Origin: Crocinitomicaceae bacterium
GTDB lineage: Bacteria; Bacteroidota; Bacteroidia; Flavobacteriales_D; Crocinitomicaceae
Reading direction: 5' to 3'
NCBI GenBank assembly: GCA_044347515.1
Contig: JBIKUO010000003.1
Location: forward strand, 40,558 to 104,557
Length of the DNA stretch: 64,000 bases
Every line of letters begins with the position of its first letter. Position 1 is the first letter of the stretch. The position numbers and the translations under genes were made by a program. The notes under the pieces were generated by a model. That model ran no database searches. It worked only from the letters and a program-made list of their open reading frames with translations, and was not told the origin of the DNA. Shown here in pieces: positions 1 to 64,000 of the stretch.

Positions 1-50
1 CCTGGCCGAGTTTGTTAAAATTTTTGCAAACCAATTCAACGTTGGAATCC

Positions 51-1241
51 ATGAATAAACACTCCTTGAACATCCTTTTGATTGCCTCATGGTATCCATC
101 CAAGGATAATCCAACAGCCGGCAGTTTTGTGCAAGAACAAGCGCATATGTTGAGAGATTTTGGACATCAAGTCACAGTGATTCATCCGTTTATGCTCGGA
201 ACCTTTGCGAATGCGATTACTAAACAATCCTATCAGACCTTTTCTGATGAGGATGGTATTCGTGTGTTACGTGTTGGTGTGGCTCCACCAATGCCTTTTT
301 TCCGCGGAATCTCTTATGCATATTGTTTTCAACGGGTGCGCATTGCAATGAAAAAGTTTCAACTAGACCCAAAGGATTTTAAAATTATCCACAGTCATGC
401 AATGTTTATGGGGGGTGTCATTGGGCATAAGCTCTTTAAAGAAAACAACCTTCCACAGGTTCATACAGAACACACCTCCGGACTTATCTTTAACCCAAAA
501 CAATACACTAAAAAAGACATCGCTATTACCCGAAAGGCTTATTCGCATTGTCATAAGGTGCTGTTCGTAAGTGATTTTGCTTTGAAACACACCTTGGCTA
601 ACATTGCATTGAAGTCTAAAGATGCCTTTGTGGTTCTTCCAAATATCGTGGATTCTTCGTTCTTTTCTTGCCCCATAGGTTCTATTTCCAAATCAAGCTC
701 CTTTAGGTTCTTGGTTATTGGAAGTTTTATTCCCATTAAAAATCACCAACTATTACTTGAGGCGTTTGGACTTGTGCAAAAGGAATTTCCAACCGTCGGA
801 CTTTCAATTGCTGGTAATGGGCCTTTGGAAAATCATCTTCGCGCACTGTGTGAATCCCTGAACTTGGAAAACGTACATTGGTTGCCAATACTGAATCGGG
901 CAGAGGTAAAAGAACAAATGTCAGCACATCATGTGATTCTTTCAACGAGTAAAGTAGAAACCTTCGGATTAACCATAGCTGAAGCGCAAGCGATGGGGAA
1001 ACCCGTGGTTGTTACAGATTCGGGAGGGGTAAGGGATATCGTTACCCAAGAAACAGGTATAGTAACAGAATGTAGTCCAGAGGCCTTCGCTAAGGGGTTG
1101 ATTCATATGATTCAATCGTTGGATAGCTATGATCCGGAAACAATCCGTGAGACAGCAAAAAGTCGTTTTGCAGCAGAGGTTATTATGAATCAATTGAATG
1201 AAATCTATCGGCAACTACACGATGGGAATTTGTACCTTTGA
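51..1241 (+). CDS. Glycosyltransferase, GT-B fold (family 4-like), surface polysaccharide locus
   Basis: ORF 12..1241 opens on TTG. The first ATG at 51 gives MNKHSLNILLIASWYPSKDNPTAGSFV, a typical GT4 N-terminus. ETFGLTIAEAQAMGKPVVVTDSGG resembles the GT-B donor-binding E-x7-E region. Confidence 0.8.
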   Translation: MNKHSLNILLIASWYPSKDNPTAGSFVQEQAHMLRDFGHQVTVIHPFMLGTFANAITKQSYQTFSDEDGIRVLRVGVAPPMPFFRGISYAYCFQRVRIAMKKFQLDPKDFKIIHSHAMFMGGVIGHKLFKENNLPQVHTEHTSGLIFNPKQYTKKDIAITRKAYSHCHKVLFVSDFALKHTLANIALKSKDAFVVLPNIVDSSFFSCPIGSISKSSSFRFLVIGSFIPIKNHQLLLEAFGLVQKEFPTVGLSIAGNGPLENHLRALCESLNLENVHWLPILNRAEVKEQMSAHHVILSTSKVETFGLTIAEAQAMGKPVVVTDSGGVRDIVTQETGIVTECSPEAFAKGLIHMIQSLDSYDPETIRETAKSRFAAEVIMNQLNEIYRQLHDGNLYL

Positions 1242-1244
1242 TTC

Positions 1245-2582
1245 ATGATCCGCGTCTTAATCCTTGCCTACGATTTTCCGCCTTACGTTTCAGTAGGTGG
1301 CTTACGTCCGCATAGTTGGTTTAAGTATTTCAAGGAGTTTGATGTAGAGCCCATCGTTATTACTCGACAGTGGGGGAATACTTATGGAAATCATCTGGAT
1401 TTTATTGCCCAAGGTTGGAGTAAAGAGTGTGTGTTTGAGGAGTCACCTCAGGGGGTCATCATTCGTACCCCATACGCTCCAAACTTAAGCAATCGGCTCT
1501 TACTTCGATTCGGGGAGAAACGGTTTAAATGGATAAGGAAAGTGATTTCAGCATACTTTGAAGTGCTGCAATTTTTTTTGGCGGTTGGACCGAAAAAAGA
1601 GATTTACAACGCTGCAAAATCCTATTTATCGCAACATAAGGTTGATGTGATCATTGCCACAGGCGAGCCGTTTGTTTTGTTTCACTATGCTCGTAAATTA
1701 GGTACTACCTACCAAATCCCTTGGATTGCGGATTATCGGGACCCATGGACTCCGAATCTAAAAAATGAAAATTTGCTCATTAAACAATTTTATTCCATTT
1801 TAGAAAATAGGATTTCGTCAAAAGCCAAGTTAATTACCACGGTTTCTTCCTTTTTTGAGAACCAAATTCAAAAACAGGTTCCAAATGGTAAGTTTTCGAT
1901 TATACCAAACGGTTTCGACGAACAGTCTATGCAGCAAATTGAAGGCATAGAACAAGATAGTGAAATGCTTCGCATAGGCTTTGTCGGCACCATTCATGAG
2001 TGGCATCCCTTAAGGGGTATACTTGAAACCTTGAATCGATGGATTACTAAATTTCCAGATCGAAAAATAGAGCTTCACTTTCACGGAACAAACAAAAATA
2101 AGTTCATTTCAGAGTTAGTAAAAAATCAATATCCAAGGTTAAAGGAATTTGTATTCACCCATCCTAAATTACCCAACCAACAGTTGTTAGAAAAACTAGC
2201 AAGATACAATGTCCTATTGCTTTTTAACTATTATGCCTACATGGGAACAAAAATATACGATTACCTTGGACTCAAACGTAAGATTTTATTTTGCTTTACG
2301 GACGATCCAGAATCAATAGAGCTAAAAAATCAGTTCTATCCATTGGATGTAAATGGTGCATCAGAGTCGCTGCAAAAAGAACTGATTATAAAGTCTAATG
2401 CTGGAATATTAATATCCAATACTGATGATTTAATTCAAGTCTTAAACGCGTTATACCAAGAACACAAAGAAACCGGTGCAATTAAATGCCATTCATTTGG
2501 TGTGGAAAAATTTTCTCGAAGAATTCAAGCGGAGCGTATAGCAAGCCAAATAAAATCTATCGTATCCCAATCAAAACGATGA
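1245..2582 (+). CDS. Glycosyltransferase-like protein (GT-B/GT4-like N-terminal domain)
   Basis: 445-aa ORF starting 3 nt after the upstream stop. MIRVLILAYDFPPYVSVGGLRP resembles a GT4-like N-terminus. Sits in a polysaccharide gene context. Confidence 0.6.
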   Translation: MIRVLILAYDFPPYVSVGGLRPHSWFKYFKEFDVEPIVITRQWGNTYGNHLDFIAQGWSKECVFEESPQGVIIRTPYAPNLSNRLLLRFGEKRFKWIRKVISAYFEVLQFFLAVGPKKEIYNAAKSYLSQHKVDVIIATGEPFVLFHYARKLGTTYQIPWIADYRDPWTPNLKNENLLIKQFYSILENRISSKAKLITTVSSFFENQIQKQVPNGKFSIIPNGFDEQSMQQIEGIEQDSEMLRIGFVGTIHEWHPLRGILETLNRWITKFPDRKIELHFHGTNKNKFISELVKNQYPRLKEFVFTHPKLPNQQLLEKLARYNVLLLFNYYAYMGTKIYDYLGLKRKILFCFTDDPESIELKNQFYPLDVNGASESLQKELIIKSNAGILISNTDDLIQVLNALYQEHKETGAIKCHSFGVEKFSRRIQAERIASQIKSIVSQSKR

Positions 2583-3214
2583 ACAGAAAGCTCGTAATTG
2601 TTGATTATGGAATGGGGAATCTTCACTCGCTTAAACGAATGGTGTCGTACAATGACATTCCCGTGACCATTAGTAACAAGGCATCAGAACTGTTAACAGC
2701 AACACATATTATCCTTCCCGGGGTCGGTCATTTTGGTCAAGCAATGGAGCAACTTAAACGAAATGACTTAATCGAGGTATTAAATCACCTTGCCTTAGAA
2801 GAAAAAAGAGCATTTCTTGGAATTTGTCTTGGAATGCAGCTGATGACTTCTTTTAGTGAAGAAGGGGATTGTGAAGGCTTAGGTTGGTTTCAATGCAAAA
2901 CGGTCAATCTACAAGTTCATACAACGCATCAAATTAAAATTCCACATTTGGGATGGAATACCCTCCGAATAAAAAATGACAATAAAATCCTTACGGATAT
3001 TTCTCCTTTAGATGAAATGTATTTTGTACATGGTTTTGGGGTTGTTGAAGCGATAGAAGAACAGGTGTTATGTATGACAAACTATGGGGTTGAATTTGTT
3101 TCTGGTTTATGCAAAAACAATTTAGTTGGACTTCAATTTCATCCCGAAAAAAGTCATGAAAATGGTCAGCGTATTCTTTCAAATTTTATAAAATCATGTA
3201 TCGACCACGAGTAA
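2579..3214 (+). CDS. hisH: HisH-type class I glutamine amidotransferase; polysaccharide-locus paralog (WbuY-like), not histidine biosynthesis
   Basis: ATG at 2579 overlaps the upstream stop (ATGA). N-terminus is MNRKLVIVDYGMGNLHS. The catalytic Cys box LGICLGMQL and the LQFHPEKS His/Glu box are present. Confidence 0.85.
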   Translation: MNRKLVIVDYGMGNLHSLKRMVSYNDIPVTISNKASELLTATHIILPGVGHFGQAMEQLKRNDLIEVLNHLALEEKRAFLGICLGMQLMTSFSEEGDCEGLGWFQCKTVNLQVHTTHQIKIPHLGWNTLRIKNDNKILTDISPLDEMYFVHGFGVVEAIEEQVLCMTNYGVEFVSGLCKNNLVGLQFHPEKSHENGQRILSNFIKSCIDHE

Positions 3215-3954
3215 TTCCCTGTTTATTATTACAAGGTCACGGGCTTGTTAAAACAAAAAGATTTTCATCGCCTACGTATATAGGCGACCCTATGCATGCG
3301 GTGCACTTATTCAATGAGTACAAAGCAGATGAGTTGATATTTTTGGATATAAATGCAAGCGTTGAAAATCGGTGCATCTCCATAGATTTGGTAAGGGAAA
3401 TTGGAGAGGAGGCCAACATGCCATTTTCCGTCGGTGGTGGCGTCACGACCTTGTATCAAATTCAACAGCTGTTAGAGGCAGGAGCAGAACGTGTTGTATT
3501 AGGTAGTGTGGCAGCAAGAAACCCTGCCTTTGTTCGCGAAGCCAGTAACCGTTTTGGAAAGTCAAGCATTGTAGTTTGTGTAGATATTAAACGCTCTTGG
3601 TTAGGTAAAAATGGTGTTGTGTTTGGCAACGGTAAACAGGCTGTTAAAGTAAATCTCATTGAATACGTCAAAATGATGGAAACGAATGGGGCCGGGGAAT
3701 TAATTATACAGTCTGTTGATCGCGATGGGACGTATCACGGCCTGGATCAAGAGGTGTTGTATGAAATCTCGAATGAACTAAGCATTCCTATAACAGGTAT
3801 TGGTGGTCTTAGTTCCCTGAATGAAATAAGATCAGTTCACAACACCTTGAAACTGAATGGCTACGGTGCAGGCAGTTTGTTCGTGTTTCAATCAAAAAAT
3901 CAAGGCGTGCTTGTGAATTATCCTTCTCGAGTAGAGTTGCAATCTTTATTTTGA
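3196..3954 (+). CDS. hisF: HisF-type cyclase subunit paralog (WbuZ/AglZ-like acetamidino modification protein)
   Basis: 252 aa with (beta/alpha)8 HisF-like motifs: RVIPCLLL, DELIFLDI, SVGGGV, ELIIQSVDRDGT, GIGGL. Overlaps the end of the hisH-like gene. Confidence 0.85.
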   Translation: MYRPRVIPCLLLQGHGLVKTKRFSSPTYIGDPMHAVHLFNEYKADELIFLDINASVENRCISIDLVREIGEEANMPFSVGGGVTTLYQIQQLLEAGAERVVLGSVAARNPAFVREASNRFGKSSIVVCVDIKRSWLGKNGVVFGNGKQAVKVNLIEYVKMMETNGAGELIIQSVDRDGTYHGLDQEVLYEISNELSIPITGIGGLSSLNEIRSVHNTLKLNGYGAGSLFVFQSKNQGVLVNYPSRVELQSLF

Positions 3955-3995
3955 ACCAATTGGTTATTTGTGTATTTAAATAGCAATATGGATTG

Positions 3996-4003
3996 TATCT
4001 TTG
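3996..4003 (+). promoter_or_regulatory. Bacteroidota -7 promoter box (TATCTTTG), 7 nt before ATG 4011
   Basis: Exact TAnnTTTG match in the gap after the hisF-like gene. Confidence 0.45.
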
Positions 4004-4010
4004 CACGATA

Positions 4011-5150
4011 ATGCAATCAGAAACAGTTTTTTATCAATTATGTAACCGATGTGTAATGGATACAAGCGATCCAGGCATTACGTTTGATTCCTTTGGAAAC
4101 TGTAATCATTGTACAGAGTTTATAACCAAACGTGCACATTTTAGTTATCAAGGTGAAGTAAGTGATAACATGCTATCTGACTTGATTCAATCAATAAAGG
4201 CAGCGGGCCATAATAGGAACTATGACTGCATTGTTGGATTAAGTGGGGGTGTAGATTCATCTTATACAGCATGGAAGGCCAAGGAAATGGGATTGCGCGT
4301 GTTAGGGGTTCACTTAGATAATGGTTGGAATTCTATAGAAGCGAACCAAAATATCCGAAACATAGCAACGAAACTAAATATTGACTACGAATGTGTTGTG
4401 TTGGATTGGCAAGAGTTTAAGGAGATTCAAGCGGCATTTCTACGAGCCAGTATTCCAGAAGCGGATACACCAACAGATATTGCCATACTTGCCGTTTTAC
4501 ATAAAATGGCAGCGAAACATGGAGTTAAGTATATATTGAGTGGAGGCAATTTTGCAACAGAGGGGATATTGCCGAAGTATTGGCATTATAATGCAAAAGA
4601 CTTAAGGTATTTTAAGCATATCTGTTCTAATTTTGGTCCAGTTAAGCTTCGTTCTTTTCCCACCTTCGGGTTCGTTAAGGAGGCCTACTATAAGTTGTTC
4701 AAGGGGATAAAAATGATATATTTCTTGAATTACTTGCCGTTTGATAAAACGGAGAGCATCAGTTTACTTAAAGAAAAACTCGATTGGAAGGAGTATGGAG
4801 GTAAACATTATGAATCGAAATACACCGGATTTATACAATCCTATTATTTATATAATAAATTCAATATTGATTATCGCCGAGCCACATTATCCTCTCAGAT
4901 ATGCGCAGGTTCCATCCGAAGGGAAGCTGCCTTAGAGATTCTGAAAAATAAGCCCTACATGGAGGATCGTGCATCAACAGAAATGAAGTATATTGCTAAG
5001 AAACTTGATTTTACAGACGAAAAATTTAATGACTTACTACGGGATAAACGGCGTTGGTATACCAGCTTTCCGAACGATGAAAAACGATTAAATTGGATTT
5101 ATAACTTGTACAGAAAGCTGTTTAAAAAAGAAAAATTAGCGAGTTTTTAG
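4011..5150 (+). CDS. N-acetyl sugar amidotransferase (PP-loop ATP pyrophosphatase; WbuX/LfnA/PseA-like)
   Basis: PP-loop motif GLSGGVDSS and an N-terminal Cys cluster CNRC...CNHC. A TATCTTTG box at 3996..4003 favours ATG 4011 over 3993. Confidence 0.8.
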   Translation: MQSETVFYQLCNRCVMDTSDPGITFDSFGNCNHCTEFITKRAHFSYQGEVSDNMLSDLIQSIKAAGHNRNYDCIVGLSGGVDSSYTAWKAKEMGLRVLGVHLDNGWNSIEANQNIRNIATKLNIDYECVVLDWQEFKEIQAAFLRASIPEADTPTDIAILAVLHKMAAKHGVKYILSGGNFATEGILPKYWHYNAKDLRYFKHICSNFGPVKLRSFPTFGFVKEAYYKLFKGIKMIYFLNYLPFDKTESISLLKEKLDWKEYGGKHYESKYTGFIQSYYLYNKFNIDYRRATLSSQICAGSIRREAALEILKNKPYMEDRASTEMKYIAKKLDFTDEKFNDLLRDKRRWYTSFPNDEKRLNWIYNLYRKLFKKEKLASF

Positions 5151-5211
5151 AATACCCAAAATAAATCAGTCAAGAATCTCTTGCATATGATAATTTAACA
5201 AATTTATCACC

Positions 5212-5219
5212 TACTTTTG
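5212..5219 (+). promoter_or_regulatory. Bacteroidota -7 promoter box (TACTTTTG), 5 nt before ATG 5225
   Basis: Exact TAnnTTTG match. Confidence 0.45.
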
Positions 5220-5224
5220 CTTTA

Positions 5225-7381
5225 ATGAATTACTTCTTAGAGCATCTCCTTTCAGAATTTCAATTCCCACTTACTAATCCTGTATTGGTTTTCTCTTTGA
5301 TGCTGTTCATTATTCTTTTGTCACCGATACTCTTGCGTCGGATTAGAATACCAGGTATCATTGGATTGATATTATCAGGGATTATTATTGGTCCGAAGGG
5401 CTTAGGAGTTATTGGTGAAAATTCATTGGCTGCGGAAGGTTGGATTAAGCTGTTTTCTACTATCGGATTACTTTATATCATGTTCATGGCAGGGCTCGAG
5501 CTTGATTTGAATCAGTTTCGACGGTACTATAAAAAAAGTGTATTTTTCGGCTTATTTACCTTTTTTATTCCAATTCTACTTGGATATCCACTTTGTTATT
5601 ACGGTTTGCACCTTTCCCCACTGGCGAGTTTACTTACCTCAAGTATGTTTGCTACACATACCTTGGTAGCCTATCCAATCATGAGTAAGTTCGGGCTTTC
5701 TAAGCATAGTTCGGTAGCGATTACGGTTGGCGGAACTATTCTAACGGATACTGCAGTATTGATTATTTTGGCAATAATTTCAAGTGCATCTAAAGGACAG
5801 TTAGATGTGACTTTTTGGGTTCGATTACTCACTTCTTTAGCCTTCTTTTCTATCATTATGTTTATTGTAGTGCCGCGCATTACACGATGGTTTTTAAAAA
5901 AGTTGGATAGTGAAAAATCATCTCAGTATATCTTTGTGCTATCCGTTGTGTTCTTTTCTGCATTTTTAGCCGAAGTAGCAGGGGTTGAACACATCATTGG
6001 TGCCTTCGTCGCGGGGTTGGTTCTAAATCGGTTTATTCCGCATAATTCGGTACTAATGAATCGAATCGATTTCATTGGTAATTCACTCTTCATTCCCAGT
6101 TTCTTGATTTTTGTTGGAATGGTGGTTGATTACCGCGCACTTTTTCAAGGATCTTGGCCCTTAATAATAGCCGCTGTATTAACAACGTTTGCCATTTTCA
6201 GTAAATGGTTGGCAGCCCTGGCTACGCAGCTTTTATTTAAGATGTCCAAGGTAGAGAGAAAAGTTATTTTTGGTTTAAGTACATCTCACGCAGCGGCTAC
6301 CTTGGCCATTATTATGGTTGGATATCAGGATAATATTCTAAGTATAAACATAGTCAATGGAACCATTTTACTCATATTATTTACCTGTATGACGGCGTCT
6401 TTTGTTACCGAACACGCGGGAAAAGAACTGTTGATTCAAATTGCTGATCAGGGAGAAGATGAAATTTATGAAAGTAAACTTCGTAACAAGCATTTAGTTG
6501 TTGCGATGAATGAACTTTCCGGAAATGAAAAATTACTTGAATTTGCCTTACAAGTTTCTGATCCTAAAGTTATAAATCCAATTTCAATTGTCAGTGTGCT
6601 GCCAACCTCTAGCTTTGCTGAACGAATCATTCATAAATCGCGTAAAAATTTAGAAGAAATTGTTAAGCATTTTTCAGGGTACGAAACTAAATTAAATACC
6701 ATTGCAACCATCGATTTGAACATTTCATCCGGAATTTCAAGGGTGTCAAAAGAACTGTTTGCCGATGTAGTTATGGTAAATGATAGCAATAAGATCAATT
6801 TAATTAAACGAATTGTAGGAGATGATCGTGCCCACCTCATGGATTCATGCGACAAAACCATTTTTTTCTGTCAAGTAGAACGACCTTCAGTTAATTATGA
6901 GAAAATTGTCGTTGTAGCACCATTGTTGGCAGAATTGGAGCCTGCTTTTGTGTCATGGGTTGAACGTGTACTTCGATTAGCGCATGAACTTAAAATTCCC
7001 ATTGTTGCATATATGCATGCTCAAACGCATGAGCGTTTTGTGAAAGTGGCCGTAGCGAACAAAATTGATGCAAGTTATTCCTTCAAAGAACTTGAAGAAG
7101 TGGATGATTTCTTTCTTTATGCCACAAGAAATGATAATGATTTTGTTATGGTTGTGGGCGCAAGAACCGGTTCTGTTTCTTATTTCACGGAAGTGGATTC
7201 ATTCGTTGCGAAAGTACAGAAAGTCTATGAGGATAATGATTGGGTGCTTGTTATTCCTGGTCAAGAGAAAGAGAACTTATTTAAAGAATACGAGGATATT
7301 TCAGGAAATGCCATCGGTATCGGTGTGGATACATTAACCAAGATAGGTAAGGAAGTTGGTAGTATCTTTAAAAAGGACTAG
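5225..7381 (+). CDS. Cation:proton antiporter (CPA2/Kef-like) with long soluble C-terminal USP-like region
   Basis: 718 aa. The first ~400 aa are polytopic (about 12 hydrophobic helices, Na+/H+ exchanger-like). The last ~300 aa are soluble with two alpha/beta halves. Confidence 0.75.
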   Translation: MNYFLEHLLSEFQFPLTNPVLVFSLMLFIILLSPILLRRIRIPGIIGLILSGIIIGPKGLGVIGENSLAAEGWIKLFSTIGLLYIMFMAGLELDLNQFRRYYKKSVFFGLFTFFIPILLGYPLCYYGLHLSPLASLLTSSMFATHTLVAYPIMSKFGLSKHSSVAITVGGTILTDTAVLIILAIISSASKGQLDVTFWVRLLTSLAFFSIIMFIVVPRITRWFLKKLDSEKSSQYIFVLSVVFFSAFLAEVAGVEHIIGAFVAGLVLNRFIPHNSVLMNRIDFIGNSLFIPSFLIFVGMVVDYRALFQGSWPLIIAAVLTTFAIFSKWLAALATQLLFKMSKVERKVIFGLSTSHAAATLAIIMVGYQDNILSINIVNGTILLILFTCMTASFVTEHAGKELLIQIADQGEDEIYESKLRNKHLVVAMNELSGNEKLLEFALQVSDPKVINPISIVSVLPTSSFAERIIHKSRKNLEEIVKHFSGYETKLNTIATIDLNISSGISRVSKELFADVVMVNDSNKINLIKRIVGDDRAHLMDSCDKTIFFCQVERPSVNYEKIVVVAPLLAELEPAFVSWVERVLRLAHELKIPIVAYMHAQTHERFVKVAVANKIDASYSFKELEEVDDFFLYATRNDNDFVMVVGARTGSVSYFTEVDSFVAKVQKVYEDNDWVLVIPGQEKENLFKEYEDISGNAIGIGVDTLTKIGKEVGSIFKKD

Positions 7382-7452
7382 TTGAATATTGATTTAAATA
7401 AAGATAGTCAGCATCATCTAAACAGCCAACACTAGTACATTTAGCCTTCGGT

Positions 7453-8010
7453 TTATTTCCCTCTAGAACTCCCTGTCTTAATAACAGGTGCCTTTTTTGT
7501 CGCTGCAGGTTTTGCCGCTTTCGGCTCCTTAATTGCAGCTGTTTTTGCAGGTTTCTTAGTTGTTTCTGATTTCGCTTTCTTAGGCTCTTTTTCCTCTTTA
7601 ACTGGTTTATCAGCCGCTTCTGCTTCTTCTTTTTTCAATAGACCCTCTTTCAATAGTAAATTATACCATTGAAATACCTTGCGGATATCTGAAAGGTAAA
7701 CGCGATCAATATCATAATTTGGGAGAACTCCCTCAAATGTTTTTCTTAAAACAGCTTCTTCAACTTTATGGTTAATAGCCTCTTTTCCATCATTTTGACT
7801 AAGTATGGTCGAAAAAACATCCGTTAATTTAACATCTTCCTCATACGTGAATATGCTTATGTCTTCTATGGAACTTATCTTTTCCGATGCAAACGCAGGA
7901 AATCTTTTTTTGTCAATCAACGATTCTACAATCACATTGCTTTTACCTTGCGTAACGATTTTAAATAATCCTGGGCGACCAGAGATGGAAATGATTCCTT
8001 GTAAGTCCAT
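7453..8010 (-). CDS. DUF5606 domain protein with Lys/Ala/Pro-rich histone H1-like C-terminal tail
   Basis: The internal ATG (residue 22 of ORF 7453..8073) gives MDLQGIISISGRPGLFKIV, the usual DUF5606 N-terminus. A minus-strand TAATTTTG box lies at 8026..8033. The tail reads KPVKEEKEPKKAKSETTKKPAKTAAIKEPKAAKPAATKKAP. Confidence 0.7.
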   Translation of the reverse strand: MDLQGIISISGRPGLFKIVTQGKSNVIVESLIDKKRFPAFASEKISSIEDISIFTYEEDVKLTDVFSTILSQNDGKEAINHKVEEAVLRKTFEGVLPNYDIDRVYLSDIRKVFQWYNLLLKEGLLKKEEAEAADKPVKEEKEPKKAKSETTKKPAKTAAIKEPKAAKPAATKKAPVIKTGSSRGK

Positions 8011-8025
8011 ATATTTTATTTTGGC

Positions 8026-8033
8026 CAAAATTA
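8026..8033 (-). promoter_or_regulatory. Bacteroidota -7 promoter box (TAATTTTG) for the DUF5606 gene
   Basis: Exact TAnnTTTG match on the minus strand, 15 nt upstream of ATG 8010 and inside the longer ORF prediction. Confidence 0.45.
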
Positions 8034-8107
8034 GAAATTCTTTCGGATTTGACTCTATCATTTTTGGCTTCATTTTAAAATAATAGTAAGTTCCATTATA
8101 TTATGCC

Positions 8108-8115
8108 TACCTTTG
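8108..8115 (+). promoter_or_regulatory. Bacteroidota -7 promoter box (TACCTTTG) for the DEAD-box helicase/typA pair
   Basis: Exact TAnnTTTG match 22 nt upstream of ATG 8138. Confidence 0.45.
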
Positions 8116-8137
8116 CACCTAATTTTAGAAGAAATCA

Positions 8138-10018
8138 ATGACATTTGAAGCGTTGGGATTGCGGAATGAGGTGCTGCAGTCTATCAAAGAGCTCGGGTAC
8201 ACCGAACCAACACCCATCCAGGAACAAGCGATTCCACATCTACTCCAAGAAGAAAGCGATTTTGTAGGACTAGCACAAACAGGAACTGGTAAAACGGCAG
8301 CTTTTGGCTTGCCCTTGCTTAGTCGTATCGAACCTGGACAACTTTATCCAACCGCGGTAATTATTTGTCCAACCCGTGAACTCTGTTTGCAAATTTCCAA
8401 CGATTTAAAAATCTTTGGTAAATACCTAAATGCAAGCGTAGTCTCAGTGTACGGTGGAGTAGACATTAAAAAGCAGATTACAGACATTCGTAAAGGAGTC
8501 GATATTATCGTTGCAACACCAGGACGTCTTATGGATTTAATGAACCGTAAGGTTATTAAATTAAATGAGATTGAATTTGTTGTACTGGATGAGGCTGACG
8601 AAATGTTAAATATGGGATTCAAAGAAGATATCGACGATATCTTGAAATATACTCCTGACACAAAAAGTGTATGGTTGTTTTCGGCAACGATGCCCAAAGA
8701 AGTAGCCGCCATTGCAGCAAACTATATGTCTGAGCCGCTTGAGGTTTCAATCGGTCACAAAAATCAAGGAAACGAGAACATTCATCACATCTATTATATG
8801 GTGTATGAGAAAGATCGTTATCCAGCCTTAAAGCGTTTGATCGATTTTAATCCGGAAATCTATGGCTTAATTTTCTGTCGGACGAAAAATGAAACAGCTA
8901 ATGTTGCTCAGAAATTAAGTCGAGACGGATATAATGCTGAACCCTTGCATGGAGACCTTTCTCAAGGAATGCGTGATATGGTCATGGCTCGATTTAGAAG
9001 TAAAGAAGTTCAGTTATTGGTAGCTACAGATGTTGCTGCACGGGGAATTGATGTAGATTCTATTTCACATGTTATCCACTATAATTTACCGGATGACATT
9101 GAGAACTATACACACCGGAGTGGACGAACAGCACGCGCAGGTAAAAAAGGAGAATCACTTTGTCTTTTAACGCAAAAGGAATTATTTAAGGTTCGAGGAA
9201 TTGAACGCCAAATGCGTACGGATTTCACCAAAGGTGTAATACCAAATGCACAAGAAATTTGTCAAGTTCAACTTAAAAAATTAGTTGAAAAAGTGACCTC
9301 AACCGCGATTCGAGAAAAGGAAATTCAACCGTTCCTTCCGGATATGTTTAGTCATTTTCAAGACTTGAGCAAAGAAGAGGTGATTAAATTATTCGTTTCA
9401 GCAGAATTCAACCGTTTCATAGAATATTATGAGCGTGCAGGAGATTTAAATGCTTCGGAACGTGCGGAGAAAGGATCTAAGGCTGATCGGTTTGGCGAAC
9501 GTGCTACAGGTGAACGTCGAAGAGATGAGAATAAAACTCGATTCTTTGTTAATCTAGGAAAAAGAGATGGACTGAATGTTGGAGGCTTACTTCGTGTTGT
9601 TTGTGATGCCACAGGGTTGAAATCAGGGAATGTAGGTCGCATTGACATCATGGCTTCTTTTTCCTTCTTTGATACAGACAATGAACATGTAGATAAGGTA
9701 CTCAAGAAATTAAACGGAGCGGAATTCGAAGGACATTCCATCAGTGTGGAAGTTTCTGCAGGAGGAAAGGGCGGGAGTTCTTCTTCTGGAAGACGCAGTA
9801 GTGGAGGAGGGGATCGGAAATTCGGAGGCGGTGGAGACCGTAAATTCGGAGGCGGTGGTGCAAGAAATTCCGGTGGCGGAGACCGTAAATTCGGAGGCGG
9901 TGGAGATCGTAAGTCCGGAGGTGGTGGATCCAGAAGTTCTAGTGGAGATCGCAAATTTGGAGGCGGCGGAGACCGCAAGCCCTCAGCATCAAATGATTTT
10001 ACAAAAAAACGAAGATAG
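8138..10018 (+). CDS. DEAD-box ATP-dependent RNA helicase (DeaD/CsdA-like) with DbpA-type RNA-binding region and GGGDRKF repeat tail
   Basis: Motifs AQTGTGKT (I), PTRELC (Ia), VLDEADEM (II), SAT (III) and HRSGRTARAG (VI). The C-terminus is glycine/arginine/lysine-rich and repetitive. Confidence 0.92.
   Translation: MTFEALGLRNEVLQSIKELGYTEPTPIQEQAIPHLLQEESDFVGLAQTGTGKTAAFGLPLLSRIEPGQLYPTAVIICPTRELCLQISNDLKIFGKYLNASVVSVYGGVDIKKQITDIRKGVDIIVATPGRLMDLMNRKVIKLNEIEFVVLDEADEMLNMGFKEDIDDILKYTPDTKSVWLFSATMPKEVAAIAANYMSEPLEVSIGHKNQGNENIHHIYYMVYEKDRYPALKRLIDFNPEIYGLIFCRTKNETANVAQKLSRDGYNAEPLHGDLSQGMRDMVMARFRSKEVQLLVATDVAARGIDVDSISHVIHYNLPDDIENYTHRSGRTARAGKKGESLCLLTQKELFKVRGIERQMRTDFTKGVIPNAQEICQVQLKKLVEKVTSTAIREKEIQPFLPDMFSHFQDLSKEEVIKLFVSAEFNRFIEYYERAGDLNASERAEKGSKADRFGERATGERRRDENKTRFFVNLGKRDGLNVGGLLRVVCDATGLKSGNVGRIDIMASFSFFDTDNEHVDKVLKKLNGAEFEGHSISVEVSAGGKGGSSSSGRRSSGGGDRKFGGGGDRKFGGGGARNSGGGDRKFGGGGDRKSGGGGSRSSSGDRKFGGGGDRKPSASNDFTKKRR
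9803..9979 (+). repeat. Degenerate tandem repeat encoding GGGGDRK(F/S) units in the helicase tail
   Basis: GGGDRKF GGGGDRKF GGGGARNS GGGDRKF GGGGDRKS GGGGSRSSS GDRKF GGGGDRK, read from the translation. The period is about 21-27 nt. Confidence 0.85.
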
Positions 10019-10028
10019 GATTTAAGGT

Positions 10029-11828
10029 ATGGAAATTAGAAACATTGCCATTATTGCTCACGTTGACCACGGCAAAACAACATTAGTTGATAAATTAATC
10101 GAAGCAGGTTCTGTGTTGAATGAACGAGATCGTCCAACCGGAGAATTGATCTTAGATAACAATGACTTGGAGCGTGAACGCGGAATTACGATCGTTTCTA
10201 AAAACGTATCAGTTACCTACAAAGGCACGAAAATCAACATCATCGACACCCCAGGTCACTCCGACTTTGGTGGTGAAGTGGAACGGGTATTAAATATGGC
10301 GGATGGTGTATGTATACTTGTAGATGCATTCGAAGGCCCCATGCCCCAAACCCGTTTTGTATTAGGTAAAGCACTAGCAATGGGAATCAATCCACTGCTT
10401 GTAATTAATAAGGTCGATAAAGAGAACTGTACGCCGGACGAAGTGCATGAAAAGGTGTTTGATTTGATGTTTGAATTGGATGCGTCTGAAGAACAGTTGG
10501 ATTTCCCTACAATTTACGGTTCAGCTAAAAATGGCTGGATGTCGGAAGATTGGAAAAACCCAACCACAAATATCACTCCGCTGTTGGATAAAATATTGGA
10601 TTATTTCAAGCCAAGAGAAATTCCTGAAGGGAATACACAATTATTAATCACCTCGTTAGATTATTCTTCCTATGTCGGTAGAATTGCGATTGGACGATTG
10701 AGCCGAGGTAAAATTGTGGAAAATCAACCGGTGGTTTTAGCAAAACGTGATGGAACCTTGCAGAAACATAAAATCAAAGAGGTTTATGTATTTGATGGAC
10801 TTGAGCGCCGCAAAGTAACGGAAGTTCAAGCTGGAGATATTTGCGCCCTTACGGGATTAGAAGGATTTGATATCGGTGATTCAGTATGTGATGCTGAAAA
10901 TCCAGATCCACTTCCAACCATTGAATTGGATGAGCCTACCATGTCCATGTTGTTTACGATTAATGACTCTCCATTTTTTGGAAAAGAAGGTAAGTTTGTG
11001 ACATCACGACATATACAGGAACGTTTACATAAAGAATTAGAGAAGAATTTAGCCTTACGTGTGATTGATACCGACAAAGCCGATCGCTGGATGGTACACG
11101 GTAGAGGAGTACTGCATTTATCCGTACTTATTGAGACCATGCGTAGAGAAGGGTATGAGCTTCAAGTAGGCCAACCACAAGTTATTTTTAAAGAAATCAA
11201 CGGACAGCGTTGCGAGCCAATTGAAGAGTTAACGATCGATTTACCAGAAGAATATGGCGGTACTGCCGTAGAAGCGGTATCTAAACGAAAAGGTGAGTTA
11301 ACGTCCATGGAACCTAGAGGTGGAAGAATGATTATTCAGTTTTTAATCCCTTCACGTGGTATTATTGGGTTACGAAGTTACTTACTGACACAAACCGCAG
11401 GGGAAGCAATCGTTACGCACCGATTCTTAGAATATCAGCCATATAAAGGTGAAATTCCTGGACGTCAAAACGGTTCCCTAATCTCCTTAGAGCAAGGTAC
11501 AGCAATTCCTTATTCCATTAATAACTTACAAGAACGCGGACGATTCTTTATCAATCCGAATGAGGATATCTATGAAGGACAGGTGGTCGGGGAGAATGCT
11601 CGTGCTGGAGATATGACAGTGAATATTACCAAAACGAAGAAATTAACGAACATGCGTGCTTCCGGTTCTGATGATAAGGTGAAAATTATCCCTGCCAAAA
11701 TCATGAGCTTAGAGGAGGTCTTAGAATATATTCAAAGCGATGAGTATGCGGAAGTTACCCCAAACAGTTTGCGTATTCGTAAGATATTTTTGAAAGAAGC
11801 AGATCGTCGTCGCCTTTCCCGAGATTAA
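10029..11828 (+). CDS. typA: Translational GTPase TypA/BipA
   Basis: G1 AHVDHGKTT, G3 DTPGH, G4 NKVD. The 599-aa length and EF-G-like domain order are typical of BipA. Confidence 0.93.
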   Translation: MEIRNIAIIAHVDHGKTTLVDKLIEAGSVLNERDRPTGELILDNNDLERERGITIVSKNVSVTYKGTKINIIDTPGHSDFGGEVERVLNMADGVCILVDAFEGPMPQTRFVLGKALAMGINPLLVINKVDKENCTPDEVHEKVFDLMFELDASEEQLDFPTIYGSAKNGWMSEDWKNPTTNITPLLDKILDYFKPREIPEGNTQLLITSLDYSSYVGRIAIGRLSRGKIVENQPVVLAKRDGTLQKHKIKEVYVFDGLERRKVTEVQAGDICALTGLEGFDIGDSVCDAENPDPLPTIELDEPTMSMLFTINDSPFFGKEGKFVTSRHIQERLHKELEKNLALRVIDTDKADRWMVHGRGVLHLSVLIETMRREGYELQVGQPQVIFKEINGQRCEPIEELTIDLPEEYGGTAVEAVSKRKGELTSMEPRGGRMIIQFLIPSRGIIGLRSYLLTQTAGEAIVTHRFLEYQPYKGEIPGRQNGSLISLEQGTAIPYSINNLQERGRFFINPNEDIYEGQVVGENARAGDMTVNITKTKKLTNMRASGSDDKVKIIPAKIMSLEEVLEYIQSDEYAEVTPNSLRIRKIFLKEADRRRLSRD

Positions 11829-13468
11829 TTAAACTTAATCGTTTTTACTGGATTGACTCTGGCGATTAATGCGCTTGGGAGCAACAATGCAAGCATGCAC
11901 ACAGCAAAGCTTCCTGCGTTTAGGAATAAGAACGTATTGAATGTTAATTCCATGGGTACTTTATCCAAATAATATACTTCCGGATTTAGTTTTATAATTC
12001 CTGTATATCCTTGGAGCCAATAAATTCCTAAGCCAACCAGATTTCCAATGAGCATTCCGCTTCCTACCAAATAAGCTGCTTGAATCATGAAAATTCGGCG
12101 AAGTTGACCATCACTGCTACCCATTGCTTTCATTAATCCAATAAAATTGGACCGAATTATAATGAGAACCAAGAGGGCAGAACCCATATTGATTATTCCG
12201 ATAAGCATCATTAAGACTAAGATAATTACCACGTTGATGTCAAGAAAGGCTAACCAATTGAAAAGATCCTGCTCTAAGTCAAAAATACTCACCACTTTAA
12301 CCATTTCTCCATGCTCGGTTGGAATAAGTTTTATGGGTTTCGTGATGTCTTTATTGGTTTCTTTCATTTGATACCAATCCTTGGTATGTATTTCATATCC
12401 TGAAATAAAATCATCCGAAGTGCCGTTGCCGGCTGTTATCTTCACCTCGTAAATCCGCGTTTCCTCGCTGCTCACGGGATAATAGAATTTGTAATGCAAT
12501 CCAGCTTCATCAAGTATTTCTTTGTAGGGTTCACTGGATGAAACCACAGATGTTCTTTCCGTGTTTAAATAACGGATATTAATGCGATGTGAATCAAGCA
12601 GTTGGGTGTTATGTTTGTTGGTGGTTTCATAGAGTTTTAAATACAAGGTGGTATCCTTTAATTCCGTAGGTAGATATTGTCCACGGAATTGCGTTAATCC
12701 TTTTCCCCAGTCATAACTTAGATTGGATGGATTCCCTTGCACGTTGAACGAAACAACGAATTTATTATTTACTAGCGAATCCCATAGGTCCAGTTGCCCG
12801 CTGATTCCCCAATCGTTTAATTTCTGGGTTACGCGAATATCACATATCACTAATTTTTCATCATAGTCTTCGAAACCCGTATCGTAAATTCCAACGATGT
12901 TGAATGTTCTAGAGATAGGGGAGTCCTTTACGAAAAATGCAGAAACCTCATCGTTTAGTTTTAGGTTTAATTGCTTGCAGATTCTTTTGGAAATTAAGAT
13001 GTCTGAAGAGGATGCTTCCTTCGTGTAGTCAGGAATTTTTCCTTCTTTGAGGTGTTCCTTGAGAAAAGTAAAATTGTAGCCGCTGTCAATGCCTTTAAAA
13101 ACTAAACCAATAACATCCGTCCGCTTTCCAATCGCTTGAATTAATCCGGGTTTATAGGCTACGCGATTGAATCCTTGAACATCATCAATCGATGAAAGGA
13201 TGTCTTCTATCATCTTGGAGGAATGAATCGGATCGGATTCGTAAAACTCAGCGTTATTTTCGTTTTGAATAAAAAGTGGCGCTGAAAAACCAGTGACTTT
13301 TCGTCGGATTTCATTTTGAAATCCATTAACAACAGCAAGGGTTAAGAGGTTTACAACAATGGATAGTGAAATACTTATCACTGCTATACGCAATATGGGT
13401 CGTGAAACTTTTATACCTTGCGAGCGATTCGGGAGAATCCGTTTTGCAATGAAAATTTCTACTGACAC
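11825..13468 (-). CDS. FtsX-like ABC transporter permease (LolC/E / MacB family) with enlarged extracytoplasmic domain
   Basis: An N-terminal TM helix is followed by ~350 aa of soluble sequence and then three C-terminal TM helices in the FtsX arrangement. 547 aa against roughly 410 aa for typical members. Confidence 0.75.
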   Translation of the reverse strand: MSVEIFIAKRILPNRSQGIKVSRPILRIAVISISLSIVVNLLTLAVVNGFQNEIRRKVTGFSAPLFIQNENNAEFYESDPIHSSKMIEDILSSIDDVQGFNRVAYKPGLIQAIGKRTDVIGLVFKGIDSGYNFTFLKEHLKEGKIPDYTKEASSSDILISKRICKQLNLKLNDEVSAFFVKDSPISRTFNIVGIYDTGFEDYDEKLVICDIRVTQKLNDWGISGQLDLWDSLVNNKFVVSFNVQGNPSNLSYDWGKGLTQFRGQYLPTELKDTTLYLKLYETTNKHNTQLLDSHRINIRYLNTERTSVVSSSEPYKEILDEAGLHYKFYYPVSSEETRIYEVKITAGNGTSDDFISGYEIHTKDWYQMKETNKDITKPIKLIPTEHGEMVKVVSIFDLEQDLFNWLAFLDINVVIILVLMMLIGIINMGSALLVLIIIRSNFIGLMKAMGSSDGQLRRIFMIQAAYLVGSGMLIGNLVGLGIYWLQGYTGIIKLNPEVYYLDKVPMELTFNTFLFLNAGSFAVCMLALLLPSALIARVNPVKTIKFN

Positions 13469-13550
13469 GTTGTTTTATTTTGTTTCCCAAAAATACGGGA
13501 ATCTATTGCGCCTTTTACAAGGTCATGAAAATTATCCGGCTTTATTTCGA

Positions 13551-14714
13551 ATGACTGGCGTTTTTTTGCTTGTTTGGGTGTTGAATGCTTCTGGATTAGT
13601 TGATCCGTCGGATGCTAAAACGGTTTACCCCGGTGCTGAACGTATGTCGCTCTATTTAGATAGTTTGAAAGGAAAACGCGTTGCTATAGTGGCCAATCAA
13701 ACCTCGGTGATCAAGGGGGTACATATCGTTGATACCTTACTTTGTGAAGAGATTAATTTAGTTAAGATTTTTGCGCCAGAGCATGGGTTTCGGGGAGAAG
13801 GAGATGCCGGTGAACACATAAATAGCTCAAACGATGAGCGTACCGGAATTCCAGTTGTTTCTTTATATGGGAACCATAAGAAACCTACGGCATTTGATTT
13901 AATGGATGTAGATGTAGTTGTTTTTGATATTCAGGATGTTGGCGTTCGATTCTATACCTATTTATCTACGCTACATTATGTGATGGAGGCTTGCGCTGAA
14001 CATAATAAACAATTGATTATTCTTGATCGTCCCAATCCAAACGCTCACTATGTAGATGGTCCTATCCTCGAGCCAGAGTACAAGTCTTTTGTTGGAATGC
14101 ACCCCGTGCCAATCGTTTACGGAATGACCATTGGTGAATATGCCAAAATGATTAATGGTGAATTTTGGTTAAAGGATTCATTACAATGTCAATTTCAAGT
14201 AATACCCTGTAAGAATTATACGCACAAATCAAAATACAGTCTCCCGATTCCACCCTCACCAAATTTGAAATCAGATTTAGCTATTTCCTTGTATCCCAGT
14301 TTGTGTCTTTTTGAAGCCACAACCATTAGTGTTGGTAGAGGAACTTCACGTCCTTTCGAACAATACGGTCATCCGCGATTTCCTTTTACTGGATATTCTT
14401 TCATACCCAAACCTCAACCTGGGGCGAAAAACCCACCGCACGTGGATCGCATTTGTAATGGGTATGATTTATCTAAAACGGCTCAAACAAGAACCTATGA
14501 ACTGAATTTATTTTACCTTACGAATGCACGCGATTTACTCGGAGATTCAGCCGTTTTTATAGATCAAAATGCCTTCTTCAATCGACTCGCAGGAAATGGT
14601 AGTTTAAAAGAACAATTATATAAAGGATGGGGCTCAAAAGAAATAAGAGCATCTTGGAAACCGGGAATTGATCAATTCCTCAATATACGAAAGAAGTATT
14701 TGATTTATCGTTGA
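13551..14714 (+). CDS. DUF1343 family protein (exo-beta-N-acetylmuramidase NamZ-like)
   Basis: Body motifs [33 protein letters not shown] and ILDRPNP are typical of DUF1343. ATG 13551 gives a hydrophobic signal-like start. The upstream ORF extension overlaps the permease gene. Confidence 0.75.
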
Positions 14715-15196
14715 GTTAACTTCGCTTGACTTTCCTCAACTGCTTGTTCCATGCTTAAGGCATAGGCATCAAGCTTTGCACCCAATTCCTTGTCATTAGC
14801 GCTCAAAATTCGAGCCGCTAAGATTCCTGCATTTTTTGCAGCATTCAAGGCTACCGTAGCTACAGGAATTCCATTAGGCATTTGAAGTATGCTTAAAATG
14901 CTGTCCCACCCATCAATGGAATTACTAGATTTAATGGGCACACCAATTACCGGTAGTGACGTAAGCGATGCAACCATTCCTGGTAAATGTGCTGCTCCGC
15001 CGGCGCCAGCGATGATTACGTTAATTCCATTCGTTTTAGCTGCCTTTGCAAATGCCACCATTTTTTCAGGGGTTCTGTGTGCAGAAACGACTTCAACATG
15101 CGTTGGAATTTCAAATCCTTTCAACATTTCCTCTGCTTCCTTCATAATCGGATAATCGGAGGCGCTGCCCATAATTATTGCTACTTTATACTTCAT
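14705..15196 (-). CDS. purE: 5-(carboxyamino)imidazole ribonucleotide mutase
   Basis: [10 protein letters not shown] and [14 protein letters not shown] motifs; 163 aa. Confidence 0.93.
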
Positions 15197-15611
15197 CGCT
15201 AGGAGTTTTGTCTTGATTTGATTTACTTGCTTCCGTTTGATCTACTTCTTCAGTTACGGGTAAGGTGGTGACTGGCTCCTGATTTTGCTCAATAACCGTA
15301 TTCACCTTATTTCCTTCGTAGTGTATGGTATTCCCAATGTCAGTAAACACCTGATCCATCGGTTGCAGAATTTGCTCCTCTTGTTGCTTTAGGATATCAT
15401 TGATATTTAAATCCTTCTTAATGTCAACCCCGGATTTGCGGATTTCACTTTTTAATTCTTCAGAGGCGTTACGGATTGAAAACAACGCTCTACCTAGTGT
15501 TTTAGCAATGCCAGGAATACTTTTCGGTCCGAAAAAAATCAGCACCACTAAAATGATTACAAGTACTTCGTACCCATCAACATCATTAAAAAGTAAAGGC
15601 AAGGTATGCAT
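15186..15611 (-). CDS. tatA: Twin-arginine translocase TatA/TatE family subunit
   Basis: A single N-terminal TM helix followed by the amphipathic helix [19 protein letters not shown], then an acidic tail. Confidence 0.8.
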
Positions 15612-15631
15612 TAATGCAAAGTTACGACATT

Positions 15632-16402
15632 TTACTTCGTTTGCATTTTTTCTACCACTTTTAGAACAAAGGATTGAGGAATAAACGGTGACAGATAGTT
15701 GATAAGAATTCGAAATCCGAAATCACTAATTATGATTGTTTTGCCTTTCATCATTGCCTTGTAACCTTTAAGTGCAGTGGAGTAGGCATCTGCACCTTTT
15801 TCGAACATTTTGGAATTACCCATGCCTGCTGCAAATTCGAATTCCGTTTTTACCGGACCGGGACAAAGTGCGGTTACACTAATGTTCGTGTTGCGTAATT
15901 CGTAGTTGGTTGCTTTCGTGAGCGATACTACAAAGGCCTTAGTTGCAAAATAGGTCGCTTGCAAAGGACCAGGTATAAATCCAGCGGTACTTGCCGTGTG
16001 AAGTATTTTTCCTTCATTTTTTTCAATCATTTCAGGAAGAAAGCCATGGGTGAGTGCTGTCAAGGCTTGTACATTTACAGCGATCATTTGATGGTCATCC
16101 GATGCAGAGCGATCTGCGAATTTCCCCCAGCCACCGAATCCGGCATTATTGAATAAATAGTTCACAAAAACATCTTTTGATTTTATGGTTGAAATTAAGG
16201 AATTAACTTCTTCGATATTTCCAAGATCTACTGAAAACACCAGTGTTTTTACCTTGTACTTAGTTTCAATTTCTTCGGCTAATTCCTTTAATTGGTCCAT
16301 CCTACGTGCTACAAGAATCACGTTATTTCCATTTGACGCGTGAATACGCGCTAATTCCTTTCCTATTCCACTCGATGCTCCAGTGATTAATCCTGCTTTC
16401 AT
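15632..16402 (-). CDS. SDR family oxidoreductase
   Basis: TGASSGIG cofactor motif, NNAG, and a catalytic Y-x3-K (YFATK). Confidence 0.85.
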   Translation of the reverse strand: MKAGLITGASSGIGKELARIHASNGNNVILVARRMDQLKELAEEIETKYKVKTLVFSVDLGNIEEVNSLISTIKSKDVFVNYLFNNAGFGGWGKFADRSASDDHQMIAVNVQALTALTHGFLPEMIEKNEGKILHTASTAGFIPGPLQATYFATKAFVVSLTKATNYELRNTNISVTALCPGPVKTEFEFAAGMGNSKMFEKGADAYSTALKGYKAMMKGKTIIISDFGFRILINYLSPFIPQSFVLKVVEKMQTK

Positions 16403-16412
16403 ATGTTTTTGT

Positions 16413-19400
16413 TTATCTTATTAGGTGAACGTAAAAGTGAGATAGTTTGTTCTCAGAAGAAATAAAAATGACGGTATATACGCCCTCTTTTAAATCCACA
16501 CCTTGTTGATCCTTTCCGTTCCAATCATTTTGATAATTAGAACTCTTGTACACTACGTTGCCCCAACGATTTAAAATGCTTAACTCAGAATTCGGTTTTA
16601 AGGCTTCAATTTCAAGGTAATCATTTGATAAATCGCCATTAGGCGTAATTACATTTGGAAAGGTTAATTCATCGTAAACCACCACATTATAGGTAATGGT
16701 GTCTTGACAACCTTGTGCATTGGTTACCGTGAGTTGAACGGGATAAACTCCTACATTGAAACTTGAATCCCACGGAGATTGATTATATATCACGCCGTTA
16801 ATATTCCATTGTTCAATGGTATAATTTGATGAGCTGTTGGTAAACGTTATCAGCTCACCCACATCTGGATCACTTGGTGAAAATGTGAAATCTGCATTCG
16901 GATAACTTGGATCAACCAATGTATAAAGCGTTGATGTATCGCTACAGCCATTGGCATCCGTCACGGTGAGGATGTAGTTTCCTGCGGTTAAATTTTGTAA
17001 ATTCAACGAATTGATATTTCCAGGTTGCCATGTATACGTGTAGTTATTTGTTCCGCCTGTAGCACTTAAGCCGGTGATGCTGCCGTCCACCAAACAGGTT
17101 GGGTTTAATAGGTTAACCTGACTTTCATCTATGACTACAGGATTTAATTGAGGAACAACCACCGTAAGGGTAGAAGTGCAATTGTTAGCATCTGTTATGG
17201 TTAGCACGTAGGTTCCAGCCGTAAGGTTGTTATTATTAGCTGTATTTACTGAATTATTCCAGCTGTATTGAATCCCGTTACCATTGCTGGTAATTCCTGA
17301 AATTGAACCTGCTTCCCCCGCGCAACCTACCGGCGTAATTAGCAACTGCGTTGTATCAATGGAAGGACCTCCAGTGGAACTAATTGTTATTCCAGTAATA
17401 CTGTCCGTACACCCTTCGTTATCAGTCACTACCAAGGAATATGAACCTGGTGCTAAGCCATTCGGGATGTTTAGGGTAGTTTGTTGGTTAGACCAAAGGT
17501 AGCTTAATGGGGCAGTGCCACCGCTAACTGTTATACCAGAAATACCTCCATTGTTTTGTCCGCAAAGTTCATTGAGTACTTGAATTGAACTTGTATCAAT
17601 AACAGGTGGGGTAGAAGCCTGAATGGTAAGTGGGCCTAATGTATCCGTACAGTTATTTTGATCAGTTACTACAAGGGTATATTGTCCTGCCGCTACATTA
17701 CTAAGATTGACCGAGGTGCTGTTGCCCGGGGTCCATTGGTATTGTATTCCTGCACCAGTTGCTGTAATCCCACTAATTCCTCCATCGCCTTGTCCACAAT
17801 GTTCTATAGCATAAACAGCTTGACTGCTATCTATTGTGGGGCCTTGAGTGAATGGTACGGTTAAAGGACTACTTATTGCCGTACATCCGTTAGCATCTGT
17901 TACCGTAAGGGTATAAGATCCACTTGCCAAGCCGTTTGGGTTTAGTGCGTTACCTCCGTTATTACTCCATGAATAGGTTAAATTGGTTCCCGTTGTAGTT
18001 ATTCCCGTAATGGAACCCATTGTTCCATTGCAGGATTGTGGTGTAATTAGCGCAGCGGTTGTATTTACAGTTGGTCCACTCGTCCCGGTGATAGTATACG
18101 GAGAAGACGTAGTAGAGCAACCTGCCGCGTCTGAAACAGTGAGTGTATAGGTGCCAGCAGGAGCATTGGTTAGATTTAGGGTATTTCCTCCGTTGTTCGA
18201 CCATGAATATGAATAAGGTTGTGCGCCGCCATTTACGGTCAATCCTGTGATAGAACCTGGTGCTAAGCACGTGGCGTTCGTTATGGTAGGAATGCCGCTG
18301 ATTAAAGGAGCCGAGCCAATGACTACGGTAACAGGTTTTCTAAAGGAACCAGGGCAAATACCAATGTAGTATGTCGTTGTGGTGTTTAAGCTTGGGGTGG
18401 TGTATGAATTTCCTGTAGCGACAATGGTATTACCAAACGGGGTGGTATACCATGTTAAATTACCAGCGGGAGGATTGCCGATAGTAGAAGCACTTAAGGT
18501 AACACTGCCATTACCACATATGGTATCGTTTGCGGCTATGATATCGTAAAATGAGGCATTGGTGTTTGTTAGTCCAGCGGCACCTCCTGTTGCGCCATTT
18601 GGCGGGAAATTTGGTACAAATGTTGAATTCGTAACGCCTGAAGCTCCGCCATTTACTTGTTGAATGGGTGTACCCGATGAAATAGAAATGTATCCGCCGC
18701 CGCCGCCGCCGCCAGGTCCATCTGCTTCCATGGTTGGAGAAGAGGCAAATGCGCCAAAAGAAATTACTTGATTCCCCCCATTACCTCCATTAGCTTGAAG
18801 TGTCAATGTATTTGGAATTGCACTTGCGTTTGAGATATAAATTGATCCGCCTCCGCCTGCACCGCCCGCGCCATCATTTCCGAATTTCTGCGTTGAGGCT
18901 TGAACTGCTGTTTGACCGTTCGGATTAGCGTTTACGCCATTTGCGCCATTTGCTTCAATAGACCCGCTTCCAGAAATTGATCCGTAAACTTTTATGTAGG
19001 TAATACCGCCACCTCGACCACCATTACCTCCTTGGGCGTTGTTTTGATCTCCTGCACCACCACCACCGCCAGCGAATATTCGCGTATTGTCTTGAGTAAG
19101 TGGATGTCCTCCAAGCCCGCCTTCCTTTCTGCGATAATCACCACCCCAAGTGGTATTGTTCGGTCCAACCGTATTTTCATTTTGATTCACCGTAGCGCCT
19201 GAATATCCACCTCTTCCGCCACCTGGACTGATCGATCCACCCATTCCTGCTGCTTCGAGGTTCCAGTTAACATTGTATAAAGGATTGGGAACCCCTTTTC
19301 CTGTATAGGTTTGAGCAATGTTACCTACATTGCATCCGCCGCCGCCGCCTGCATTGTGGTTATTTCCACCACCACCGCCATTGGCTGGTGCACTTTTGCA

Positions 19401-20216
19401 ATATCTGGAATAAATGGCATCATATTCTGTATAAAATCCTGCAATACTTTCGCCTTTTTCCGCACCTTGCGTAGCCACATGCGACGAACAAAACCCAATG
19501 TCGTTAACATTTCCTGGCGGACTACCTAGCGTTTGGTCCTCTGTTACCCCGCCTCGAAATCCATAGGCACTTGCTGAAATTTTAGCATTAGCGTTAATTA
19601 ATAAATTGCCGTTTACCTCTACGGCGACTACGCCTCCCGTTGAACCATTCCATAAACTCGGAACAATCGACGTATTTGAATTCAAAGTAAGGTTTGCAAA
19701 CCGCGGAATTCGAACGATTTGTACATGTCCTGCGCTTGTATAGCTGTTCGTTAACGGGCACATCAAACTGATGGTATTGGCGCCAGAAATAGATTTTACC
19801 TCAGCCAGTTCGAATTTTCCTGCATTGTTATAGTTGGTGATCTCGCCCCACAACGGAATGTACTGATTCCAATCATTAATATGTCCTTGCGGTGTCGTAT
19901 ATGGACCCCAGAATTGGCCACCTGAATTTACAAATTCACTGGCTGGATAGGTATCCACATTTAAATTAACCCCTTGCATCTGAATAATCATTATTAAATC
20001 TCCAGGAGTCAAAACCCCTTGAAAAAAACCTCCAACCATGGTGTTTGATGCAACGGTTATTAAGGATTGTCCGGCAGTGGCATTGGCATTAAGTACGGTA
20101 TAACTATTTACTAAAGCATTCAAGGATGTTACGGTATACGAACCATCTTTTGCTCGTTGACCAAGGGATTGAAATGCAATAAAAATAAGAAGCAGGGGAA
20201 ATAGGAGTGGTTTCAT
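16413..20216 (-). CDS. Large T9SS-secreted surface protein: signal peptide, Gly-rich beta-helix-like N-terminal half, six SprB-type repeats, PKD-like domain, gliding-motility C-terminal sorting domain
   Basis: 1267 aa. There are six ~78-aa repeats with the pattern C-x4-GSITG...Y-x-W...G-x-Y-x-L-x-V-T-D-x-x-G-C. The C-terminus FPNVITPNGDLSNDYLEIE...ILNRWGNVVY matches the type B T9SS sorting domain. Confidence 0.85.
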   Translation of the reverse strand: MKPLLFPLLLIFIAFQSLGQRAKDGSYTVTSLNALVNSYTVLNANATAGQSLITVASNTMVGGFFQGVLTPGDLIMIIQMQGVNLNVDTYPASEFVNSGGQFWGPYTTPQGHINDWNQYIPLWGEITNYNNAGKFELAEVKSISGANTISLMCPLTNSYTSAGHVQIVRIPRFANLTLNSNTSIVPSLWNGSTGGVVAVEVNGNLLINANAKISASAYGFRGGVTEDQTLGSPPGNVNDIGFCSSHVATQGAEKGESIAGFYTEYDAIYSRYCKSAPANGGGGGNNHNAGGGGGCNVGNIAQTYTGKGVPNPLYNVNWNLEAAGMGGSISPGGGRGGYSGATVNQNENTVGPNNTTWGGDYRRKEGGLGGHPLTQDNTRIFAGGGGGAGDQNNAQGGNGGRGGGITYIKVYGSISGSGSIEANGANGVNANPNGQTAVQASTQKFGNDGAGGAGGGGSIYISNASAIPNTLTLQANGGNGGNQVISFGAFASSPTMEADGPGGGGGGGYISISSGTPIQQVNGGASGVTNSTFVPNFPPNGATGGAAGLTNTNASFYDIIAANDTICGNGSVTLSASTIGNPPAGNLTWYTTPFGNTIVATGNSYTTPSLNTTTTYYIGICPGSFRKPVTVVIGSAPLISGIPTITNATCLAPGSITGLTVNGGAQPYSYSWSNNGGNTLNLTNAPAGTYTLTVSDAAGCSTTSSPYTITGTSGPTVNTTAALITPQSCNGTMGSITGITTTGTNLTYSWSNNGGNALNPNGLASGSYTLTVTDANGCTAISSPLTVPFTQGPTIDSSQAVYAIEHCGQGDGGISGITATGAGIQYQWTPGNSTSVNLSNVAAGQYTLVVTDQNNCTDTLGPLTIQASTPPVIDTSSIQVLNELCGQNNGGISGITVSGGTAPLSYLWSNQQTTLNIPNGLAPGSYSLVVTDNEGCTDSITGITISSTGGPSIDTTQLLITPVGCAGEAGSISGITSNGNGIQYSWNNSVNTANNNNLTAGTYVLTITDANNCTSTLTVVVPQLNPVVIDESQVNLLNPTCLVDGSITGLSATGGTNNYTYTWQPGNINSLNLQNLTAGNYILTVTDANGCSDTSTLYTLVDPSYPNADFTFSPSDPDVGELITFTNSSSNYTIEQWNINGVIYNQSPWDSSFNVGVYPVQLTVTNAQGCQDTITYNVVVYDELTFPNVITPNGDLSNDYLEIEALKPNSELSILNRWGNVVYKSSNYQNDWNGKDQQGVDLKEGVYTVIFISSENKLSHFYVHLIR
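16917..18296 (-). repeat. Six tandem SprB-type protein repeats (~234 nt each) inside the adhesin gene
   Basis: Residues ~641-1100 form six units. Each has a conserved Cys, a G(S/G)I(T/S)G motif, an aromatic Y-x-W and a TVTDANGC-like end. Confidence 0.7.
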
Positions 20217-20262
20217 AGAATTAAGCGAGAAAGAGACGTTGCGGGCATAACATTAGTTGTAT

Positions 20263-21063
20263 CTATTCATGTGGAAATTTTAAATCAAGGTTGGTTAATC
20301 CATGCTCACAAAAATAATAACCAATTTCCTTTTTTCTCTCAAACATGGTGCGACTTTGAGTGATGTCCTCTTCACGTTCCGGTCGTTCATGAAATAAATG
20401 ATATTGAATCGCTTTCCAGCGTAAATTAGCGGAACGCATACCCATCAATGAGGCACGGTGTTCAATGTCCGTATCTTCACCATAGCCCGGGAGAATATAG
20501 TCCATGTCAAAACCATTTAGGGCAATTAGGTCCTGCTTATGCCAACCCATATTACATCCAAGGAGCCGTGCGGGCTTGTTAATTTGTAGAGGAGTACCAG
20601 GAAAATATATTCCTTCCTCCACGCGCTTTGTTTTATTAGCCAAAAGGCGCAATAAGTTGATTGAATTAATTCCTTCGTTGCGAATTCGATCAGAACTTAA
20701 AGCATCTAAATCCAATCGACGACCGGCAGTGTATGTGCCTATGTTAATGTACGCTTGATGAGCCGCAATAAATGCCGGGTGTAGAATACAATCTCCATCG
20801 ATAAACACTAACTTATCACAGGTTGCAAGAAGGATTGCTTTATTCAAAATACGATTCTTATTAAAACCGGTATCCTCCTGATTAATGTATGTGATATTCA
20901 GTTTTGACTTAAATCGATCCATAGTAACATGAATCGAGTCGTCTATTGCATCGTGTGCAATGATGAGTTGTTTTGGAATCTGAGATTGCTTACACACAGA
21001 ATCCAATACACGTTCAAGTGCATTATAATCTTTATAAACGGTAATAATCAGTGTGACAGGCAT
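20263..21063 (-). CDS. Glycosyltransferase family 2
   Basis: MPVTLIITVYKDYNALERVLDSV is a GT-A N-terminus and FIDGDC is a DXD motif. Start taken at the internal ATG (residue 7). Confidence 0.75.
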   Translation of the reverse strand: MPVTLIITVYKDYNALERVLDSVCKQSQIPKQLIIAHDAIDDSIHVTMDRFKSKLNITYINQEDTGFNKNRILNKAILLATCDKLVFIDGDCILHPAFIAAHQAYINIGTYTAGRRLDLDALSSDRIRNEGINSINLLRLLANKTKRVEEGIYFPGTPLQINKPARLLGCNMGWHKQDLIALNGFDMDYILPGYGEDTDIEHRASLMGMRSANLRWKAIQYHLFHERPEREEDITQSRTMFERKKEIGYYFCEHGLTNLDLKFPHE

Positions 21064-21081
21064 TCCTTCAAAAATAAGCAA

Positions 21082-21561
21082 TTAACCCATGAGTTGAAAT
21101 ACAATGTCAGCCACTGCTGGACATATATGCGCATTTTTATCGGTAATGTCGAGTACTTGGTGCATGTATTTCCTGTTGGTGTGTGGGTATTCACGGCATG
21201 CGAGTGGACGATGCTCATAAATGCTACATTCGTTATCCTCCCCAAGAAATGCACAGGGGCTCTTTTGCAGTACATAATCAGAATCTTCATCCATACGCAA
21301 GTAATCGCTAATGAATTTAGATTCTTTAATGCGAAGATGCTTCGCAATTCTTCGAATATCTGTGTCTCGAAAAATAGGGGAGGTTGTCTTGCAACAATTA
21401 GCACATTGTAAGCAATCTATTTTTTCAAAGGCACGTTCATGCGCCTCCCGAAAAATCGTATCAAGCTGTTTGTGTTTCCTTACTTTCTTCAAGAAAGACC
21501 TTATTTCCTTGTGGGATTCGGCGCTTTTGTTTAGTAATTTTTGATATTCAGGGTTGATCAT
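21082..21561 (-). CDS. YkgJ family cysteine-cluster protein (UPF0153)
   Basis: CLQCANCC cluster plus downstream conserved Cys residues (CAFLGEDNECSIYEHRPLACREYP). Confidence 0.75.
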   Translation of the reverse strand: MINPEYQKLLNKSAESHKEIRSFLKKVRKHKQLDTIFREAHERAFEKIDCLQCANCCKTTSPIFRDTDIRRIAKHLRIKESKFISDYLRMDEDSDYVLQKSPCAFLGEDNECSIYEHRPLACREYPHTNRKYMHQVLDITDKNAHICPAVADIVFQLMG

Positions 21562-21606
21562 ATCGACAGCGTTCGTGGGATGAGATTGTGTTGTTTGTAA
21601 AATTGC

Positions 21607-21915
21607 TTAATCCAAAAGATCGGTTTCCTTTAGATCCGAATTTTTAAGGTATTTACGTTCAAACCAAAAGGTGCCAAAGGGTATCAAGGACATAAGCCAT
21701 CCAACCACATAAAATTCAACCTTCTTTTTAAAGCGTATTCCTACGATCAATACCCAAAGACAATATGCTATGAAAAGCAGTCCATGGCTCATCCCAACGA
21801 TGTAATTCGGTAGGGGCCAATGCATAAGATATTTGATGGGCATGGTAATGCCAAAGGCGATGTAGGAAATTCCTTCCGAAATAGCCAAAATTCTAAGTAT
21901 AGATAACTGTTTCAT
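21607..21915 (-). CDS. Small integral membrane protein (DUF3817-like)
   Basis: 102 aa with 3-4 hydrophobic helices. Start overlaps the uvrB stop by 4 nt. Confidence 0.55.
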   Translation of the reverse strand: MKQLSILRILAISEGISYIAFGITMPIKYLMHWPLPNYIVGMSHGLLFIAYCLWVLIVGIRFKKKVEFYVVGWLMSLIPFGTFWFERKYLKNSDLKETDLLD

Positions 21916-23918
21916 ATAAATGAATCTTTTAATTTTTCCAATGCGATTATTTGATCTCGAATTGATGCCGCTAAGATAAAATCTAATTCCTTTGCAGCAC
22001 GTTGCATCTCTTTTTTAAGCTGTTTTATTGCTTTCTCAAGCTCTTGTAGGTTCTTATAATTGTGCTGCGATTCGTTGATGTTATCGATGCTTTTGGGCTG
22101 CTTGTAGTTATTCTCTTGTTTGGAACTGTTTTTTAGTCCCGAATCGATGGGCTTATTCAAAGGCTGGGGGGAAAGACCATGGGCTTCGTTGTATGCGATT
22201 TGAATGCTTCGCCGACGTTCTGTTTCTTCAATGGTCAAGCGCATTGAATCGGTCATCTTATCGGCATACATGATTACCCGACCATTCACGTTCCGTGCAG
22301 CACGGCCAACCGTTTGAACCAATGATTTCACATTCCTAAGGAACCCTTCTTTGTCGGCATCCAATATTGCAACCAACGACACTTCGGGTAAGTCGAGTCC
22401 TTCACGCAGTAAGTTAACCCCAACCAATACATCGAAGGTTCCTATGCGAAGCTCACGTAAAATTTCTACCCGGTCCAAGGTGTCAATGTCGCTGTGTATG
22501 TACTGGCAATTAACACCAACTTTCGTAAGGTATTTTTGCAGTTCTTCAGCCATTCGTTTGGTGAGCGTAGTAACTAAGGCACGTTCATTCAACGCAACAC
22601 GCGCTTGAATTTCTTCTATTAAGTTATCGATTTGAAAACGGCTTGGACGGACCTCAATGATGGGGTCGAGTAGGCCTGTTGGACGGATAACTTGTTCAAC
22701 CATGACGCCTTCCGATAGTTCAATTTCTAAGGCCGCCGGAGTAGCCGAAACAAATACACACTGGTTGAGCAGTCCTTCAAATTCTTCATATTTCAAAGGT
22801 CGATTATCGATTGCTGCTTGTAAGCGAAAACCATACTCCACCAAGTTTATTTTTCGTGCCCGGTCTCCTCCATACATTCCTTTTACTTGAGGCAAGGTCA
22901 CGTGGCTTTCGTCTACCATCATGAGGTAGTCTTCGGGGAAATAATCGAGTAAACAAAAGGGGCGATCGCCGGGTTGACGGTTGTCGAAATACCGGGAATA
23001 ATTCTCAATTCCTGAGCAATAACCGAGTTCTCGAATCATTTCAAGGTCATAGGAAACCCGTTCATACAAGCGATTTGCTTCTTCTAAGCGTCCATTCTTT
23101 TTGAATTGATCCACTTGAAACACGAGATCATCTTGAATCTGATGTATAGCTTGCAAGGTATTTTCAGGACTTGAAACAAACAGGTTGGCGGGATACAAGT
23201 TTAACTCGGTATGCGTTTCAAACACATGATTGGTTACTGGGTCAATGGATTGGATTCCTTCGATCTCATCACCGAAGAATAAAATTCTAACTACGTGATC
23301 TGCGTAGGCAAGATAAATATCTACGGTATCGCCTGTAACACGAAACATTCCTCGTTCAAAGACTTCTTCGCTGCGGGTGTATAAATTCTCAACCAATCGA
23401 TGCAGAAAGTTGTTTCTTGCAACCTCCATGCCCACATGGATGGGGAGAATGCTCTTCTTAAATTCGTTGGGGTTTCCGATTCCGTATATACAAGAAACCG
23501 ACGCGACAACGATGATGTCTCTACGGCCTGAAAGTAGGGCGGATGAAGCGGATAACCTGAGTTTTTCAATTTCATCATTAATCGAAAGGTCTTTTTCAAT
23601 GTAGGTGTTGGTAACGGGAATATAGGCTTCCGGTTGATAGTAGTCGTAATAAGAAACGAAGTATTCTACGGCATTATTAGGGAAAAACTGTTTGAATTCA
23701 GCATATAACTGGGCGGCTAAGGTCTTGTTGTGTGAAAGAATCAAGGTTGGTTTTTTCACTTGTTCAATCACATTGGCCATGGTAAAGGTTTTACCGCTAC
23801 CTGTTACTCCCAATAAGGTTTGAAATGTTATCCCTGCGTTTACTCCCTCAACCAATTGACGAATCGCCTCAGGTTGATCCCCGGTGGGTTGGTATGCAGA
23901 AACCAATTCAAAATCCAT
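21912..23918 (-). CDS. uvrB: Excinuclease ABC subunit B
   Basis: N-terminus FELVSAYQPTGDQPEAI, Walker A GVTGSGKT, helicase motifs, and a C-terminal UVR domain (AASIRDQIIAL). Confidence 0.95.
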   Translation of the reverse strand: MDFELVSAYQPTGDQPEAIRQLVEGVNAGITFQTLLGVTGSGKTFTMANVIEQVKKPTLILSHNKTLAAQLYAEFKQFFPNNAVEYFVSYYDYYQPEAYIPVTNTYIEKDLSINDEIEKLRLSASSALLSGRRDIIVVASVSCIYGIGNPNEFKKSILPIHVGMEVARNNFLHRLVENLYTRSEEVFERGMFRVTGDTVDIYLAYADHVVRILFFGDEIEGIQSIDPVTNHVFETHTELNLYPANLFVSSPENTLQAIHQIQDDLVFQVDQFKKNGRLEEANRLYERVSYDLEMIRELGYCSGIENYSRYFDNRQPGDRPFCLLDYFPEDYLMMVDESHVTLPQVKGMYGGDRARKINLVEYGFRLQAAIDNRPLKYEEFEGLLNQCVFVSATPAALEIELSEGVMVEQVIRPTGLLDPIIEVRPSRFQIDNLIEEIQARVALNERALVTTLTKRMAEELQKYLTKVGVNCQYIHSDIDTLDRVEILRELRIGTFDVLVGVNLLREGLDLPEVSLVAILDADKEGFLRNVKSLVQTVGRAARNVNGRVIMYADKMTDSMRLTIEETERRRSIQIAYNEAHGLSPQPLNKPIDSGLKNSSKQENNYKQPKSIDNINESQHNYKNLQELEKAIKQLKKEMQRAAKELDFILAASIRDQIIALEKLKDSFI

Positions 23919-23976
23919 GGCGTAAAGGTAGGGGAATTAAAAGCAAATAAGGTAAGTCTTATTCGGTTCTATGTCC

Positions 23977-24003
23977 AAAAAAAAAGAGGTCCGAAGACCT
24001 CTT
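23977..24003 (-). terminator. Rho-independent terminator downstream of rpsA
   Basis: Stem AAGAGGTC (23984..23991) pairs with GACCTCTT (23996..24003) across a 4-nt loop. The plus-strand A-run 23977..23985 is a U-run on the minus transcript. Confidence 0.8.
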
Positions 24004-24027
24004 TAAACTCGTTATATTGAATAAGGC

Positions 24028-25839
24028 TTATTCGCCTTTCTCCATTTTTTCTTTCAATCCTGCTAATGCATCTAAATCACCAAGGGTAGATTTCTCATTT
24101 CCTTTGTTGATTGCTTTAACTGCTTCATCAGTGTTTGAACCTGTGCTTGCTTTCTTAGCACCTTTTGCTGGTTTAGCCGCTAGTGCAGGAGCTTCTTGCG
24201 TATCATCAAACGTACGTGTGTGAGATAAAACAATTTTCTTAGCGTCCTTATTGAATTCAATCACAACGAAATCAAGGGTATCTTCCACTTTCGCGTTAGA
24301 ACCATCTGCCTTACGTAAATGCTTACTTGGACAAATTCCTTCAACACCATAAGGAAGAGAAACGATACCAGATTTGTCTTTCATTTCAGTAATTGTTCCT
24401 GAATGCGTTGAACCTTCAGCAAATGTTCCTTCGAACACATCCCATGGATTTTCTTCCAATTGTTTGTGACCTAGAGAAATTCTACGGTTTTCGCGATCGA
24501 TTTCCATTACAATTACATCTAGCATATCACCAACTTTACAGAATTCTGATGGATGCTTGATTTTCTTTTGCCATGATAAATCAGAAATATGAATTAATCC
24601 ATCAACACCTTCTTCAAGTTCAACAAATACACCAAAGTTGGTGAAGTTTCGAACTTTAGCAGTGTGTTTAGAATCAACACCATATTTGCTTTCGATTTCA
24701 CTCCATGGATCTGTCATCAATTGTTTGATTCCAAGACTCATTTTGCGCTCATCTCTATCAAGTGTTAAAATAACTGCCTCAACAGTATCTCCAATTTTCA
24801 TGAAATCTTGTGCACTACGTAAGTGTTGAGACCAAGACATTTCTGAAACGTGAATTAAACCTTCAACACCCGCTGCGATTTCAATAAACGCACCGTAGTC
24901 GGCCATAACCACCACTTTACCAGAAACTTTATCACCAACATTTAAGTTCACGTCAAGTGAATCCCATGGATGTGGTTGAAGTTGTTTCAATCCTAATGCA
25001 ATTCGTTTTTTATCATCATCAAAATCAAGGATTACTACGTTGATTTTTTGGTCAAGCTCTAGTAATTCTTCTGGATGGTTCACGCGACCCCAAGAGAGGT
25101 CTGTAATGTGAATTAATCCGTCTACACCACCAAGGTCGATGAATACTCCGTATGAAGTGATGTTTTTAACAACACCTTCCAATACTTGTCCTTTTTCAAG
25201 ACCAGAGATGATTTGTTTTTTCTGTTCTTCAATTTCAGCTTCAATAAGCGCTTTATGAGAAACAACAACATTTCTAAATTCTTCGTTGATTTTCACCACC
25301 TTGAATTCCATGTTCTTACCAACATATACATCGTAATCACGGATTGGCTTCACATCGATCTGAGAACCAGGTAAGAATGCCTCAATTCCAAATACGTCTA
25401 CGATTAAACCACCTTTGGTACGACATTTAACATATCCAGTAATGATTTCTCCACTGCGTAATACGTCATTCACACGAATCCATGCACTGTGCATACGCGC
25501 TGTGCGGTGAGAAACGATCAACTGACCAGTTTTGTCTTCTTGTACTTCAACGTATACATCAACTGTGTCGCCAACTTTTAAGTCCGGATTGTAACGGAAC
25601 TCATTCGCTGCAACAACACCTTCTGATTTGTATCCGATGTTTACGATTACTTCTTTCTTAGTAATCATTTCAACAGTACCTTGAATCACTTCTTTCTCAT
25701 TGATTGAAGTTAAGGTTTTCTCGTACTTGTCTGATAACTCAGAACGTTGAATTTGGGTATATCCGTCTAGGGATAACGCTTCCCAATCGAAATCTGCACT
25801 TCCGTGCGACGCGATTTCTTTTTTGTTTGATTTTGCCAT
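24028..25839 (-). CDS. rpsA: 30S ribosomal protein S1
   Basis: 603 aa with six repeated S1 OB-fold motifs (G-x-V...GAFV/GVFI...GL(I/V)H(I/V)S). Confidence 0.95.
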   Translation of the reverse strand: MAKSNKKEIASHGSADFDWEALSLDGYTQIQRSELSDKYEKTLTSINEKEVIQGTVEMITKKEVIVNIGYKSEGVVAANEFRYNPDLKVGDTVDVYVEVQEDKTGQLIVSHRTARMHSAWIRVNDVLRSGEIITGYVKCRTKGGLIVDVFGIEAFLPGSQIDVKPIRDYDVYVGKNMEFKVVKINEEFRNVVVSHKALIEAEIEEQKKQIISGLEKGQVLEGVVKNITSYGVFIDLGGVDGLIHITDLSWGRVNHPEELLELDQKINVVILDFDDDKKRIALGLKQLQPHPWDSLDVNLNVGDKVSGKVVVMADYGAFIEIAAGVEGLIHVSEMSWSQHLRSAQDFMKIGDTVEAVILTLDRDERKMSLGIKQLMTDPWSEIESKYGVDSKHTAKVRNFTNFGVFVELEEGVDGLIHISDLSWQKKIKHPSEFCKVGDMLDVIVMEIDRENRRISLGHKQLEENPWDVFEGTFAEGSTHSGTITEMKDKSGIVSLPYGVEGICPSKHLRKADGSNAKVEDTLDFVVIEFNKDAKKIVLSHTRTFDDTQEAPALAAKPAKGAKKASTGSNTDEAVKAINKGNEKSTLGDLDALAGLKEKMEKGE

Positions 25840-25931
25840 GTGGCTGTAAATGTTTGTATTTCAATGTGTTCGGCCATTGAAAGGGTTAAATAATTGATCG
25901 GATTCCGAACGTCGACCGTATTTCAAGGGTG

Positions 25932-25939
25932 CAAAGTTA
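25932..25939 (-). promoter_or_regulatory. Bacteroidota -7 promoter box (TAACTTTG) for rpsA, ~90-nt leader
   Basis: Exact match to the TAnnTTTG consensus on the minus strand, 92 nt upstream of the rpsA ATG. Confidence 0.45.
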
Positions 25940-25970
25940 CACTTAAAATCTAAGATTTACGCATCTGCGC

Positions 25971-26555
25971 TTAATTTTCGTTCGGATTTTTTGGGAAATT
26001 GGCGATCATTTTGAATTTTGATCCCTGAAGTTCCATGCAGGCTTTCCACAGGGTTTTATGGTTTTCTTCAAACACGAAACTCAAAGGTATGTTGTTCGCA
26101 GCGATCCAACTGTGTTCTTTAATTTCTTCCTCAAGTTGATTTTCATCCCATCCACTATATCCAACGAAAAATTTAAGCTGAATGGAATCGTACCCGTTTG
26201 CATCTAAATATTCTACGAGTGAATCAAAGTCCCCACTGAAATAAATCCCTTGACCACAAGGCAAGGAATTTGCAATGGTTTCTCCCAGGTTGTGAAGAAA
26301 AAAGAGTTGGTTTTTTGCAACGGGTCCACCGATAAATAAGGCATGATCTTTTAAGTCTTGGCGCTCAATAATGTCATGTAGATTTAAGGCCAAGGGGTTG
26401 TTAAGCACAAATCCAAAGGTTCCTTCCGCATCATGCTGACATAAATACACTACCGACCGCTCAAAAAATGGATCGCCTTGAAACGGATCGGATAATAAAA
26501 AGCCTCCTGCCATGGGCTCTTCACTGTTTTCAAATAATAAGCTTGTCTTTTTCAC
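25971..26555 (-). CDS. YqgE/AlgH family protein (UPF0301)
   Basis: GGFLLSDPFQGDPFFERSVVYLCQHDAEGTFGFVLN and the GYSGW motif are typical of AlgH/YqgE. Confidence 0.8.
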   Translation of the reverse strand: MKKTSLLFENSEEPMAGGFLLSDPFQGDPFFERSVVYLCQHDAEGTFGFVLNNPLALNLHDIIERQDLKDHALFIGGPVAKNQLFFLHNLGETIANSLPCGQGIYFSGDFDSLVEYLDANGYDSIQLKFFVGYSGWDENQLEEEIKEHSWIAANNIPLSFVFEENHKTLWKACMELQGSKFKMIANFPKNPNEN

Positions 26556-26586
26556 TGATTTTTAGCGCCACAAAGATAAGGTTTTC

Positions 26587-26594
26587 TACTTTTG
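26587..26594 (+). promoter_or_regulatory. Bacteroidota -7 promoter box (TACTTTTG), 5 nt before ATG 26600
   Basis: Exact TAnnTTTG match. Supports the internal start of the Ppx/GppA gene. Confidence 0.45.
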
Positions 26595-26599
26595 TATTT

Positions 26600-27475
26600 A
26601 TGAAACTTGGTGCAATCGATGTAGGATCTAATGCGATGCGTGTTTTGGTGGGAGAAGTCACCAAGCCCGTTGGAATATGGCATTATTCAAAAGTAGCGTA
26701 CTTACGACTGCCAGTTCGCTTGGGTGAGGAGGTGTTTGAAAAAGGAAAAATTTCCGATGAGAAAATCGAGAAATTCATTGAGGGAATGCGCATTTTTAAG
26801 AATTACCTGGATTTTTACGGCGTATCAGATTATCGTGCTGTGGCGACTTCAGCCATGCGAGATAGTTCCAACGCAAAGAAAATTATTCAACGCGTAAAGA
26901 AAGAAACTGGAATCACACTGGAAGTGATTACAGGTAAGGAAGAGGCGGAATTAGTTTATCTTACCTTTCAGTTAATTCCCGACCTGAAAATGAACTACGT
27001 CCTGATTGATGTTGGTGGGGGTAGTACGGAAATCACCTTGTTTCAAGACAATAAAGTGCATGCAGCGAAGTCCTTTCAAATTGGCAGTGTTCGACTCTTA
27101 AAAAATAAAGTTTCCAAAAAATCTTGGGATGAAGTGCATGAATGGTTGGCATCGGAAATATTGCCGTTCAAGCCAGCCCGTGTATTTGGATCCGGAGGAA
27201 CCATCAATAGCGTGCATAAAGTCCTTGGAAAGCAAGATAAAACGCCGGTTGAATTGTCTGAAATGATAACACTTCGAGCACAATTGGAGCCGCTTAGCAT
27301 CGACGAACGAATTTATCAATTCAAGATTAAACCAGACCGTGCAGATGTTATTGGTCCTGCCATGGAAATCTATATCAACATGATGCAATCCCTAGAGTTG
27401 GAACAAATATATGTGCCGAAAATGGGCTTATCCGATGGAATGATGTTAGATTTATACCGAGAAAAAACACTATGA
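26600..27475 (+). CDS. Ppx/GppA family phosphatase (short form)
   Basis: ATG 26600 gives MKLGAIDVGSNAMRVLV, followed by DVGGGSTE (ASKHA phosphate motifs). A TACTTTTG box lies at 26587..26594. Confidence 0.8.
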   Translation: MKLGAIDVGSNAMRVLVGEVTKPVGIWHYSKVAYLRLPVRLGEEVFEKGKISDEKIEKFIEGMRIFKNYLDFYGVSDYRAVATSAMRDSSNAKKIIQRVKKETGITLEVITGKEEAELVYLTFQLIPDLKMNYVLIDVGGGSTEITLFQDNKVHAAKSFQIGSVRLLKNKVSKKSWDEVHEWLASEILPFKPARVFGSGGTINSVHKVLGKQDKTPVELSEMITLRAQLEPLSIDERIYQFKIKPDRADVIGPAMEIYINMMQSLELEQIYVPKMGLSDGMMLDLYREKTL

Positions 27476-28842
27476 GTCAAAAACCAGCAATTCCAAAAGG
27501 TACACGAGATTTCCTGCCGAATGATGTACTTAAACGTAAGTTGATTTTCTCGACCATTGCAGATGCCTTTCATCGCTTTGGTTTCCAACCCATTGAAACT
27601 CCCAGCTTCGAATTGTCAACTACCTTAATGGGGAAATACGGCGATGAAGGAGATCGTTTGATTTTTCGCATCCTAAATTCTGGGGAAAAAGTACGCAAAG
27701 CAGATTTAGATGCCTTAGCTTCAGATAACCTGCCTCGGTTTGCGAATTCACTGTCGGAAAAAGCCTTGCGCTACGACCTTACCGTACCCTTTGCGCGCTT
27801 TGTAGTTCAGCATCAAAACGAACTTAGTTTTCCCTTCAAGCGGTATCAAATTCAGCCAGTGTGGAGAGCCGATCGTCCGCAACATGGACGTTATCAAGAG
27901 TTTTATCAATGCGATGGGGATGTGGTGGGAAGCGACTCCTTACGCAATGAAGTGGAACTTATTCAAGTGATTGATCAAGTGTTGAGCACCCTGAATTTAC
28001 CCGGATTTACCGTTAAACTGAACAATCGAAAGGTGCTGAGTGGAATCGCAGAAGTTTGCAATGCTTCAGACCAATTGATTCAACTTACCGTAGCGTTAGA
28101 TAAGTTGGATAAAATCGGTGAAGACGGAGTTATTAAAGAGTTAATGGACAAAGGATTCGATTCGTCCTTGGTTGATTCAATAAAACCGTTGTTTCAATTA
28201 AAGGGTTCCTTTGAAGAGCGAATTTCTTTTCTCTCTGCGTTCCTTTCGCAAAGCGAAATCGGCATGAAAGGCTTGGAGGAGTTGAGCTATATTCACAGTA
28301 AGTTCAAAGATAATCCCTTGAAAAAAGGACAATTAGAATTAGACGTTACTTTAGCGCGTGGCTTGAACTATTACACTGGAGCGATTATTGAAGTGAAAGC
28401 GCATGAGGTAGAGATGGGTAGTATTTGCGGTGGTGGAAGATACGATGATTTAACAGGACTGTTTGGTGTTAAAGGCTTATCAGGCGTGGGAATTTCATTT
28501 GGAGCTGATCGCATTTATGACATTATGGAAACCCTCGGCTTGTTCCCTGCTGATTTAAGCAGTGGACCAGACGTATTGTTTTTGAATTTTTCGGAGGAAG
28601 AGGCGGATCAATGTGCCATTTGGGCAAATGCCTTAAGAGATTTGGGTAAGGTTGCGGAGGTTTATCCTTCGCAAGCCAAGTTGCAAAAACAACTCAAATA
28701 TGCCAATGATAAGGGAGTGAAGTGGGTGTTATTTTACGGAGAAGAGGAACGTCAAAAAGGAATCGTAATTCTTAAGCAAATGGAGTCAGGCGAGCAGTAT
28801 GCTTATTCGGCTAGCGCTTGGTTGTCTTCATGGGCGGGATAA
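27472..28842 (+). CDS. hisS: Histidine--tRNA ligase
   Basis: PKGTRDFLP N-terminus, class II motifs (YQIQPVWRADRPQHGRYQEFYQCD, GGGRYD) and an anticodon-binding C-terminus. ATGA overlap with the upstream gene. Confidence 0.93.
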   Translation: MSQKPAIPKGTRDFLPNDVLKRKLIFSTIADAFHRFGFQPIETPSFELSTTLMGKYGDEGDRLIFRILNSGEKVRKADLDALASDNLPRFANSLSEKALRYDLTVPFARFVVQHQNELSFPFKRYQIQPVWRADRPQHGRYQEFYQCDGDVVGSDSLRNEVELIQVIDQVLSTLNLPGFTVKLNNRKVLSGIAEVCNASDQLIQLTVALDKLDKIGEDGVIKELMDKGFDSSLVDSIKPLFQLKGSFEERISFLSAFLSQSEIGMKGLEELSYIHSKFKDNPLKKGQLELDVTLARGLNYYTGAIIEVKAHEVEMGSICGGGRYDDLTGLFGVKGLSGVGISFGADRIYDIMETLGLFPADLSSGPDVLFLNFSEEEADQCAIWANALRDLGKVAEVYPSQAKLQKQLKYANDKGVKWVLFYGEEERQKGIVILKQMESGEQYAYSASAWLSSWAG

Positions 28843-29330
28843 CGATTTAATTCAATCAATTCCAGGTCTTTACATTTCCCCATTTCAATAGTAAATCTAA
28901 GTAAGGTTCGTGCCTTGTGAAATCCTTTTATGCCACAAGCGCCCGGATTCATCCATAGGAGGTTTCGTTCCTTAACATATTTAACCAAGGTGATGTGTGA
29001 ATGCCCGCAAATGAATAGACCTGGTTTTTCTAGCGCTATAAGTTCTTTGATGGAATCTGCTAATTTTTCGGGACGACCCGCAATGTGCGTAATACAGACT
29101 TTGAGTCCTTCGATTTCAAAGCTTTCCAAAACCTTTGTTTCATTCCTTAGTGTTGCCCCATCTATATTTCCGTATACCACCCGGCACGGTTTCATCGTTC
29201 TGATTTTATCTAATACGGCCAAGGTTCCAATGTCTCCTGCGTGCCAAATTTCATCAACATCTGCTAAGTACGTGCAGACATCAGCGCCCAGATAGCCGTG
29301 TGTATCTGAAATTAATCCGATGCGTTTCAT
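28803..29330 (-). CDS. Metallophosphoesterase (YfcE/MJ0936 family)
   Basis: Motifs ISDTHG, HAGD, GNID, GHSH. Confidence 0.85.
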   Translation of the reverse strand: MKRIGLISDTHGYLGADVCTYLADVDEIWHAGDIGTLAVLDKIRTMKPCRVVYGNIDGATLRNETKVLESFEIEGLKVCITHIAGRPEKLADSIKELIALEKPGLFICGHSHITLVKYVKERNLLWMNPGACGIKGFHKARTLLRFTIEMGKCKDLELIELNRYPAHEDNQALAE

Positions 29331-29334
29331 TCGC

Positions 29335-31086
29335 TTAAGCCTGATCTTCGTTTAACTGTTGAAGGTAAGTTTCATAGTACGCTCCTTTCAGCTTCATTAG
29401 TTCTTCTGGACTTCCCATCTCCATGATTTCTCCATCTTCCAAGACAATGATTTGTTCGCAATTCCGTAAGGTTGAGATTCGATGGCTTACCATGACAATA
29501 CTTGGAGCATGGGGGAGTAGGCGCAGTTCATTCAGGATAATCTCTTCAGTCTCCGTATCAACTGCGGAAAGGCAGTCATCCATGAGTAATAACCTTGGAT
29601 TTCTAATCAAGGCTCGGGCAATGCTGATTCGCTGTTTTTGTCCGCCACTTAAATTAACGCCAAGTTCTCCAAGTTGAGTATCCAATCGGTCCGGAAATTC
29701 TTCTATGTTATGCCATACATGCGATCGGGTAAGCGCACTAATAATTGCTTCATCTGTAACGTGCTCATGCGCTCCAAAGGCCACATTATTTCTAATAGTA
29801 TCAGAAAATAAAAAAACTTCTTGCGGAACTACGGCGATTTGCGAGCGAAAATCCTGTAAATTAATGGTGTTAAGCGCTTGTTGGTTGATGTGTATAACCC
29901 CTTCATTGGGATCAAATTGTCGTCCGATTAAGTGCAATATGCTTGATTTTCCACTTCCCGTTTTACCTAAGATTCCCAAATGCTGACCGGATTTAATCAC
30001 AAAATTCACGTCTTTAAGAGCCTTTATACCCGTATTTGAATACGTAAAACTCACATCTTTGAACTCAATATCACCGCGTAAGTCGAAGGCCTCTTCGCTT
30101 GGATTGACAATGCTTGGCTTTGTATTTAAAAACTCGTTGATGCGTTGTTGTGAAGCCTCTGCGCGCTGTATAATGGAAGTTACCCAACCGATGGAAACGA
30201 AAGGCCAAGTTAAATTGTTGACGTAAAAAATGAACGCTACAATTCCTCCTAAGCTAAGCTGATGCGTTTCTGTCAATAACCCACCAACATAGATTACAAG
30301 CAAGGTGCTTAATCCAATAAGTAACATAATGGTTGGCATGAATAAGGCGTTAATTAAAACGAGTTTCATGCTTTTTTCTCGGTATGAATTCGCTGCACGC
30401 TCCATTCGGTCACTGCTTGGGCCAAACTGGCTGTACGCTTTAATTAAGCGGATACCGGAAAATGTTTCTTGTGCGAGGGTTGATATATGGGATTGCTCTT
30501 CTTGTACACTTTTACTTGCCTTGTTGATTTTGTTGGATACTTTATAAATGATTAAGGACATGAATGGTAATGGGATAAGCGCGAATAGTGTGAGTTTTCC
30601 ACTGATTTGTGCCATTTGATATAAGCTGAAAATAGTAAGAACCAGCAGGTTAATGGTATACATCACACCTGGTCCAAGATACATGCGAACTTGGCCAACA
30701 TCTTCCGAGATTCGGTTCATTAAGTCGCCAATGCGATTTCGTTTGTAAAAATCGGTATCTAAGGTTTGGTAATGCGTGTAAATAGCTTGCTTTAAATCGA
30801 ATTCAATCCAGCGTGACATGACAATGATGGTTTGACGCATCAAGAACAGAAAAAAACCTTTAGTAGCAGAAAGTAATAAATACAGTCCTCCAATCTTAAA
30901 GGACAACCACAGCGCATCGTTTAATTGGGTGCTTACGCCGGTTTTTTGCAAGCCGTCGATTGAAACTTGCACATACTTAGGCATTTTAACTGCAAAGTAA
31001 TTACTAATGACCGTAAAGATGATTCCTAATAAGAATCGCCATTTGTAGGTGATAAAATATTTGTTCAAACTCCGTAGAGACTTCAT
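29335..31086 (-). CDS. ABC transporter permease/ATP-binding fusion protein (MsbA-like exporter)
   Basis: Six-TM N-terminal half, Walker A GKTGSGKS, signature LSGGQKQR, Walker B LLLMDD. Confidence 0.88.
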   Translation of the reverse strand: MKSLRSLNKYFITYKWRFLLGIIFTVISNYFAVKMPKYVQVSIDGLQKTGVSTQLNDALWLSFKIGGLYLLLSATKGFFLFLMRQTIIVMSRWIEFDLKQAIYTHYQTLDTDFYKRNRIGDLMNRISEDVGQVRMYLGPGVMYTINLLVLTIFSLYQMAQISGKLTLFALIPLPFMSLIIYKVSNKINKASKSVQEEQSHISTLAQETFSGIRLIKAYSQFGPSSDRMERAANSYREKSMKLVLINALFMPTIMLLIGLSTLLVIYVGGLLTETHQLSLGGIVAFIFYVNNLTWPFVSIGWVTSIIQRAEASQQRINEFLNTKPSIVNPSEEAFDLRGDIEFKDVSFTYSNTGIKALKDVNFVIKSGQHLGILGKTGSGKSSILHLIGRQFDPNEGVIHINQQALNTINLQDFRSQIAVVPQEVFLFSDTIRNNVAFGAHEHVTDEAIISALTRSHVWHNIEEFPDRLDTQLGELGVNLSGGQKQRISIARALIRNPRLLLMDDCLSAVDTETEEIILNELRLLPHAPSIVMVSHRISTLRNCEQIIVLEDGEIMEMGSPEELMKLKGAYYETYLQQLNEDQA

Positions 31087-31099
31087 GGGATTTATTTTC

Positions 31100-31107
31100 T
31101 ATTTTTG
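31100..31107 (+). promoter_or_regulatory. Bacteroidota -7 promoter box (TATTTTTG)
   Basis: Exact TAnnTTTG match 59 nt upstream of the ATG at 31167. Confidence 0.4.
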
Positions 31108-31166
31108 CCGTCGAAACTGGTACAAAGGTACTATTTAAATAAACGTTTCTAATTCAATTTTAAGGC

Positions 31167-32255
31167 ATGAATACAACCAACTCAATTTCAGCATCAACGA
31201 GCGTTGATGGTATTTTGGTTCAACTAACAAAAATGGGGCACGAACAAGTGCTTTTTTGTAATGATGCTAAAACAGGACTTAAAGCAATAATCGCTGTACA
31301 TAATACAGTTCTTGGACCGGCACTAGGAGGAACGCGTATGTGGATGTACAACAATGAAGCGGATGCATTGAATGATGTGTTGCGCTTGTCCCGCGGAATG
31401 ACCTACAAGAATTCTATTTCTGGGTTGGATTTAGGGGGCGGAAAAGCCGTGATTATCGGTGATTCCCGAACTATGAAGTCTGAAGCTTTATTAAGAAGGT
31501 TTGGCCAGTTTGTTAATAGCCTATCCGGAAAATATATTACCGCAGAGGATATGGGGATTTCTCCGGAAGATATGGTTCATGTCAGTAAAGAAACAAATTA
31601 TGTCGTTGGTTTACCGGGTAAAAGCGGCGACCCATCTCCAGTAACCGCATATGGTGTGTACATGGGTATGAAAGCGTGTGCAAAGATGCAATTTGGAACC
31701 GATAGCTTGGAAGGAAAGACAGTTGCTGTTCAGGGCGTAGGGCATGTTGGTCAATATTTGGTAAAACATTTAACATCGGAAGGCGCTAAGGTTTTTATAA
31801 CGGATATTCATGAAGCTACCTTAAGAAACGTAGCGGATACGTATGGGGCGACTGTAGTAGCACCTGGTGATATATATGATGTGCCGATGGACATTTATGC
31901 ACCATGCGCTATGGGTGCTACCATAAATGATGATACTTTGGCTCGCTTGTCTTGCAGCATTATTTCAGGTGCAGCAAATAACCAGTTAGCGGAAGAGCAA
32001 AAACACGGTATGGCAGTTATGGATAAAGGAATCTTGTATGCTCCGGATTATGCGATCAATGCAGGAGGAGTTATCAATTGTTTTTCCGAGGTTTCTGGTA
32101 TGAGTTTAGACTGGGCACACACGAAGGCCGAAGAAATTTATCAAACGATTTATCAGATTTTGGAACGATCCAAAAATGAAGGGGTTCCGGCCTACCAAAT
32201 CGCAAATCGAATGGCTGAAGAACGAATAGAACGTAAAGGGGGGTTGAATTTATAA
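31167..32255 (+). CDS. Leu/Phe/Val dehydrogenase (Glu/Leu/Phe/Val dehydrogenase family)
   Basis: Catalytic-Lys region LDLGGGKAVI and Rossmann motif VQGVGHVG. The ~360-aa length is typical of leucine dehydrogenase. Confidence 0.85.
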   Translation: MNTTNSISASTSVDGILVQLTKMGHEQVLFCNDAKTGLKAIIAVHNTVLGPALGGTRMWMYNNEADALNDVLRLSRGMTYKNSISGLDLGGGKAVIIGDSRTMKSEALLRRFGQFVNSLSGKYITAEDMGISPEDMVHVSKETNYVVGLPGKSGDPSPVTAYGVYMGMKACAKMQFGTDSLEGKTVAVQGVGHVGQYLVKHLTSEGAKVFITDIHEATLRNVADTYGATVVAPGDIYDVPMDIYAPCAMGATINDDTLARLSCSIISGAANNQLAEEQKHGMAVMDKGILYAPDYAINAGGVINCFSEVSGMSLDWAHTKAEEIYQTIYQILERSKNEGVPAYQIANRMAEERIERKGGLNL

Positions 32256-32258
32256 TTT

Positions 32259-33206
32259 ATGCTAAATAGAAGGCATTTACGGATAAAAGTATTGCAGTTG
32301 CTCTATGCACATTTTCAGAGCAATGAACAGGATTTTATTAAAACAGACAAAGAACTGAATGTTTCTTTGGATCGGATGTACGACATGTATTTATACCTGT
32401 TATTAACGTTCGAGCAATTGAATCGTGCGGCAGAAAATAAAATGGAGGATCGTAAGAAAAAGTTGCGACCTACATCTGAAGATTTAAATCCGAACATGCG
32501 TTTTGTTGATAATCAATTAGTTAATCAACTTTCGAATTCAGAAGAATTACATGAGATTGTCAAAAAACGAAAGGTGAATTGGATGGGCGCGGAGGCTCAA
32601 GAAATGTTTCGTAAAATGTTCAATTCCGTTTTGGAATCTGAAGCGTATGTGCTTTATATGAATAATGAAGAATCGGGATACGAAATTGATCGTAACTTTA
32701 TGCTTCAACTGTTCAAAGATTCTGTTGCAAATTCACCATGGCTTTATAACTTTTTCGACGAAAAGAGCATTTATTGGATGGATGATTTGGATTTATGTTG
32801 TTCGATGGTACTAAAATCCATAAAAACTATGAATCCAGGGGAGGATTTCATTCCGATGCCCTTATACAAGGATCCTGCCGATGAATCTACTTTTGTGCAT
32901 GATTTGTTGCGTAAGACAATTCAAAACAATGCCGAGTATGACGTCCTCATTACAGAAATGGTGGACAATTGGGAGACGGAGCGGATCGCAAAAATGGACT
33001 TAGTGCTGCTCAAAATGGGAATTACAGAATTATTATACTTTCAAAGTATTCCATCCAAGGTTACTTTAAATGAATATATTGAGATTTCGAAATTCTATAG
33101 TACTCCAAAAAGTAATATCTTTATCAATGGAATTTTAGATAAAATTGTTGAGAAGTTTAAGGCAGAAAAACGCCTTGTTAAAACCGGAAGAGGATTATTA
33201 GATTAA
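32259..33206 (+). CDS. nusB: Transcription antitermination factor NusB (long Bacteroidota form)
   Basis: N-terminus RRHLRIKVLQLLYA and a C-terminal NusB core (ERIAKMDLVLLKMGITELLYF...TLNEYIEISKFYSTPKS..FINGILD). Confidence 0.8.
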   Translation: MLNRRHLRIKVLQLLYAHFQSNEQDFIKTDKELNVSLDRMYDMYLYLLLTFEQLNRAAENKMEDRKKKLRPTSEDLNPNMRFVDNQLVNQLSNSEELHEIVKKRKVNWMGAEAQEMFRKMFNSVLESEAYVLYMNNEESGYEIDRNFMLQLFKDSVANSPWLYNFFDEKSIYWMDDLDLCCSMVLKSIKTMNPGEDFIPMPLYKDPADESTFVHDLLRKTIQNNAEYDVLITEMVDNWETERIAKMDLVLLKMGITELLYFQSIPSKVTLNEYIEISKFYSTPKSNIFINGILDKIVEKFKAEKRLVKTGRGLLD

Positions 33207-33210
33207 ACAT

Positions 33211-33600
33211 ATGAAGAATATAATTGCATTATTGGCTATCGCGCTCTTATTTGCTTGTTCTAGCGAAGGAGATTCCGTTGAAATTGGTGAAAAAACATCC
33301 CTAGAAGTGAACGACGTTTATGATGCGGGTACTGTAGTTAAAGGAGAAGTAATTCGCGCAGTATTTACGGTTAAGAATACCGGAGATCACCCCTTGGTTT
33401 TTGGTGAGGTTCGTCCTTCGTGTTCTTGCACCGTTGCGGATAAGCCATCTGAACCTATTCAGCCTGGAGAGTCAACTAAAATTATTGCTAAAGTTAATAC
33501 AGCCAATGTATCTTCGAAAGAAGTTACAAAGTCAGTAACGATAATGACGAATACAACACCGTCTACTAAAGTGTTGATCATAAAAGCTAAAATAAAATAA
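33211..33600 (+). CDS. DUF1573 domain lipoprotein
   Basis: Lipobox LLFACSS. GTVVKGEVIRAVFTVKNTGDHPLVF...PSCSCT is the DUF1573 pattern. Confidence 0.8.
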   Translation: MKNIIALLAIALLFACSSEGDSVEIGEKTSLEVNDVYDAGTVVKGEVIRAVFTVKNTGDHPLVFGEVRPSCSCTVADKPSEPIQPGESTKIIAKVNTANVSSKEVTKSVTIMTNTTPSTKVLIIKAKIK

Positions 33601-33601
33601 C

Positions 33602-33886
33602 ATGGGAGGAGGAAGTTCAATGAGTTCGTTGATTATGATTGTTGCAATGATTGCAATTTTCTATTTGTTTATGATACGACCACAAGCTAAGAAACAGAAA
33701 GAACTTAAAAAGTTCCGAGAAGCAATGAAGCCAGGAGATAAAGTAGTTACCATTGGTGGAATCCACGGTAAAATATTAGAAATAGCAGAATCTACGGTTT
33801 TGATTTCTTCTGAAGGTACTAAAATACGCCTAGAGAAAAGTGCAATTTCCCAATCCGGTGAAGACCAATTGTCAGCTGTAAAATAA
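33602..33886 (+). CDS. yajC: Preprotein translocase subunit YajC
   Basis: A single TM helix then FYLFMIRPQAKKQKE...GDKVVTIGGIHGKI, the YajC signature. Confidence 0.9.
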   Translation: MGGGSSMSSLIMIVAMIAIFYLFMIRPQAKKQKELKKFREAMKPGDKVVTIGGIHGKILEIAESTVLISSEGTKIRLEKSAISQSGEDQLSAVK

Positions 33887-33887
33887 T

Positions 33888-34163
33888 ATGAAAAATCTGT
33901 TCTTTGTAGCACTTGCACTGGTCGTACTTAGCTCATGTAAATCCAAGGTTTGTGAATGTGCAGACATTCACATTAAAGCCGTGAAAGAAATTAATGGGGT
34001 TTCAGATCCAGTCCAGAAAATGAAGGTTCTATCCTTGAAAAAATATCAGGTCCCTTTTGAGAAATGTAATAAAATGACCGAAGGCATGACTCCAGAAGAG
34101 TTAAAGGACTTTGAAGAAGAGTATAAACAATGTCCTTCTGTAAAGGAGTACAAAGGGAAATAA
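33888..34163 (+). CDS. Small Cys-containing lipoprotein, unknown function
   Basis: Signal/lipobox LVVLSSCKS. 91 aa. Last gene of the nusB-DUF1573-yajC string. Confidence 0.5.
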   Translation: MKNLFFVALALVVLSSCKSKVCECADIHIKAVKEINGVSDPVQKMKVLSLKKYQVPFEKCNKMTEGMTPEELKDFEEEYKQCPSVKEYKGK

Positions 34164-34183
34164 TTACAAAAAGTTCTATGAAC

Positions 34184-34216
34184 AAAAAAAAACGCAAGCT
34201 TCCTTGCGTTTTTTTG
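34184..34216. terminator. Bidirectional rho-independent terminator between convergent genes
   Basis: Stem AACGCAAG (34191..34198) pairs with CTTGCGTT (34203..34210) across a 4-nt loop. It is flanked by an A-run upstream and a T-run downstream. Confidence 0.85.
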
Positions 34217-34233
34217 TTTAAATACGAATGAAA

Positions 34234-34527
34234 TTACATTCCCATTACTTCCTTAATGCAATCTGCTCCAATTTTCTCCGCGCCCTTTAAATCTTTATCG
34301 GCAGCATCAAGATTTTCAAATTGATTTTCCATTTTTAACATCGCGCAATCAACCCATTTGTTTGTATTTTCTTTTCCAAAGATTTTGTCAAGTTGTGAAC
34401 GTTGTTTTTCAAATTGAGAACGAAGTTGAGTTTTATCTTCATCGCTCCAGTTTCCTTTGGTACTTCCATTGCAAGAATAGCTGAGAAACAACAATGAAGC
34501 AGCCGATAGAATAATTAATTTTTTCAT
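34234..34527 (-). CDS. Small lipoprotein, unknown function
   Basis: Signal peptide plus lipobox (LFLSYSCNG); 97 aa. Confidence 0.5.
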   Translation of the reverse strand: MKKLIILSAASLLFLSYSCNGSTKGNWSDEDKTQLRSQFEKQRSQLDKIFGKENTNKWVDCAMLKMENQFENLDAADKDLKGAEKIGADCIKEVMGM

Positions 34528-34573
34528 AGTTATATTGGTTTTAATTTTTTTTAAAAATAAGGAAAAATATGGG

Positions 34574-35977
34574 CTAGAATACCTTGCTGTCTAATAAGTA
34601 CAAAAAAGCTGATATCGATGCGGCACCCAGTTCCAATTCTCGTTTGTTAACGGATTCAAATACATCGCTGTCCGCGTGATGAAAATCAAAGTAACGTTGA
34701 GAGTCTGGGACAAATCCAAACAAGGTAATGTCTTTAAATTCGTTTTTTAATGGACCAATATCCACACCGCCGCCACCTTTTTCCCAAATATGAAGATCGT
34801 ATGGTTTGAATAAAGGTTCTAATGCGGTGAATTTAGCATATACCGAATCATTTCCATCACATCCAAAGCCTCTCGGTGTAAAACCACCACGATCACTTTC
34901 TAATGCGGCAATGTGTGTCTCGTTCTTCTCTTTTACCCATTTCGCGTAACTTTTTCCACCCATATTCCCATTTTCTTCATTCATGAAAAATACAACGCGC
35001 AAGGTGTGTTCGGGTTTATATCCTAGGGTTTTTAATATGCGTAATGCCTCCAGGCAATGAATCACTCCGGCGCCGTCATCGTGTGCTCCTTCTCCCTGGT
35101 CCCATGAGTCTAAATGACCTCCGATAGTAATGATTTCATTGGGGAATTTTAATCCTTTTAATTCACCAATCACGTTGAATGATGGTTCATTCGGAAAGTT
35201 CCGACAATCCATCTCCAAGGTTAATTTGATAATTGACTTCTTCTCTTGGAGGATGGAACTTCCTAGTAAGGAGGCCAAGTAATCTGAATCTTTGGTAGAT
35301 AAGGCGGCAGCAGGAATTCTCGGAATACTATCTTCATACTTCATACTTCCGGTATGTGGAAAATCATCACTCGGCAATCCAAGCGATCTAATTATTACAG
35401 CCTTTGCGCCAAGTCTTCCGCCTTCTATTGCACCATTCCCGCGAATAGGGTAGCAGGCCCCGTATGCTTTGAATGTTTGGATTTCAGCAGCATTCATCGC
35501 TTGATTGATGAAGACAATCTTGCCTTCGACTGAACGACGGTTTGCTTTTTTTAAGTCGTCTAGGTGGTTGAAAAGTACGAGCTCACCTTCCAATACGCCG
35601 TTCGTGGAAACAGACCCACCCAAGGCACACAAAGTGAGTTTTTCAATGCTTCCATTGGGTAAGGTTATCCACGCCGTTTCAGGATTTCCGCGTTCCCAAT
35701 GCGGGACCATAATCGGCTCTAGGTATACCTGATCGAATCCGTAATTCCGCATTTTTTGTTCTGACCATCGAATCGACATCGCAGCTTCCGAGCTTCCAGA
35801 TAGCCTTGGACCTATGTCTTTACAAAGAGACCTTAGGTCTTCATAAGCCTTTCCCCGTAACAAGGCTTCATCGTATATTTTACGAATAAAAAGGCTGTCT
35901 TTTTGCGCATTCGATTGGGCGTAAAGAAATAGCACGATTAAGCCCGTTAGCAGTTGTTTTATGTGTTGTTGTCCCAC
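34574..35977 (-). CDS. M28 family metallopeptidase (aminopeptidase) with PA-like insert
   Basis: Zinc-ligand regions GGHLDSWDQGEGAHDDGAG, NEENG and FHHADSD. GTG start. Confidence 0.85.
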   Translation of the reverse strand: MGQQHIKQLLTGLIVLFLYAQSNAQKDSLFIRKIYDEALLRGKAYEDLRSLCKDIGPRLSGSSEAAMSIRWSEQKMRNYGFDQVYLEPIMVPHWERGNPETAWITLPNGSIEKLTLCALGGSVSTNGVLEGELVLFNHLDDLKKANRRSVEGKIVFINQAMNAAEIQTFKAYGACYPIRGNGAIEGGRLGAKAVIIRSLGLPSDDFPHTGSMKYEDSIPRIPAAALSTKDSDYLASLLGSSILQEKKSIIKLTLEMDCRNFPNEPSFNVIGELKGLKFPNEIITIGGHLDSWDQGEGAHDDGAGVIHCLEALRILKTLGYKPEHTLRVVFFMNEENGNMGGKSYAKWVKEKNETHIAALESDRGGFTPRGFGCDGNDSVYAKFTALEPLFKPYDLHIWEKGGGGVDIGPLKNEFKDITLFGFVPDSQRYFDFHHADSDVFESVNKRELELGAASISAFLYLLDSKVF

Positions 35978-35988
35978 GATAATTTCTT

Positions 35989-35996
35989 AATTTTGC
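35989..35996 (+). promoter_or_regulatory. Bacteroidota -7 promoter box (TAATTTTG) for ychF
   Basis: Exact TAnnTTTG match 58 nt upstream of the ATG at 36055. Confidence 0.4.
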
Positions 35997-36054
35997 GTAA
36001 TATTATATATATTTTATCAACCATGACAATGCGAGTTGTCAAAATAGTTTCTTT

Positions 36055-37152
36055 ATGTCATTGAAGTGTGGAATTGTAGGGCTTCCTAATGTTGGGAAAT
36101 CAACCTTGTTTAATTGTTTATCGAATGCGAAAGCACAATCTGCGAATTTTCCTTTTTGTACGATCGAACCAAACATCGGAACCACCTCGGTTCCGGATCC
36201 ACGATTGGAGAAACTAGAAACCATGGTAAATCCCGAACGCGTAGTGCCTGCAACCATGGAAATTGTGGATATTGCTGGTTTAGTAAAAGGAGCATCCAAA
36301 GGTGAAGGACTAGGTAATCAGTTCTTAGCGAATATTAGAGAAACGGATGCTATCCTTCATGTGCTTCGTTGCTTTGATGATGGAAATATTGTGCACGTGG
36401 ATGGCAACGTAAACCCAATTCGTGATAAGGAAATAATTGATATTGAACTACAGCTGAAAGACCTAGAAACGATCGAGAAGAAAATTCAAAGTTTAGCCCG
36501 GGTTATTAAGTCCGGTGATAAAGATGCAGTGAAAGAAAACGAATTAGCGCTCAAAATTAAGGAAGGTCTTGAACAAAGTATTTCTGTACGAGGTTTAGGT
36601 TTCGATGCAAGTGATATGGAAGTGATTAAAGGGTTTAATTTGATTACTTCTAAACCGGTCATGTATGTGTGCAACGTAGACGAGGCCTCTGTGCTTTCAG
36701 GTAACGCGTATGTTGACCAGGTTCGAGCGGCGGTAGCCAATGAGAACGCTGAAGTACTTATTATCGGAGCAAAAATCGAAGCGGACATTACAGAACTTGA
36801 AACGTACGACGAGCGTAAGATGTTTTTGGATGAGCTTGGACTTGATGAGCCAGGTGTTAATCGCTTAATTCGTTCAGCCTATGCCTTACTTAATCTACAA
36901 ACGTATTTCACCGCGGGTGTAAAAGAAGTTCGTGCATGGACTATTCATAAAGGATCTACTGCACCACAAGCAGCCGGTGTAATTCACTCTGACTTTGAAA
37001 AAGGCTTTATTCGTGCAGAAGTAATGAAATACGATGACTATGTAAATTATGGTTCCGAATCTGCTGTTAAAGAAGCAGGAAAATTTAAAGTAGAAGGGAA
37101 AGAGTATGTGGTTGCCGACGGTGACATCATGCACTTTAGATTTAATGTATAA
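36055..37152 (+). CDS. ychF: Redox-regulated ATPase YchF
   Basis: GIVGLPNVGKSTLFN P-loop, a coiled-coil insert and a C-terminal TGS-like DGDIMHFRFNV. Confidence 0.95.
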   Translation: MSLKCGIVGLPNVGKSTLFNCLSNAKAQSANFPFCTIEPNIGTTSVPDPRLEKLETMVNPERVVPATMEIVDIAGLVKGASKGEGLGNQFLANIRETDAILHVLRCFDDGNIVHVDGNVNPIRDKEIIDIELQLKDLETIEKKIQSLARVIKSGDKDAVKENELALKIKEGLEQSISVRGLGFDASDMEVIKGFNLITSKPVMYVCNVDEASVLSGNAYVDQVRAAVANENAEVLIIGAKIEADITELETYDERKMFLDELGLDEPGVNRLIRSAYALLNLQTYFTAGVKEVRAWTIHKGSTAPQAAGVIHSDFEKGFIRAEVMKYDDYVNYGSESAVKEAGKFKVEGKEYVVADGDIMHFRFNV

Positions 37153-37191
37153 TTCCTTATTTTCTAGTATCAATATCTTATTTCAATCGCT

Positions 37192-38463
37192 ATGATTTCA
37201 GCAAATAATCCCGACTTAGTTTCTTGGATAAACGTAAACGAAGATTCCGATTTTCCAATTCAAAACATCCCCTTTGGTGTTGGCTTTCTCGTACAAGATG
37301 AGCCCTTTGTGGCCACTCGAATAGGCGATAAGATCATTAACCTCTCGGCATTGAACGACAAAGGGTACTTTAAAGAACTTGGATTTCAATCGGCAGACTT
37401 TAATTGTTCATCCTTAAATGCGCTCATGAAATACGGTAAATTACCCCTAAGGAATTTACGAAATCGAATTTCATCGCTGTTTGCTCAAGGAAATATGGAA
37501 TTGCAAGGACATGACGAAGACTGTATGGAAGTGCTTTATTCTGCAGATCGCGTACAACTCTTGCTTCCTGTAGCCATTGGAGATTACACGGATTTTTATT
37601 CCAGTAAAGAACACGCTACCAATGTTGGGATGATGTTTAGAGACCCAGCAAATGCCTTACTTCCGAATTGGTTATGGTTACCGGTTGGATATCATGGGAG
37701 ATCAAGTTCCATCATTACCTCTGAGGTTCCCGTGGTAAGACCTAAAGGACAAACTAAAGTGGAAGGAGAAAACCCTAAATTCGAGGCTTCTGCCCGCATT
37801 GATTTTGAATTAGAAATGGGATTCTACACCTTTGATGGAAAACCCCTAGGAGAACGAATCTCAACTGCTGAAGCCGAAGATTTCATTTTTGGATTAAGCC
37901 TGTTCAATGATTGGTCTGCCAGAGATATTCAACAGTGGGAGTATGTTCCGCTAGGTCCTTTTTTAGCAAAGAATTTCGCGTCTTCAATTTCGCCTTGGAT
38001 TATTACCTTGGATGCACTTCAGCCCTTCGCGGTTGATACGCCGGTTCAAGAACCCGAAGTGTTGTCGTATTTGAAATTTGAAGGAAAGAAATCCTATGAC
38101 ATTAATTTAGAAGTATTTATTCAACCAAAGGATGGAGCAGAAGATCGCGTGTGCTTATCTAATTTCAAATACATGTATTGGAATATGGCCCAGCAATTGG
38201 CGCATCATACGGTAAATGGCTGTAATATTCGCTGCGGGGATTTAATGGGATCGGGTACGATTTCAGGACCTACACCGGATTCTTACGGTTCTATGCTTGA
38301 ATTAGCATGGAAAGGAACAAAACCACTTACCTTGAGCGATGGTTCGCAGCGTAAGTTTATTCAAGATTATGATACCGTAATCATGAAAGGACATTGCACG
38401 AATGGGAATGTGCGCATTGGCTTCGGTGAGGTAAGAACACAATTGCTTCCTGCAATAGATTAG
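37192..38463 (+). CDS. fahA: Fumarylacetoacetase
   Basis: 423 aa. The N-terminal FPIQNIPFGV domain and the FAH-fold core (GDYTDFYSS, NDWSARDIQ.WEY.PLGPF) are present. Confidence 0.88.
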   Translation: MISANNPDLVSWINVNEDSDFPIQNIPFGVGFLVQDEPFVATRIGDKIINLSALNDKGYFKELGFQSADFNCSSLNALMKYGKLPLRNLRNRISSLFAQGNMELQGHDEDCMEVLYSADRVQLLLPVAIGDYTDFYSSKEHATNVGMMFRDPANALLPNWLWLPVGYHGRSSSIITSEVPVVRPKGQTKVEGENPKFEASARIDFELEMGFYTFDGKPLGERISTAEAEDFIFGLSLFNDWSARDIQQWEYVPLGPFLAKNFASSISPWIITLDALQPFAVDTPVQEPEVLSYLKFEGKKSYDINLEVFIQPKDGAEDRVCLSNFKYMYWNMAQQLAHHTVNGCNIRCGDLMGSGTISGPTPDSYGSMLELAWKGTKPLTLSDGSQRKFIQDYDTVIMKGHCTNGNVRIGFGEVRTQLLPAID

Positions 38464-38465
38464 TT

Positions 38466-40700
38466 ATGAGTCAGTTACCCGGAGCATATAACGTCGAAGA
38501 AGAACGTATTGCGATTTTAGCAGCGTTTAAAGGCTTACTCCGTTCGGTAAAAGATCGTTCCCGCGAGGATACAAAGTTGATTCGAAAGGCTTTTGATATG
38601 GCCCTCGAAGCGCACAAAGATGATCGACGTAAATCGGGAGAGTTGTATATTTTTCATCCCATTTCAGTAGCTCGAATTTGTGCGGAGGAAATGGGGCTCG
38701 ATAGCATCGCAATTACCTGTGCCTTGTTACATGATACAGTAGAAGATACCTATATTTCACTGGATGACATTGAGGATGCGTTTGGAATTAAGGTCCGTCG
38801 AATTATTGATGGCTTAACAAAAATTCCGGATGTGTTTGATGAAAACGCTTCGGTTCAAGCGGAGAATTTCCGTAAGATGATTTTAACCATTTCGGATGAT
38901 TTCAGGGTGGTGCTGATTAAATTGGCGGACCGTTTGCACAACATGCGGACCTTGTCCAGCATGAAACCGGATAAGCAACTTAAAATTGCATCCGAGACTC
39001 GGTTTTTATATGCTCCTTTAGCGCATCGTTTTGGTTTTTATAGAGTAAAGACAGAGCTTGAAGATTTGTCCATGAAATATTGTGAGCCAGAAATCTTCAA
39101 TGAAATTGAAACGAAGTTGAAATCTACGCAAGATGTTCGCGCGCGTTTCATTCGCCGGTTTATGTCTCCGATAAAGGATGAACTTCTAAAGCAAGGGTAT
39201 CATTTCGATATTAAAGCGCGTACCAAGTCGATTTCTTCGATTTGGCGGAAAATGCAAACCAAAGAAATTCCATTTGAGGAAGTGTTTGATGTGTTCGCCA
39301 TTCGAATTATTGTTGAAACCTCTCAAGAGCAAGAGAAGTCTGATTGTTGGAGAATTTACAGCATCGTTACAGATTTCTATCAACCAAGTCCGGAGCGCTT
39401 AAGGGACTGGATTTCTACACCTCGAGCGAACGGATATGAATCGTTGCATACCACGGTGATGTCACCCCAGGGAAAATGGGTTGAAGTTCAAATCCGATCG
39501 AAACGCATGGATGAAATTGCGGAAAAAGGACTTGCAGCACATTACAAATACAAAGAATCAAAAAACGATGAGAGTAAATTTGATCGTTGGATTGCTGAAG
39601 TGCGTGATTTATTAGATAATCCCGATTCGAATGCCCTTGATTTTATTAATGAGTTTAAGTTGAATTTATTCAACGATGAAATCTATGTATTTACCCCAAA
39701 AGGAGAGCTGCGGGTTTTGCCAACGCGTTCCACGATTTTGGATTTTGCTTATGATATTCACACAGACATCGGGGATAAGTGCATCGGAGCGAAAGTCAAT
39801 AACCGCTTAATGCCCTTGAGCTATGAATTGCAAAATGGAGACCAATTAGAAATTATAACCTCGAGTAAACAAAAGCCTAATGAGGAATGGCTCAAGTTTG
39901 TTGTTTCTGCGCGCGCTCGTCAAAAAATCAAGTCTTCCTTAAATGAAGAACGAAAGCTAATTGCCCAAGACGGTAAGGAAACCCTTGAACGAAAGTTGAA
40001 GCAATTTAACGTATTAATGAATTCTGAAAATATTACGTTTTTGGAAAAGTTTTATGGGGTAGGGAGCGCCACAGATTTATATTATCGAATCGCGAAAGGA
40101 AAAATTGATATCAATAAGATTCGCGAGATTGAAGATAAACATGGCTTCTTGCAGAGCTCCAAGAAAGATACCGTTGTAGTCAAGAAAGGACGTAAAGGAA
40201 TAGAGGCGCAGCGGGTGGTTGATGCTAAAAAGGATGTTATCTACATTGGCGAGGATTTCAAAGGCATTGAATATCAAATGTCAAACTGCTGTAATCCAAT
40301 CCCTGGGGATAAGGTATTTGGTTTCATAACGATTAATCAAGGGATAAAAATCCATCGGTCAGATTGTCCGAATGCCGTGCATTTAATGTCTAAGTATGCC
40401 TATCGCTGCGTAAAAGCCATTTGGAAATCGGAGGTATTGGTAGAACGATTAGCTGCCATACGAATTATTGGAATCGACCAGATCGGTTTGGTGAATCGAC
40501 TTACCGAAATTATTTCTAAGGAGAATAAAGTAAACATGAAGAGTATTCACTTTGAAACCAATGACGGTACCTTCGAAGGAAAGATTCATGTCATGGTTTA
40601 CGATACTGAACATTTAGATCAATTAACACGCAAGTTTCAAGAAATCGAAGGGGTTCAGCGTGTTACTCGCTGGGATTCTGAAGATGAGGCGCTAATCTAG
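38466..40700 (+). CDS. Bifunctional (p)ppGpp synthetase/hydrolase (RelA/SpoT homolog)
   Basis: HD hydrolase motif (HPISVA...LLHDTVEDT), a synthetase domain (RTKSISSIWRKM...YESLHT), and TGS and ACT-like C-terminal domains. Confidence 0.92.
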   Translation: MSQLPGAYNVEEERIAILAAFKGLLRSVKDRSREDTKLIRKAFDMALEAHKDDRRKSGELYIFHPISVARICAEEMGLDSIAITCALLHDTVEDTYISLDDIEDAFGIKVRRIIDGLTKIPDVFDENASVQAENFRKMILTISDDFRVVLIKLADRLHNMRTLSSMKPDKQLKIASETRFLYAPLAHRFGFYRVKTELEDLSMKYCEPEIFNEIETKLKSTQDVRARFIRRFMSPIKDELLKQGYHFDIKARTKSISSIWRKMQTKEIPFEEVFDVFAIRIIVETSQEQEKSDCWRIYSIVTDFYQPSPERLRDWISTPRANGYESLHTTVMSPQGKWVEVQIRSKRMDEIAEKGLAAHYKYKESKNDESKFDRWIAEVRDLLDNPDSNALDFINEFKLNLFNDEIYVFTPKGELRVLPTRSTILDFAYDIHTDIGDKCIGAKVNNRLMPLSYELQNGDQLEIITSSKQKPNEEWLKFVVSARARQKIKSSLNEERKLIAQDGKETLERKLKQFNVLMNSENITFLEKFYGVGSATDLYYRIAKGKIDINKIREIEDKHGFLQSSKKDTVVVKKGRKGIEAQRVVDAKKDVIYIGEDFKGIEYQMSNCCNPIPGDKVFGFITINQGIKIHRSDCPNAVHLMSKYAYRCVKAIWKSEVLVERLAAIRIIGIDQIGLVNRLTEIISKENKVNMKSIHFETNDGTFEGKIHVMVYDTEHLDQLTRKFQEIEGVQRVTRWDSEDEALI

Positions 40701-42212
40701 GGTTGTATGCACCATCTCATATGGATTTCTAGGCCGTAGCATTGGATTCCATGCGAAGTTTTTGATGAAACGCTCCTTATCTTCTATTTGCTCCATTGGA
40801 AAAAATACACCATCAGGCTTATCGAAAAAGGTAATTCGCGTAACCTCGCCGCTATCTAAATAAACGATTAATTCAGAAGCAAATAATCGATTTAAGCCCT
40901 TTCGTTTACGAGTTAAAACCGTGTCAATCTTCTGTTCTTCTATGGGATAGAAAATGGTCCAAGCCTGACCGCTAACTTTTGCTTTGGTGAGGACGCTTTC
41001 ATTAAACCATGCATCGATTCGTTTTCCAGAGAGCTGGTTGTAACAGGAACCCGTATCAACCTTCATGATCGAACTTGCATTTCCTAATATTTGTGCTTTT
41101 TCAAGCACGCTGTCCGCTAGAAACACACGAATGGAATCTCCTTTTAATTCACTGTTTTGTGACCAAAGTATCGGATGTTGGAATAAATCAATTCTCCCGA
41201 TTTTACTGCTATAGTGAGCAGAATCACAAATGGCTTGTGCTTTATTCGTATAGATTTTAACCCCTTTGGATCCATAGATGTTCCGCTCGTCGAGGCTGTC
41301 TTTTTGCATGCGAATGGTATCGGCGTGTAGGAACAAGGAATCTTTTTGTCTGGTTTCTATTACGAGCGCATGGCCGGCTAAGGTGCTTTGAGAAACATTG
41401 TTTTGTGTGTGAAAATAGTCGCCCAATAAGATTAAATGTTGGTTGTTTTCGTAAATACGAACATGGCCATTTCCTTTGAATAGTTGATTGGTTTCTTTGT
41501 AGAATGCTGTGTCACAATAAATCGTTCGGTCTTTTTGCTTGATAAAAACGTTTTTTCTTAAGAGTCCTTCTTGAATATCAACCCTGTATTGACCTTTCTC
41601 ACACTGGATTTCTATGCTGTCGTTTTTTATCGTAGTAGGTCCATGAAAGTATGTAGTTTGTTTTTCATAGATGAATTGTAGGGTATCCGTAGTCATGGTC
41701 AGACGCTGTTTCTTATACTTTACCTTTCCACTAAAGAAACAGGTGCCGGTGCTAGGGTAGAAGTAGCCTAATTTACTTGTGATTACTTCTTTGTTCGTGC
41801 TGTTCTCAATTTTACCATAATTTCTATAAATGGCGCGACCAGTTTTTGCATTGTACTCGAGTGAATCTGACGTTAATTTATATTCTGAATCACGTACATT
41901 GACATGACCCCAAAGTCTTGCGACTTTTGTGCTTCCTGAATAGACTAAGGAGTCGCAGTAAAGATTTACATCATCCTTTGTAATGTGAACCCTTCCGTAT
42001 GCTCGAACAATTTTATCCTTTTCTCGATAATGTGCAGAATCACAATAAATGGTATTGCCTTGGTAAATAAAGCTAACCGTTCCTACCAGGCGATGTGTTT
42101 GAGTGGCTTTATTAAAATAAATCTTTTCTGAACCAGGCAGAAGTTCAAGCTTACCCTGTGAAAACAACACATTTAATGCGAAAACAAAGCCGATTAACAG
42201 GGTGAAACGCAC
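40692..42212 (-). CDS. OstA-like (LptA/LptD N-terminal fold) repeat protein
   Basis: Signal peptide plus at least four recurrences of the x-YCDSAxY/ LYCDSLVY / IYCDTAFY / AICDSAHY motif, characteristic of tandem OstA-like beta-jellyroll units. Confidence 0.65.
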   Translation of the reverse strand: MRFTLLIGFVFALNVLFSQGKLELLPGSEKIYFNKATQTHRLVGTVSFIYQGNTIYCDSAHYREKDKIVRAYGRVHITKDDVNLYCDSLVYSGSTKVARLWGHVNVRDSEYKLTSDSLEYNAKTGRAIYRNYGKIENSTNKEVITSKLGYFYPSTGTCFFSGKVKYKKQRLTMTTDTLQFIYEKQTTYFHGPTTIKNDSIEIQCEKGQYRVDIQEGLLRKNVFIKQKDRTIYCDTAFYKETNQLFKGNGHVRIYENNQHLILLGDYFHTQNNVSQSTLAGHALVIETRQKDSLFLHADTIRMQKDSLDERNIYGSKGVKIYTNKAQAICDSAHYSSKIGRIDLFQHPILWSQNSELKGDSIRVFLADSVLEKAQILGNASSIMKVDTGSCYNQLSGKRIDAWFNESVLTKAKVSGQAWTIFYPIEEQKIDTVLTRKRKGLNRLFASELIVYLDSGEVTRITFFDKPDGVFFPMEQIEDKERFIKNFAWNPMLRPRNPYEMVHTTLD

Positions 42213-42226
42213 GAGATTCTATGGGA

Positions 42227-43495
42227 TTATTTTAAGAGCGTTTGAGCTCGGTCTGGACCTACCGAAACCATTCGAATTGGCACTTCCAGTTGTTTTTCTA
42301 AATAATTCACATAGGTTTTTAGTGCCTCAGGCGCATCATCATAGGATGTTAATTGAGTCAGGTCTGTTTTCCATCCTTCCATTTGTGTTAAGATGGGTTT
42401 GATTTCTAAATCACTTACATCATAAGGGAATTCGGTTACCGTTTCTCCATTGATTTCATATCCTTCACAAATCATGATGTGATCAAAAATCCCTAATACA
42501 TCAGCTTTCATCATGCACAATTCCGTTACCCCATTAATCATGATGGCATACTTCAATTGTACTAAATCTAACCAACCACAACGACGTGGTCTACCCGTGG
42601 TAGCGCCAAATTCGTGTCCTTCTTTTCGCATCAACTCCCCGGTCTCATTATCCAATTCGCTCGGAAATGGTCCGCTCCCCACACGGGTGCAATACGCTTT
42701 GAAAATTCCAATTACCTTTCCAATCGCTGATGGAGGAACACCTAAGCCGGTGCAAGTTCCTGCAGTAACGGTATTCGATGAAGTTACAAAAGGATAGGTA
42801 CCGAAATCAATATCAAGCATGGTTCCTTGTGCGCCTTCAGCTAAAATGCGTTGATTGTTTTTTAATGCCCGATTCAGATAATGGTCACTTTCAATGCATG
42901 TTAATTCTTTTAGGCGTTCGATTTGCTTAAACCACGCAGCCTCCATTTCTGTAAGATCATAGGTGAATCCTTCATAATGGTCAAGTAAATTCAGGTGTTT
43001 TTGCTTTAATTCCTCATATTTCGCTTTGAAATTAGGGGAAAACAAATCGCCAACTCGCAAACCGTTACGACCCGTTTTATCCATGTAGGTCGGACCGATG
43101 CCTTTAAGGGTTGAACCAATTTTATTTAAACCTTTTGCTTGCTCAGACGCAGCGTCAAGTAAACGGTGTGAAGGCAAAATTAAATGGGCTTTTTTCGAAA
43201 TTAACAAACGACTCTTTAGGTCGATATTGAAAGGAGTTAATTTATCAAGCTCCCCCGCAAATACGATTGGGTCTATGACTACGCCATTTCCAATAACATT
43301 TAACGCCTCAGGTCTAAAAATCCCGGAAGGAACCGTATGTAGTACATGCTTAATCCCTTCGAATTCCAAGGTATGACCAGCGTTTGGCCCTCCTTGAAAA
43401 CGAGCAATGATATCATATGTTGGGGTTAATACGTCAACTACTTTACCTTTTCCTTCATCTCCCCATTGAAGGCCTAACAGCACATCCACTTTCAT
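42227..43495 (-). CDS. purA: Adenylosuccinate synthase
   Basis: LGLQWGDEGKGK P-loop, GPNAGHT, TTGRPRRCGWLD. Confidence 0.95.
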   Translation of the reverse strand: MKVDVLLGLQWGDEGKGKVVDVLTPTYDIIARFQGGPNAGHTLEFEGIKHVLHTVPSGIFRPEALNVIGNGVVIDPIVFAGELDKLTPFNIDLKSRLLISKKAHLILPSHRLLDAASEQAKGLNKIGSTLKGIGPTYMDKTGRNGLRVGDLFSPNFKAKYEELKQKHLNLLDHYEGFTYDLTEMEAAWFKQIERLKELTCIESDHYLNRALKNNQRILAEGAQGTMLDIDFGTYPFVTSSNTVTAGTCTGLGVPPSAIGKVIGIFKAYCTRVGSGPFPSELDNETGELMRKEGHEFGATTGRPRRCGWLDLVQLKYAIMINGVTELCMMKADVLGIFDHIMICEGYEINGETVTEFPYDVSDLEIKPILTQMEGWKTDLTQLTSYDDAPEALKTYVNYLEKQLEVPIRMVSVGPDRAQTLLK

Positions 43496-43497
43496 AA

Positions 43498-43833
43498 TTA
43501 TTGATTAAAATGATTAGTTGCATCTTCGATGGTCTCATAAATTGCGAACACCTCATGCATTTTAGTTATATCAAATAGTTTTTTAAGGTTAGAATTAACT
43601 TGGGCAATCACTGCATCGCCACCGTTAACACGCGACCTGGTTAAGATTCTCACCATAAACGCAATCCCACTGGAATTTACATGGGTGAGGTCTTTTAAGT
43701 CTAGAATAATATTCCAGTTCTGTAATTTTTCGATTTCCGTAGATACTGCTTTTAAATCCGCATCGGAAAGTAATTTTCCTTCTAAGGTAATGCAGGTGGT
43801 GTTCTCACCGTTCGAAATGAAATAATCAATCAT
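43498..43833 (-). CDS. STAS domain protein (anti-sigma-factor antagonist-like)
   Basis: 111 aa. The pattern [18 protein letters not shown] matches the STAS phosphorylatable-Ser loop region. Confidence 0.65.
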
Positions 43834-44278
43834 TTTCTTTGTTTTTAATTCCGTAAAAATAGAGCGAATGGTGTTGGATCTCTACCCCAAAAATATCTTC
43901 AATGGTTGCCTTGATTTGTTGTATCCTGGGATCACAAAACTCAATAACTTCGCCCGAATCAGTCAAGATAATATGGTCGTGCTGTTTTGACCCATGTGCC
44001 TTTTCATATTGCGCCATCGTTTTTCCGAATTGGTGTTTACGTACCAGGTTACAGGCCAACAGTAATTCAATCGTATTGTAAAGTGTCGCTCTTGATACAC
44101 GGTAATTGTCCGCTTTCATTTTAAAATATAAGGTCTCAATATCAAAATGCCCTTCATAGGTATAAATTTCATTGAGTATCGCGAATCGTTCAGGGGTCTT
44201 TCTGTGACCATTCTGTTCTAAATACGCGGCGAAAATTCCTTTTACTTTCTCTGGTAATTCCAAGGTAGACAAATTCAA
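43826..44278 (-). CDS. Fur family transcriptional regulator
   Basis: Winged-helix N-terminus ([13 protein letters not shown]...[13 protein letters not shown]) and C-terminal His/Cys metal sites (H-x-H, C). TTG start. Confidence 0.8.
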
Positions 44279-44380
44279 GTAGCAAATTTACTTTTTATTT
44301 GATTCTAATTCATTCGCAAAATCGTTGATTTTTTAGAGGTTTTGAACACTTTTTCAACGCTTTTTATATGGATTTCTATG

Positions 44381-44388
44381 TACCTTTG
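44381..44388 (+). promoter_or_regulatory. Bacteroidota -7 promoter box (TACCTTTG), 4 nt before ATG 44393
   Basis: Exact TAnnTTTG match. It argues for the internal ATG and an essentially leaderless transcript. Confidence 0.45.
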
Positions 44389-44392
44389 CGAC

Positions 44393-45136
44393 ATGTTAAA
44401 TCAAAAACGCATTTGCATTGTGCTTCCGGCGTATAATGCCGCAGAGACCCTCGAAATGACCTACAACGAGATTCCATTTGACATTGTAGATGAAGTGGTT
44501 TTAGTGGATGATGCCAGCAGAGACCATACCTCTGAATTAGCTAAAAAATTAGGGATTCAGCATGTAATTCGTCATGAACGCAATCGGGGCTACGGTGGTA
44601 ATCAGAAATCCTGCTATCGAAAGGCGCTTGAACTCGATGCGGATATCGTTATCATGCTTCACCCAGATTATCAATACACGCCAAAATTGATTCATTCTAT
44701 CGCGGCAATTATTGCCTTTGATGTTTATCCTGTTGTACTTGGTTCACGAATTTTAGGAAAGGGAGCGCTCAAGGGGGGCATGCCCATGTATAAGTACATT
44801 GCAAATCGCTTTTTAACCCTTGGTCAAAACATCCTCATGAGTCAGAAGCTCTCTGAATATCATTCTGGATATCGTGCATTCGCTAAAGAGGTTTTCTCGA
44901 AAATCGATATCGAATTGAATTCGGATGACTTTATCTTTGATAATCAAATGTTAGCGCAGTTGTTTTATGCAGGATACGAAATAGGCGAAGTAACGTGTCC
45001 AACCAAGTATTTTGAAGAAGCCTCATCCATCAATTTTTCACGCTCCATGAAATATGGTTTCGGTGTGATTGGCGTGAGTATCGGATATCGATTAGCGAAA
45101 TGGGGGCTTTATACCCCAAAAATTTATAAGAATTAA
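44393..45136 (+). CDS. Glycosyltransferase family 2 (polyprenyl-phosphate sugar synthase-like)
   Basis: ICIVLPAYNAAETL, a DDASRD motif and a DxD-like HPDYQ region. Start chosen from the promoter box. Confidence 0.8.
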   Translation: MLNQKRICIVLPAYNAAETLEMTYNEIPFDIVDEVVLVDDASRDHTSELAKKLGIQHVIRHERNRGYGGNQKSCYRKALELDADIVIMLHPDYQYTPKLIHSIAAIIAFDVYPVVLGSRILGKGALKGGMPMYKYIANRFLTLGQNILMSQKLSEYHSGYRAFAKEVFSKIDIELNSDDFIFDNQMLAQLFYAGYEIGEVTCPTKYFEEASSINFSRSMKYGFGVIGVSIGYRLAKWGLYTPKIYKN

Positions 45137-45147
45137 ATCATAGCTTT

Positions 45148-46830
45148 ATGTCAGACGATAAGAAAATTATTTTCTCCATGGTGGGCGTGTCTAAGTCAAC
45201 CCCACAAGGAAAACAAATCATTAAAAATATATATCTCAGTTTTTTCTATGGTGCCAAAATCGGTATCATTGGATTGAACGGTGCAGGAAAATCTACCGTA
45301 ATGAAAATTATTGCGGGCCTCGATCAATCTTACCAAGGAGATGTTGTATTCTCCCAGGGGTATAGCGTCGGGTATCTTCCACAGGAACCTGAGTTGGACC
45401 CCAATAAAACGGTAAAGGAAATTGTACTTGAGGGTGCAAAAGAAATTGTTGATGTGCTTAAGGAGTATGAAGACATTAATAATGCCTTCATGGATGAAGA
45501 AGTGATGAATGATCCAGATAAAATGGATAAGTTAATCGCTCGTCAAGGTGAAGTTCAAGATAAGATTGATGCGCTTGATGCATGGGAATTGGATAATAAA
45601 ATTGAACGTGCTATGGATGCCTTGCGCTGTCCACCCGATGACCAAGAAATCGCTTCACTTTCTGGTGGAGAAAAACGTCGCGTAGCGCTATGTCGCCTCT
45701 TGCTTCAAAATCCGGATGTACTCTTGTTAGATGAGCCAACTAACCACTTGGATGCGGAATCAATTGATTGGTTAGAACAACATTTACAACAATATCAAGG
45801 TACTGTCATTGCGGTAACCCACGACCGATATTTCTTGGATAACGTAGCGGGTTGGATTCTGGAATTGGATCGGGGGGAGGGGATTCCATGGAAAGGAAAC
45901 TACAGCTCATGGCTTGAACAGAAAGGGAAACGATTAAAAGAGGAGGAAAAGACCGAATCTAAGCGTCAACGTATGCTTGCGCAAGAATTAGAATGGGTTC
46001 GGATGAATCCAAAAGCACGTCAGGCAAAATCGAAAGCTAGGCTTCAGAATTATGAAAAGATGCTCTCCGAAGACGGCAAAGAAAAAGAAGCAACACTCGA
46101 GATTCCGATCCCGAATGGTCCGCGCCTTGGGAACAATGTGATTGAAGCGATCCATGTTGGTAAGAGCTTTGGAGATAAATTGCTATACGATGATTTGAAT
46201 TTTTCCCTGCCGCCAGCTGGAATTGTTGGAATCATTGGACCAAATGGTGCAGGAAAAACAACCATATTCAAAATGATTATGGAAGAACTCATGCCCGATA
46301 GTGGAGAGTTTAAAGTAGGAGAAACTGTAAAGTTGGGGTATGTCGATCAGAACCATAAATCCTTAGATCCAAATAAATCGGTGTATGACGTCGTTTCGAA
46401 TGGTCTTGAATTTATTGAAATTGGTAATCAAAAAATCAACGCCAGAGCGTACCTTTCAAAGTTCAATTTTAACGGTTCAGATCAAAATAAAAAAGTTGGT
46501 GTACTTTCCGGTGGGGAACGAAATCGATTGCATTTGGCGATGACCTTAATGATTGAAGCCAACGTATTATTACTAGATGAGCCAACGAATGATATTGACG
46601 TGAATACCTTGCGCGCACTAGAAGAAGGCATCGAGCGCTTTGCGGGATGTGCGGTGGTTATTTCTCACGACCGTTGGTTCTTAGATCGTATTTGTACACA
46701 CATCCTAGCCTTTGAAGGAGATTCTCAGGTGTATTGGTTCGAAGGTTCCTACTCTGAATACGAGGAAAACAAGAAGAAACGTTTGGGTGATAGTGGCCCG
46801 AAACGAATCAAGTACCGAAAAATAATGTAA
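45148..46830 (+). CDS. ettA: Energy-dependent translational throttle protein EttA (ABC-F)
   Basis: Two ABC cassettes (GLNGAGKST / GPNGAGKTT, LSGGEKRR / LSGGERNR). The 560-aa length and EttA-type N-terminus MSDDKKIIFSM fit. Confidence 0.93.
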   Translation: MSDDKKIIFSMVGVSKSTPQGKQIIKNIYLSFFYGAKIGIIGLNGAGKSTVMKIIAGLDQSYQGDVVFSQGYSVGYLPQEPELDPNKTVKEIVLEGAKEIVDVLKEYEDINNAFMDEEVMNDPDKMDKLIARQGEVQDKIDALDAWELDNKIERAMDALRCPPDDQEIASLSGGEKRRVALCRLLLQNPDVLLLDEPTNHLDAESIDWLEQHLQQYQGTVIAVTHDRYFLDNVAGWILELDRGEGIPWKGNYSSWLEQKGKRLKEEEKTESKRQRMLAQELEWVRMNPKARQAKSKARLQNYEKMLSEDGKEKEATLEIPIPNGPRLGNNVIEAIHVGKSFGDKLLYDDLNFSLPPAGIVGIIGPNGAGKTTIFKMIMEELMPDSGEFKVGETVKLGYVDQNHKSLDPNKSVYDVVSNGLEFIEIGNQKINARAYLSKFNFNGSDQNKKVGVLSGGERNRLHLAMTLMIEANVLLLDEPTNDIDVNTLRALEEGIERFAGCAVVISHDRWFLDRICTHILAFEGDSQVYWFEGSYSEYEENKKKRLGDSGPKRIKYRKIM

Positions 46831-47568
46831 TTATTTAAGGCTTTTAATATATTTCCATACTAAGGATTCTACCTCATTGTGCTTTTTAATCTTTAAATAG
46901 GCTTGGGGCGTGTGGCTAACTCGTTCTTTAAAAATCACCGAATAAAAACTACAGGCGGCTGCATAGGATCCTAATGGACTTGGATGCCCATTGTCAGGTT
47001 TATACAATGTTTTAATGTGATGCTTGAAATAAAGTTTTTCAAATACTAAGCCCACCGGTGATAGTAAGGCATCGAAATCGATGGCAAGCGCTTTGTATTT
47101 TGCCGAGATTCTTCGAATCATTTTGTAATGCGTATTGGAGTAAGCAAATTTCGGATACCCTTTTTTATAGGCCCAAGTCATAAAAAAAACAAGTTTAGTT
47201 TTGTTGTTATTTCGTTTTATTGTCGAAACAATTTTATTCAATCCTGGCAAGGTTTTCTCATAGTAAGTTATACTATCTTTTAACATATCTCTACTCGAGC
47301 CTTGCAGTACCACGTAATCCCATTTCTTCCATTGGATGGCCTGATACACTTTCTTTCGCAAAGAGTGTCGGTAGAACGAGGTTTTTCCTTTAACACACCA
47401 ATTTACTTCCACCTGCTTTCCATTTGCCTTGGCGATTTTCATGAACATGCGCGGCATGTGATTTCGGTAGGTATAGGAATTACCTATGAATAATATGCGT
47501 ATAGGCTCTTCCGCGAAGCCCTGGCTTGAAACTAAGATTAATAGAAGAAATATAAGGATGCGATTCAT
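46831..47568 (-). CDS. SGNH-hydrolase-like secreted protein (DUF4886-like)
   Basis: Signal peptide, then RILFIGNSYTY, the SGNH/DUF4886 block I-like motif. Last gene of the sulfotransferase operon. Confidence 0.6.
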   Translation of the reverse strand: MNRILIFLLLILVSSQGFAEEPIRILFIGNSYTYRNHMPRMFMKIAKANGKQVEVNWCVKGKTSFYRHSLRKKVYQAIQWKKWDYVVLQGSSRDMLKDSITYYEKTLPGLNKIVSTIKRNNNKTKLVFFMTWAYKKGYPKFAYSNTHYKMIRRISAKYKALAIDFDALLSPVGLVFEKLYFKHHIKTLYKPDNGHPSPLGSYAAACSFYSVIFKERVSHTPQAYLKIKKHNEVESLVWKYIKSLK

Positions 47569-47608
47569 AAGTACATTAACAATACGAATGTAATAAAAGT
47601 TCTAAAAC

Positions 47609-48658
47609 TTACGGAGCGTATTCCTTTTTCCTTCGTCTAATAATGCATTTTAACTTGAGTGGCACGAGTCGATATGCTCTCCATAAATACGGACGGAATA
47701 ACAGTGCGAGTATTCGGTAAAAGGTCCAGCTTAAACGATCCCAAAGATTAAGTGTTATTGCGGTTGATGGGGTAGTATATCCAAGCTTTTTACTTGTTTC
47801 GCTCGTTTGTTTTAGAATGACCGCTTGATGTTTTTCAGACAAGGGTTTGGCAGTTTGTTGTTTTGAGCGAGGAGATGTATCTAATATTCCTCGGTGAAAA
47901 TCGCTAATTTTTTCAATGTATTGAGGAGACAGTAAATGCTTGCGATGTGCTATTAATGCGCTAAATCCTATTTGATAATTCAATTGTGAAGATTCAAATG
48001 AAACGCCCCAAATGGTATTCAAGGTCCTCAGTGCGGATTCAGGGTTGGAAATGAACGTTTCAAAGGGTAAGATTTGAATGCTTGGAAAACCTAAGGCCTC
48101 ATCGTAGGTAAGTTTCCAAACATTACTCAAATAATAGGGGTGACTAAAAAAATCAATGCCTCTTCGACTTTTCGCTTCAATATTCGCTAAAACGTTTCGT
48201 GTTAAAATCAAAAATGAAGCATTGGGAAATAATCGCGTAATTTCTTCTTTATGAAATACATATTTCATCTGCTTGTCAAGAATAACCTTGATGGAATCCT
48301 TGTTTTTGATGTCGCAATCGTAGAAATTTAAATAAGTTAACTTAATTAATCGATCATAGTTCAAGACAGATGCATGGTCCAACAGGCATTGAGCAAAACG
48401 CTCTTTGTGCTCAAAATACAAGGCGGCATTCTTTTCAAAAAGGCTAAAGAAGTCATCCACATAGGCCTTAATTTGACTTTCATTCCAGTCGCTTATTTTT
48501 CCGTACTTACCTGAAAAATATAAGGCAAAGGGTTCTTCGGACGCAACAATCAATGAAGAATTCATATTCAACATGGTCGCAAGCAAAGAGGAACCCGTAC
48601 GTTCCGTACAAAGTATAAAATGAATGGGTATGGAATCTAATTCGTCGCTACGCCACAT
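47609..48658 (-). CDS. Sulfotransferase family protein (copy 3)
   Basis: PAPS 5-prime-phosphosulfate-binding loop CTERTGSSLL near the N-terminus. The ORF opens on TTG at 48700. ATG 48658 overlaps the upstream stop by 11 nt. Confidence 0.7.
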   Translation of the reverse strand: MWRSDELDSIPIHFILCTERTGSSLLATMLNMNSSLIVASEEPFALYFSGKYGKISDWNESQIKAYVDDFFSLFEKNAALYFEHKERFAQCLLDHASVLNYDRLIKLTYLNFYDCDIKNKDSIKVILDKQMKYVFHKEEITRLFPNASFLILTRNVLANIEAKSRRGIDFFSHPYYLSNVWKLTYDEALGFPSIQILPFETFISNPESALRTLNTIWGVSFESSQLNYQIGFSALIAHRKHLLSPQYIEKISDFHRGILDTSPRSKQQTAKPLSEKHQAVILKQTSETSKKLGYTTPSTAITLNLWDRLSWTFYRILALLFRPYLWRAYRLVPLKLKCIIRRRKKEYAP

Positions 48659-49700
48659 GTTTCTTACGTTTTTTGTCGATTCGGAGCACCCAACGCTCAA
48701 AATAAATAACTTTTAGACGAATAGGTAAGCGATTAAACAGCGCATCTTTTGCTCGATCCAGGCTTATTTTTAGAGCATAGGGTGTTGCTAAAGCAAGAAT
48801 CCAACATCGTTTGGCAATAGGAATTGTCAATGTGGTGTGATAGCCGTAGGTGTTTCCCTGTTTCCCAGCAATGACTTCGCACACCTCAATTTCCTGAGTT
48901 GTCAATCCCGTTTTCCATGACTCAACTGCTGCGGTATGTATAGGTTTGGATAAATCACCAAAGCGTTTTTTCATGCGCTCGGCTTGTTCGTATTGGGTTT
49001 TTACTTCGCGTTGAAATAAGGCTTGATATGGCGCCAAGGCCTCTTGCGTTTCTATTTCTACTGGTATTTCAAGAAACTCACACACCTTGATTAACCAGTG
49101 GTCAGGGGCTTGAACCAAGTCTTCATAACGTACAATTAGTACGTGATTTGGATGCTGTTTTTGAAAGGTCGCTATGCGTTGTTCAAATTGAATCCAGCGC
49201 AATGAATTATAGTAGGCGCTGGTGGATTTTAAATGGATACTATTTTTCCTAGAATTCACATTGGCCCGGTAGTCGCGCATCATCCATATGTACTTTGAGT
49301 TTGAGTTGATGGCAGTCAGGGCGTCGAGGTAGTAGGAGTGAAGCGGATTCTTGTTAATGAAATGAACTGCATCTTTTGTGGGGGCAAGCGTATCCACAAA
49401 TGAACGGTATGTGTGAATAATTAGTTCTTCATACGACGTGATTTCCTTATTCGATACAAAGGAGTCCTTGTCAAACGTAAACCCAACATAGGGTTGCAGG
49501 ATTCCAAAGGCCTTATGGAAACGCGCGGCCAATGCTAACTCTTCGCTATTGAATTCGGTTTTATTTTTCCATGCATGATAAAAAAATGGAATAAAATAGT
49601 TCTCCGGTCCTGCCCACACCTCAGGCTGTGCATTCAACATGCTTTGCAATAAGGTGGTACCTGAACGACCAATGCCAATGATGTGGTGATGCTTATTCAA
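48648..49700 (-). CDS. Sulfotransferase family protein (copy 2)
   Basis: IIGIGRSGTTLLQSMLN PSB loop and a MMRDYRANVNS 3-prime-PB-like region. TTG start overlaps the upstream stop by 8 nt. Confidence 0.75.
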   Translation of the reverse strand: MNKHHHIIGIGRSGTTLLQSMLNAQPEVWAGPENYFIPFFYHAWKNKTEFNSEELALAARFHKAFGILQPYVGFTFDKDSFVSNKEITSYEELIIHTYRSFVDTLAPTKDAVHFINKNPLHSYYLDALTAINSNSKYIWMMRDYRANVNSRKNSIHLKSTSAYYNSLRWIQFEQRIATFQKQHPNHVLIVRYEDLVQAPDHWLIKVCEFLEIPVEIETQEALAPYQALFQREVKTQYEQAERMKKRFGDLSKPIHTAAVESWKTGLTTQEIEVCEVIAGKQGNTYGYHTTLTIPIAKRCWILALATPYALKISLDRAKDALFNRLPIRLKVIYFERWVLRIDKKRKKHVA

Positions 49701-50667
49701 GTCGTTTCAATTTTAAGGACAAGGGAAGGTGAAAAAGCAATTTTTCTTTGAGGTCATACCAAAATGCTATGATTTGCAAGGTTAAAGGAACGTATACTGT
49801 AGCATCCGTTTCGAATTCATAGCCAAAATTAGGCATTTCATTTCGGCAGATCGATTCTATGATTTCCTGTTGTCGAAGATCCAGTACTTCACGCCATTGT
49901 TCAACGGCTCGGGAGCTTATTGGTTGATTTAAATCAACATATTTTTTATTTAAGCGGGCGTTGGATTCATTGTAGCCACTGGGGTTCCTAGTTGCGACTT
50001 CATCAATCTTCATTGGGCTCAATCCGAGGAACGCACAGAGTTCATTTATAGTCTGCTGCGGATGCATTACAAACTGTTCATACCTCAATAAATAGATTTG
50101 CGAGGAATAATCACGCATGAGGTGGTGAAAACGTCTATTATATCGTTTCCATCGGATAGCATTCAAGATCCAATGGTTATTCCTGCCATGAACCGAATTA
50201 ACGCTTTGGATGCGTGAAGCTACATTCGCTCGCGGATCACGTACCAGAAAAATGGCTTTAGTTTGTGGGTATTCCTTAAGAAAATGATGTGCATGTAAGG
50301 TGTTTACAGGATTCTTATCGATAATCCATTTCGGACTTTGGGCGTTCTTCTCGGACGCAGAATCGCTTGTAAATAAGGTCGAAAGTTGGTTCAAATAGCT
50401 GAAATAGTCTAATTTGCTTGGAATCTTTGTTATTTCTTCAGTTTGAATATGCCATGGATGACCTGGATGCCTTCGCTTCATGGCATTTATAAAGCGTACA
50501 ACTAAATGATTTCTTTTTGAATTGAACCGATTATTTCGAAGTTCCTTATAAAAAAATGAGAACAAGGGAATTTCAGGATTATCCAAGCAATCGGGATGGC
50601 TTCCGAGTGTTTTTGAAAGTATGGTCGACCCGGATCGTCCGATTCCTATAATAAATAATCGATTCAA
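49693..50667 (-). CDS. Sulfotransferase family protein (copy 1)
   Basis: IIGIGRSGSTILSKTL PSB loop and a LVRDPRANVAS 3-prime-PB-like region. TTG start 15 nt after the upstream stop. Confidence 0.75.
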   Translation of the reverse strand: MNRLFIIGIGRSGSTILSKTLGSHPDCLDNPEIPLFSFFYKELRNNRFNSKRNHLVVRFINAMKRRHPGHPWHIQTEEITKIPSKLDYFSYLNQLSTLFTSDSASEKNAQSPKWIIDKNPVNTLHAHHFLKEYPQTKAIFLVRDPRANVASRIQSVNSVHGRNNHWILNAIRWKRYNRRFHHLMRDYSSQIYLLRYEQFVMHPQQTINELCAFLGLSPMKIDEVATRNPSGYNESNARLNKKYVDLNQPISSRAVEQWREVLDLRQQEIIESICRNEMPNFGYEFETDATVYVPLTLQIIAFWYDLKEKLLFHLPLSLKLKRLE

Positions 50668-50682
50668 GTTATTTAATGTAAA

Positions 50683-52983
50683 CTATTGATTATTAATTTT
50701 TTGAATGTAATATTCTATGCGTGCTATTTCTTCATTCGCCGCTTGATTATTCATCTTACGTAAGGAGCTAATCGCCCGATTGAATGCCCGTATGGCCTTT
50801 TCTTTTTCACCCAGATTCACATATGAATTTCCAATTTGCACAAAGTCTTTAGCCTTACCCTTTCCTGTTTTGATTTGATGTTTGTGGATTGCTATAATTG
50901 CTTCATAACGAAGTGCATTTATGAGGTAGGTATCCGTGAGTTCCTCCGCCTTGGATTCGGGAAATTTCTTTTCGATAACTGCTTTTGTCGCAATAATTTC
51001 ATCGATTAATGAATCTGAAATAGTTACAAAACGGTCGGGCGCAACAAAGTGACCCACCGCATTTTTACGGAAATCATCCACGATGTTGTAACTCGCTTTT
51101 TTTCCTGTATATAATTCCATTAATCGCTGATTAACTTGCTTGGCGTATGAAGGATTTAATTCGGCTAAGGTCTTGTTCCATGTCGCCTGTCCCGCAGCAT
51201 AAGCGCTAAGTTGAGCAATCGAAGTTGGATTTAATCCATCGGCTAAAAACAATTTTCCCCGTTCTTCGAATTGACTAAGTAAGCCTAAAACGCTTAAACT
51301 TGAAAGGGAATCAAACGTGTAAATTGCTGGATTTTTCAGTGATTTATCCGTTAAGAACCCTTCGTTTCGTTTCCAAACAATGTAGGTCTTTACCTGTGAA
51401 ACTAAGCGGTTTTCCCATGCTTCTTGATAATCGGGTTGTTTCATGGTGAGTTCGTTAAGTAAGGCTAAAGACGCCCGCTCATCACATAAGAAAGAAGATT
51501 CAATGGAGGCCAAGTTGCTTTTAATTTTGTAATAATCTGGAAAGACGTGGAGCGCGTTCTCATAAGCTTGTTTGGCCCTGATTACTTGGCTGTAGATTGC
51601 TTCTTGGTTTTCTGACTGCACATCGTTCCAAGATTGATTGATTTGATATTGTAATTCTTGTCCAAGCAAAGCATGAACTTTAGCGGATTTTGTGGTTGAG
51701 CTATCGGATTCATAAAGACTCAAGCGATTGGTCCATGCGCCGTTTCGAATGAAGACCATGCTTAAACTGTAAAGGCTGAATGCGATAAAAATTAGGGGGG
51801 CAATATTTTTTTTGATTGTGGAGAATTGGTTCAACAGAAAGACGATGGTAATGCATAGTCCCAGGCTTGCAGTAAATGCTAAGCGTTCACCAACAATTCC
51901 AACCATTGGAAAGATTAAGTTACATGCTCCAACAATAGCCAGAAAGAAAAATACCAGTCCAAAACTCATTTCGGTGTGAGTCTTTTTTACAACGGACCAT
52001 AAAATAAAACCTACGATGATTAATAGTGTTGTAGCGCTAATGAGCGTTGCAAGGGTGAATGCTGGGGAAACGGTAAATGACCCCAAGCCATAATAGCATT
52101 GTAAATCCAAGGGTAGGATGCTCTGTTTAACATACCAAATCACGGAGTCAAAGAATAGGGGGATGCGCTGAATGAAGTTGTATTCAAACGCTGGATTTTC
52201 AACGATGGAAAATTCTCGAATTTTATCAGTTTCAATTAATCCCTTTTTTAATAATCCAAAAACGATTCGAGCTCCGAGTAGCGATGCGGATATATAAGCT
52301 ACAGATTTCCATGAAAAGGATCGAAAGAATACAAGGGCAATGGGAATTATCACCAACATGGGCATGGCCGTTTTTTTACTCAACAAAGCCAAAAGCAAAT
52401 ACAGCAACGTAAAGAGTAATGATTTCCATTTTCGTGAATCGACAAACCGTAGTGCGGAACGCAAGGCTAGTAAAGAGAACAACATGCTGAGCAATTCATC
52501 TCGATTTTTTAAACTATTAACGACCTCACTGTGAATGGGTAAGCTAAGAAAAAGCAAGGTAATTACGAACGCTATACCGTGCTTTGAAGGACCAAACAGG
52601 TTATTCAGGGTGCTGAATAAAATAATGCCAAGCAGCGCATACAAGAGCAGTTGAACAAAGTGGGAAATGTGAACCCATGCATCGGAGCTTCCAAATAGAC
52701 TGTTTTCAATGGCAAAGGTGGTCAGAACGACTGGACGGTATTCGTAGTTTTGTTCCTCATTGGCAGCGTAGGAAGTGCTAAAAATTGCGGGTATTCCTCT
52801 TATTCCTTTACTTACCAGTGGATGTTCTTGTCGATCTGTACATGTAACTAATTCATCATCTAAGGCAAAGGTGTTTTTAATCGTGTTACCATAAAACAAG
52901 AATACCCATAGAATGAGTACGAGATAAACAAAACGTTGGGATAACGTAAAAACTCTACCAAAGAAAGGGAATTCAAACTGCAC
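50683..52983 (-). CDS. Polytopic GT-C-like membrane protein with C-terminal TPR region (TMTC/PMT_2-like)
   Basis: 766 aa, with ~10 hydrophobic helices in the first ~420 aa. The first extracytoplasmic loop carries FALDDELV, the acidic DD/DE motif of GT-C enzymes. The C-terminal ~300 aa is helical and TPR-like. GTG start. Confidence 0.6.
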   Translation of the reverse strand: MQFEFPFFGRVFTLSQRFVYLVLILWVFLFYGNTIKNTFALDDELVTCTDRQEHPLVSKGIRGIPAIFSTSYAANEEQNYEYRPVVLTTFAIENSLFGSSDAWVHISHFVQLLLYALLGIILFSTLNNLFGPSKHGIAFVITLLFLSLPIHSEVVNSLKNRDELLSMLFSLLALRSALRFVDSRKWKSLLFTLLYLLLALLSKKTAMPMLVIIPIALVFFRSFSWKSVAYISASLLGARIVFGLLKKGLIETDKIREFSIVENPAFEYNFIQRIPLFFDSVIWYVKQSILPLDLQCYYGLGSFTVSPAFTLATLISATTLLIIVGFILWSVVKKTHTEMSFGLVFFFLAIVGACNLIFPMVGIVGERLAFTASLGLCITIVFLLNQFSTIKKNIAPLIFIAFSLYSLSMVFIRNGAWTNRLSLYESDSSTTKSAKVHALLGQELQYQINQSWNDVQSENQEAIYSQVIRAKQAYENALHVFPDYYKIKSNLASIESSFLCDERASLALLNELTMKQPDYQEAWENRLVSQVKTYIVWKRNEGFLTDKSLKNPAIYTFDSLSSLSVLGLLSQFEERGKLFLADGLNPTSIAQLSAYAAGQATWNKTLAELNPSYAKQVNQRLMELYTGKKASYNIVDDFRKNAVGHFVAPDRFVTISDSLIDEIIATKAVIEKKFPESKAEELTDTYLINALRYEAIIAIHKHQIKTGKGKAKDFVQIGNSYVNLGEKEKAIRAFNRAISSLRKMNNQAANEEIARIEYYIQKINNQ

Positions 52984-52987
52984 AACT

Positions 52988-52995
52988 CAAAGGTA
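52988..52995 (-). promoter_or_regulatory. Bacteroidota -7 promoter box (TACCTTTG), 4 nt before the GTG start of the GT-C/sulfotransferase operon
   Basis: Exact TAnnTTTG match on the minus strand, located just downstream of the terminator of the preceding gene. Confidence 0.45.
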
Positions 52996-53005
52996 GTATT
53001 TTAAT

Positions 53006-53032
53006 CAAAAAAAAATCCCGGTTTCCCGGGAT
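53006..53032 (-). terminator. Rho-independent terminator of the 53038..53400 gene
   Basis: Stem ATCCCGG (53015..53021) pairs with CCGGGAT (53026..53032) across a 4-nt loop. The plus-strand A-run 53006..53015 is a U-run on the minus transcript. Confidence 0.8.
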
Positions 53033-53037
53033 TTAAA

Positions 53038-53400
53038 CTAGTTCTTAACTTCTTTATGTTCTGCTTTTTCGCGTTTCTTCTTTTTAATCTCCTTAACCTC
53101 TTTTTCTAATTTTTCATATTGCGCAGCAGTTAAAACATCTTTTAACATGGCTTTTCTTGCCTGTTGATTACTTTTTAATACTTCGTTCTTAACCTCTTCA
53201 GAAAACGTAGAAGTTTTGATTCCATCATTTTTCATGATGATTCCCAAATTGATGTCATATACTTTCGTATACTGATCATCAGTTAAATTCAACTCAGTTT
53301 TCATCCGATTGGTTTGATTTGTAGCGCGTTCTTCTGCAGTCGTTTGAGCAAAACTCATAACCGAAACAAAAAGTAACGCAATTAAAAAGATGTTCTTCAT
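53038..53400 (-). CDS. Small periplasmic LTXXQ-motif protein (Spy/CpxP-like or DUF4890-like)
   Basis: Signal peptide, LTDDQ and LTAAQ motifs, and a Lys/Glu-rich helical tail. 120 aa. Confidence 0.5.
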   Translation of the reverse strand: MKNIFLIALLFVSVMSFAQTTAEERATNQTNRMKTELNLTDDQYTKVYDINLGIIMKNDGIKTSTFSEEVKNEVLKSNQQARKAMLKDVLTAAQYEKLEKEVKEIKKKKREKAEHKEVKN

Positions 53401-53515
53401 GGCGATTTAATTTTTGATAAATGTACGAATAACCTAGGTCTATGGATGCCTTGCCTTGTTAATTTTAGTCAATTTTGTTTTCGGCAGTTCCTTTCCCTTT
53501 ACGTATATTCGCGCT

Positions 53516-54409
53516 ATGGCCTTGAAATGGAAATCCCTAGTACCCACATTTTTAAAGGAGATATTCCGTTCCCTTAAGCGGAAAAAACGAAAGGCTGCCT
53601 TGCTTAATCAGCAACAATCCGGACAGGGGTTAACGAAAGAAGAATTAAAAGAATCGGTTATAAATGCCGGTATACTTCCAGGTGATCACCTCATGGTGCA
53701 CGCCAGTTTAAGCAAGATGGGATTTATCGAAGGGGGAGCCGACACGGTAGTTGAAGTACTTAAGGAAATAGTTGGTGCAGAAGGTTTGATTCTAATGCCA
53801 ACTTCGCCCATTGCGCGCTTGCAATTAGATTATGTGTCTGCCAATCCCTCGTTCGATGTCTTGAATACTCCGTCGGCTATGGGTAAAGTCTCTGAAGTAT
53901 TCAGAACCTCGGATGGCGTCGTTAGGAGCTATCATCCCACGGAACCGGTTGCAGCTTGGGGAGCGCAAGCGTACCAATACATTAAAGATCACACCAATAA
54001 AAACACCCCGTACCATTGGGATTCACCGTATGGGAAACTCATTAAACACGGTGGAAAAATTTTGTACATCGGTGTGACACTCGACAATGCCGGTACGCAT
54101 TTACATACCTTGGAAGATGCCGTAGATGTTGGGGTTCCGGTATATTATGCGCAAGAATTTAGGCTCCCTGTGCGTGACTATGAAGGCAAAGAACTACTTA
54201 TAACTACGAAAGTTCATAATCCGGAATACTCAAAAAAACGCCGCTGTGATGAATTACTTCCCATGTTTTTACGCGAAGGGGTTTATCGTGAAGTATATAT
54301 TGGAAAGGCTAAAACCCTGGTCTTTGATGCTAAAAAAATGTTTGATGTGATGGTGAGCGCCTTCACTGATCGAGGAGTAACCATGTATAATCCCAATGGA
54401 AACGAATGA
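53516..54409 (+). CDS. AAC(3) family N-acetyltransferase (aminoglycoside 3-N-acetyltransferase fold)
   Basis: LMVHASLSKMGFIEGGADTVVEVLKEIVGAEGLILMPT is the hallmark N-terminal region of the AAC(3) family. The ORF opens on TTG at 53456 and the first ATG is at 53516. Confidence 0.7.
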   Translation: MALKWKSLVPTFLKEIFRSLKRKKRKAALLNQQQSGQGLTKEELKESVINAGILPGDHLMVHASLSKMGFIEGGADTVVEVLKEIVGAEGLILMPTSPIARLQLDYVSANPSFDVLNTPSAMGKVSEVFRTSDGVVRSYHPTEPVAAWGAQAYQYIKDHTNKNTPYHWDSPYGKLIKHGGKILYIGVTLDNAGTHLHTLEDAVDVGVPVYYAQEFRLPVRDYEGKELLITTKVHNPEYSKKRRCDELLPMFLREGVYREVYIGKAKTLVFDAKKMFDVMVSAFTDRGVTMYNPNGNE

Positions 54410-55377
54410 AGATAGCTATTACTTGGGATTATGAGTTGTTTTTTGGCGAACGCAGCGGTACCGTGGAGCAATGCATGCTCGAACCTACGGATCGTTTGTT
54501 ATCTCTCGCAGCTAAATACAAGATTCCATTTACCTTTTTTCCCGACGCAGGGTGTTTAATCAAGTTTGAGGAGCAAGTAGCGTGTCATCAAGCACTTCAA
54601 GCGATTAAAAATCAAATCCAGTTATGGGATGCCAAGGGGCATGAAACGGGCTTGCACATTCATCCACACTGGGAAAGGTCCAGTTGGAATGGTCAGCAAT
54701 GGGAACATGATTTATCCTTCTATAAGTTGTCAGATTTTTCCAATGAAGAAGCGTCTGGTATAGTTGAACGTTACGCATCCTATATGAATTCCTTACTTGC
54801 TCAACCGATGCAAAGTTATCGGGCGGGAGGATGGTGCGCGCAACCTTTTGCACCCGTGGCAGATGCTATGAAAAAAGCTGGGATTCACCTGGATTCTTCC
54901 GTGTTTAAAGGAGGAAAGAACACTACGAAACCGTATCACTATGATTTTACGGATACACCGGATGTATCGCATTGGAAATTCACGGAAGACCCTGCCGTAT
55001 TGCATGCAGATGGTATCTTTACGGAATTGCCCATAGCATCGATGAATTACTCGCCCTTGTTTTTCTGGAAACTCTTTGTGCTTGGACGCCTTAATCCTGG
55101 GCAACATAAACCCATAGGGAATGGACTTCCGGCAAAAGGTGGAGGATCGAAAAAAGAGTTGCTTACACGCTCGCACCGCTTGTGTGTCAGTGCGGATGGA
55201 TATTTTTCAACACAACTGAATCGCGCGTTGTTTAAGGCAAAGCAAGCCAACGAATCATTTCTTGTCGTAATCGGTCATCCCAAGGCCTTAACACCATTTG
55301 GTTTGAAAACCTTGGAATCCTTTATCGCTAAACATAGTGGAGATCATGAATTTGTAACACTTTCCTCGGTCCTATGA
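54406..55377 (+). CDS. Polysaccharide deacetylase-like protein (CE4-related, EPS-locus type)
   Basis: MKIAITWDYELFFGE N-terminus and HIHPHW His motifs. 4-nt overlaps with both neighbouring genes. Confidence 0.6.
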   Translation: MKIAITWDYELFFGERSGTVEQCMLEPTDRLLSLAAKYKIPFTFFPDAGCLIKFEEQVACHQALQAIKNQIQLWDAKGHETGLHIHPHWERSSWNGQQWEHDLSFYKLSDFSNEEASGIVERYASYMNSLLAQPMQSYRAGGWCAQPFAPVADAMKKAGIHLDSSVFKGGKNTTKPYHYDFTDTPDVSHWKFTEDPAVLHADGIFTELPIASMNYSPLFFWKLFVLGRLNPGQHKPIGNGLPAKGGGSKKELLTRSHRLCVSADGYFSTQLNRALFKAKQANESFLVVIGHPKALTPFGLKTLESFIAKHSGDHEFVTLSSVL

Positions 55378-56264
55378 TTGTAGCTAATGCACAACTCGAT
55401 AAGCAGCGTTGGGACCAGAGAGTCTTAGCGGAACAACCTGAAGGCTTCTTTTTCATGTTGAGTTGGTATTTGGATTCGGTCGCACCGGGTTGGGAAGGCT
55501 ACGTGCTTGGTGATTATGAGGGCATTTATCCCATCGTGCCTCTGCAAAAGTTTGGGGTAAGTTATACGCACATGCCGTTTCTTACGCGAAGCTTTTTTCC
55601 GATCGGGTTTGATGATACACAATCCGTGGCGCTTCAACAATACCTTTCGAATCGTTTTTCCTATCTGCAGTTGGCAGGTCTGTCATTAAATGAGCCTTAT
55701 CAACAGCAAATCCGAATATATCAAGTACTGGATTTAACAAGTTTCGATCGGTCTCAATGTTCTGAGAACCACCGCAGGCAGTATAAAAAAGCAGCCCAAC
55801 AAGGGTTTGAAATCGATACTTCGGTAAATCCAGCGGGTTTAATTACCCTTTTTCGTCAGGTGAAAGGGGCGGAATTTACCCATTTGAAAGATGCTGATTA
55901 TCTACTGTTAGCGCGTTTGATGGAAGAAGCCAACCGTCGTGGATATTTACGACAATTTACTTTATGGAATCAAGAAGAGATGGTCGGAGCTGCTGCGTAC
56001 TTGGAAGTGAACGGAAAGGTGTTGTATTTAAAAGGAGCCATTACGCCAGAAGCTATGAAGGTAGGAGGGATGGTGTATTTGCATGTGGAGGCAATGATGG
56101 CCTTAGCGCTTACTTGTTCCCAACTTGATTTTGGTGGCAGCAATGCCAAAGGGCTTGGAGAATTTAATCGAAAATTTGGTGCAAGGGATGTAGAATACCT
56201 ACTTTTGATTAAGAATTCGCTGGCTAAGCCCTTGGCTTGGTTGGCAAAACGTAAATTCGGTTAA
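55374..56264 (+). CDS. FemAB-like / Acetyltransf_6-type GNAT protein
   Basis: 296 aa. The C-terminal half (MVGAAAYLEVNGKVLYLKGA...DFGGSN..GL.EFNRKFGA) resembles the FemAB-related/BioF2-like acetyltransferase domain. Confidence 0.6.
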   Translation: MIVANAQLDKQRWDQRVLAEQPEGFFFMLSWYLDSVAPGWEGYVLGDYEGIYPIVPLQKFGVSYTHMPFLTRSFFPIGFDDTQSVALQQYLSNRFSYLQLAGLSLNEPYQQQIRIYQVLDLTSFDRSQCSENHRRQYKKAAQQGFEIDTSVNPAGLITLFRQVKGAEFTHLKDADYLLLARLMEEANRRGYLRQFTLWNQEEMVGAAAYLEVNGKVLYLKGAITPEAMKVGGMVYLHVEAMMALALTCSQLDFGGSNAKGLGEFNRKFGARDVEYLLLIKNSLAKPLAWLAKRKFG

Positions 56265-56977
56265 TGACAAAGTCAGTATTAATTACAGGAGCAAGTGGCG
56301 GTATAGGAATGCGCCTTGCAAAAGCGGTGATATCGAAGGGGTATCGTGTGGTCCTTCACGGTAACCAACACATGGAGGCCATTTCTGATTTGGATGGACT
56401 ATTTCCTGAACAGATTACCGCGGTAGCTGCTGATATTTCAACGGAATCGGGCATTAGTCAACTTACTCAAGCTGCAGGGGATTGTAATGTGGTATTGCAT
56501 TGCGCGGGCATCCCCAGTGCCGGCATTTCATGGAAGATAAGCGCAGAGGAATTCCGAAAAGTGAATGCAATTAATTACGAAGCGCCATTTTTTATATCTC
56601 AACAGCTCATTCCGGCGATGCGAAGCAAGGGGTGGGGTAGAATCGTCTTCTTTTCTTCGATCGTAGCACAAACTGGTATTCCAGGAACCGCGGCGTATTC
56701 GGCATCGAAAAGTGCCTTGTTTGGCTTAACACGGACCATGGCTTCAGAGTTAGCATCGAATGGCATTACGGTCAATTGCATTGCTCCGGGATACATGGAT
56801 GAAGGCATGATTCGAGAAATACCAGAGGCTATGCGTGAACAGATCATTGCAAGAACGCCCATCGCGAAACTCAGCGACACCGAGGGGATTATTAAGATGG
56901 TTGAATTGCTTCTTTCCGAGGAGTCTAATTCCATTACCGGCCAAGTGCTCTCCGTGAATGGCGGCTTGTGGATGTAA
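56264..56977 (+). CDS. SDR family oxidoreductase (FabG-like)
   Basis: TGASGGIG, catalytic S...Y-x3-K (YSASK), and C-terminal GQVLSVNGG. Confidence 0.85.
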   Translation: MTKSVLITGASGGIGMRLAKAVISKGYRVVLHGNQHMEAISDLDGLFPEQITAVAADISTESGISQLTQAAGDCNVVLHCAGIPSAGISWKISAEEFRKVNAINYEAPFFISQQLIPAMRSKGWGRIVFFSSIVAQTGIPGTAAYSASKSALFGLTRTMASELASNGITVNCIAPGYMDEGMIREIPEAMREQIIARTPIAKLSDTEGIIKMVELLLSEESNSITGQVLSVNGGLWM

Positions 56978-57003
56978 TTAAGACAAATTTTTAATCAAAA
57001 ACT

Positions 57004-57735
57004 ATGAAATTTATATTATACCTCTTTGGTTTCATAAATATCTCAATTGCACTAGGACAACAACATCAGAATGGAAACATGTATTTATTATATGATATTC
57101 CTGGCGATAAACATTACAGCATAGACCAAGAAATTATTCCAAAGACAATCGCTCCTGGAACATATTGGGCACTCACATTTGGATTCAACGAAATCACCGA
57201 AGGTGGTTATATCGGAATCCAGACAGATTACAGTAGTGTAAATCAAGGATTATTTATTTTTTCGATTTGGAACGCAGTTAAAGCAGTTAAAGGGGACAAA
57301 GAATCGTATACTGTAGATTTCGGGGGTGAGGGTGCTGGAAAAAGCTGTAGAATTTCAATTCCTTTGATTGAATCACATATTTACAGGTTAAGGGTCTGGC
57401 AATTAGAATCTGATGTATCAGGGACATACTATGGGGCTTGGATTATTGACAAGTCAATCAACAAAGAATATTATTTGGGTAAAATAAAAACAAATAAACA
57501 AACCACATTATCTAGTGGTGTGTCAAATTTTGTAGAGTACTACGGTGAAAAAAAACCTTGCAATCGGGTTCCATACTCCCGCGCTCTTTTCTATCCAATA
57601 AAATTTGATTTCGATGATAATAAAGGGGTTAGCAAATATAGTTTTCTTCCAAAGAATTATACCTACGCAAATTGTGTTAATGGTAAGTGTATTTTGTACG
57701 AAAGTTATAGTAATGTAACTTTTGGAGGAGAATAA
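57004..57735 (+). CDS. Secreted protein, DUF3472-like
   Basis: Signal peptide. GTYWALTFGF...GGYIGIQT...LFIFSIWN resembles the DUF3472 pattern as I recall it. Confidence 0.45.
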   Translation: MKFILYLFGFINISIALGQQHQNGNMYLLYDIPGDKHYSIDQEIIPKTIAPGTYWALTFGFNEITEGGYIGIQTDYSSVNQGLFIFSIWNAVKAVKGDKESYTVDFGGEGAGKSCRISIPLIESHIYRLRVWQLESDVSGTYYGAWIIDKSINKEYYLGKIKTNKQTTLSSGVSNFVEYYGEKKPCNRVPYSRALFYPIKFDFDDNKGVSKYSFLPKNYTYANCVNGKCILYESYSNVTFGGE

Positions 57736-58232
57736 GAACATTCTATAACGACACCTTGACAATAGGAGGTACTCCGTTCCTTCCCCGCCGTGTTGTTTTG
57801 CCGAAAGTTCAGTTCAGACAACTTACTTTTTTTTATTAAAAGCCAGCCAATAGTCAGGCGGGTTTATTCGTATCAATTCCACAGTGTATGTTTAATAGTA
57901 ATCGCCTATAGGATGTTGGAAGCGCGCCTCCGGATATACACCGAAGCATAGCTGGTTTTAGTCAATAAATATTAGCGAACTAATTGTTGGAGTTAGAAAT
58001 TAGTGCCTTAGGTTAAAAAACGTATCAGTTTATGGCATCAAAACTAACTAGCCGTAATGAATAAATACAGTTACAACGCGATGAATATCAATACCTATTT
58101 GATTCTTTTGGACTTGTTTAAAAAAGAACTATTGGTATTTTTATAAAAGTTAATCTGTTAATTTTACATTATTATTGTAAAAAAGCGCAATTATTTTCAA
58201 ACTCAAAAAAAGTGGCGACTACGCAAAATGAC

Positions 58233-58418
58233 ATGAAAAAAACCTTAATATTTCTTGGAGTAATTTTATTTACTTCCATAATTTTATTCAGCTGTGGTTC
58301 GAAAGTTACCGTTTGTGATTGCCTCAAGGATGACGGATCCCACAAAAAAGAATGCGATGAATTGGGTAATAGCATGTCTTCAGATGAAATAAATAACGCA
58401 ATTATTCAATGTAAATAA
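58233..58418 (+). CDS. Small Cys-rich lipoprotein
   Basis: MKKTLIFLGVILFTSIILFSCGS is a signal peptide plus lipobox. The ORF opens on GTG at 58212. Confidence 0.5.
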   Translation: MKKTLIFLGVILFTSIILFSCGSKVTVCDCLKDDGSHKKECDELGNSMSSDEINNAIIQCK

Positions 58419-58487
58419 ATAACAAAAGACTTATTAATGGTAATATGCGGTTTCTAACTCGTTTGAATTACAATTCATGAAATAAAT

Positions 58488-59582
58488 ATGAAATTAACTA
58501 CAGCGATCGTTTTATGTTTTTTATACGTTTTAACGGCAAAAGCACAAGAAATTGATAAAAAAGAAAATGAAATTCATGATAAATTAAAAATCGCAACAAG
58601 AAATTTAGAACCATTCTCATTCATGGAAAATGGGGAAAGAAAGGGGTTCTCAATTGAATTGTGGAGCGAAATCTGTAAAAACCTTAAGATGGACTACGAA
58701 TGGGTTGAATTGAATTCGGCTAATGAAATCATTCATTCCATCGAAGTTGGAAAGTCAGATGTCGGAGTTGGTGCGATCAGCGTAACATTTGATAGAGAAC
58801 TTATCGTGGATTTTTCTCATCCATTTTATGAATCTGGGTTACAAATTTTAGTTAACAAAAGTGATGATTCTTCCGGGTCATTAATCTCTATTCTGAGATC
58901 ATTTATTTCTTGGAATGTTATCATTCCAGTTATTATTGTTTTAATAGTCATTTTTATTATGTCAAATTTGATTTGGTTTTTTGAACGAAAAATAAATCCC
59001 AGTCAATGGCCGGAAAATTACAAGCCAGGAATTATAGAATCAGTTTGGTTCACCTTAACAACCATGCTGGTTGGGGGGGCAGATAACAAAGGACCATTGG
59101 GAATAGGGGGAAGAATTGTTACAATAATTTGGATGATTGCAAGTACTATTTTAATATCTTTTGTTACCGCCACGTTGACAACCACAATGACAGTAAACAA
59201 GTTAAGTAGTAAAATTGATGGTCCTGAAGATTTACCAGGACTAAAAGTAGCTACGATTAAAGGTAGTAATACGTGTGATTGGTTAAAGCAAAAGAATATT
59301 AGTATTGTTCAATTAGAAGATATAACGGATTGTATTAATCAATTACAAAAAAACAAAGTTGATGCAGTCGTTTATGATGCGCCGATTTTACAATATGAAC
59401 TTTCCAAATACAATAGCGATAAAATTAACTTAGTTGGACCAATCTTTAATCGTCAATATTATGCGTTCCCTATCAAAGAAAATGACCATTTGGTTCAGAA
59501 AATAAATCAAATACTTCTCAAGTTACACGAAAACGGATTTATCATAGATTTAAGGAGAAAATATTTCCATGATAGTTATTAA
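58488..59582 (+). CDS. Prokaryotic ionotropic glutamate receptor-like channel (GluR0-type: split periplasmic binding domain with inserted M1-P-M2 pore)
   Basis: Signal peptide. S1 lobe (SBP_bac_3-like, GAISVTFDRELIVDFSHPFY). TM helix WNVIIPVIIVLIVIFIMSNLIWFF. Re-entrant segment SVWFTLTTMLVGGADNKGP. TM helix GRIVTIIWMIASTILISFVTATLTTTMTV. S2 lobe (VDAVVYDAPILQYE). Confidence 0.8.
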   Translation: MKLTTAIVLCFLYVLTAKAQEIDKKENEIHDKLKIATRNLEPFSFMENGERKGFSIELWSEICKNLKMDYEWVELNSANEIIHSIEVGKSDVGVGAISVTFDRELIVDFSHPFYESGLQILVNKSDDSSGSLISILRSFISWNVIIPVIIVLIVIFIMSNLIWFFERKINPSQWPENYKPGIIESVWFTLTTMLVGGADNKGPLGIGGRIVTIIWMIASTILISFVTATLTTTMTVNKLSSKIDGPEDLPGLKVATIKGSNTCDWLKQKNISIVQLEDITDCINQLQKNKVDAVVYDAPILQYELSKYNSDKINLVGPIFNRQYYAFPIKENDHLVQKINQILLKLHENGFIIDLRRKYFHDSY

Positions 59583-59846
59583 CCTTTAGATGGTTATTCA
59601 ATCATTAGTTTTTTTTGTTTGAAGAATGAGAATTCAGAAAAATTACTTATTTTTAGTCCATATTTTTTTATTCAAAGTCATAATTATTTTAAAAAATAAT
59701 CTAAAATGAACATACACAGGCTATTATACTCTAGGGGACCATAGGTGTTTTGATTTAAAACAACAAATTTAAAAAGAGACAACCTTTAAATCCGAGATTT
59801 CCGAAAATCGTTAAGAGTAGGTAATAAATATATAATTTTAATAAAA

Positions 59847-60479
59847 ATGGCAGATCAAAATACAGCATATCAATATTTCCATCCAGGATGTATGGAAACT
59901 TTACCTTTTATTGGTAAACCTAAAGTAACAGATTCTATGTTCGATGACTTTAGAAATAAATTACTAAATAGCTTAGTGGAAAATACGGCACCAGGGAAAC
60001 TTGATGTTCATACTTCAGATTTAATAATGAAGTCAGTTTTAATTACTGGGCCAAGAATTTTAAAGAGAGGAGGAATTAAATTATTGCATAAAACTGGTAA
60101 AGACAATATTATTCGATATAATGCTATTAATGCATGTATTTTATTGTTTTCAGAAAATCAAATGCTTTATTTTAATTGCTGTTATGATTTGTTGACAGAG
60201 AAAGCAACAATGGTTAATACTGAAGAGTTTTTCTACAAAGATATAGTTTCTACATCTACTGATACTATTGAGACTACGTATGAAGACGAGGAGGGTAAAA
60301 TTCAGAAATTAGAAGTTGCCGATTGTTTTCGTGTAAGAACATCTGGTGGTACTGCAATAGAAGTGGTTCTAACGTCTCCAAAATTACTTGAAATTTGGGG
60401 TGGTGGTGTCATTCCTACGGATTACATCGAAGATGCAATCTCAAAAATCCGAAAAGTTCTTCGTGAGAAAAAAGGATAA
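59847..60479 (+). CDS. Hypothetical soluble protein, 210 aa, no recognisable motif
   Basis: Clean ATG ORF in an AT-rich block, followed by a strong terminator. No TM segments or known signatures seen. Confidence 0.55.
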   Translation: MADQNTAYQYFHPGCMETLPFIGKPKVTDSMFDDFRNKLLNSLVENTAPGKLDVHTSDLIMKSVLITGPRILKRGGIKLLHKTGKDNIIRYNAINACILLFSENQMLYFNCCYDLLTEKATMVNTEEFFYKDIVSTSTDTIETTYEDEEGKIQKLEVADCFRVRTSGGTAIEVVLTSPKLLEIWGGGVIPTDYIEDAISKIRKVLREKKG

Positions 60480-60488
60480 TATAGTTAA

Positions 60489-60523
60489 CTGGTGATAAGG
60501 AATCTTATCACCAGTTTTTTTTT
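60489..60523 (+). terminator. Rho-independent terminator
   Basis: An 11-bp perfect stem: CTGGTGATAAG (60489..60499) pairs with CTTATCACCAG (60504..60514) across the loop GAAT. A 9-nt T-run follows. Confidence 0.9.
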
Positions 60524-60528
60524 ATTTT

Positions 60529-60744
60529 ATGAAATACCTATTCGTCTGGGCTATCATTTATCTATATCAAAAGCCTAGAAATTATTTTAATAAAGATACA
60601 AGTTACTGTAGATTTGATCCTACCTGTTCTGAATATGGAAAACAAGCCTATTTGAAATACGGTGTGATAAAAGGATCAATCAAAACATATAAGAGAATAA
60701 AAAGATGCAATGGCTCCGCAATTGGAGGGATTGACAGACCTTAA
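60529..60744 (+). CDS. YidD-like protein (membrane protein insertion efficiency factor family, divergent)
   Basis: YCRFDPTCSEYGKQAYLKYGVIKGSIKTYKRIKRCNGSAIGGIDRP aligns with the E. coli YidD core [47 protein letters not shown]. Confidence 0.8.
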   Translation: MKYLFVWAIIYLYQKPRNYFNKDTSYCRFDPTCSEYGKQAYLKYGVIKGSIKTYKRIKRCNGSAIGGIDRP

Positions 60745-60760
60745 TTAAATTAAATATATT

Positions 60761-61900
60761 ATGGCTAAAATTTGTAAAAAATGTAATGCTTCAATCAATA
60801 GTAAATCAATGGAGTGCCCTTATTGCGGAAGCACTAGCTTTGAAGTAGAAAGTGTTGAGCCGGTAAAAGAGATACAGCCAAGTCAGCCAAGTCAGCCAAG
60901 TCAGCCAAGTCAACCAAGTCAAAACAATGATGGCGTTTACTCTGATAAATTAGAACAATTAATTTCTTTAGCCTTACTAGACGGTGAATTAACAGAAAAA
61001 GAAAAGCAGGTGCTTTTTAAAAAAGCGGAAGCTGAAGGAATTGATTTGGATGAATTCGAAATGGTATTAGATGCAAAATTAAAGCAACTCCAAATTTCAA
61101 CTTCACAAACTACACCAAATTACGGTCATGACCATGCTAGTTTAACTCCGCCACCTCCGCCTCTAAATACCCCCACTCCGGTTATGCCAAGCCGAGAGGC
61201 ATATAGTCAATTAGAATATCTAATTGACATGGGTCTTAAAGACGGATTAATTAATGATTACGAAAGACAAACTATCGTTGAAAAAGGACTTGCATTGGGA
61301 ATCTCGAGAAATGAAATTGAAATGATTTTAACTAATAAAATTGATGAAAAATCGAAATTATTAGCTCAAACAGCGGCTCCTAAATCTGATAAATTTGGTG
61401 ATATTAAAAAATGCCCTTCATGTGGTGCAATAGCACAATCATTTCAAACAAAATGTTCTGATTGTAGCCATGAATTTAGTAATATAGGTTCAAATGTTAC
61501 AATAGGTAAACTATTTGATATGCTTAATGCATGTGAAAACGAGAGGAAAGATGAAGATATGTCAATAGGTAAGGCTTTTGGCAGTATGTTTGCTAATAGG
61601 TATGGAGTAGGTGGTGGTGATAGAATTTTAGAAAAAAAGAAATCTATCATCTCTGGTTTTCCAATACCGAACACGAAAGACGATATTCTAGAATTTTTAT
61701 CACTTGCGATTCCTAATGCTAAAGAGAAGGGGACTATGTTTACAAAACAGCAACCGGAAAATAAATCTCACAATGATTTGGCACCAACATGGAAATCCAA
61801 ATGTGAGCAAATAATAATGAAAGCCAAATTTTCAATGAAAGAGGATAAGAAAATATTAGAGGAAATTATGGCTTACGCAAATGAACTTGGAATCAAGTAA
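60761..61900 (+). CDS. Double zinc-ribbon protein with two TerB-like helical modules and an unknown C-terminal domain
   Basis: Zinc ribbons CKKC...CPYC (N-terminus) and CPSC...CSDC (residues ~219-240). A (PSQ)5 linker. Two modules: LALLDGELTEKEKQVLFKKAEAEGIDLDEFEMVL and MGLKDGLINDYERQTIVEKGLALGISRNEIEMIL (TerB/DjlA-N-like DG-x6-E pattern). A PPPPPLNTPTP tract. Confidence 0.6.
   Translation: MAKICKKCNASINSKSMECPYCGSTSFEVESVEPVKEIQPSQPSQPSQPSQPSQNNDGVYSDKLEQLISLALLDGELTEKEKQVLFKKAEAEGIDLDEFEMVLDAKLKQLQISTSQTTPNYGHDHASLTPPPPPLNTPTPVMPSREAYSQLEYLIDMGLKDGLINDYERQTIVEKGLALGISRNEIEMILTNKIDEKSKLLAQTAAPKSDKFGDIKKCPSCGAIAQSFQTKCSDCSHEFSNIGSNVTIGKLFDMLNACENERKDEDMSIGKAFGSMFANRYGVGGGDRILEKKKSIISGFPIPNTKDDILEFLSLAIPNAKEKGTMFTKQQPENKSHNDLAPTWKSKCEQIIMKAKFSMKEDKKILEEIMAYANELGIK
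60875..60919 (+). repeat. Five tandem copies of a 9-bp unit (CAGCCAAGT) encoding (PSQ)5
   Basis: Four perfect copies plus one copy with a G-to-A change, read directly in the sequence. In frame. Confidence 0.95.
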
Positions 61901-61922
61901 TTTAATTTAATAGAAAAAAATC

Positions 61923-63266
61923 ATGGGACTTTTTGGAAAAAAAGAAGAAGGTGGGTTAATGGATGTTATCCGCTGTGACGAACAAGAATATCTCGTATGG
62001 AAATGGCGTCCATCTGGAGCAGCTAATTCAACGAATAAAGAAAATGCCATAAGATATGGTAGTAGTCTGAGAGTTAAAGATGGTGAATTAGCGGTATTTG
62101 TATACCAACAAAAAGATGGTTCTTTACAAGATTTCATAGTTGGACCATACGATCAAACGATAAAAACTGCCAATTTCCCAGTTTTAACAGGTATTGTTGG
62201 AATGGCTTTTGGAGGTGCTTCACCTTTTCAAGCTGAAATTTATTTTATTAATCTTTCGGGGAATATTCAAATTAAATTTGGTGTTCCTTATTTTGATGTA
62301 TACGATCCGAGATTCTTGGATTTTGGTGTTCCAATGGCTGCAAGAGGTACAATAACCTTTAATGTTACTGATTATAAAGGCTTTATTAAACTCAATCGGC
62401 TCATTAACTTTGAGTTAGAGGATTTTAACAAGCAAATAAAAGATGCAGTTTCTAAATATGTTAAAGGCGTTATTACCAATATCCCGTCAGATAACGGGAT
62501 TCCGGTACTACAAATGGAGAAAAAATTACTGGAAATCAATGATTTAATTGCGGCATATTTAAAACCAAGATTAGAGAATGACTTTGGAGTTAACTTGAAG
62601 GGGTTTGATTTAGCAACAATTGAGGTTGATAAAGAAAGTCAGGGTTATGCTGAATTAAGAAAAGTTACGGCGGATCAGGCAGCAAAAACTACGGTTGCTC
62701 AAACTGACGTTAACATTAAAAATATGCAGGATATGCAAAGTATTAATTCTCAAAATATGGAAGAAACACTGCGTATTCAAAGGGAAGAAGCTCAACGGGC
62801 ACAAAAACTTCAAACAGAAACTAACTTCATTGGAACACATGCGCTTAATCAACAGTCGGATGTACTAAAAACGGCGGCTCAGAATTTAGGAGAGATGGGG
62901 TCCATGAATACAGGTGGCGGCGGCGGCATGAATCCTGCCGGAATGATGACAGGCATGATGTTAGGCGGTGCGATGGGTAATCAAATGGCAGGAATGATGA
63001 ATAATATGGGGCAAAACATGCAACAGCAACAAAATACACCACCACCACCACCATCTATTTCATATAATATTTCGGTAAATGGTCAGAATTCAGGTCCTTT
63101 CAACTGGCAACAATTACAACAATTAGTTCAAAACGGTCAATTAACCCCCAATACACATGTTTGGAAACAAGGCATGGCCGGTTGGGAAGTTGCAGGTAAT
63201 GTTCCGGAACTAGGTAACTTATTTGCCTCTACACCTCCTCCGCCTCCACCTCCACCAATGTTATAA
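61923..63266 (+). CDS. SPFH/Band 7 protein of the Band_7_1 (YdjI-like, 'virion core protein-like') type fused to a Met/Gly/Asn/Gln-rich linker, polyproline tracts and a C-terminal GYF_2 domain
   Basis: N-terminus MGLFGKKEEGGLMDVIRCDEQEYLVWKWRP...LRVKDGELAVFVYQ is the Band_7_1 signature start. C-terminus YNISVNGQNSGPFNWQQLQQLVQNGQLTPNTHVWKQGMAGWEVAGNVPEL is the GYF_2 (DUF4339) pattern. Ends in PPPPPPPPPML. Confidence 0.75.
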   Translation: MGLFGKKEEGGLMDVIRCDEQEYLVWKWRPSGAANSTNKENAIRYGSSLRVKDGELAVFVYQQKDGSLQDFIVGPYDQTIKTANFPVLTGIVGMAFGGASPFQAEIYFINLSGNIQIKFGVPYFDVYDPRFLDFGVPMAARGTITFNVTDYKGFIKLNRLINFELEDFNKQIKDAVSKYVKGVITNIPSDNGIPVLQMEKKLLEINDLIAAYLKPRLENDFGVNLKGFDLATIEVDKESQGYAELRKVTADQAAKTTVAQTDVNIKNMQDMQSINSQNMEETLRIQREEAQRAQKLQTETNFIGTHALNQQSDVLKTAAQNLGEMGSMNTGGGGGMNPAGMMTGMMLGGAMGNQMAGMMNNMGQNMQQQQNTPPPPPSISYNISVNGQNSGPFNWQQLQQLVQNGQLTPNTHVWKQGMAGWEVAGNVPELGNLFASTPPPPPPPPML

Positions 63267-63277
63267 TCCGTATATGT

Positions 63278-63619
63278 ATGAATGATGATAGCTTTTTCTC
63301 GATCGATCGTTTAGTTGAATTTGGTATGGGTATGTCTATTGCTCAACAAATGGTTAATACTATGAATAATGCCATTTCAAACATGCAAGTTCCGGGATCT
63401 ACACTTACAATACATGCACACTTGCAATTCTATTATGTGGTGATAGAAAATAAGCAATCTGGACCGTTTACGGAACAAGAATTAACTCGTTTAATAATTG
63501 AGAAGAAAATCACGAAGGAAACATATATTTGGAAACCAGGTATGTCAAATTGGGAATTAGCAGAAAATGTACCTGAGATCTTAAAACTAGTAGCACTAGC
63601 TCCACCTCCTATCATATAA
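63278..63619 (+). CDS. Small GYF_2 (DUF4339) domain protein
   Basis: FYYVVIENKQSGPFTEQELTRLIIEKKITKETYIWKPGMSNWELAENVPEI matches the GYF_2 pattern. Ends in APPPII. Confidence 0.7.
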   Translation: MNDDSFFSIDRLVEFGMGMSIAQQMVNTMNNAISNMQVPGSTLTIHAHLQFYYVVIENKQSGPFTEQELTRLIIEKKITKETYIWKPGMSNWELAENVPEILKLVALAPPPII

Positions 63620-63630
63620 TTAAACTATTC

Positions 63631-63975
63631 ATGAAGATTAATTTTATACCAATAGTTATTGCAACTTCTTTAGCAGCACTGATCTCTTATGGTTTTTACA
63701 GCTTACATTCTGGTGAAAATAAAGCGCTTATTGGATTGTCCAGTTTTTTCTTTGTTTTAACAATATTGCTAATGACCATTGCAGTTAGCTTCGATTCAAC
63801 AAGAACCACAACTAATATTAGAGTTTTGTCCTCAGTATTTCTTTTGATTTCATTAACAAGTAATCTCATTTTTTCCTTAATTGATTTTTCAATTCCAGCC
63901 TACATAGTTACAAATGGTATTCTATTTTTTGTATTTATACTTCTTGTTTATTCAATCAACAAAGCAGATCAATAA
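63631..63975 (+). CDS. Small integral membrane protein (about 4 TM helices), unknown family
   Basis: 114 aa and almost entirely hydrophobic, in four blocks. Starts 11 nt after the upstream stop. Confidence 0.6.
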   Translation: MKINFIPIVIATSLAALISYGFYSLHSGENKALIGLSSFFFVLTILLMTIAVSFDSTRTTTNIRVLSSVFLLISLTSNLIFSLIDFSIPAYIVTNGILFFVFILLVYSINKADQ

Positions 63976-64000
63976 CCACCGTAGATGTAACCTTCAGGTT

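Follow-up and report, generated by a model that had tools for sequence, protein, structure and literature searches.

A widespread Bacteroidota gene set around an SPFH membrane-scaffold protein, with GYF domains and a variable zinc-ribbon partner

Gene content and limits of the locus

The window (the whole stretch of 64 000 nt analysed here) contained five plus-strand open reading frames separated by 16, 22, 11 and 11 nt (Table 1). These coordinates and gaps, first given in a sequence-only reading, were recomputed and agreed. The low-GC block described in that reading was also recovered, with a GC content of 0.30-0.37 from about 57.4 kb to the window end and about 0.40-0.44 on either side, the downstream side being taken from the sister contig L001. 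On L001, the last gene was followed by a 335-nt gap and then by convergent CHU_C/PKD and GH92 genes. T114 is the last gene of the unit, and the suggestion that the set continues past position 64 000 was abandoned.

Table 1. Features of the gene set in the window (TM, transmembrane)
Feature	Coordinates	Strand	Remarks
DUF805b-like leader RNA motif	59791-59823	+	small hairpin, CCGAAAA loop, GAGUAGG tail
h210 (H family)	59847-60479	+	210 aa; no Pfam family, no TM segment
Terminator-like hairpin	60487-60525	+	between h210 and yidD; 13-bp perfect stem (60487-60516) and nine T
ORF 1, yidD	60529-60744	+	71 aa; YidD family, CRFDPTCSEYG motif visible
ORF 2, Z379	60761-61900	+	379 aa
Z379, N-terminal Zn ribbon	60773-60829	+	CxxC pair plain in sequence
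Z379, (QPS)x5 repeat	60875-60919	+
Z379, TerB-like helical hairpin 1	60938-61102	+	followed by proline-rich linker
Z379, TerB-like hairpin 2	61193-61372	+
Z379, second Zn ribbon	61412-61465	+	CxxC pair plain in sequence
Z379, mosaic segment	61465-61787	+	without nucleotide match in contigs that are 98-99% identical on either side of it
Z379, all-alpha C-terminal domain	61481-61897	+
ORF 3, SPFH447	61923-63266	+	447 aa
SPFH447, Band_7_1 SPFH domain	62037-62636	+	Pfam 84.4 bits (cut-off 24)
SPFH447, Gly/Met-rich low-complexity segment	62889-63035	+	49 residues, of which 14 are G and 13 are M
SPFH447, PPPPP	63039-63053	+
SPFH447, GYF_2	63069-63212	+	67.9 bits (Pfam cut-off 25.8)
SPFH447, C-terminal P8	63234-63257	+
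ORF 4, GYF113	63278-63619	+	113 aa; Met-rich amphipathic helix, GYF_2 (63431-63577), C-terminal PPP
ORF 5, T114	63631-63975	+	114 aa; four hydrophobic segments, only integral membrane component of the unit in the window

At the other end, the strong terminator-like hairpin reported before yidD was confirmed (-18.6 kcal/mol; shuffle z-score -6.6), and the role of unit boundary given to it was not. The yidD ATG begins 2-3 nt past the T run, which leaves no space for a separate promoter. The hairpin therefore probably does not mark the 5' boundary, and it probably acts as an intra-operon attenuator or stabiliser. Upstream of it lies a recurrent partner, h210, itself preceded by the leader RNA motif. 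In loci L071 and L017, a hairpin of other sequence occupies the same spot 3' of h210. The best explanation is a unit of six genes, made up of leader RNA, H, hairpin, YidD, Z, SPFH-GYF, GYF and the 4-TM protein.

The leader motif lies 24 nt 5' of the h210 start codon. It scored 29.6 bits with Rfam RF02914 (E 2.6e-5 and 1.2e-6), below the gathering score of 35.6, and its core pattern matched once in the 64-kb window for 0.21 expected matches. In L017 and L142, the first module gene is preceded by copies above the gathering score, and the stem covaries (22 distinct copies). A DUF805/DUF805b leader stood 5' of the first module gene in four loci tested with Rfam, and also 5' of several inserted accessory genes. 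This common motif is a point in favour of joint regulation of the module.

Conserved core and variable Z protein

Of the domains called earlier, YidD (PF01809, 65 bits for a cut-off of 27; TIGR00278, 54.3 for 40), Band_7_1 and both GYF_2 (63.1 bits in GYF113, cut-off 25.8) exceeded their thresholds. The TerB and zinc-ribbon calls fell short in Z379 itself (TerB 19.1 against 24.4; DUF533 20.8 against 29.6; all zinc-ribbon models sub-threshold) and were upheld at family level, 17 of 36 Z members matching TerB and 20 of 36 matching Zn_ribbon_3 at E <= 1e-3. The small polytopic membrane protein was recognized in T114, the only one of the six unit proteins with hydrophobic segments.

The order Z, SPFH-GYF, GYF, 4-TM was kept in 65 of 80 species-level genomes, between unrelated flanks. 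This is the synteny by which the sequence-only reading had proposed to judge the cluster; the linkage exceeds chance and supports a functionally linked, conserved set of genes. Across Bacteroidota orders, SPFH447 kept 70-88% identity in 80 species-level genomes, and its two proline tracts were kept in 80/81 homologues. It has no N-terminal TM segment. A long helix is predicted after the SPFH domain in a low-confidence AF2 model (pLDDT 44, too poor for use). Its GYF domain matched that of GltJ (PDB 7z3c, E 1.3e-4, PDB sequence search). GYF113, a stand-alone copy of the SPFH tail, clusters with the SPFH C-terminus; a homologue lies 3' of SPFH in 77/80 loci and a C-terminal PP motif was found in 74/81 homologues. 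The pairing of proline tracts with GYF domains proposed earlier was thus found again, tracts flanking both domains in essentially every homologue. T114, which lacks such a tract and belongs to no Pfam family, has a homologue in 73/80 loci and 30 relatives, nearly all of 113-115 aa.

The h210 product shared 35% identity over 137 aa (E 1e-13) with the protein encoded by the first structural gene of the Bacteroides finegoldii H-YidD-SPFH/GYF-TM-ZnR (zinc-ribbon) operon and had no match in Pfam, PHROGs, PADLOC or PDB. Although many contigs are truncated, an adjacent SPFH gene was present in 43 of 80 H-anchored metagenome loci, a ZnR protein gene in 43 and yidD in 31; of the SPFH-anchored loci, 4/80 had yidD. 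YidD lies within the SPFH operon in L007, L017, L041 and L071, at differing positions, and in B. finegoldii; it is an optional, lineage-specific component. In other versions of the operon, an N-terminal TM helix is present in both H and YidD.

Three operon types with different gene orders combine H, YidD, SPFH-GYF, a multi-TM protein and a ZnR-helical protein; one of them is that of B. finegoldii, in which SPFH has only 30% identity. No homology was detectable between the 4-TM partners or between the ZnR partners of the three types, so their assignment to the same system rests on H, YidD, SPFH-GYF and the architecture. Inserted accessory genes code for small TM proteins and bacterial PH domains. 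The module is very rare on phages and plasmids; one phage contig bears a dyad of a ZnR-Z-domain-TM protein and SPFH-GYF. The set is a widespread, unstudied Bacteroidota gene set around an SPFH membrane-scaffold protein.

Z is its variable part, 25-91% identical across loci against 70-88% for SPFH, and is duplicated in 11/80 loci. Z379 has no TM segment. Its AF2 model (pLDDT 74.5) was confident for the hairpins and the C-terminal helical domain, and no fold or sequence relative was found in PDB. The family core is the C-terminal region of about 238 aa; the C-terminal domain had 541 relatives among 1.84 billion representatives, some with a C-terminal TM helix and one (P0373) fused to two GYF_2 domains. 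Eight acidic residues of the hairpin are invariant (D74, E76, E79, E81, D95, D97, E98 and E100). In the mosaic segment, the second Zn ribbon and the helical domain are replaced by another subtype: the N-terminal 217 aa are identical except for the number of QPS repeats, and identity then falls to about 49%. Z was partly swapped between near-identical strains. Fast diversification and allele swapping of this kind are met more typically in conflict systems than in housekeeping scaffolds.

A proposed membrane scaffold and its alternatives

Direct observation covers the domains, the linkage of the genes, their pattern of conservation and the proline and GYF features; all physical interactions and the physiological role we infer. 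Most likely, the gene set organises or protects the inner membrane. As a precise form of this, we give about an even chance to a PspA-less, YdjGHI-like SPFH scaffold lying under the membrane, assembled by GYF/polyproline contacts, with the 4-TM protein as its anchor and a possible tie to the insertion or quality control of membrane proteins. The complex would assemble on the cytoplasmic face of the inner membrane. The Band_7_1 SPFH protein would be the conserved oligomeric scaffold, devoid of its own membrane anchor like YdjI of B. subtilis, and would be tethered to the membrane through the 4-TM protein and probably also through its own Gly/Met-rich segment. In SPFH447 and GYF113, the GYF domains would bind the flanking polyproline tracts and those of the Z linker, cross-linking the parts into a lattice. 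Z, with its Zn ribbons, acidic TerB-like hairpins and fast-diverging helical domain, may be a variable adaptor or sensor coupling the scaffold to a client or signal. A membrane location is favoured by the four TM segments of T114, the N-terminal TM helices of H and YidD elsewhere and the small-TM and PH-domain accessory genes. YidD helps YidC-dependent insertion, and HflK/C cross-links with FtsH and YidC. The recurrent YidD paralogue may point to membrane-protein insertion or quality control, or to membrane-damage repair, as the client process. No PspA, NfeD or Ter gene was found in the operon, in about 13 kb upstream or in 6 kb downstream, and none recurred among 160 related loci, so the absence remarked on earlier was upheld over this range. 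Beside the fast change of Z, two points weigh against this scaffold: there is no PspA/IM30 gene close by, so that the one output established by experiment for a Band_7_1 system is lacking, and T114 has no proline tract for contact with the GYF proteins.

The pace of change in Z, its duplication and the exchange of its C-terminal domain between strains 98-99% identical would also suit an anti-phage membrane system of the abortive-infection type, with Z as a diversifying sensor of phage cues and the SPFH/GYF lattice and small TM protein perturbing the membrane or excluding phage DNA or proteins. The module lies within a low-GC island of about 7 kb, TerB-like domains are known from Ter stress clusters, and the phage-borne dyad adjoins a Tad3-like anti-Thoeris gene. 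Some loci are flanked by tyrosine integrase, AAA_14/DUF4143 and GIY-YIG genes, and L099 by a DUF262-like gene. We consider this reading unlikely. The neighbours in the window, earlier called accessory, are chromosomal glycan-modification genes and form no defence island; no tRNA, integrase or flanking repeats were found at this locus, most flanks elsewhere are unrelated and unremarkable, and phages and plasmids very rarely carry the module. Components of the three operon types and of the phage dyad had no PADLOC match except two weak ones (a local TerB-like match, 18.5 bits; B. finegoldii YidD to 'E2', 14.6 bits, E 0.0058, chance-level). The set matched no characterised or PADLOC candidate system, as had been supposed. 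The surveillance or defence role advanced in the sequence-only reading stays a conjecture: effector domains such as nuclease, NADase, protease or kinase are absent, and SPFH is far better conserved than is typical of defence genes.

In eukaryotes, stomatins regulate ion channels. Two genes upstream lies a gene for an iGluR/GluR0-type ligand-gated K+ channel (58488-59582), which accompanies the module in close relatives (L094) and is found again in L021 and L033; in 8/80 loci, CASTOR/POLLUX-RCK channel genes stand next to the module or near it. A stomatin-like regulator of channels or osmotic homeostasis could be imagined, in which SPFH gates or clusters K+ channels and the acidic Z hairpins, whose invariant residues resemble metal-binding TerB, sense a cation. 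This is improbable. About 85% of loci lack the channel genes, which occur on Flavobacteriales-type contigs only, so the association may be lineage synteny; other genes intervene before the module, the strand is opposite in some loci, and the B. finegoldii and S-t-z-H versions have no channel gene. That the genes are mere neighbours, for example a housekeeping yidD and then unrelated small genes with no common function, is suggested by the terminator-like hairpin within the unit and by the absence of YidD from most SPFH-anchored loci. It is contradicted by the synteny data (four-gene order kept between variable flanks, recurrence of H, YidD, SPFH and ZnR genes in three orders), the Z-GYF fusion and the common leader also speak against it, and it is extremely improbable.

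Comparison with known systems

The scaffold proposed here resembles in plan B. subtilis pspA-ydjGHI, in which YdjI, a soluble Band_7_1 protein, depends on two membrane proteins, YdjG (with two Zn ribbons) and YdjH, for its membrane localisation and links PspA to the membrane (PMC8581546, PMC11237479). A two-Zn-ribbon partner, a separate integral membrane partner and a single operon are common to both. The Bacteroidota set differs from the Firmicutes one in having no PspA/IM30 gene, an SPFH tail of GYF_2 and polyproline instead of a Zn ribbon, and a 114-aa 4-TM membrane partner without TPM domain. Its ZnR partner has TerB-like hairpins and an all-alpha domain and no TM segment, whereas an NTF2-like domain and a TM segment are described for YdjG. 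The stand-alone GYF, the H family, YidD and the DUF805b-type leader are additional.

The bacterial ZnR-linker-GYF switch modules typified by M. xanthus GltJ (PMC11135422; 7z3c) likewise combine GYF_2, a Zn ribbon, flexible proline-rich linkers and a membrane module, and a proline-rich ligand is the expected binding mode in both. The GltJ GYF domain binds a proline-rich sequence with micromolar affinity, and about 44% of bacterial GYF proteins combine GYF with ZnR (PMC11135422). Here, in contrast, separate proteins carry ZnR and GYF, the rare fusion P0373 excepted. GYF is joined to an SPFH domain, and there is no gliding-motility (Agl-Glt, MglA/B, AglZ) context.

The flotillin/NfeD, HflK/C-FtsH and QmcA-YbbJ operons also place an SPFH scaffold gene beside a small membrane partner, with the organisation of membrane proteins or their quality control as the common expected role. 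Their domain is Band_7 (PF01145) and not Band_7_1 (PF13421), and neither an N-terminal TM/hairpin anchor nor an NfeD or FtsH partner was detected here. The leader shares with the DUF805/DUF805b RNA motifs (RF03081, RF02914, clan CL00115) the hairpin and GAGUAGG tail, a position 19-31 nt 5' of a start codon and occurrence in Bacteroidota. The window copy is under the gathering threshold, and the genes 3' of the motif (H, YidD, Z, bPH_1, small TM proteins) do not match the DUF805 protein family.

The SPFH+GYF architecture, its flanking proline tracts and adjacent TM-protein genes were noted by Balaji and Aravind 2007 (PMC2034487), where the architecture was listed alone, and all three are alike here. 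The multi-gene system, with Z, the stand-alone GYF, the 4-TM protein, H, YidD and the leader RNA, and its conservation pattern did not appear in that work.

Extent of the operon and its leader

Five plus-strand open reading frames were found as the sequence-only reading had placed them, with intergenic gaps of 16, 22, 11 and 11 nt. They encode the YidD-like protein YidD71, Z379 (Z; zinc ribbons and TerB-like helices), SPFH447, the stand-alone GYF protein GYF113 and T114. That reading had allowed for a continuation of the set past position 64000. Sister contigs of the window were recovered by exact-protein look-up. On one of them (L001), convergent CHU_C/PKD and GH92 genes lie beyond a 335-nt gap after the last gene, so the gene set ends at 63975.

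At the 5' end, we conclude that the upstream gene h210 (H) belongs to the unit and, judging from the sequence, that transcription would begin with a DUF805b-like leader and H. No match to H was found in Pfam, PHROGs, PADLOC or the PDB, including sequence and profile searches of the PDB; as a guess, H may have a bacterial PH-like domain. The strong terminator-like hairpin seen earlier ahead of yidD is a perfect 13-bp stem followed by nine T (-18.6 kcal/mol, beaten by 0/200 shuffles). Only 2-3 nt separate the run of T from the yidD ATG, too few to fit a separate yidD promoter. Stem-loops of unrelated sequence lie directly after H in two related loci (L071 and L017), where the next gene is YidD or Z. 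This conserved placement suggests that such stem-loops help to fix how much H is made relative to the downstream products. In the window, the hairpin most likely acts within the unit, as attenuator or stabiliser.

The leader motif (RF02914) scored 29.6 bits versus a gathering cut-off of 35.6 (E 1.2e-6 to 2.6e-5), and its core pattern occurred once in the 64-kb window (0.21 expected). In front of the first module gene of related loci, DUF805 scored 58.3 bits versus a gathering cut-off of 51.1 (L017, before YidD) and the motif scored 40.0 bits, above gathering (L142, before H); the copy in L094 scored 33 bits. Across 1.33 Mb of related loci, the pattern came up 33 times (~8x expectation), nearly always on the strand of the module. 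A start codon lies 13-31 nt (mostly 19-31 nt) 3' of the motif in 22 distinct copies. The genes that follow are H, YidD, Z, inserted bPH_1, small TM genes and lipoprotein-like neighbours, none of them a DUF805 protein by Pfam. A 3-4 bp stem could be formed in 22/22 distinct copies with AT, CG, GT, TA or GC as the closing pair, the stem register being picked sequence by sequence, which favours pairing. The DUF805/DUF805b-type motif (Rfam clan CL00115) may mark an envelope-associated gene regulon in Bacteroidota.

The low-GC block that had been noticed around the module was recovered (GC 0.30-0.37 from ~57.4 kb on versus about 0.40-0.44 elsewhere; as an island, 0.29-0.39 between flanks at 0.41-0.44). 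Read on L001, it stops ~400 nt beyond the window end, which gives an island of ~7 kb. As to mobile-element hallmarks, no tRNA, no integrase and no convincing flanking direct repeats were found around it, the repeats being weak and AT-rich only. A ligand-gated channel gene and a small lipoprotein-like ORF inside the island accompany the module in the close relatives L091 and L094. Elsewhere in the window, three tandem sulfotransferase genes are followed on the plus strand by an aminoglycoside-N-acetyltransferase-like gene, GNAT, SDR and DUF3472; together they are probably a glycan or surface-modification cluster.

Positions of features in the window and in related loci
Sequence	Position	Strand	Feature
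Window	47609-52983	-	Three tandem sulfotransferase genes adjoining PMT_2/TPR glycosyltransferase-like membrane protein
Window	~57400-64000 (to about 64400 on L001)		Low-GC island
Window	58212-58418	+	Small lipoprotein-like ORF, upstream of module
Window	58488-59582	+	Prokaryotic iGluR/GluR0-type ligand-gated K+ channel (SBP_bac_3 + Lig_chan)
Window	59791-59823	+	DUF805b-like motif, upstream of H
Window	59847-60479		h210 (H), 210 aa
Window	60487-60525		Hairpin (stem 60487-60516)
Window	60529-63975	+	Five-gene set, yidD to T114
Window	60875-60919		QPS repeat
Window	61465-61787		Unmatched segment of Z, 323 nt
L017	3867-3933		DUF805 motif
L017	4891-4921		Stem-loop after H
L071	~2838-2870		Stem-loop after H
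L088	4303-9275		Z-domain/SPFH-GYF dyad on phage-like contig (IMG/VR UViG_3300045988_150542)
L094	5939-5971		Motif copy
L099	499-2238		579-aa ORF
L142	5406-5446		Motif copy

Domain content of the operon proteins

The YidD call was borne out by PF01809 (65 bits, cut-off 27) and TIGR00278 (54.3 bits, cut-off 40), and the conserved cysteine motif CRF.P.CS.Y was read from the translation as YCRFDPTCSEYGKQA. The window yidD lies outside the housekeeping rnpA-yidD-yidC context, its neighbours being h210 and Z379. SPFH447 was matched by Band_7_1 (PF13421) over residues 39-238 with 84.4 bits (cut-off 24); its Bacteroides finegoldii paralogue scored 154.8 bits. GYF_2 (PF14237) was found above the gathering cut-off in SPFH447 (residues 383-430, 67.9 bits) and in GYF113 (residues 52-100, 63.1 bits), and the sequence match of SPFH447/GYF_2 in the PDB was the GltJ GYF domain (7z3c). 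SPFH447 is without a hydrophobic segment and has no membrane anchor of its own. T114, with four such segments, is alone among the operon proteins in being the small polytopic membrane protein that had been predicted. The AF2 model of SPFH447 had a pLDDT of 44, too low for use, from a shallow alignment in which all homologues were at least 85% identical.

The TerB and zinc-ribbon calls in Z stood for the family but not for the window protein, where all scores fell below the Pfam cut-offs. Z379 scored 19.1 bits against TerB (PF05099, cut-off 24.4) and 20.8 bits against DUF533 (cut-off 29.6). The zinc-ribbon models were all sub-cut-off as well, yet two clear CxxC...CxxC ribbons are present. Among 36 relatives of Z, TerB was matched at E <= 1e-3 in 17 (best 1.3e-9), DUF533 in 11 and Zn_ribbon_3 in 20. 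The DjlA N-terminal region matched with an E of 2e-6. The AF2 model of Z379 (pLDDT 74.5) has an N-terminal ribbon, confident helical hairpins at 62-114 and 145-204, an all-alpha C-terminal domain at 248-376 and disordered, proline-rich linkers. When this model was compared with the PDB by Foldseek, no TerB match and nothing with E < 0.001 was obtained, the only matches being local ones to L40e-type zinc ribbons. No solved relative of Z was found by Foldseek or by profile and sequence searches of the PDB, and a PHROGs search gave no meaningful match.

Conservation and gene order in related loci

One genome per species was scanned, and a close relative of the SPFH-GYF protein was found in 557 genomes. 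Synteny was counted in the best 80 of these 557 (SPFH-GYF 70-88% identical), which span Flavobacteriales, Chitinophagales, Cytophagales, Bacteroidales (including Bacteroides and Prevotella) and Ignavibacteria/Kapaibacteria bins. Downstream of SPFH, the GYF gene was present in 77/80 loci and the gene for a 114-aa, 4-TM protein in 73/80; upstream, a Z-family gene was present in 71/80. All four were complete in 65/80 loci, the exceptions being mostly contig ends. The flanks vary locus by locus and hold no further conserved gene in the 80 loci. Because they are co-present in 65/80 loci with differing flanks, Z, SPFH-GYF, GYF and T make up a cassette that stands on its own. In 18/80 loci, one extra gene is placed between SPFH and GYF, encoding a small TM protein, a bacterial PH domain (bPH_1, 158 bits) or YidD. 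The five families had been taken as one module; this held for the four-gene core but not for YidD, which is found in only 4/80 SPFH-anchored loci and at varying positions.

SPFH-GYF is the constant part of the cassette. A 49-residue Gly/Met-rich segment (14 G, 13 M), the PPPPP ahead of the GYF domain and the C-terminal P7-9 are near-invariant. GYF113, a paralogue of the SPFH-GYF tail, has GYF after a Met-rich helix and a PPP at its C-terminus. The variable part is Z: across the same 80 loci, identity in its C-terminal half runs from 25 to 91%, and 11 of these loci carry 2-4 Z paralogues. For one segment of Z, contigs with 98-99% identity to the window on both sides lack any nucleotide match. 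In those contigs, the second zinc ribbon and the helical domain are of another subtype (49% identity), and the N-terminal 217 residues are identical save for the QPS repeat number (five copies in the window versus four in L001). Among 1.84 billion cluster representatives, 541 relatives of the Z helical domain were found; some have a C-terminal TM helix with a coiled-coil extension, and one is fused to two GYF_2 domains.

On a phage-like contig (L088), the gene of a TM protein with two zinc ribbons and a Z domain lies directly upstream of an SPFH-GYF gene. Near this dyad are a Tad3-like anti-Thoeris gene (PF25185, 104 bits), a MazG-domain gene and a DUF2800/PD-(D/E)XK-like gene. Matches in the phage collections were one GenBank record and two IMG/VR contigs, and those in the plasmid collection were Band_7_1 proteins at just ~25% identity, so the module is not typically plasmid- or phage-borne.

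H accompanies YidD in L017 (YidD-H-Z-SPFH...) and in L071 (H-YidD-Z-SPFH...). An annotated operon of B. finegoldii was found through a distant Band_7_1 match. It comprises an HTH regulator, an H homologue (35% identity across 137 aa, E 1e-13) that begins with a TM helix, a YidD with an N-terminal TM extension (60 bits), an SPFH protein with 30% full-length identity to SPFH447 (Band_7_1 155 bits, Gly-rich segment, PPPPP, GYF_2, PPPPP), a multi-TM protein and a Zn-ribbon-TPR protein. The B. finegoldii record NZ_OY725907.1 ('plasmid 5', 108 kb; L089) carries tmRNA, obgE, adenylate kinase, dinB and pgeF and has the look of a piece of chromosome, not of a plasmid.

Metagenomes were then scanned with an H alignment. 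Among the 80 loci obtained, many of them just 1-4 kb long, a Band_7_1 gene adjoined H in 43, a ZnR-helical gene in 43 and YidD in 31. With Y, S, G, t and z standing for YidD, SPFH, GYF and the multi-TM and ZnR partners, the gene orders are H-Y-Z-S-G-T (window type), [HTH]-H-Y-S-t-z (B. finegoldii type) and S-t-z-H, where the SPFH tail is SHOCT-like in place of GYF and H has two N-terminal TM helices. No homology of T114 to t was detected (hhalign probability 3.9%), and Z has only the zinc ribbon in common with the ZnR-TPR partner z. The common denominators are therefore H, YidD and a Band_7_1 protein with a low-complexity tail, plus an architecture of 'ZnR plus helical domain' and 'small polytopic protein'. 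The window-type yidD copy sits in SPFH operons of several lineages. In a single case (L099), an ORF that is DUF262/GmrSD-like by eye lies directly 5' of an S-t-z-H operon.

Proposed role and comparison with known systems

On the best-supported reading, the unit would encode a sub-membrane scaffold complex. T114, and perhaps the Gly/Met segment too, would anchor the SPFH oligomer, and GYF-polyproline contacts between SPFH447, GYF113 and the proline-rich Z linkers would build a lattice. The GYF_2 domains are taken here as putative proline-peptide binders from the presence and conservation of proline tracts. The bacterial GYF domain of GltJ binds a proline-rich sequence with micromolar affinity, and ZnR-linker-GYF modules are widespread switches (PMC11135422). 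Z would serve as the variable adaptor or sensor, and its acidic, TerB-like hairpin may bind a cation. Because a YidD paralogue is in the operon, membrane-protein insertion or quality control is proposed as the client process. HflK/C-FtsH-YidC contacts are known, and a YidD-linked process would be parallel to them.

Anti-phage defence, suggested by the diversifying Z, the low-GC island, the occasional integrase, AAA_14 or GIY-YIG neighbours and the phage copy adjoining a Tad3-like gene, fits poorly with the very high conservation of SPFH, the lack of an effector enzyme and the ordinary, glycan-type neighbours in the window. Nor did this role, raised by the sequence-only reading, find a PADLOC match for any version. 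With PADLOC-DB 2.0, the window proteins gave one chance-level local match of 18.5 bits (TerB-like hairpin to PDC-S48); among the B. finegoldii, L099 and phage versions, only the B. finegoldii YidD matched, to 'E2', again at chance level (14.6 bits, E 0.0058). A channel regulator, suggested by the iGluR-type K+ channel gene two genes upstream and by CASTOR/POLLUX-RCK channel genes near 8/80 loci, is disfavoured by the limitation of this association to one lineage.

The scaffold reading can be widened, tentatively and with a low probability, to an undescribed SPFH-based membrane system of Bacteroidota (including gut Bacteroides and Prevotella) that exists in several rearranged versions. A highly conserved Band_7_1-GYF scaffold would be wired by GYF/polyproline contacts to a rapidly diversifying Zn-ribbon adaptor, the new H family and a dedicated YidD paralogue, all under an orphan DUF805-type leader. 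It would either insert, quality-control or repair membrane proteins independently of PspA, or be a membrane-based anti-phage system with its specificity in the swappable Z domain.

This putative system has a wide distribution and a coherent make-up, and it lends itself to testing. SPFH proteins organise membranes universally. Of their Band_7_1 branch, only Bacillus subtilis YdjI has been studied, and it works through PspA; the module follows a YdjI-like logic with no PspA, in a phylum that matters both in the gut and in the environment. Three unannotated protein families (H, the Z helical domain and T114) are added, a YidD-like protein gains a putative second, operon-dedicated role, and the orphan DUF805/DUF805b motif gains a new, coherent downstream gene set. 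A constant scaffold with a variable adaptor would give an experimental handle on client choice by bacterial SPFH scaffolds.

No description of the multi-gene system, its H/Z/T families, the YidD link or the leader was found in the literature. The SPFH+GYF architecture and DUF805-type RNA motifs are already known separately; SPFH+GYF with flanking proline tracts beside TM genes was catalogued in 2007 (PMC2034487). As first noted, PspA/IM30, NfeD and Ter genes are not in view: no PspA/IM30 was found in the operon or its neighbours and no recurrent PspA-like cluster in 160 related loci, no operon protein matched NfeD, and TerC, TerD, TerZ and others were absent from the operon and the neighbouring genes scanned. 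The module is not a flotillin/NfeD, HflK/C or Ter system.

In B. subtilis, the soluble Band_7_1 protein YdjI depends on the membrane proteins YdjG (two zinc ribbons) and YdjH and recruits PspA (PMC8581546; PMC11237479). The operon described here differs from pspA-ydjGHI in the absence of a PspA/IM30 gene, and the SPFH tail also sets it outside ydjGHI. YdjG is described as having two zinc ribbons, an NTF2-like domain and a TM segment (PMC11237479), whereas Z379 has two zinc ribbons, is otherwise all-alpha and is without a TM segment. The TPM domain of a YdjH-type partner was not matched by Pfam in any of the six operon proteins. On domain content, as compared through these descriptions, Z and T are ruled out as orthologs of YdjG and YdjH. 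The likeness lies in the way of working, with an anchorless Band_7_1 protein (SPFH447), a Zn-ribbon partner and a separate membrane partner (T114, four hydrophobic segments).
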